A stretch of 35,804 bases of DNA from Chiloscyllium plagiosum. Taxonomy: Eukaryota. Positions 1 to 35,804 of this stretch are shown in pieces. A program made the position numbers and the translations under genes. Below the pieces are notes generated by a model. The model was not told the origin of the DNA, made no database searches, and saw only the letters and a list, made by a program, of their open reading frames with translations. Each line of letters starts with the position of its first letter. Position 1 is the stretch's first letter. Location of the stretch: the NCBI RefSeq assembly GCF_004010195.1, contig NC_057759.1, positions 798,565 through 834,368 on the forward strand. Reading direction: 5' to 3'.

Positions 1-81
1 TGCTTAATTGAATTCTGAAACGATTTCCTCTCGGTCACCCAAGGGAGGAACACGACGGAGAAGGGTGAAGCTCTCTTTAAG
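1..81 (+). pseudogene. Possible 3' end of a degenerate Ig-domain exon (copy A, domain 1)
   Basis: Ends at AAG|GTAAAA donor. Frameshifted reading CLIEF*/ETISSRSPKGG...VKLSL loosely resembles the G-strand ends of the other Ig exons, and its spacing to the next exon matches copies B and C. Truncated by the window edge. Confidence 0.2.
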
Positions 82-289
82 GTAAAAACTTTTCATAGCC
101 CATGGAAATATTCTCAAAAACAACTGAAATCAACAACAATTCAGAATGGGCAACAATATCTGGCCTTTGCCAATAATTTTCACATTCCATTGAAGAATAA
201 AGAGCAAAGAGCCCAATAGAGAAACAGATTCTCCAACCAGAATCGGCAGAGTGCATATAGAGGCCACTCAGTCCATCATGTCTGAACTG

Positions 290-560
290 ACTCTGTGACT
301 CTATGATGGCCCTTAGACAATTTCACACCTCTCACCATGGCTAACCCAAAAAGCCTGCGCATCCCTGGATACAGTGGGTCAATTTTAACACGGCCATTCC
401 ACTGAACGTGCATGTCTTTGAATTGTGGGAGGAAACCAGAGCAGCTACAGGAAAGGAACGCAGACACAGGGAGAACGTATAAGCTCCAAACGCACAATAA
501 CCCGAGGCTGGAATCAAACCATGGTCCCTGGAGCTGGGAGGCAACAATGCTCTTACACTA
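290..560 (-). mobile_element. Degenerate V-SINE (HE1-like tRNA-derived SINE)
   Basis: tgtgggaggaaacc...gcagacacagggagaacgt...aagctcca is the reverse complement of the V-domain seen in the copies at 14020 and 33370. Confidence 0.75.
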
Positions 561-619
561 ATCCAATTAGTTTATCTCTATCTTTTCCTGTTAATATCTT
601 GAAGACGTCAATCAAATCA

Positions 620-850
620 ATTAGGCCATTCAGCCCATTGAGCCACCATTTGATTATCGCTGATATGTTTCTCCTGCCTTCTCTCTGTAACATTGCCCCT
701 TTTAATCAAGAACATATTTATCTCTGCCTTAAATACACTCAATGACTTGGCCTCCCAAGCCTCTGCGGCAATGAATTCCACAGATGCACCTCCTTCTGGC
801 TGAAGAAATTCTTCATCATCTCAGTTCTAAAGGGCTGTCTCTTCACTGTA
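620..850 (-). mobile_element. Old CR1-type LINE 3' fragment
   Basis: ggccattcagccc...gaattccacagat...ctggctgaagaaattc motifs; similar fragments occur near 3160-3340 and 4325-4590. Confidence 0.6.
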
Positions 851-981
851 CCCCTGGATCCAAATTACTTAAAAGCACAAATCCTTTTTATTGTATGATG
901 AGTTTTCATCGTTCACTGCACTTGTTCCCTGAGGTCAAGACATTGGCTTCACGCATTTGGAAAGATTTAAGTAAAAGGGAT

Positions 982-1869
982 ATAGAACATAGAACATTAC
1001 AACGCTGCACAGGCCCTTCAGCCCACGATGTTGCGCCGCTCTGTCATACTAATCTGAAGCTCATCCCACCTACACTATTCCATGTACGTCCATATGCCTG
1101 TCCAATGACGACTTAAATGCACTTAAACTTGGGCGAATCTACTATCGTTGCAGGCAAAGTATTCCATACCCTTTCTACTCTCTGAGTAGATAAACTACCT
1201 CTGACATCTGTCTTATACCTATCTCCCTTCACTTTAAAGCTGTGTCCCCTCGTGTTCGCCGTTCCCATACTTGGAAAAAGGCTCTCCCTGTCCATCCTAT
1301 CTAACCCTCTAATTATCTTGTATGTCTCTATTAAGTCACCTCTCAACCTCCTTCTCTAGAACGAGAACAGCCTCAAGGCCCTCAGCCTTTCCTCGTAAGA
1401 CATTCCTTCCATACCAGGCAACATCCTAGTAAATCTCCTCTGCACCCTTTCCAAAGCTTCCACATCCTTCTTATAATGCGGTGACCAGAACTGTACACAA
1501 TACTCCAAGTGTGGTCGTACTAGAACTTTGTACAGCTGCAGCAAAACCTCCTGGTTCTGTAACTCAATCCCTCTATTAATACTGACCAAAACACTGTATG
1601 CCTTCTTAACAACCCTGTCAATCTGGGTGGCAACTTTCAGGGATCTGTGTACATGGACACCGAGATCTCTCTGCTCATCTGCACTCCCAAGAACCTTACC
1701 ATTACTTTGCATTCCGGTTACTCCGTCCAAAGTGTATCACCTCACAGTTGTCCACATTAAACTCCATTTGCCACCTCTCAGCTCACCTCTGCATCCTATC
1801 TATGTCTCTCTGCAACCTACTATGTCCTTCATCACTATCCACAACTCCACCGACCTTAGTGTCGTCCGC
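982..1869 (-). mobile_element. CR1/HER1-type LINE, 5'-truncated (RT C-terminus, 3'UTR, (ATAGAAC)n tail)
   Basis: ORFs 1356-1730 and 1113-1346 encode QRDLGVHV...LVRPHLEYCVQFWSPHYKKD...RGDLIETYKI...TRGHSFK; atagaacatagaacat tail at 982. Confidence 0.95.
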
Positions 1870-2498
1870 TTGAATGATTTTGAAAACAGACTCCAGTTTC
1901 CAAGGTTGCAGTATTTAAACCTAATAATAGATATGATCAAGTTTGAGAGCTGGATACCTGCTTTTGCTTATTAGTCGACTAATGTTTTCTTTAATGTCTT
2001 TGATATTATTTGCTTTTTGTCCCTTTCAGTTTGAAACCTGCTACAGCTGCTGCTCTTAACTTATGTGTGCAAAAATGCCCAGGTGGTGAGTTCTGGAGTA
2101 TTATGTAAAACACGTACTCCTTACTGGTTTCATTTAAAACTGTAGACATGTGGAGCCATTCATTTATGATTAAAGGTTGAACAATTTGCAAAGAACTCAA
2201 ACTACCTTTACTGTATTGATTATCCCCATCTTAAAATTTGAAACAGGCCATTTAAACAAAAACTGAAATCCGCTGTAAATATGCTAAAGACCAAATGAGT
2301 GCATGTAAAACGTACAAATAACATGAGAGTGTACGCAACGGAATGCGGCACTGATCGTCTTTGCAGAATGAGACTGGGGGGGGGGGGGGAGTTAGTGGCG
2401 ATAACAAAAGGAAAGGTTTCAAGAGACTATTGACAAATTATTAATGGTACGAATTTGTTTCAAGCTCTTTTTAAAAGTTCTGTTTGTGTCTGTTCCAG

Positions 2499-2915
2499 AT
2501 GTCCAGCATACATCCATAGTTATTTGACTTGTTTTATTTTCGACCTTGGAGAGTCTTCGTATGAAAATGGCACAAAACTAGTTCAAAGGAAAAAAAACAC
2601 TTTCGTTCAATTGAATAGATACGAGATGATGGAATTTCCCCATTTTTATAAAAAAAAAATCCAGTTTGACTGGATGTAAGCCGTAGCTACTCAATACCAC
2701 AGCTGTAATAAGAAAACATGAGAGAGGTGCACATTTTCCGTTTGGGGAATCTCCTAGAATCATGATTACAAACTGAATGTTGAAGGTGGAAATGAGCAAG
2801 CGTTTGTTTCGCTCTGCAAGAGGTTCCGATTTGTAATATTCTGTTTTCTATATAAGATCCACTTGTGGATTTCAACAAGGAAATGGACGTTAGCAAAGAG
2901 AATAATCATGTGGAG
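2499..2915 (+). pseudogene. Degenerate Ig-like exon (copy A, domain 2?)
   Basis: Good acceptor (ttctgtttgtgtctgttccag|A). Frameshifted reading DVQHTSIVI*..LGE/SLRMK...GAHFPF...DY/N*MLKVEMSKRLFRSARGSDL parallels AAAFPI...NYSCQYQTEVNGRTILSPSS of exon 15436. 3' boundary uncertain. Confidence 0.35.
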
Positions 2916-5419
2916 GTATCAACAATTGGCATTGGGAATGGACAAAATTATTTATTGCTACAGACAACTGAAACTGAACGAACATCATTTTCCTTCAATT
3001 ATTCTACAATCCCATAGTGGAGATCATCATTTTCACTTTCTTCAAATTATTTGCCCTGTTGATTGCCCCACGTGGTTCATTAATGCCCTTCGGGGACGAA
3101 AATCTATGGTGCTTACCTGGTCTGACAGACAGTAGGCCACAATTCATAGGAGCCTTAGAATGAGGCTTTTCAGCCCATCAGGCCAACTCCACCATTCGCA
3201 CATGGCTGATGTTTCTCAACTGCATTTTCCTGCCTTCTCCCTCTAAACCTTGATCCTCTCACCAATCAAGAACATTCCTATCTCTGTCTTAAAGGCACTC
3301 AATAACTCTCTGCAGCAAAAAACATTCCATAGAATCACCCCATCCAGCCGAAGACTTTCCTGCTCCTCTCCATTCCAGAAGACTTTTTCTTTCATACAGA
3401 ATGTGCTGGAGGAAGTCAGCAGGTCTGGCAGGTTCTATGGAAAGAGATGGACAGAGCTTGCAATGTGTGACGTGACTGTGACTTGTTACTTCTCTGCCTA
3501 AGCCTGAATATTGACTAGACATCGTTGCATTTGAACATGGCCTGCTTCAGTAGCAGAGGAGTGGTGATTGGTGTTGAACATTTTTCAATAATCACAAGCA
3601 GCCCACTCCTGAACTTAGGTTGGAGGAAAGGGCAGGGATGAAGCCGCTGAGTTGAATGTCCTGAACACACCTGCAACATCAATAATTTATCCAGTGTTCC
3701 GATCATTGAAATGAACAGTAAAAGAGAGTTACTTTATTCAGATGAAATGTAATGATAGCGAAACATTATTAAATTAAGTTTTATATGGATGAGATGCAAC
3801 AAAATATTTTAAGTTTATACTTAACATGAGTTGGAACATTCTTCGACTGCCTCGGAACTCCTTTTGACAACTGTGGTTCTATTTTCAGTATTCCACATTT
3901 CTGGCCATCATTCCTGAAATGAAAGCTTCGATAGGCACAGAACATTAAGAAGGAGCTGGGAAAATGTTGTTTACTAACACGCTTCATATTGTACGTGACA
4001 GCTTAACTTCTGTTCAACGAGGCAGTTCAGCACCACCCCCACAAGTGCAACTCGGGATGGGTAATAATTGCTGGCCATGAGTAAATTTTTTCAAAAGTGC
4101 TTGTGTCTGGTAAATGGATAAACACAGGGTAGCATGTGGAATATACAATCAGCTTTTCTTCTTCCGAGTAAAGACTTTGTTTCTCAAATTTATAAGAGCT
4201 TATTATACAGCATTTCAGATTTGGCAAATAACAACTGTACAAAATCAATATCTTCCTTCAATAGGATTCAGATGCACTTTAAATATTCCATTGTTATTTC
4301 CAGTCTTTATTTGTTATCTTAGACCATACGAAAGAGGAGCAGAGATTAGGCCATTCGGCCCATCGAGTCTACTCTGCCACACAATCATGCCTGATTTGAT
4401 TTTTCGACCCCATTCTCCCGCTTTCTCCATGTAACCTTTGATCCCCGTGACAATCAACAACGTATCTATCTCTGTTTAAATTATATGCAATGACCTGGCC
4501 TCCATAGTCTTCTATGGCAACGAATTCACGGATTCACCACTCTCTGGTTAAATCAGTTCCTCCTTATCTTCGTTTGAAAAGGCATTCCCTTCACTGATGT
4601 TGAAGTGACTGCAAATTGTGCAACTCTGATCGGAGAAATTAATTGATTGACTGGAGGGAAAATGCATGCTAATGTGTGGTCAAGGGAAAGATAAACTGAC
4701 TCAAATTGAGGGGAAGAGAGGGAGTAAATGTTACTTTGGAGCAGCCTAAAGTACATTGGACTTCTAGAAACTTCTCGACAGTGAAGGAAACGTATTGACA
4801 TGTCAAAATATAATTGAATTGAGGAAGACGGATCTCAGAATATTTGTGGGAGGGAAAAAAATGTATGGTAATTGTAAAATGAATTGTAGACGATTCTGAG
4901 GTATTCACATTCCTGAATTTGCATCAGCGTGATGTTCAGGTGTTGGATTGGGAATGATCCTATGGAATGGCAGAACAAGGTTAAGGGGCTGAATGGCCTA
5001 GTCCTTCAAGAATGTTGGTATTATTAACACTAGCCTCGTCATCCAAATCATTATAAAAGATGTCCTGCTATGTGCCCGATCCTTGTCACAGAGCCAGAGT
5101 CATGGAGTCATACAGCATATAAACAGTCCATTTGGCATTCCCTGTCGATGCTGACGAACAAACAGATCCCATTTTCTTACATTTGGTCCACAACCCACTA
5201 TCTTCTGCTATTTGAAGTGTTTGTCCAGATGCTGATTAAATGTTGTGATAGTATTTCCCTCCACCACCATCTCAGCCAGCATGGTCCAAGATTCAACCAC
5301 TGTCTGTGAGAAGTAGATGTTTCCTCAGATGCCCCTAAGCCACTTATTCCTCGGCTTAAAAGTTTGTTCTCTGGTCTTAGACAGGTTTGTCATGGGGAAA
5401 GGTTTTAACAATCTCCTCT

Positions 5420-5790
5420 GTGCCTCAATGTTTTCTGTACATCAATAAAATTGCACCCACCTCAATCACCCAACCCACCCCGCCACCACCACCCCGTACC
5501 AGCCTCTTCTGCCCAAGGGAAAACAACTCCCCTTATACAAACACCCCTCAAAAAGCAGAGACGTTCCATCCCAGGCAACATCCTGGGGAATTTCCTCTGC
5601 ATCTTCTGCAGTGCTATCAAGCCCCTACGCAAACGTAGCGACCAAAACAGTGTACAGTATTCCTTCTGTGTCTTAATCCGTGTTCGATAAACTTTCAAAA
5701 TGATTTTCCTGCTCCTGTATTCTGCACCCGGGCTCGTGAAGGCAAGTACCTCATATGCCTTCTTGACCACTGTGCTGTCTGTTCTGACAC
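5420..5790 (-). mobile_element. Degraded CR1 LINE RT fragment
   Basis: ORF 5462-5812: VVKKAYEVLAF...EYCTLFWS...QRKFPRMLPGME. Confidence 0.85.
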
Positions 5791-6053
5791 GTTCAAGAAT
5801 CTCTAGACTCATGATGCCTCATGATTCCTCATGATTCCGATATTCCGTGAGGAATGCTTGCCTTCTTAGAGTGATTCATTCATTCATTCTCTCTGTTTTC
5901 GCTATGCTGAGCAATTTCAAAACCATGCTGTTTAATCCACCCAATCCTATAAACTACACTTACATTTGTTGACATCGTGTGTGGGATCTTAGGAATAGCT
6001 TTCTGAAAACCTGTTCACTGTCTATTTCCCATTTCTCTACTTCCCGTTTCATG

Positions 6054-8810
6054 ATAGAACAGAGAACATAGAAAAATACAGCGCAGTACAGGCCTTTTGG
6101 CCCTCGATGTTGCGCCGTTCCAAGCCCACCTAACCTACACTAGCCCACTATCCTCCATATGCCTATCCAATGCCCATTTAAATGCCATAAAGAGGGAGAG
6201 TCCACCACTGCTACTGGCAGGGCATTCCATGAACTCACGACTCGCTGAGTAAAGAATCTACCCCTAACATCTGTCCTATACCTACCATCCCTTAATTTAA
6301 AGCGATGCTCCCTCGTAATACGTGGAGAAAGGTTCTCATGGTCAACCCTATCTAAACCCCTAATCATCTTGTACACCTCTATCAAGTCACACCTAAACCT
6401 TCTTTTCACCAATGAAAACAGCCCCAAGTGCCTCAGTCTTTCCTCATACGGTCTTCCTACCATACCAGGCAACATCCTGGTAAACCTCCTCTGCACCCGT
6501 TCCAGTGCATCCATATCCTTCCTATAGTATGGCGACCAAAACTGCACACAATACTCCAGATGCGGCCGCACCAGAGTCTGAGATAACTGCAACATGACCT
6601 CAGGACTCCGGAACTCAATTCCTCTACCAATAAAAGCCAGTACGCCATATGCCTTCCTCACCGCACTATTTACCTGGGTGGCAACTTTCAGAGATCTGTG
6701 CACATGGACACCAAGATCCCTCTGCTCATCCACACTACCAAGTAACCGACCATTAGCCCAGTACCCGATATTCTTGTTACTCTTACCAAAGTGAATCACT
6801 TCACACTTACCTACATTGAACTCCATTTGCCACCTTTCTGCCCAGCTCTGCAGCTNNNNNNNNNNNNNNNNNNNNNNNNNNNNNNNNNNNNNNNNNNNNN
6901 NNNNNNNNNNNNNNNNNNNNNNNNNNNNNNNNNNNNNNNNNNNNNNNNNNNNNNNNNNNNNNNNNNNNNNNNNNNNNNNNNNNNNNNNNNNNNNNNNNNN
7001 NNNNNNNNNNNNNNNNNNNNNNNNNNNNNNNNNNNNNNNNNNNNNNNNNNNNNNNNNNNNNNNNNNNNNNNNNNNNNNNNNNNNNNNNNNNNNNNNNNNN
7101 NNNNNNNNNNNNNNNNNNNNNNNNNNNNNNNNNNNNNNNNNNNNNNNNTGCTTTCCAGAGAATCCTAGGATAAATGCCATCAGGCCCAGGGGACTTATCT
7201 ATTTTCACCTTTTCCAGGATTTCCAACACCTCTTCCCTACATACCTCAAAGCCATGCATTCTAATTTATTGTGACTCAGTATTCACCTCGGCAACAATGT
7301 CCTGTTCCTGAGTGAATACTGACGAAAAGTATTCATTCATTGTCTCCCCAATCTCTTCAGCCTCCACACGCAACTTCCCACTACTATCCTTGACTGGACC
7401 TATTCCTACCCTAGTCATTCTTTTATTCCTGACATACCTATAGAAAGCCTTAATGTTTTCCCTAATCCTACCAACTAAGGACTTTTCATGTCCCCTCCTT
7501 GCTGCTCTTAGCTCTCTCTTCAGATCCTTCCTGGCTACCTTATAACTCTCAATCGCCCCAATTGAACCTTCACGCATCATTTTTACATAGGCCGCCCTCT
7601 TCCCTTTAACAAGGGTTTCCAATTCTTATTAAACCACGGCTCCCTCACACGACCCTTTCCTCCCTGCCTGACAAGGACATACTTATCAAGGGCACTTAAT
7701 AGTTGCTCCTTGAACAAGATCCACATATCAATTGCGCCCTTCCCTTGAAGCCTACTTTTCCAAGCCACGCATCCTAAGTCGTGCCTCACCGCATCATAAT
7801 TTCCCTGCCCCCTCTTGCACCGCATTGCACACTTATCCCTCTCCATCACTAGAGTGAAAGTCAACGAATTGTGGTCACTGTCCCCAAAGTGCTCACCTAC
7901 TTGCAATTCTAACACCTGGCCTGGTTCGTTAACCAGAACCAAATCCAGTGTGGCCTCACCTCTTGTTGGCCTGTCTACATATTGTGTCAGGAAACCCTCC
8001 TGCACACATTGGACAAACACCGACCCATCTAACGAACTCGAGCTATAGCTTTCCCAGTCAATATCTGGAAAGTTAAAGTCCCGCATAACAACCACCCTAT
8101 TACTTTCACTCTTCTCCTGAATCATCCTCGCAATCCTTTCTTCTACGTCTCTAGGACTATTAGGAGGTATGTGGAAAACTGCTAACAGGGTGACCTCACC
8201 TTTCCTATTCCTAACCTCAGCTCAAACTTCCTCAGATGGCGAGTCTTCATCCATCGTCCTTTCCACCGCTGTAATACTATCTTTGACAAGCAATGCCACA
8301 CCTCCCCCTCTTTTACCCCCACTTCTGACCGTACTAAAACATTTAAACTCTGGAACCTGCAACAGCCAATCCTGTCCCTGTTCTACCCATGTCTTCGTAA
8401 TAGCCACAACATCGAAATCCCAGGTACCAACCCACGCTGCAAGTTCACCTACTTTATTTCGTATCCTTCTTGCATTGAAGTATACACACTTCAAGCCACT
8501 TTCCTGTTTACAGGCACCGTCCTTTGAGATTGATGCCATGTTCCTAACATCCCTACACTCCAGGTCCTGCTACAGTAGAGGTTCCCATGCCCCTGCAGAG
8601 TTAGCTTAAACCCCCCGAAAGAGCACTAGTAAACCTCCCCGCAAGGATACTGGTGCCCCTAAGGTTCAGGTGTAGACCATCCTGTTTATAGAAGTCCCAC
8701 CTTCCCCAGAAGGAACCCCAGTCATCCAGATACAGGAATCCCTCCCTCCTGCATCATCCCTGTAGCCACGCATTTAACTGTTCTCTCTCCCTATTCCTCG
8801 ACTCTCTATC
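6054..8810 (-). mobile_element. Relatively young CR1/HER1-type LINE (end of ORF1, APE endonuclease, RT, 3' tail), frameshifted, spanning an assembly gap
   Basis: ORFs with LKCVYFNARRIRNK...DVVAITKTW, GGGVALLVK, RDFNFPDIDW, TLDLVL, SDHN, KSPGPDGI and RT C-terminal LVRPHLEYCVQFWSP; atagaac tail at 6054. Confidence 0.95.
6856..7148. other. Assembly gap (N run)
   Basis: Run of n bases inside the CR1 copy. Confidence 1.
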
Positions 8811-9062
8811 GATGTTGCAAGGAATATCCTCAAAATGTTCCATCAGTTTTGTCAAGCATGAGTCCAATTTAATATAACAATGTCCAATTTTACGATTCTT
8901 TTCTCATCTCTGTTTCCAAAATCTCCCTATTATATTCTAACATGTTCTCTATTGTGATTATGAAGCAAACAAAGACCTTTGAGTCAGCATGACCAGTTGT
9001 AGGATCTGTAGAGTTATGAAATACAGACAACAATGTGGCAATTTGTTTTGCCGTTTCCTCAC

Positions 9063-9180
9063 CGCCCTGACATTAACTTCAGTCATTTATCAACCCTCAC
9101 TCGCAATATGTTTGTATCAACTATCACTTTACTGATGCTGTTTATTTGTCACAAAATCTCTGATATTTCTTTGGCACCTT
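9063..9180 (+). pseudogene. Possible degenerate transmembrane exon (copy A)
   Basis: Reads PDINFSHLSTLTRNMFVSTITLLMLFICHKISDISLAP and ends at a weak phase-1 T|GTACAT donor. No canonical AG acceptor. Position fits the repeating gene layout. Confidence 0.15.
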
Positions 9181-9249
9181 GTACATGTTTCTGCATCATT
9201 TTCACCAGAAGATTTTCTGGATCATTCTTCTTGAGGGTTAAACGGGTTG

Positions 9250-9680
9250 GAACTCTCCTCAATAGAAGTTAGAAGAGTGGGAGTTGATCTCATTGAAAAA
9301 AGTAGATTTCTTAAGGGGCTTGACAGGGCCAATGCTGAGAGGATGTTGCCCCCCCCCCTCATGGACGAGTCTAGGACCAGACAGCATAGTGTTAGAATAA
9401 AGGGGAACCATTGGAAGACTGAGATGAGGTGAAATCTCTTGTCTCAGAGATTTGTGAGTCTTCAGAACTCCTTGCTGCAGAGAGCTGGGTGTGGGGACAG
9501 AATCCTTATGCATGTTTAAGGCTAACACAGATCGATTCTTGATCCAGAGCAGAATCGCAGAATCAAGTGTCACTGGAGAAAGGCTGGAAAAGTGAATGTG
9601 AGGGATGTCATCTCAGGCATAAACTTGTTGAAGGATTGAGCAAGCTGGAGGGGTCGAAAGGCCTACTCCTGTTCTTGTTT
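9250..9680 (+). mobile_element. Old CR1 3' fragment
   Basis: DLIEKSRFLKGLDR...ESRTRQHSVRIKG...KTEMR. Confidence 0.75.
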
Positions 9681-10027
9681 TGTATGGTGCGATGGCTTTC
9701 TGCAAGATTCTTAGCATTGCTCCCTTGTTTGCGAGTGTAATTTTCCTGCCCTCATTTGTTCTGGATCCATATTTATGTTGTCTAATATATTTTCTTTTCA
9801 CTGTATTATTAAAAGCTTTCCTGTCTATCTTTGCATTCATCACTTACTTGAATTCGTATTGATTTCCTTTTCCTCATCAATTTCTTGATCTTTTTATGTT
9901 TGGTCCTAAATTACTCTCAATCTTCAGGCTTCCCACAGCTTCTAGCAGTCTTAGAAATTGCCTGCTCTCAACTGATGAAATTTAGGCATCGTTTGTGAAC
10001 ATTGGTAGATCCACGTTTCTATTGTTT

Positions 10028-10050
10028 TGTGTGTGTGTGTGTGTGTGTGT
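10028..10050. repeat. (GT)n microsatellite
   Basis: Direct reading. Confidence 0.95.
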
Positions 10051-10639
10051 TGTAAAGGGATATGCTTCTGTTATGGAACGTGAACTGTTTCTTTATAAAC
10101 TTTTCCATCTCTGATGGGCAAAATTTACTCAAGGCCACCTATTCCTTGGATATCGATATCTTCATTTTTTCAGCTTCAAGATGAAAGTTGTCAATTTCGA
10201 ACTGAAATAAAATTCTATAATGTTTTAGTCACTCCTTCCCAAAATTATGTGATGTCGTGGTTACCACTTCCCATAAGCATATTTAAAAATCAGATATTAA
10301 TTAATTATAACATATTAAATCCAACCTGGTCCAATCCCAGATTGATGCCTCAATATAATCGTCCAGGAAAACAGCTTGTAGACACTCCAGTAATTCATTC
10401 AGCATCACATTAATGCTAACCTGATAACTGAATCTCCACATAAACTATCCATTATTACTATATTACTGACTAGGAGTGTCTTTGTGTATTATAGAGAAGC
10501 GCAGTCCCTGTTAATATGATAGAGATCGACCATCCTCGCGCATGTCATAGAGAATGACCACCTATGTGTTTAACACAGAGGATAACTGTCCCTTTGCATA
10601 TTTTAGAGAAGAGACGTCTTGTGCCAGTTCCGTAGTTCC

Positions 10640-11295
10640 TTCAAACTGGTGTTGCAGGTAGACAGGGTAGTGAAGAAGGCCTTTTGTAGGCTTGTTTTCA
10701 TTGGTCACAACGTTGAGTAAATGACTTGGGATGCCATGTTGCTGCTATACAGCACTTTGGTGAGGCCACTCTTAGGATGATGAGCAGAATCCTGGTTGCC
10801 CTTCGATCAGAAAGATTTCTTGAGTGGGTGCAGACAAGATTTTCATCTTTTTCAACCAAAAACAAATAGGGCTGGTGGCTTAAAGTTATGGGGAGAGGCT
10901 AAATTGACTGGATCTTTATCCCCTGGAGTGCTGAAAGCTGAGGGGTGAACTTATAGCAATTTTCAAAATCATAGGGGATATGGTAAATAGTCAAGGTATT
11001 GATCATTGTGATGGGGAATCCAAAACTAGAAAGCGTAAGTTTAAGGTGAGAGGACTTAAGGGATGATATTTTCATGCAGAGAATAGTGCAAGTATGGTGT
11101 GAGCTGCAAGAGGAGGTGGTGGAGGCGGGTCCATTAACAACATTTAGCTGTCAACTGATGAGTACATGAATAGGAACGATTTAGTGGTATATGGGCCAAA
11201 TGCTGGCAAATGGGGTGAAATCAAATTAGAATGTTTGGTTGACGTGGATTTGGACTGCAAGATCTGCTTCCATGCTGTATAAGTCGTGTCTGTGA
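10640..11295 (+). mobile_element. Degraded CR1 RT/3'UTR fragment
   Basis: gcaggtagacagggtagtgaagaaggc...ttggtgaggccact...ctgaggggtgaacttatag...gggccaaatgctggcaaatggg motifs. Confidence 0.8.
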
Positions 11296-11425
11296 CTCTA
11301 TCCACATTAAATGCATTTATGTTTTCTTTACTACAACATGATCAAAATGTGTGTTATTTTTGTGTTCCATGAATACTTCAGACGAAAGACTGTTTCTCGC
11401 TTGCTATTTCCTGACTGAACCCAAA

Positions 11426-11492
11426 ATGATTCGACAACGTTTTACTTCAATCACACATTTCCATGCTAATATATTGATGGTTATGTTATTTT
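11426..11492 (+). pseudogene. Candidate first signal-peptide exon (copy B)
   Basis: ATG...NILMVMLF ending at a phase-1, weak T|GTGAAC donor. Spliced to the 36-bp exon it gives MIRQRFTSITHFHANILMVMLFFHFHVLVEMQDT, a plausible signal peptide. Confidence 0.25.
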
Positions 11493-11882
11493 GTGAACTC
11501 GCCCAGGTCCTTAATTTTTTTATTCCTTCTTAACGTAGACTGCCCTAAGAGAGTGGTGATGTGATAGGTCAATACCCTGGTATAGTAGCATTATGTAAAC
11601 TTCGGATCCTGAAGACCACTCGTCTCAAACGCATTCAAAACAACATGTCACCCAAACTGTCTGAAGGACTGCCTGTTAAAACGCATTTTGAAGTATCTTT
11701 AACAAACATTACACTAATTTACACTTCATTCGACGACCTTACAAAAAAATTACACTACCTGATCACACCCCAACATCCAAATGTTTCATTTCAGAAATTT
11801 GCATCCATGTATGGTTCCAGATTTGTCGAATTGAAAATATTATTTTTCAGCAATTCCTTTATTCCTTTATGTTTCTCTTTAG

Positions 11883-11918
11883 TTCATTTCCACGTGCTGG
11901 TCGAAATGCAGGATACAT
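11883..11918 (+). pseudogene. 36-bp signal-peptide mini-exon (S2) of an LRC-like Ig receptor (copy B)
   Basis: Strong acceptor (ttcctttattcctttatgtttctctttag) and donor (CAT|GTGAGT), exactly 36 nt; phase 1-1 reading xHFHVLVEMQDT. Confidence 0.7.
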
Positions 11919-12369
11919 GTGAGTATGCGAATTAAAACTCATTGAATTTATTAACATTAAAATTACATTGTTAATGTGTTTCCACTTGATTATCAGATCA
12001 CTTTTATTGAAAACTAGCTTAATAAATGTACTGCTGAAATTTGTGTACATTGACATCACTTTGGAAGTTAATCTTCTCATATCTCTCTTTTTTTTGTGTC
12101 TATCATGAAGTGCCAGAGATTTGTTGATTATATTTCCCAGCAGTTTCCATAACTAACAGTGTGAGCATTTCAATGTTGAACATTACCATGATTGCATTGT
12201 TAAGTTCTGTTGTTCGAAAATTCATAGCACTATTACGGCCATTAGAACCTTTAAAAAATCTGTAAACCTTAGAGTCGTACAGTCCAAGAGATTTACAGCA
12301 CAGCCAAAGGTTCTTTAATCCATCAGATATGCTCCAGTGAAAAAAAACCACGTCAATATTCTCTAATGC

Positions 12370-12910
12370 ACTTGGTCCCATAGCCTTCGGGTATCAAGTG
12401 CACATCTAAATACTTCTTCGATGAATTGAAGGTTTTTGCCTCTCCTACCCTTACAGGTAGTATGTTCCCGAATATCGTCCAGCTCGAGGTGAACAAGTTC
12501 TAAACCTTCTGCCCTTTACCTCGGATCTATTCACCTCCCATTCCCCTTACGCCCATTCTCCACCCCGGTCATTACTCTCTCCATCAAAGGAGAAAGATTT
12601 CTTCCTGTCTATCCTATCTCTGGCCCTCGTTTTATGCATCTCAATCATGTCCTCCCTCTCAATCTGTTCTGCTCCCCTGGAAACAAACCCAGTCTGTCCA
12701 ATCTCTCTCCATTACTGGAACTCTCCATCTCTGAGGCATCATCTTGATAAATCACCCACCACATCCTCTCCCAATGCTATCACACCTCTCCTCGAATTTG
12801 GATTGCAAAACTGCACAAAATACTCGCTGTGTGGCCTAACCAACATTTTAAACTTTCCCAGCATCTCCTCCCTGCTCTTAGACTCTCAGCTAACAAAGGC
12901 AAGTGTTCCC
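12370..12910 (-). mobile_element. Degraded CR1 fragment
   Basis: aactgcacaaaatactc...tgtggcctaacc, tcaatcatgtcctccctc motifs (reverse of the CR1 RT end). Confidence 0.7.
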
Positions 12911-13092
12911 ATACACCTTCGATTAATTTCAACCAATGAGATATATTTTAAGAATTCCAGCGTTCTAAGCACTACCTATCAGTGCGGGATCATTATGTAG
13001 TAAAGTACATATGAAGTCAGCTTATTATAACAGCTTCCAATGTTTTGATTATGCATACTCTAGAGATAAAATGTTTTAATTGCATTCCTCAG

Positions 13093-13372
13093 ACGATTTT
13101 CGCAGCCAGTTGTGTTTCTGAATCCATTATATGGGGTGTTTCTGGAACGAGAGACAACATCAGTGAAATGTAACTGTCAATGTCCAGTCACAAGGATACG
13201 CTCTTGCTATAGTCACGATCCCGGCTGCAATGTCATAAATAGTCCTAAAGGACAATATTAGAACCCTTAAACAGAGGTGAATCAAGTTACAAGTGTGAAT
13301 GTTTCTTCGTATTGGCGATTGGAACAGGGAGAAGATCAGGATTGACTGACTCTATTCAGATACACGTCGGAG
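13093..13372 (+). pseudogene. Ig C2-type domain exon 1 (copy B), frameshifted, Cys-rich
   Basis: AG acceptor at 13091-92 and GAG|GTATGT phase-1 donor. Reads FSQPVVFLNPLYGVFLERETTSVKCNCQCPVTRIRSCYSHDPGCNVINSPKG, frameshift near 13250, then RTILEPLNRGESSYKCECFFVLAIGTGRRSGLTDSIQIHVG. Length 280 nt is not a multiple of 3. Confidence 0.75.
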
Positions 13373-13576
13373 GTATGTCATTAAACACACTTCTCCCCTC
13401 TGTTTCTTGTTTGATTTATTGTTACCACATGTATCATGATACGGTGAACAATGATGTTGTGCTTGATATTCAGGCACCTCATGCCATACAAATTGAAGCA
13501 CGCTAGTAGAACAGAGTGTAGAGTACAGTGTTATAGCAACAGTGTAATTGTAGTGTGTGAGAGAGAAAGATAAGAA

Positions 13577-14015
13577 TTAATATTTGAGTGGTCTATTCAG
13601 AAGTCTGATAACAGCAGATAAGAAGATGTTCTTTAATATGGTGCTACTTGCATTCGAACGTTCGTATCTTCTGCCTGATGGAAGCGAGTGTAATTGGAGT
13701 GGGAAGGGTTTGTAATTATGCTTTTGTTTCTGGAGAAGGCGGGAAGTATAGATGGAGTCAATAGATGGAAGATTGGTTTGCATGCTGGCCTAGATTGTTT
13801 TCACGACTCTGTAATTTCTTAAGCAGTTGCCATACCGTGCTGCGATGCATCCTGATAGGATGCTTTCTGTGGTGATCTTTAAACACTGGTAAGCGTGCCT
13901 GTGAAGGTCCCTAATTTCATTGAGGAAGTAGAGCCATTTTTATGTTTTCTTGACTATCGCATCAGCATGGGTGGACCTGGACAGATTGTTGGTGACCATC
14001 ACTGCCAGCAACTTA
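13577..14015 (-). mobile_element. Rex1/Babar-type LINE 3' fragment
   Basis: LPSIDSIYTSR...LPSGRRYE...LKNIFLSAVIRLLN matches the Rex/Babar RT C-terminal LPSGRRY...AIRLLN motif. Confidence 0.75.
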
Positions 14016-14019
14016 AGAC

Positions 14020-14302
14020 TGTGGGCACAGTATTTAGCACTGCTGCCGCACAGTGCCAGAGACCCGAGTTCAATTCCCGCCTCAGGCGACTGACTGTGTG
14101 GAGTTTGCACATTCTCCCCATGTCTGCGTGGGTGTGCTCCGGTTTCCTCCCACAGTCCAAAAATGTTTGGTGAATTGGCCATGCCCGTACTAACCGTAGT
14201 GTTAGGTGTAGGGGAATGGGTCTGGGTGCGTTGCGCTTCAGCAGGTCCGTGTGGACTTGTTGGGTTGAAGGGCCTGTTTCCACACTGTAAGTAATCTAAT
14301 CT
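14020..14302 (+). mobile_element. HE1-type V-SINE
   Basis: tRNA-like head (agcactgctgcc...gagttcaattccc), V-domain tgtgtggagtttgcacattctcccc...ccggtttcctcccacagtccaaa, taatctaatct tail. Confidence 0.9.
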
Positions 14303-15435
14303 CCATAAGTGATCAACGTTAATTTTACAGAGGTTCATGATCACAGTCACAGAAGACAGGCAGTCAGCAACTTTCTGAGAGTTAACTGAGAAGCAGCAAT
14401 TTTCATATAGTGCAATCATTAATGAGGCAAAGGCTGGACATATAATACCGATGCACAGATGTGAACCCTTTCCAGACTCTGGATCCGTTCTGTAGGATGG
14501 AGGTGTGGAGTCAGTGCACTCCAACGTTCCCATGAGCTTGCCTCCTTTGATGGAGGTCTCTAATATTCCTAGGGACTGAAAGTCTTTGTTCTTTCCTGGG
14601 GCTGATGAAGGGGAATTCCTGATCTTCCTCCTCCCTAGAGAGATGGTGTGGCTCTACGCCCTGAATCTTTCCCCTTTCCTCCCCTACTGTCGCTGCTAAT
14701 TTACCTGATTTTGGGAGCTGGCCATCAGTGCTATGCCATTCACCTTTCTTCGCCCTCTCAGTCAATGGCATTGGGACAGTAACTCATGGCTTCTGCTCCT
14801 CCATTCGAAGTTTACTTTTCATTCCTTTTAAGATTAAAACCACATTCTCTTCAATCCATTACACTGATGTTGGAGTAGGAGGTCATTTGATTCAATACTT
14901 TAGCGTTTCTTATGACGTCTCCTCTGTTTTCATACAGAGACTTGTCTACACTTGCACAAGGTTAGTTACTGATGTGACACAGTTAGATAAAATCTGGTTC
15001 TACACAAGAATAAAAAGAATGAAGGATGACTTAACAGAATTTTAAGGTAACTCCCAAATCTCAACACCTGCAAGCCCCTTCAAATATTATTGTTGGAATT
15101 TTGCAAGGGTGCTATTGTATTGTAATATTATTCTGTAATAAAGTTTGAAGCATTTATGTTAACCGACACAGTGCATTTTTTGTGAATAAGGAATAGTATT
15201 TCACTCAAGATCAACCTTATTTTGTCCACTGTGATATAATTTAAATTATTATTAATTGTGTATATGACATTGTTGTCATATGTTTATATATTGGATTTCA
15301 AAATTGTTGTTGTTGAGATCTCTCACTGGACTTCGCAATTGTTTTATTCAGCACCTTCCTCCTTTCAGACGTTTTGATTTAAAAACAAACTTTCAATGTT
15401 TATGCATAAGCCTTTACTTTAAAATGATGTGACAG

Positions 15436-15765
15436 ATCAACTCGCCCAACTGACGATCAAAGTGCTGTCAGGTTCTGGTGCCAATTCAAACAGGGACAAT
15501 GTCGTGATTTCTTGCAAAAGTGAGTTTCGGCCCACAGAAGGAATATTCTACTTGTACAATAGTCGGAGGAAAGATTTTATACAGGATGGTCATGTGACTG
15601 ATCTTGGCGATGCTGCAGCCTTTCCCATCAATGTCCATGAACATGCTTCTGCAGAAAACTACAGTTGTCAATATCAAACAGAGGTTAATGGACGGACCAT
15701 CCTTTCCCCATCCAGCTAATCTGTTGTAGTCACAGAGAAAGGAAAGAAAGATCACACATCAAAAG
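15436..15765 (+). pseudogene. Ig C2-type domain exon 2 (copy B) with in-frame TAA at 15717-15719
   Basis: Phase 1-1 exon (acag|AT ... AAG|GTAGTT), 330 nt: DQLAQLTIKVLSGSGANSNRDNVVISCKSEFRPTEGIFYLYN...AAAFPINVHEHASAENYSCQYQTEVNGRTILSPSS*SVVVTEKGKKDHTSK. Has the B-strand Cys, FxLY in place of the C-strand Trp, AxFPI and NYSC motifs typical of LRC-type domains. Confidence 0.85.
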
Positions 15766-16224
15766 GTAGTTACATTTTCTTGTGACTCAGTCTTCGTCTT
15801 TTATTATAAATAGATACAGGTAGTAGAAACCACTAGCCTAATTTTTATGTGAGTTAAAATTTACAAAATGCCTCTCTAATGATGAATAGCACTTTAGGTT
15901 TTAAGCCTGCATTATGACCAAAATTTAACTTGTTGCAGTTTGTTCAAAGATCTGAGTGTGGGTTTTCAAGCCCTTCTCCTGGCAGGCTTGTACCTGTGAC
16001 TGAATTAGCTGACATCATCTTGATTCACAAACATGCCAGATAACACTGCCATTGTTCAATAGGATGCAACGCCTGTGTTTTGACAGAGCGCTGTCTATGT
16101 ATTGTCAAATACGACAATTTGATCATTCAGAACCCAATTTGCGTCAAACCTTCATACATTGCTTTTGAATTGAACGAATAGATGCTTATTTGTGAATTCA
16201 CCGGTTCAGGTAAAACCTCTACAA

Positions 16225-16840
16225 GATTATCTTGCAGTTTGCAACACTTGCAGTGGCAGGGGAAGGTACCAGGAGTGGGGTGGGTGGAATGGATCTGAAA
16301 AGAAAGGCGCAGAGGAAATGGCCTCTTTGAAACACTGAGAGAAGGAAATGTATACTTAGTGGTCTGTTTGTAGGTGGCAGAAGTGTCAGAGATGGTAGAT
16401 GTGATGTATACGGAGGTTTGTCGGGTGGAAGGTGAGGACCAGAAGGGGTCCTATCTTTGTTGCATTGGGAGAGGTGCGGTTCAAGGGCAGAGGTGCAGAA
16501 AGTGGAGGCGATGTGGTGGAGGGCATCATTGCCCACGAGAGGGGAAATCGCCGAAATTCCACAGCTACCTGGACTACACCTCCTCCCGACGTGCCTCCCT
16601 TAAAAACGTGATTCCTTATTCCCAATTTCTCTGCGTCCGTGGCATCTGTTCCCAGAATGATCAATTCCACCTCAGAAAATTCCAGATGGCCTCCTTCTTC
16701 AAAGAACGCAATTTCACCTCCCACATGATTGACAATGCCCTCCAGTGCATCTGCTCCACTTCCCACACCTCCGCCATTGAACTCTACCCCTCCAGTATAA
16801 CTACTCTGATCTCCAGCATCTGCAGTCCTCATTTTCTCCT
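16225..16840. mobile_element. Two Penelope-like fragments in opposite orientation
   Basis: Minus-strand piece (DALHHIAST...NKDRTP) at about 16225-16540 abuts a plus-strand piece (HSYLDYTSS...IPYSQFL...MASFFKERNF) at about 16545-16840. Confidence 0.85.
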
Positions 16841-17619
16841 TCTAAGGAAAACAACCCCACTTAGTCAAATCTTTCTCCACCATCACTGAAATTCTCCAAC
16901 CGTAAAGCAACATGCTCGCAAATCTCGCTTGTCACCTTTTCCAGTGTGATCACAAACCTCCTAGAATGTGAATTACAGAACTACACACATTATTCTCACT
17001 GTATGTCATAACCAACATTGTACACAGTTCCGGCATAGCAGTTGTAGATCATGATATCAATCAACGATGTTTTATAAAGTATTTCTCCTGGAGGCTGAAG
17101 AGTTGCCTCGTTGGAATTTATCACTTGAAACCTTTATAAATCAGAAGCCAGGATGTGTGTGTGGATCAGTTTGTCTCAGATTGTAACTAATTGGGGATGG
17201 TAGCCGTCCCTTTTAGTGTTCTACAATAAATGATGTTCCTTTGAAGTCAGTTTCCTGAGTCACATGACACCTGCCCATTGCCCATAATCTATTCCACAAT
17301 TGGCAATCAAAGAACCTATCTTGGTCACTCGTCAAGTCAAATCACTCAAATTTAATTGTTCTCCGGGAAGCAGATTTATGAGGAGCTGAGAGAAAAAATC
17401 ACCTCAGTCATGAACGTGTGTACTGTGGTCTTTAAGCTGGATTCTCTAGTCTTAGTGTCTCACACTGTCTGCACTGTTTAGTCCCACAAGATCTCATGTG
17501 CTTCCTCAGTCAATGCTACATTTATCTCAGCTCCAATGAACAAAGGCCCAAACTGTGCAACATTTTCTCACAAGAAGTGATCCCTCCTTCTACTCCCAAA
17601 GCAGATGCAGGAAACCCAG

Positions 17620-18310
17620 AGAAACAAAGGGATCTTGGGGAGCTAGGCCACAGACCGCAGCAAGTGGCAGTACTAGTTAATAAGGTGGTTAAGATGGCAA
17701 ATGAGAAACTTGTCTTTACCAGTGAAAGTATAGATAACAAGAGCTGGGAGGGGCGTATTGATGTGGAGATATACAGGACTTTGGTGAGGCCACAGCTGGA
17801 GCACTGTGTACAGTTCCGGTATCCACATTACAGGAAGGATATAATTGCACCGGAGGTGGTGCAGAGGAGATTCACCAGGCTGCTGCATGAGATGGAGCAT
17901 TTCAGCAATGAAAAGTTACTGGATAAGCTCGGGTTATTTTCTTTGAGCAGAGAATTCTAACAGGTGATCTGACAGATGTGTGTCAGATTATGAGGGGCAT
18001 CGACAGGATGGGTACAAAGCAGCTGTTCCCCTTAGTCAATATGCAGAAGGGCATCATTTTCAAGTGAGAGACTGGAGGTTTAGAGTGGTTAAATGATTTG
18101 TTTACCATCCAGAGATTGTAGATGTCTGATTTGCATTGATTTGGAGACAGGTAACCTCACTATCTTTAAGAAGTACTCAGATGATCACCTGAGCAACATA
18201 ACATTCAAGTGTATGGGCCTAAAGTTGGAACGTGTGTCTAATGCGGCTAACAGTGCGTGTTGTCATAGCACAGGCTTTGTGCGCTGAAGACCTGTTCTGT
18301 ATTGTATGAA
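17620..18310 (+). mobile_element. Degraded CR1 RT/3'UTR fragment
   Basis: QRDLG...LVRPQLEHCVQF...QRRFTRLL...LGLFSL. Confidence 0.85.
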
Positions 18311-18568
18311 ATCTGTGTTCTGCAAATCCCTTCCATCAACCAATTCTGGCAAATCCTAGGCCACCCTTTCCTTGAGTTTTGTGGAGATAGCAGTTGCGTT
18401 CTCACGCTTCCCTTCTGACCCTAACACATCAGCACTCTTTGTAACTGTTTCAAGGTTGGCCATCTCCGCAATGGGCAGGTCAGTGCTCCTCTGCTCCTAC
18501 ATCATTTCTCTCAGTCTGTCGAGCTCCCGAAGACGCAGCAATTTAACTGTGTTCTTCTGCTTGTGTAG

Positions 18569-18679
18569 AACGAGATCAAACTGCTGTAACTTTGGTTAAT
18601 CTCTGCCTCAGTCTCTTTGTGCTCATTGTGATGGTGGTCATCATTGGCAATCATTTTACAATCGGCTTGCCACTGACAG
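18569..18679 (+). pseudogene. Transmembrane exon (copy B), LILR/CHIR-like
   Basis: Acceptor gttcttctgcttgtgtag, donor CAG|GTAAAA, 111 nt, phase 1-1, open: ERDQTAVTLVNLCLSLFVLIVMVVIIGNHFTIGLPLT. Confidence 0.8.
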
Positions 18680-18904
18680 GTAAAATAGCCACTTTGCTTT
18701 GATTTTGAATCTTCGATATTCCCTTACATTTGTTTGTGTTTCTACCTTGGTGTATTCACCATTCCTTTGGCGAGCATTTAGCTGGATGGCTGGTTTGCTA
18801 ACACAGCATGAAGCCAAACCCTACATAGACTGAGGTTACCATGAAGGACTCCTTTCTCTATCGCTTAACTTGGCTGGGGCGTGATGATCCTCAGATGGAA
18901 ATTC

Positions 18905-18931
18905 TCTCTCTCTCTCTTTTCCCAACACTCA

Positions 18932-19028
<97 letters not shown>
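18905..19028. repeat. (CT)n and long (CA)n microsatellite
   Basis: Direct reading; the CA run spans about 18941-19028. Confidence 0.95.
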
Positions 19029-19030
<2 letters not shown>

Positions 19031-19039
19031 CTCCCAGGA

Positions 19040-19460
19040 TCCACTCGGATTATGGCCTGTCCACATGTCTTTTAAATGGTGCAACTGTACCTGCATCTAC
19101 TATTCCTCTGGCAGTTTGTTCCACATATGAACCAACATCTGTGTGCAAATGTTGCCCCTTATGTCCCTTTTTAAATCACTTTTAGCTCTCACCCATGCTG
19201 CTAGTTTTGAACTCGCCCACCCTTGGAAAATGCCATAGCTGTTCAAATATTCATGACCCTCATAATTTTATGCACATTTATAATGTCACCCTTCAAACTT
19301 CTGCTCTCCAGGGAAAGAAGGCCCAGCCTATCTAGCCTCACCTTTTATCTCAAACCCTCCATTCCTGGTAACATCCTTGAAAGTATTTTCTGTATCATCT
19401 CCAATTTATTACTTTCCTTTCTATAGCATGGCGACGATAATTACATTCAGTACTCCAAAA
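19040..19460 (-). mobile_element. Degraded CR1 fragment
   Basis: ccctcataatttta...tcacccttcaaacttctgc...cctggtaacatcctt motifs. Confidence 0.75.
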
Positions 19461-19620
19461 GTTCCCACAGCAACTTCGTAACATCAAAAGTAATCTGTGT
19501 TTGTTTTTTCTCCTATTAAAATTGTCAAGTGTCAGAGCTGCCAGTGAACGCTGTGTAAGGTTTACAGAGTTGGATATATTTTCTCGCTCGTCTGTCTTGT
19601 ACTCAGTTCTGTTCTGCTAG

Positions 19621-19724
19621 ATGAATCCATCCAAGCCTTTTATTTTGCATTCCCTCATCACTCAAGTCAATGTTTGTTCACAAATCCTTCATTGATGAAC
19701 TCATCAGAATATCACCACGATTGA
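19621..19724 (+). pseudogene. Candidate cytoplasmic/terminal exon (copy B)
   Basis: Pyrimidine-rich acceptor ...gttctgttctgctag; phase-1 reading DESIQAFYFAFPHHSSQCLFTNPSLMNSSEYHHD*. No homology support. Confidence 0.25.
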
Positions 19725-20278
19725 ATATTGATGCACAATGGACTGTCGTGCCCAAATGATTTATCAGAATGAATGCAAGAAATCCTCAACAAAACAGAGG
19801 AAAATATGTTGTGCATTTCAACAACTTCTCAAACATGAGTAGCAAACCGAAACAGCACCCCATTGTTCCTCTCTCCAAGGCAACTCTACAGCCAAATTAA
19901 TATCGAGTTTTTTCTCTGAAATGGCCTGGCAAACCACTCATTTCAAAGGCAGTTCGGAATGAGCAATAATTGCTGGCACCAGCAACACCCAGATACCATG
20001 TACTCATTTTCTGAGATCATGCAAAAGGACATGCCGATTCCTCTGCTCTGAAGATTCTGTCCGTTTAGAGAATGTAACCTTTTTCAATCTTACACCAAAA
20101 TGGATAACCTCACACATACCCATGTGAAACTCTGTCTGCCAACTGTTGGTCCATTCACCTTTCACATTCTTCCTCAAGTAAGGGGATCAAAATTCGCACA
20201 CCACAGGATTCAAGGTTCTGGATTAGTGGTGCTGGAAAAGCACAGCAGTTCAAGCAGCATCCGAGGAGCTGTAAAATC

Positions 20279-20306
20279 GACGTTTCGGGCAAAGGCCATT
20301 CATCAG
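20279..20306 (-). ncRNA. Minimal hammerhead ribozyme core in Penelope terminal repeat
   Basis: Reverse complement reads CUGAUGA-auggc cuuu gccc-GAAA-CGUC. Confidence 0.7.
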
Positions 20307-23122
20307 GAATACAGGCAGAGTGCCTAAAGGATAGAAAGATAAATGAGAGGAGGGTGGGGGTGGGGAGAAAGTAGCATAGAGTACAATAGGTGAGTGGGGG
20401 AGGGGATGAAGAAGCTAGGTCAGGGAGGAGGGAGGAGTGGATAGGTGAAAAAGAAGATAGACAGGAAAGACAAGTCATGGGGACAGTGCAGAGAAGAAAG
20501 TTTGGAATGGGGTGAGGTGGGGGAACGGGAAATGCTGAAACTGTTGAAGTCCACATTGATGCACTGGGGTTGAAATGTTTCGAGGCGGAAGATGAGGCGT
20601 TCTTCCTCCAGGTGTCGGGTGGTGAGGGAGCAGCGGTGAAGGAGGCCCAGGACCTCCATGTCCTCGGTACAGTGGGAGGGGAGTTGAAATGTTGGGCCAC
20701 AGGGCGGTGTGGTTGATTGGTGCAGGCGTCCCAGAGATGATCCCTAAAGCACTCTGCTAGGAGGCGTCCAGTCTCCCCAATGTAGAGGAGACTGCATCGG
20801 GAGCAATGGATACAATAAATGATATTGGTGGATGCGGAGGTAAATCTTTGATGGATGTGGAAGGCTCCTTTAGGGCCTTGGATGGAGGTTAGGGAGGAGG
20901 TGTGGGCGCAGGTTTTGCAATTCCTGCGGTGGCAGGGGAAGGTGCCAGGATGGGACGGTGGGTTGTAGGGTGGCGTGGACCTGAACAGGTAGTTATGGAG
21001 GGAACGGTCTTTGCGGAAGGTGGAAAGGAGTGGGGAAGGAAATAAATCCCTGGTGGTGGGTTCTTTTTGGAGATGGCGGAAATGTCGTTGGATGATTTGA
21101 TTTTCGCGAAGTTTGGTAGGGTGGAAGGTGAGCACCAGGGCGTTCTGTCCTTGTTACGGTTGGACGGGTGAAGTCTGAGGGCGGAGGTGCGGGATGTGGA
21201 TGAGATGCGTTGGAGGGCATCTTTAACTACGTGGGAAGGGAAATTGTGGTCTCTAAAGAAGGAGGCCATCTGGTGTGTTCTGTGGTGGAACTAGTCCTCC
21301 TGGGAGCAGATACGGCGGAGGTGGAGGAATTGAGAATACGGGATGGATTTTTGCAGGAGGTAGGATGGAAAGAGGTGTAATCCAGGTAGCTGTGGGAGTC
21401 GGTGGGTTTATTAAAAAATGTCGGTGTTAAGTCGGTCGTCATTAATGGAGATGGAGAGGTCCAGGAAGGGGAGGGAGGTGTCAGAGATGGTCCAGGTAAA
21501 TTTAAGGTCAGGGTGAAATGTGTTGCGGAAGTTTATGAACTGATCAACCTCCTCGCGGGTGCACGAGGTGGCGCCAATGCAGGCATCAACGTAGTGGAGG
21601 AAGAGGTGGGGAGTGGTGCCGGTGTAATTACGGAAGATGGACTGTTCTACGTAGCCAACAAAGAAACAGGCATAGCTGGAGCCCATACGGGTGCCCATTG
21701 CTACCCCTTTGGTCTGGAAAAAGCGGGAGGATTCGAAGGAGAAATTGTTAAGAGTGAGGACCAGTTTGGCCAAACAAATGAGACTATCGGCGGAAGGGTA
21801 CTACTGGGGACATCGGAAGAGAAAGAAACGGCGGGGTTGGAGGCCCTGGTCATGGCGGATGGAGGTGTAGAGAGATTGGATATCCATGGCGAAGATGAGG
21901 CGTTGGGGGCCGGGGAAACGGAAGTCTTGGAGGAGGTGGGGGACGTGGGTGGTGTCCCGAACGTACGTGGGGAGTTCCTGTACTAGGGGGGATAGGACAG
22001 TGTCGAGGACCTTTCCATCTCCATTAATGACGACCGGCTTGACACCAACATTTTTTTTCAAACACACCGACTCTCACAGCTACATGGATTACACTTCTTT
22101 CCACCCTACCTCCTGCAAAAATGCCATCCCGTATTCCCAATTCCTCCGCCTCCACCGTATAACACACCAGATGGCCTCCTTTTTTAGAGACCGCAATTTC
22201 CCTTCCCATGTGGTTAAAGATGCCCTCCAACGCATTTCGTCCACAACCCGCACCTCCGCCCTCAGACTCCACCGCTCCAACCGTAACAAGGACAGAACGC
22301 CCCTAGTGCTCACCTTCCACCCTACCAACCTTCACATAAACCAAATCATTTGCCGACATTTCCGCCACCCCAAACGGACCCCACCACGAGGGATATATTT
22401 CCTTCCCCACCCCTTTCTGCCTTCCGCAAAGACCGTTCCCTCCATGACTACCTGGTCAGCTCCACGCCCCCCTACAACCCACCCTCCCATCCTGGCACCT
22501 TCCACTGCCCCGCAGGAATTGCAAAACCTGGCCCACGCCTCCTCCCTAACCTCTATCCAAGGCCCGAAAGGAGCCTTCCACATCCATCAAAGTTTTACCT
22601 GTACATCCACAGATATCATTTATTGTATCCGTTGCTCCCGATATGGTCTCCTCTACATTGGGGAGATGGGCGCCTCCGAGCAGAGTGCTTTAGGGAACAT
22701 CTCTGGGACACCCGCACCAATCAACCACACTGCCAAAATTTCAACTCCCCCTCCCACTCTGCCAAGGACAGAGGGTCCTGGGCCTCATTCACTGCCGCTC
22801 CCTCACCACCCAATGCCTGGCGGAAGAACGCCTCATATTCCGCCTCGGAACACTTCAACCCCAGGTCATCAATGTGGACTTCAACAGTTTCCTCATTTCC
22901 CCTTCTCCCACCTCAACTTAGTTCCAAGCTTTCAGCTCAGCACTGTCCCCATGACTTATCTTTCCTGCCTATCTTCTTTTCCACCTACCCACTCCACCTT
23001 CCTCCCTGACATATCACCTTCATCCCCTCCCCCACTCACCTCTTGTGCTCTATGCGACTTTCTCCCTACCCCCACCCTCCTCTCATTTATCTCTCCACCC
23101 TTCAGGCAATCTGCCTGTATTC

Positions 23123-23150
23123 CTTATGAAGGGCTTTTGCCCGAAACGTC
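23123..23150 (+). ncRNA. Hammerhead core with mutated catalytic motif (CUUAUGA)
   Basis: cttatga-agggc tttt gccc-gaaa-cgtc; perfect stem II, G-to-U change in the CUGA core. Confidence 0.6.
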
Positions 23151-23587
23151 GATTTTACTGCTCATCGGATGCTGCCTGAACTGCTGTGCCTTTCCAGCGC
23201 CACTAATCCAGAATCTGGTTTCCAGCATCTGCAGGCATTGTTTTTACCGACAGGATTCAAGGTGTTTATATGGCTGGTTAAGTTCAGGTTCCAGTTAATT
23301 GTATCATCGTACTTGGATAACAGGATAATCAGCACTAGTAATGCCCACAGATTGTCTCTGAGCTGACATGGTGTTTTGCTTTGCCACTTAAATAATAGAT
23401 CCCACCCACGCTGAAGTTCTGAAGTAAAGTAGAAGTACACTTTAGTTTCCAATTTATGTCCTCACATTCCTGCTGTTTATGTATATGAATGTCTCCAGTG
23501 ATTAATTGTTTTGACCAGGCTGCTAACATCATCAACGCCCCACTTCTTTGCTTACTCTGGACTGTCCATTTACCCATCTACTTGCAG

Positions 23588-23620
23588 GTTCATGTCATGT
23601 TTCTACCATTATGGTAGATG
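23588..23620 (+). pseudogene. 33-bp signal-peptide mini-exon (copy C)
   Basis: ctacttgcag acceptor, ATG|GTGAAT donor, phase 1-1. Reads xSCHVSTIMVD, sharing H-V-x-x-x-M-x-D with HFHVLVEMQD of exon 11883. Confidence 0.5.
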
Positions 23621-24213
23621 GTGAATGGAACGGACAGCCTTTCAGAATTTAGAAGAGGTAATTCGTCGGCCGGGGGTTGGGGTGGGGGGTGGGGGCGGGA
23701 TGTGAATCTGTGCAACTCCTTGCTGCAGAGTGTATAGAAGCCAAGTCTTTGAGTGTCTTTAAGAGTTAAGAGTGAAGCGTTTTCTCAATTGGTAAGGGGA
23801 TCAAAGGTTACAGGGAGAAGGTCGGAGCATGGGGTTGAGAAGCCTATCAGCTGTCAGCAAAAGGCAGAGCAGACTCAATGAGCCGAATGACGTAATTCTG
23901 CTCCTACATTTAATCGAGTCATGATTATCCATGTAACTCCTTCTCCAATGTAATCTGTTCCACGCTAGATTTGCTGATTTGTTGCATGTTGACTTGTCTT
24001 CCATTTCAAGCCAATCCTTTTTCTGTTGTACAACCACGGGGTATTCTTCTCTCTCCGTGTGTGCAGCTAGATACTAATGTATCAGGGATCCATAACCTGG
24101 GCTCCAATCAGAAGGTACTTTCAAAGTGTTTGCAGGATGCCCACAAGCTAACATTGTAATGTGCTTTCTGTGTTATTATGGTAATACACTGTTCTTCTGT
24201 TAACTTTCTGCAG

Positions 24214-24570
24214 GGGAGAGAAAGGATCCGACAAAACACACTGTTTACGTCTCCACAACAGGAGTATAATGCTCGACGTGAGAATCGATTCACTTGCTGT
24301 TTCAACTGTGTCTTTGGAAGATGGGGTTATAACGTGTGGTTTGTGTCGCTCCCTGCCATTGTTCCACACCTGCCTCTTTTCCAAAATTGTTCGCTCTCGC
24401 TCTCTCGCTCCCACACACATTCAGGAGAAAGTGAAGCTTCTCACTCAATCATGCAAGGTGCAAGAGGCCCTTCAGCCTAATGAAGATTTTCTACCAAATA
24501 CTGTTATAAATCTGGAGCAGTCCCACTTTTCGATCCGTTGGCTGAGTTTGTTAACGTCCTTTAGCAGAGG
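24214..24570 (+). pseudogene. Degenerate Ig domain exon 1 (copy C)
   Basis: Strong acceptor (gttcttctgttaactttctgcag). Reads ERKDPTKHTVYVSTTGV*/RRENRFTCCFNC... versus FSQPVVFLNPLYGVFLERETTSVKCNCQC in copy B, and ends YCYKSGAVPLFDPLAEFVNVL. 3' boundary uncertain. Confidence 0.35.
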
Positions 24571-25149
24571 GATTTAATGTGTAGCAACATAGCTGTGACT
24601 CCAGACTGAAAGCATGTGCTTTTATCTTAACTGCACCAACGGGTATTAAATGCTGATCAGCCAATGATGTCCACATCCAATGGAAAAGCTATTAAAAATA
24701 ATACTGTTTGTGATAACGGTTCCTATTGCTGTACAACAAATTCGTCAAAGGAGCAGGGTACCACCTCCACCTATTCAAAACCACTCTTAAATGCTGATTC
24801 TAAACTTTGAAGAGCAGAGCATCAGTCTGTCTCACTGAGGAATTACTTCAGGAGATTTTTCAGCAATGTCGGGGTGGGGTTGAGATCATATCGGCGTAAA
24901 AGTTCAATATGTGTATGTTGCCCTCACTGCCTGCCATTGTCACGTCCCACTGCCCGATGTCAGAGAAATCCCATTTCTTAATTACACTGCACATGTCTGC
25001 CTGTGCAATGAAAAGCGAGTTTAAGTAAAAGGTTATCTCCTCTGGCAAGCATCTGCGGCAATGGTTTGGGCTGCAGAGGATGAGTACTTACTTCTGGTGT
25101 CAGAAAACTTGAGTTCAATCCCTACTTTTACTTGAAAGTAAAATTGTAC

Positions 25150-25910
25150 AAAACAGAATTGACCCTTCAGCCTATTTGAGTCTGCATGGACCGAACAACT
25201 CTAATTCCACACCTATCGCAATTTCCTGCACTTATACCATTCCCTTGAATGTTAGTCATTTTATAAAGTTGGGAGACTTCCCACGTCAACTCACCTCAGG
25301 GACATTGCATTCCGGACACTCATCAGCCTCTGGGTGATTTATTTTCCCTCAAATCCCTAATAATCTTACACACCTCTACCAGGGTCCCTTCAGACTTCTC
25401 TGCTTCAAGATAAAACAACCGCAGTTATCCAGCCTCTCTTCAGCCCTGAATGCTCTCTCCCAGGCAATATCTTGGTAAATCTCTTCTGTACCCCTTCCAC
25501 TGCAATCACATCCTTCTTATAGTGTGGAGACTGAAAATGCACACAGTGCTTCAGTTGTGGCCTCACTAAAGTCCTGTCTCGCTCCAAAATCATCTCCTCG
25601 CTCATATAAACTACATCTTGACTGATAAAGGCATGCATCCTGTATGCCTTCTTAGAAACCCAATTAAGCTGTCCTACTACTTTTGGAGATCTGTGGACTA
25701 GATCCCCAAGATCCATCTGTTCCTTTGAGTTTCCTAGTGTCCTGACATTCGTTTAAGTACTCCTTGACTTGTTCTTTCAGCCAAGGGGCATCACCTCCCA
25801 TTTATCTGAGTTCATGTCCTTCTGCCACTGATTTGACTATCTGACCTATCCTCCTGTCACCAAACACATTCGTAGGCATTTTCAACCACCCAGTCAGTCT
25901 TCCTGTCGTT
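25150..25910 (-). mobile_element. Degraded CR1 fragment
   Basis: DLGDLVHRS...LVRPQLKHCVHFQSPHYKKDV...QKRFTKILPG. Confidence 0.85.
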
Positions 25911-26483
25911 CATAAATGTTACTTTTCAGCCACAAATCATCAACGACTTAGTCCATCGTTGAAACTAGCCTTCCATCCATTGACTCTGTCTATATCTCCC
26001 GCTGGCTCGGCAAATCAGTCTTAAGGCTGAACAGCAATCTAGGTTTGTTCAATAAATCGTTTCAATTGCATGGCACTGTGAATTATTTTGTTAGTTCTGA
26101 GTCTGATGGTCCAGTTCCACAGCTACCTGATGAAAGAGCAGCTCAGGGAAAGCTACTTTATTCAATATAACCTATTGGATTATAACCCAGTGTTGTTTAC
26201 TTTAGGTGGTGTGATAAGTCTGGATGCGTGCAAAACAAAACTTTTAACTCTATCTCGGTACATGACAATAACATATCAAATCAAACATCATCCCTCCCGC
26301 ATCATTTACGAATATCATAATCCAGTCATTCAACTAAATGTGATGGAAGGACATTTCAGAGCGGGCCAATCGTTCTTTTGATCTATGAAGCTCAGGAAGG
26401 TTCTCCTGTATCTAAAATCGTTGATGGCTGGGGTCATTAGGTCAAGGCATCTCCAAACTGGACCGTTTGCATCTTGCGGTCAG

Positions 26484-26742
26484 ACAGTGTGATTACATGG
26501 CAGTTCCATGGATATGTGCTGTGGGCAGAGGGGAATTTTAAAAACTCACTTTTTCACTTGTCGTTCGAAATGTGGAGGCGGCGTGATTTTGGTTTCACTT
26601 GTTCCAAACCACTGCGACATTGTTCAGCAGCTTTCCACGGACATTTGTGTCCATGAAGTCGATGCACAGATCAGGCTGGAGATTTCGATAAAAAAGCAGG
26701 GACAATCGGCTGAATGATCCACAGTGATGAGACTATTAACAG
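26484..26742 (+). pseudogene. Degenerate Ig domain exon 2 (copy C)
   Basis: Phase-1 cag|AC start. Across frameshifts VLWAEGNFKN / FTCRSK / SAAF / ICVHE align in order with VLSGSGANSN / ISCKSE / AAAF / INVHE of exon 15436; shared DNA words gtgctgt and tgtccatgaa. Confidence 0.5.
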
Positions 26743-27443
26743 GAGCTGTACCAGTGATACTGGCTGGCATTGATCACAAGTTTCTAGAGGACTGCAAAAT
26801 AATTCTGCGTGCCCTTGACAGCAGGGGAGTAACTTTAAGATTTGTCATGTTAAAGGGCAGTGATGGTGGATAGATATAAGCAAACCTGTTAGCATAACAC
26901 GTCTCCTTGCAAACTGTGCTACATTTGGGGCCGTTAGGTTCGGGGAAAGTCATCGGGCTGCTCTCATTAGAGAGAGATGACTGGTGGGGTTTAACCTCAT
27001 GGTCTCCATACCTCAAGTAACTGGAGTGGCTCAAGGAGGTTCGACACTTATGGTAACCTCAGTTGGTGTGGGGACTGATTAGCTCAGTGGGTTAGATGGC
27101 TGGTTTTGATTCAGAGTGACACCAAACAGTACATGGTTTGTTAAAGTCAATAAAATTGTTGCACAGATAGAAACGCATAATTTTGTGGCATGGTTCTGTC
27201 TGTTAAAACAGATTGCTCTTGAATATGCACCAATTTGTAACTGAATATTAGCAATTCTTTATCACTGTCCGTTCTTTCCAAGTAACAACACTCGATAAGT
27301 AGTGTTTTTTTTTTATGTTGTACCAGCTTCTGCTAAGAGTTACGAGAGGAAAGTGAGGACTGCAGATGCTGGGGATCAGAGCTTAAAAATGTGTCGCTGG
27401 AAAAGCGCAGCGGGTCAGGCAGCATCAAAGGAGAAGGAGAATC

Positions 27444-27471
27444 GACGTTTCGGGCATAAACCCTTCTTCAG
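27444..27471 (-). ncRNA. Minimal hammerhead ribozyme core
   Basis: Reverse complement reads CUGAAGA-agggu uuau gccc-GAAA-CGUC. Confidence 0.65.
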
Positions 27472-27483
27472 GATTCTTCACTT

Positions 27484-27529
27484 GGACGTCACCACTGATG
27501 ATGTTACCTAGCCAGGTAATGAAACGTCC
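27484..27529 (+). ncRNA. Hammerhead ribozyme core with 7-bp stem II
   Basis: CUGAUGA (27495-27501)-u-guuaccu agcc agguaau-GAAA-CGUC (27521-27528). Confidence 0.65.
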
Positions 27530-27749
27530 GGATATCAAACCTACAGCTCAGCGAGCAAACCTACATTCTAAACTTCAACCTGAGCTACAAACCTTCACAA
27601 ACCTTACAAAAATCCTTGGAAGAGTAAGAACTGCAGATGCTAGGCGTCGGACTCGATAAAACGTGGAGCTTGAAAAGCACTGCATGTCAGACAGTGTTGA
27701 AGCAGCAGGAAAGTCGATGCTTCAGGTCAGGACTCTCCATCAGGGGACT

Positions 27750-28130
27750 TCTTTGTATTCACTTGTGGGACATAGGAATCCCTGGCTGGCCAGCAGTTAG
27801 TGTCCATCCCAAACTGTCCTTTAATAAGGGTTGGTCTGCCTTGCAAGGCCATTTCAGAGGACAGTTGAGAGATGACCACTGACCTGGATGTCACATCCAG
27901 TCAATAGGCAAGGGGAGCACATTTCCTTCCATAAAGTCAATCGTGAACCATTAGGATTCTTACAAGAATTGAGTGTTAAACAGTCCTCATTAAATAAAGG
28001 TTTTAATTCCAGATTTTTTTCTGGTTCAAAGTTTAACAACTACCTGATGTGATTTGAATCTACATCTCCAGGCCATTAACCTGGCCGCTGCAGATTCCGA
28101 TCCCATCAAAATTACCTCTATGCCACCGTG
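27750..28130. mobile_element. Old SINE-like interspersed repeat (family not identified)
   Basis: Reverse-complement similarity to 33180-33365 and same-strand similarity to 34760-35070 (ttccttc/cctaaag...gtgaacca...ttaattccag). Confidence 0.55.
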
Positions 28131-28251
28131 TTGCTTAAATGGCTACAAACACATTCAATGCACTCAACATAAACACTAGATATACTCACAAAAATGTTAG
28201 GTTCTGATTTCTGGATTGGACTGTCACTTCTTGTGATTGATACTATGATAG

Positions 28252-28379
28252 ATAACAGAACGGTGGGATGGACAGCTCAGCTCAGCACCACATTTCTCCT
28301 GTTGGATTCGGTTTCTTACTAATCATCACTTTCACGATCACTTCATTAATTTCCATTGTTTCTTGGAGTCTTACTTCAG
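28252..28379 (+). pseudogene. Degenerate transmembrane exon (copy C)
   Basis: Phase-1 reading DNRTVGWTAQLSTTFLLL, then frameshifted GFLLIITFTI. aatcat...ttcacgatc resembles aatcattttacaatc (NHFTI) in the copy B TM exon. Donor not intact. Confidence 0.35.
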
Positions 28380-29052
28380 GAAGACGAGTGAATGTTTTGA
28401 TGACGAGAGTATTATGTGAAATGGTTAAGTCATTGAGCATGCCTGATGGGCAGCCAAAGTTGCGTATTGATTCCTGGTCTATACCCAGGAGAGATGGCGT
28501 CCCAGTGGCATTATCACTTGGCTATTAATCCAGATAGACAAAAATGTCCAGAGAGTCCCCAATGGATTGGGGGCTTGGCCGGGTTGGGGGGAGGTGGGGA
28601 GGGATGGGAGAAGGACATGGTTACAGAATATAACAGGCCAAAAGAAAAGGAATAAATCGTTTAGAATTTGAAGGTGTTGAGCTCAATATTAAGTCCAGAA
28701 GGCTGTAAAGTGCCTAGTCTGATGATGAGATATTGTCCTTTTCGCATGCGCTGTGATTCACTCGAACACTAAAGCATGCCAAGGACAGACACATGGACAT
28801 GCAAACAGGAAGCAGTGTTAAGATGACCGTCTGCAGAAAGGTTGGGCTCCTGCTTGCACATACCTTGGAGGTGTTCTGCAAAGTGGTAACACTGTCTGTG
28901 TTTGGTTAAGCACTGTAGCGTAGGCCACATCATGTGCAGTGAAAACAATACACAGGTTTGGAGGAGGTACACGTGAAATGCTGCCAGAAGCACGGAAACA
29001 ACGTCCTCTATAACTGCAACATAACTTCTAAACATCTATGCTTAATGCCCTT

Positions 29053-29330
29053 GGGGCGGCACGGTGGATCAGTGGTTAAGAAAAGCACAGCAAGCCAGGC
29101 AGCACCCAAGAAACAGGAAAATCAACGTTTTGGGCAAAAACCCTTCATCAAGAACGTCTCCTGATGAATGGCTTTTGCTCGAAACGTTGATTTTCCTTCT
29201 CGTCGGATGCTTCCAGTCCTGCTGTGCTTTTCCAGTACTAGTCTAATCTTGATCCTAATCTCCAGCATCTGTAGTACCCACTTCTGCCCTTGATTAGTGA
29301 TGAGCACTGCTGCCCCACAGCGCCAGGGTC
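29053..29330 (+). mobile_element. HE1 SINE head interrupted by an inverted pair of Penelope terminal fragments
   Basis: ggggcggcacggtggatcagtggtta (29053-78) resumes as agcactgctgccccacagcgccaggg at about 29303; the insert carries inverted arms around 29079-29235. Confidence 0.75.
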
Positions 29331-29344
29331 ATGAGGATCCTGGG

Positions 29345-29750
29345 GTTTTATTAATTCGAGTTTAGAAGGTTGAGGGGAGATCGAATAGAAACATACAAGA
29401 TAATGTATGGCTTAGAAAGGGTGGAATGTGGGAAGTTGTATCGGTTAAGTAGGGAGACAAGGACCCTACCTAAGACTTAGACTTAGAGTGGGTCAATTTA
29501 GAACGGAAATGAGGAGATATTTATTCAGCCAGAGAGTGGTGGGCCTGCAAAATTCATTGTCACGGAGTGCAGTAGAGGTCGGGACGTTAAATGTCTTTAA
29601 GGCAGAGATTAATAAATTCTTGACCTCGTAAAGATTAGGGGCTACGGGGAGAGTGCGGGTAAGTGGAGGTGAAATGCCCATCAGCCATGATTAAATGGCG
29701 CAGTGCACTCGATGGGCAGAATGACCGTACTTCCACTCCTATGTCTAATA
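29345..29750 (+). mobile_element. CR1 3' fragment
   Basis: tttagaaggttgaggggagatcgaatagaaacatacaagat...gaaatgaggaga...cagagagtggtg...cagccatgattaaatggcg. Confidence 0.85.
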
Positions 29751-30634
29751 GTCTTATGATGAAGGCCTGTGTGCCAACAGCCTTCTTCACTGCCCTGTCT
29801 ACCTGTAACCGTTGCCTGATCTCCATATTCTCTCCTTTTCACTCGACTTCTTGGGTGGTGAGCAGGGACGATGTGAAAGGGCAGATGTTGCATCTTCTGT
29901 GATGCTGTCCCACCGGCTGTGATCTCCATTATTGCTTGTTTCCAATAAGATTTCAGCAACTTCAGTAATTTTCTCCGAAAATATTTCTCATGCCTGGAGA
30001 TCCACACAACATGACGAAGTCATGGTTTCCAGACTCATCATGAATTTTTCCCCAGTTCACTCACTCCATTCGCCATCTCTCCCAAAATCACAATTCGGCA
30101 AGATTTTTCCTTCACATTAAACACACCTTTGCCAAATACAAACATAAAGCAAAGAGTCGATCCTTGTGGTGTTGGAAAGTGGATGCAGAGCGTGCTTTGG
30201 AGAAACCAGCAGGACACCTTTCCTTTTCTGTTTCCCTTCCTCACTTCACAACACCCAGAGCAGGCAGAACACAAAGCTGCTTTCCTAGACCTGAAAAAGC
30301 AGAAAATCACGTTGTTAGCTAAGTGGGTACAAATTTAATGTATAAACAGTGTCACATAAGCTTATTGCACAGAGACATAGGTTTTTAATAAGACAATTGA
30401 AAATGAATTTATTAATCAATTGAACAGAAACTTCTTACACTAATGAACCAAAGTGGACTCATGAAAATATTTTTATGTGTTAAAACTCTCCTTACAGAAT
30501 TTATAGTAAATTTCAGAAGCCAACTAACTTGAGTGTCTTCCCCCTAATTATATTAAACATTTGAAAATAAGCTTACTGCGCAGTTTATGGGGAGGTGTGT
30601 TTTGCACTCAGCAAAGGAGCGGCCAATCCGAATG

Positions 30635-30930
30635 GACCTCCACAATAGGGGATGATGGTGAGGAAGGGTAGTGAGCGAAGGAGCTGTGCAATCCAAGTTG
30701 ACCTCCAAGGCATGGGGTGATAATGAGGAGGGCACTGAGGGAGCAATGGACAGTGAAATAGACCTCCACAATGGATGGCAATGGTGAGAGAGGACAGTGA
30801 GCAAAGTACCTAGACCTCCACAAATGGGGATGTTGGTAAGGGCAGGCGTCGAGCGCGGGAATATTGTATTCCAGCTGGACCTCCACAATAGGGAGCGATG
30901 GTGAAGAGGACACTGAATGTTGGAGCCGGA
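30635..30930. repeat. Degenerate minisatellite, five units of 52-65 bp
   Basis: GACCTCCA(CAA) recurs at 30635, 30700, 30761, 30813 and 30878, each followed by a purine-rich ..gatggtga..-like segment. Confidence 0.8.
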
Positions 30931-32084
30931 TATCAACAGCACGGGGCAGTGTTGAGGGAGGGCAATGATGTAGGGAGCTAACATCAACAACATGCAACAA
31001 CACTGAGAGGTAGAATTTGGCCAGGGAATATGAAAGGGCAGGCGACATTTCTTGTAGGCGTCTCTCCATTTAGTTTCAATGTATAGCATGCCACGAAGCA
31101 ATGCAAATTTGTTCAAAAGGAAAATTAACATTTCATTGCTTCCACTGTCCGATTTCCCATTGACAATGCTGATAATGCAGGTTTCCAACGGTACAGACCT
31201 TGAGCAAGATCTGTTCTTGTTTCCCCTTTTACAATTCAATGTAAAAAAGTGAAGTCACCATAATGTTAGTGGACGATAGCAACTGTTCCCTCATTACAGG
31301 CAAAGAGAGATGACTGGGTGGTGGTTTAATTTGAGCGTCAGGCGAGGGAAGAGGTTGAGATGGACAGCCTTTCATAGTAACCTCAACTGATGCAGGCATT
31401 AAACCCTCTCTGTTGGCATCACACTGCTGTCCTGCTGATTGAATTGTGACACTTTTAATTACGTAATATGTGCAACATTGCTGTGGAGCTACAGCTCAGT
31501 TCGATGTGAATAAGAACAGCAAATTTCAAAGAAAAATTAAACCAGAGAGAATTACTTAAGAGCCTGCGTTCTTGCGTGGCCCAAACAGTTTGTTCCCATG
31601 TCAGTTCAACCGTATTGCTTGCATAAGTGTGGTCTTGTCATGCTGCAGCTAATGAGACTGGCTCAGGGAGGGGCATTTGCATGTAGCATTACTCAGAATA
31701 CTAAATCTTCTTGAAAACTGCTATTGGCAAAATCATTCTCTGCTAGTTTGTGCATCAGGCAAACCCCAAAATATCCTCAGAGACTTGAGACCTCTCAGAG
31801 TGACCCCATATGATTTGTAATTCAGTTAATAGCATAAGACTCACTGTGACATTTATATTATCCGGATGTCATTGTCAATATTACATTCTTCGTGCCATTT
31901 GCAAATGTGAGTTTCAAAAGAAGGAATTATTTACCATTGGCCTTCCAAAACCACCTCTGTGCATTGGTTATGCCCTGACATTGCTTTAAATAGATGACTA
32001 ATGTTCCCCTTGAAACATGTTTATTGGAGATTTCCATTGCATGGGGCAATTATCTGTGGAGCGATGGAGTATGACTGGTCAACA

Positions 32085-32490
32085 TTTAAAAGCTTATAGA
32101 TAGGTTGAGTAGCCAAGGTCATTTTCAATAATAGTGAAGCCCAAACGTAGAGGGCATAGGTTTAAGGGGAGAGGGGAATAAAGTGCCCCAAGGAGCAACT
32201 TTTTCACCTAGAGGATGGTGCGTGTATGGAATGAGCTGCCAGAGGAAGTGATGGAGGCTAGGACAATTACTACATTTAAGTGGCATCTAGATGTGTATAT
32301 GAATAGGAGTTAGGGGCCAAGCGCTGGCAAATGGGACTAGATTATTTTAGGATATCTGGTCAGCATGAATGAGTTGGACTGAAGAGTCTGTTTCTGTGCT
32401 GTGAAGTTCTATGATTCTAGAAGGAATGTGGAGTCAGCCATGGCAATGTTGAATGGCAGAGCAAAAGGCTGAATGGCTGAGTCCTGTTCC
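32085..32490 (+). mobile_element. CR1 3' end fragment
   Basis: agagggcataggtttaagg...gtatggaatgagctgccagaggaagtg...gggccaagcgctggcaaatgggactag. Confidence 0.85.
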
Positions 32491-33370
32491 AACACCTTAC
32501 TGTGTGAAAACCAGCTTCTGATTACCTCAACTCTGCATACCCATCAGTAAATCCGTCCCACTGCTTTCTGAGGTTAACATTTCCAAAGCTAAGCAATCCT
32601 ACCACATCTCACTGCTACTAATTGAAATTAGACTTCATCCTCCTTTTACCTATGCAGCCATTCCTCTGAATTGAACCCCATTCCTGCTCAGCAGCTTCAA
32701 ATTTCTCCAAAACCTCAAATGACTCAACAACTCAGTATCCTTTTTTTAAAAAAAGTCAGTGCTCACACATTTGATACGATCACCTCTCACATATCTTCAC
32801 TGCATTTTGTACCTGCACAATCTTTGGCCATAAGGGCACCCTTTCAATCCTGGAACCAGCCAGTTGAACCTTCTATGAATAGTCGACAACGGAAATGGAT
32901 TGCCTGTTAAATAAGGGACAAAAACTATACAGTCATTGGTTATACCTGACCAGTGTCCTGCTGTAAATTTCAAAATGTGATGTTTCATCTCAGCTGTCAA
33001 CATAATTCACTGTTCTATTTGGTTATTACAAAACTTTCTGTGCCTTTAGTTTTTTTTTTTCAAATCAAATGTTCTTTTGTACACAGGCTGCTGGATTTAA
33101 CCACCAGACTGTTAATAGAGAAAACTAGATCATTCCCTTTGGAATTTATGTTAAAGCCCTCCGTGGCCGATGTAGGATTTGAATTCAATAATAATCTGGA
33201 ATTCTGAGTTTTATGGCCATGAATCCATTGCCAATTGGTGCAAAAACCCATCTTGTTCACTAATGTCCTTTAGGGAAGGAAACTGCAATCCTTACCTGGT
33301 CTGGACCGACACGTGATTCCAGACACACAACAATGCAATTGACTCTTAACAGCACTTTGTGCACGTTGGG

Positions 33371-33660
33371 GATTAGATTAGATTAGATTAGATTACATTA
33401 CAGTGTGGAAACAGGCCCTTCGGCCCAACAAGTCCACACCGACCCGCCGAAGCGAAACCCACCCATACCCCTACATTTACCCCCTACCTAACACCACGGG
33501 CAATTTAGCATAGCCAATTCACCTGACCTGCACATCTTTGGACTGTGGGAGGAAACCGGAGCACCCGGAGGAAACCCACGCAGACACGGGGAGAACGTGC
33601 AAACTCCACACAGTCAGTCGCCTGAGGCGGGAATTGAACCCGGGTCTCAGACGCTGTGAG
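33371..33660 (-). mobile_element. Young HE1-type V-SINE
   Basis: (GATTA)n tail at 33371, intact V-domain and B-box (gggttcaattccc on the minus strand). Confidence 0.92.
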
Positions 33661-33938
33661 AGGGGATGGGCAATAAATTCTGGTCCAGCCAGTGACATTC
33701 ATGAACTAATTTTTAAAACTCAGTCACGTCCCCAATCAAATCATACCTGATTGTATTATCAAATTTGTACTATCTAATTTAATATCCCATGTTTCCACGT
33801 TATAATCTGTTCTTTTCATAGCCATTCACATGGTCTATCTCTAAGCTATTTAACCCGCTTTGTGATCCCCTTCAGCTTGTTATCTCCACCCAAGTTTGTA
33901 AAAATAAATAAAGCTTTTTGCTACAATGCACGAAGTCC

Positions 33939-34532
33939 ATTCATCCAGTTCATGACATCATTTATAATTATTACTGGGAATTACTACTGATCCTTGTGAC
34001 AGTTCACTTGTTACAGCTTCTCAATCTGATAATGGCCTGGTTAGCCAATCTTCATTGACAGTTAAGAAAACAATCAGTAAATGTAATAGAATGCTGGCCT
34101 TAACATCAAGGGGGCTGGAGGATAATGATGCAGAAGTTATGCTGCAGTTATACAAAGCCCTGGTTAGGCCTCACTTGAAGCAGATGTGGATGGATAGATT
34201 GGGCTGGCAGGGAGTATAACGTTGGTTCACAAGAAATTCATCCAGTTCATGACATCATTTATAATTATTACTGGTAATTACTACTGATCCTTGTGACAGT
34301 TCACTTGTTACAGCTTCTCAATCTGATAATGGCCTGGTTAGCCAATCTTCATTGACAGTTAAGAAAACAATCAGTAAATGTAATAGAATGCTGGCCTTAA
34401 CATCAAGGGGGCTGGAGGATAATGATGCAGAAGTTATGCTGCAGTTATACAAAGCCCTGGTTAGGCCTCTCTTGCAGCAGATCTGGATGGATAGATTGGG
34501 CTGGCAGGGAGTATAACGTTGGTTCACAAGAA
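33939..34532. repeat. 297-bp tandem duplication (33939-34235 / 34236-34532)
   Basis: Two near-identical copies, about 4 substitutions by eye. Confidence 0.95.
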
Positions 34533-34780
34533 TGAAATCTGCTCTTCGGGATTAAATTGTGAAGAGATATTAGACAAATTGGGACTGTTCTCTCTGGAAT
34601 ATAGAAGGTTAAGAGATTACCTGATTGAAGTCTTCAAGATACTAGCAGTTAAAGACAGGGTAGATAAATGGAAATTATTTCCATTGTTTGCGGATTCTAG
34701 AACAAGGGAGGGCATTGTCAGAGAATGAGGTCTGGGAAGCATTTTATTATTGTTCATGGAATGTGAGTACCGCTGGCTGG
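34060..34780 (+). mobile_element. Degraded CR1 RT fragment (partly duplicated)
   Basis: EVMLQLYKALVRP...LGLFSLEYRRLRDYLIEVFKIL...LFPL..DSRTR. Confidence 0.8.
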
Positions 34781-35643
34781 TGCAACATTTGTTGTCCAAC
34801 CATAATTAGCCAGAGAGAAGCTCAGGGTCAATCACATCACCATGGGTCTGGAGTCAGACGGAAACCATACAATTAAGCAGTGTAGATCACCTTCCCTAAA
34901 GGACAGTCGTGAAACAAATTGTTTTTATTCTGACAATCAGCATTGGTTTCATGATCATCAGTAAATACTTAATTCCAGGCGATCATTGAATTCAATTTCC
35001 ATCTGCCGTGGCAGGATTTGTATCCAATTCCCTCGAACATTAACAGGGTATCGAGATTAATTGTCTGGTGATAGTACATATCACAAAAAGTGCGGGAGAG
35101 GCATGTAATTAACATCTACAAACCACATTTTATGCTGGATGAGTTATTTGATTTAAAACTGAGAGGAATAACTTTTGTGTTAAGCACATGTATTCAAGGA
35201 GCTAGGGCGCCAAAGATAGTGCTGTGGAACTATCAGTCAAAATTTGATTGAATGGTGGAACAAGTTCAAGAGGCTGAATGGACTACTGGTGTTATGGATT
35301 TGAAATGTTAATTCTGGTTCTCTCTCGCTCAATCCACAGATACTGCAAGACCTGCTGAGTTACTCCAGTTATTTCTGCTTCAGTCAATTTTTCTAACGTG
35401 TACTTGAATTGGATTCATATAATTGACGACATAATTAGTCTTTTTTGTCTGTGTATTTCTTCTGAATCTGCATGCTTTCACTTATTCTGGAACCTTCCTG
35501 ATATCTAATAATTCCCCAAAATTCTGGCATTCTTAAGTCTGCACGCCTTTGGATTCTGCTTCTTTCAAAGGGGTGGAGACTCTATTTATTGAAATGAAAA
35601 CATTGGCAAACGCTTGCTTCACCAGAGATGTATAACTCGGTGA

Positions 35644-35646
<3 letters not shown>

Positions 35647-35687
<41 letters not shown>

Positions 35688-35725
35688 ATCTATCTCATTC
35701 TTCAGCCAGGTGGGATTTGCGGCAG

Positions 35726-35804
<79 letters not shown>
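35647..35804. repeat. (CT)n and (GT)n microsatellites
   Basis: CT run at about 35647-35682; GT run from 35728 to the window end. Confidence 0.95.

Follow-up and report, generated by a model that had tools for sequence, protein, structure and literature searches.

Exon organization of the receptor copy in the window

The window, the whole stretch of 35,804 nucleotides of Chiloscyllium plagiosum DNA that was analysed, lies on an 8-Mb contig (C50) and holds a copy of a gene for a short-tailed receptor with two Ig domains. Five exons are left, all on the plus strand and all with intact splice sites. The second leader exon (11883..11918) is 36 bp long, open and in phase 1, and is identical to that of an intact paralogue at 31 of 36 positions. 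It is followed by the exon of Ig domain 1 (D1; 13093..13372, 280 bp), which is of a six-cysteine type, and by that of Ig domain 2 with a short stalk (D2; 15436..15765, 330 bp), both in phase 1 and with AG/GT ends. The transmembrane (TM) exon (18569..18679, 111 bp) has the same ends and is of a short-tail type related to the FcR-gamma-associating TM of LRC receptors. The last coding exon (24214..24269) encodes a short tail that ends in TAA and matches the tails of P0020 and P0056. Further upstream on the same strand, local alignment to C50:884150-884280 and the exon map located a homologue (3628..3755) of an exon that the intact paralogue includes in some of its RefSeq isoforms; it has ATC in place of ATG.

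The four plus-strand exons proposed in the earlier note (36-bp mini-exon, Ig 1, Ig 2 and TM) were borne out with canonical AG/GT borders and phase 1, and the gene range that it gave is non-coding at both ends. The ATG at its start, 11426, is not conserved in five aligned paralogues, and the true signal exon is one of 31 nt that is deleted here. Its end, 19724, falls in conserved DNA (19621-19724) without a conserved frame or acceptor. Two paralogues show a Tyr-rich frame near 19621, which was rejected as a tail exon because stops interrupt it and no acceptor is conserved. A leader-like stretch at approximately 2030-2087 was rejected as the signal exon because it ends in phase 0 and is absent from the RefSeq models.

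All six other C50 copies that were examined have a homologue of the 36-bp exon upstream of D1, in some cases with decayed splice sites, and the exon is included in the RefSeq models of the intact paralogue. When the window was block-shuffled 200 times, 8.5% of the shuffles also gave a 36-bp unit of this form, so that the mini-exon would be weak as sole evidence. The FxLY, AxFxI and YxC..SxxS motifs, which had been ascribed to the Ig domains in general, are present in D2; in D1 they are absent, and six cysteines are conserved there.

Lesions in the window copy

In a global alignment, the junction of an approximately 1.32-kb deletion, in which the 31-nt signal-peptide exon was lost, was placed at 4593..4599 (unstranded; paralogue counterpart C50:883300-881979). 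A sensitive blastn search of the window with the signal exons of three paralogues gave no match. D1 carries a 1-nt deletion near the exon start and a 16-nt deletion near 13256, and measures 280 bp, whereas two paralogues have 297 bp and a third has 291 bp. D2 contains an in-frame TAA at 15717-15719. Once the window exons are spliced, a stop is reached 20 codons past the start of the mini-exon. The window copy, which has neither a start exon nor an open reading frame, is a pseudogene.

It is very improbable that the copy is functional in other individuals and that its lesions represent assembly errors or a null haplotype. The intact splice sites of all five surviving exons would agree with such an explanation, and null alleles are known in some haplotypes of paired-receptor loci (PMC1458963, section 8). 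However, the lesions are four and independent, the 1.32-kb and 16-nt deletions among them, and the exons are not conserved above the flanking intron relative to the intact paralogue (83% for D1 and 77% for D2, compared with 80-84% for the intron). The remaining two short-tailed C50 copies with Ig exons are likewise broken.

Members of the family on C50 and in other cartilaginous fish

C50 holds a cluster of the family in which most copies are broken. Two intact ITIM-tailed paralogues, P0001/P0005 (C50:858-885 kb) and P0015/P0016 (C50:3.716-3.737 Mb), are labelled 'uncharacterized' in RefSeq, as are most carpet-shark members in RefSeq/UniRef. The genes of the family consist of a 31-nt signal exon, a 36-nt exon, D1, D2, TM and tail, and the exon layout that the earlier note had drawn is shared by intact paralogues and orthologues. 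Short-tailed models with the same layout are found in the whale shark (P0019), sawshark (P0031 and P0045) and horn shark (P0027 and P0063). LRC-type receptors are type I surface proteins with 1-4 C2-type Ig domains (PMC6557307), a description that fits the intact paralogues and orthologues. Pfam Ig_3 matches 22 of the 23 family members, and two beta-sandwich domains are seen in the predicted structure model.

Other sharks have close relatives, and rays and a chimaera have looser ones with multiple domains; multi-Ig relatives are spread across the contigs C13, C20, C28, C32 and C47. Fc-gamma-R-like exons are interspersed with the family on C50, and 10.3 kb downstream of one of them, at C50:5.477 Mb, there is a copy of the family TM exon that carries Arg. 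An intact gene on C98545 has three candidate 36-bp exon units, homology being established for none.

Paired tails and the transmembrane segment

Near-identical ectodomains of the family are joined to an ITIM tail in some members and to a short-tailed TM in others. P0025 (ITIM) and P0031 (Arg TM) are identical at 198 of 211 positions, and P0052 and P0063 at 141 of 178. This pairing with adjacent ITIM-tailed members had escaped the earlier note.

Activating LRC receptors carry an NxxR TM (PMC6557307). The shark-type TMs align with the tetrapod NxxR TMs, and their Arg column (n=12) holds Arg in five, His in four, Gln in two and Asn in one. The short-tailed P0045 and P0031 are of the Arg type, P0019 and P0056 of the His type. 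The full NxxR motif is found in none of the 12; the window TM reads TxxN, so that Asn occupies the column of the Arg with which it had previously been described. Because the TMs are homologous, we regard the shark TM as a variant of the NxxR type rather than its absence. TMs of NxxR type are not specific to the LRC, as they also occur in Xenopus FCRL and SLAM genes (PMC2413239, PMC4536121). The classical activating FcR TM motif, (M/L)Fxx(D/N)TxL (PMC2413239), is absent from the TM alignment of the family. The genome has one TM locus of the zeta family.

Leader exons

A second leader exon of 36 bp is typical of LRC genes. The leader is split 31/36 in the paralogues, in contrast to the 30/21 bp of the FcR/FCRL leader exons (PMC2413239), and the non-FCRL leader postulated from a second exon of 36 bp instead of 21 bp is upheld. 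KIR genes have two leader exons (PMC8562567). Upstream of the FcR-like exons of C50 there are putative 25-nt leader exons, and a search for a 21-bp mini-exon found none.

Affinity of the Ig domains

In a search of the PDB with a 23-member profile, PIR-B came first (E 2.4e-30), its best stretch scoring 41.3 bits compared with 25.0 for FCRL5, which came second; the next 29 rows were all LRC. PIR-B was also the best match of the D2 profile (5.8e-5), and PIR-B or LILRB2 came first across the D2-relevant searches. With the D1-only profile, FCRL5 was first by summed score (2.1e-11) without any single stretch passing, and the best single domain was CHIR-AB1 (1.2e-5), with Fc-epsilon-RI near (9.9e-5). 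By sequence, D1 appears ambiguous, falling between LRC and FCRL. Significance was reached by profiles only, and single-sequence signals were weak: the window D2 alone had no PDB match below E 0.09 and no Pfam match over the cut-off, and P0002 alone had no PDB match at E<=1. As a control, the same search of the PDB with an unrelated C50 Ig exon led to Fc-gamma receptors. The Pfam model Ig_C19orf38 (HIDE1/C19orf38 type) matched 13 of the 23 members at E<=0.05 (best 1.5e-8). Since it also matches LRC-type proteins of a reptile (a lizard NxxR-bearing protein, 2.7e-28) and a marsupial (wallaby DM43-like, 2.7e-6), it does not separate the lineages.

When a predicted model of mean pLDDT 60.6 was compared with known structures, Foldseek ranks 1-9 were OSCAR, PIR-B and LILRB2, and VIA ranks 1-7 were LRC domains with Z of 11.1-11.9, compared with 9.5 for FCRLA and 8.9 for Fc-epsilon-RI. 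In VIA, LILRB4, LAIR1 and CHIR-AB1 matched at an rmsd of 2.4-2.6 over 91-93 D1 residues; PECAM-1 (Z 10.9) and non-Ig beta-sandwiches (10.2-10.9) lay some 1 Z or less from the LRC rows. For P0045, the Atlas model matched OSCAR with a TM score of 0.74, and eight of ten structure rows have LRC names, although identity in the structural alignments to LRC receptors is only 15-20%. The predicted fold appears nearest to LRC ectodomains, with a lead of about 2 Z over FCRLA and about 1 over PECAM-1. In the profile and fold searches, the domains grouped firmly with no unrelated IgSF family.

Domain tree and synteny

In a quick domain tree of 92 rows and 97 columns, with deep forks open and mammalian LILR, KIR and FcR not included, the shark domains joined the multi-Ig domains of frog, turtle, grouper and chimaera with a support of 90, separate from IGSF1 and from the reptile proteins that bear NxxR.

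Synteny with LRC framework genes, which the earlier note had suggested checking, did not appear, as none of those sought (TTYH1, RPS9, CNOT3, PRPF31 and NDUFA3) was placed on C50, in searches that score few candidates. CNOT3 is on C39, with no family exon within 200 kb around it, and NDUFA3 is on an unplaced contig. Tweety matches were limited to C21 and C24, PRPF31 had no match in the genome search, and the S4 family gave a single weak match, on C9. The CHIR genes likewise lie apart from framework genes (PMC6557307).

Interpretation and rival placements

An LRC/LILR/CHIR-like two-Ig receptor of sharks is the best-supported family reading, as proposed from the first inspection of the locus, with the corrections that this copy is a pseudogene, that its coordinates were partly wrong and that its TM has no Arg. 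We consider it probable (roughly 0.7) that the window holds a short-tailed pseudogene of a shark two-Ig family, the intact members of which are likely paired inhibitory/activating leukocyte receptors and likely LRC-related by descent. Strict LRC membership is weakened because D1 has six cysteines and is ambiguous, NxxR is found in 0 of 12 TMs, no synteny was found and the quick tree leaves deep forks open.

By analogy with LRC biology, the long-tailed members would recruit SHP-type phosphatases via the V/I-T-Y-A-x-L ITIM, the short-tailed members with a TM Arg would have an ITAM dimer of zeta/FcR-gamma type as their partner, and both forms may share a common ligand. As ligands, there is precedent for MHC class I, immunoglobulin and collagen. 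Family members would come and go through duplication and loss, with short-tailed copies often decaying. In carpet sharks, His mostly replaces the TM Arg (Asn in the window copy), and because of this replacement their short-tailed forms may couple weakly or be decoys.

An origin of the family as a lineage sister to the LRC proper, with LRC-fold C2 domains as in HIDE1/C19orf38 and the multi-Ig 'IGSF1-like/A1BG-like' proteins of fish, frog and turtle and with pairing that evolved separately in cartilaginous fish, is unlikely. The Ig_C19orf38 matches and the quick tree, in which shark D1 and D2 are nearer to frog, turtle, grouper and chimaera domains than to IGSF1, are consistent with such an origin, as are the dispersed multi-Ig relatives, the missing framework synteny and the six-cysteine D1, which is specific to the shark family. 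However, the Pfam model is non-discriminating, the tree is a quick search over 97 columns, and the family is tied to the LRC proper by its leader, split 31/36, and by the homology of its TM. Considerably less probable still is a mosaic of FcR/FCRL or LITR type, in which an FCRL-like D1 and an LRC-like D2 were combined via exon shuffling in a mixed cluster. This would account for the high scores of FCRL5 and Fc-epsilon-RI with the D1 profile, the interspersed Fc-gamma-R-like exons and the Arg-bearing TM exon downstream of one of them, but the leader is 31/36 and not 30/21, the D1 fold is nearer to LILRB4, LAIR1 and CHIR-AB1 than to FCRLA or Fc-epsilon-RI, and the classical FcR TM motif is missing.

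C50 could conceivably be a shark microchromosome that keeps the ancestral leukocyte-receptor complex, with interspersed LRC-type and Fc-receptor-like genes that swap an activating TM-and-tail cassette, although we regard this as rather doubtful. If true, this state would predate the mammalian split into LRC and FcR clusters, and both families and the inhibitory/activating pairing would date to the first jawed vertebrates.

Comparison with known receptor systems

Like the shark family, the chicken CHIR genes (CHIR-A, -B and -AB) encode paired receptors carrying either one Ig domain or two, and are clustered with many pseudogenes, which make up 41 of the 103 loci in a small-chromosome cluster (PMC1458963). 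Among single domains in the PDB, CHIR-AB1 matches the shark D1 best, and it is also one of the top fold matches. Unlike CHIR, the shark family has about a dozen loci instead of about 100, a six-cysteine D1 and a TM Arg that is often replaced by His, Gln or Asn. Mammalian LILR/PIR, OSCAR, LAIR1, NCR1 and KIR resemble it in their C2 domains, which come first by profile and fold, in a two-exon leader, and in having ITIM tails or short tails with an Arg-type TM, whereas the shark proteins have no full NxxR and framework synteny was not found. Xenopus ILR1-4 and XFL share the NxxR-type TM on short-tailed members, and XFL the paired TM1/TM2 design (PMC2413239, PMC4536121). Unlike the shark genes, the ILRs are all activating and are linked to TTYH1, RPS9 and CDC42EP5, and the XFLs partly follow the 30/21 leader rule and have FcR-type domains.

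The automatic RefSeq/UniRef names of the shark relatives (IGSF1-like, A1BG-like, TARM1-like, OSCAR, LILRB3 and DM43-like) are best hits that differ from species to species, without uniting the genes into a single paired family; those such as IGSF1-, TARM1- and OSCAR-like already hint at it. A description of the shark family was found neither in the literature searched, which mostly excluded subscription journals, nor, by family terms, in the searched part of the PMC3964593 supplement. The time of origin of the LRC family is described as an open question (PMC6557307); in a 2014 survey, neither LRC-type C2-only genes nor FcR-like genes were found in sharks (PMC4016189). A paired ITIM/short-tail family in sharks, with ray and chimaera relatives, would place the origin in the ancestor of jawed vertebrates, and the LRC-like receptor system would be older than that survey concluded. 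The dead window copy serves only to point to the family and to illustrate the turnover of short-tailed copies; LOC122544523, LOC122544524 and their orthologues are intact and are candidate NK or myeloid receptors of sharks, for 'missing-self' or Ig.

Gene anatomy and decay in the window

The exons of the two-Ig receptor gene in the window are real and the copy is dead; the interest lies in the family, not in this copy. Four ordered plus-strand exons with canonical splice sites, recognized earlier from the sequence alone, were all borne out: the 36-bp leader exon (11883–11918), the exons of the first and second Ig domains, D1 (13093–13372) and D2 (15436–15765), and the transmembrane (TM) exon (18569–18679) have AG/GT ends and are in phase 1. 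The gene bounds proposed in the earlier note, 11426 and 19724, have to be moved. Paralogues do not share the ATG at 11426; their genes begin several kb farther upstream, with a signal exon of 31 nt that is absent from the window through a deletion of ~1.32 kb between 4593 and 4599. The stretch 19621–19724 has no conserved frame, and the last exon is located at 24214–24269 (plus strand). At five paralogous places, the short-tail TM exon is followed downstream by a non-coding block (19590–19900 in the window) that is 71–79% conserved and has no conserved frame.

The 36-bp exon is the sole unit of such form in the window, and shuffled sequence yields one in 8.5% of cases. We regard it as real because it is conserved in the six other copies examined on the same contig (C50, 8.08 Mb of a 3.56-Gb genome) and is included in RefSeq models. 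The window spans C50:798565–834368. D2 of a neighbouring paralogue shows 100% identity to a RefSeq protein of Chiloscyllium plagiosum, so the source is a carpet shark.

As assembled, the window copy is a pseudogene. D1 carries a 1-nt and a 16-nt deletion, D2 contains a TAA at 15717–15719, and the remaining exons, once spliced, reach a stop after 20 codons. Compared with an intact paralogue, the exons (identities of 233/280 in D1 and 255/330 in D2) are conserved no better than the flanking intron (120/143 and 74/93).

Family members in this and other genomes

Genome searches gave match counts that are lower bounds: at least 12 with D2 (19 candidates; 9 on C50), at least 8 with D1 DNA (8 candidates; 7 on C50, frames open in 3) and at least 11 with TM DNA. 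The two intact C50 genes, LOC122544523 (858–885 kb, minus strand) and LOC122544524 (3.716–3.737 Mb), have a neutral TM, after which the tail carries VTYAxL plus a tyrosine motif at the C terminus. The window TM type is joined to D1/D2 in three C50 copies (the window, 1.74 Mb and 2.84 Mb), all of them broken. No D1 or D2 was found in the stretches inspected near further C50 TM copies at 3.90, 3.94, 4.15 and 5.48 Mb. In a more distant short-tailed gene, on contig C98545, the exons for signal, D1, D2 and TM are open, and a single-D2 member with a 36-bp exon and a neutral TM is located at C12:2813079–2828222. Long multi-Ig relatives with similar domains occur at C47:8.88–8.94 Mb and on C13, C20, C28 and C32; one multi-Ig relative, P0201 (1415 aa), is named perlecan-like in its source.

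Close orthologues are present in epaulette, brownbanded bamboo, zebra and whale sharks. The family profile matched 688 representatives at E<=0.001. Among 20 of the best 150, for which names were checked, two-domain-type members came from sawshark, horn shark, catshark and basking shark, and longer multi-Ig relatives from sawfish, electric ray, smoothhound, white shark and Callorhinchus, followed by tortoise, turtle, lizard, frog, grouper and primate IGSF1. Automatic names of relatives include IGSF1-like, A1BG-like, TARM1-like, OSCAR, LILRB3 and 'uncharacterized'. In a grouper protein (P0077), C2 domains of similar type are combined with SRCR domains.

Family members come in pairs. The ectodomain of an ITIM-bearing protein (P0025, listed without a species) is identical at 198/211 positions to that of a sawshark protein with an Arg TM (P0031), and two horn shark proteins (P0052 and P0063) share 141/178. 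The zebra shark model P0020 contains a neutral TM followed in tandem by one of the short-tail type, and may represent alternative TM exons of one gene or a fused model. Six D1 cysteines are conserved (19/19, 19/19, 18/19, 20/23, 23/23 and 23/23 members) and may form extra disulfides.

Relationship to the LRC and to Fc receptors

Gene anatomy, lesions, pairing and clustering were observed. The family very probably (about 0.85) functions in the manner of paired LRC-type receptors, and a relationship to the LRC by descent is likely. A 23-member profile ranked PIR-B first in the PDB (2.4e-30; best stretch 41.3 bits) and FCRL5 second (1.4e-20; 25.0 bits), then LILRs, KIRs and OSCAR. D2 alone leans toward the LRC, and D1 alone is split, with FCRL5 first by summed score and CHIR-AB1 as best single domain. 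For the AlphaFold model of family member P0002 (mean pLDDT 60.6), Foldseek ranks 1–9 were OSCAR, PIR-B and LILRB2; in VIA, ranks 1–7 were LRC domains (Z 11.1–11.9, just ~1 above PECAM-1), with FCRLA lower (9.5). The Atlas model of another member, P0045, matched OSCAR over both domains (TM 0.74). Its feature search (0.90–0.91) returned FCRL5, FCAR, A1BG, IGSF1-like and KIR3DX1 clusters and separates none of them. Pfam Ig_C19orf38 matches 13/23 members, and also reptile and marsupial LRC-type proteins.

The second leader exon of LRC genes is 36 bp. The leader split is 31/36 in the shark family, in contrast to 30/21 in FCRL (PMC2413239). The earlier note lists a DYTxxNLIR-type TM among the LRC hallmarks, and activating LRC forms carry NxxR (PMC6557307). 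The short-tail TM can be aligned with the NxxR TMs of tetrapods; the window has Asn in the Arg column. Among 12 shark-type TMs (three without a species name), five have Arg in this column, four His, two Gln and one, that of the window, Asn; none has the full NxxR. An NxxR-type TM is not diagnostic because Xenopus FCRL and SLAM genes have the same type (PMC2413239, PMC4536121).

Synteny with LRC framework genes, suggested as a check, was not found: CNOT3, NDUFA3, Tweety, PRPF31 and the S4 family were searched, and C50 received none of them. CNOT3 lies on C39, where the surrounding 200 kb contain no family exon; NDUFA3 is on an unplaced contig, Tweety matches are on C21 and C24, the S4 family gave a single weak match on C9, and PRPF31 had no match in the genome search. 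The genes around CNOT3 (C39:1.04–1.26 Mb), among them a class C GPCR and a gene of CCDC113/CCDC96 type, are not the LRC neighbours that it has in mammals. In a quick tree with 92 of the 106 domains extracted (no more than six from any long protein), the window D2 sits among shark D2s (support 98). The deep forks are open, and the shark domains fall closer to multi-Ig domains of frog, turtle, grouper and chimaera than to IGSF1 (support 90). Strict LRC membership is not established because the full NxxR is missing and synteny and tree do not decide.

An Fc-receptor-like exon family is interspersed with the LRC-like cluster on C50. The best PDB match of the Ig exon at 5487484–5487747 (minus strand) is to Fc-gamma receptors (E 3.2e-5), and six copies lie at 2.26–5.49 Mb (2.258, 3.377, 5.154, 5.428, 5.464 and 5.487 Mb). 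Nearby Ig exons of other types (5438591, 5434580 and 3382672) are presumably FcR-type. A copy of the window TM exon in which the LRC column holds Arg (5477061–5477174; matching last exon at 5474310–5474533) lies 10.3 kb downstream of the FcR-like exon and is a candidate for splicing to it. This interspersion and the Arg TM copy are the basis for a speculative and rather unlikely reading, that C50 keeps an ancestral complex of both gene types. The survey in PMC4016189 reported no LRC-type C2-only genes, FcRL or FcR-gamma in sharks.

By analogy with LRC biology as outlined in PMC6557307, which describes the LRC origin as unclear, ITIM-tailed members would inhibit through phosphatase recruitment, and short-tailed members whose TM has a basic residue would use an ITAM dimer for signalling. 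Since His or Asn replaces Arg and 3/3 such C50 copies are broken, the shark lineage studied may be losing its activating arm. One zeta-family TM locus was found in the genome, at C12:49.77 Mb, which we take to be CD247-like rather than FcR-gamma; the single-D2 member lies on the same contig. A term search of PMC6795676 gave no mention of LILR or KIR, one of PMC11372145 gave none of six terms, and no description of this family was found in the searchable literature.

Other features of the window

The long ORFs of the window are mostly retroelement fragments or opposite frames, and an endonuclease-RT domain is located at 7583–8218. Within the intron before the last exon, a retroelement-like repeat (20200–23300) is present as two copies back to back in opposite orientation. 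The window also contains an assembly gap of 293 bases (6856–7148), a (CA)44 microsatellite (18940–19028) and a 297-bp tandem duplicate with 98% identity (33939–34532), possibly an assembly artefact.
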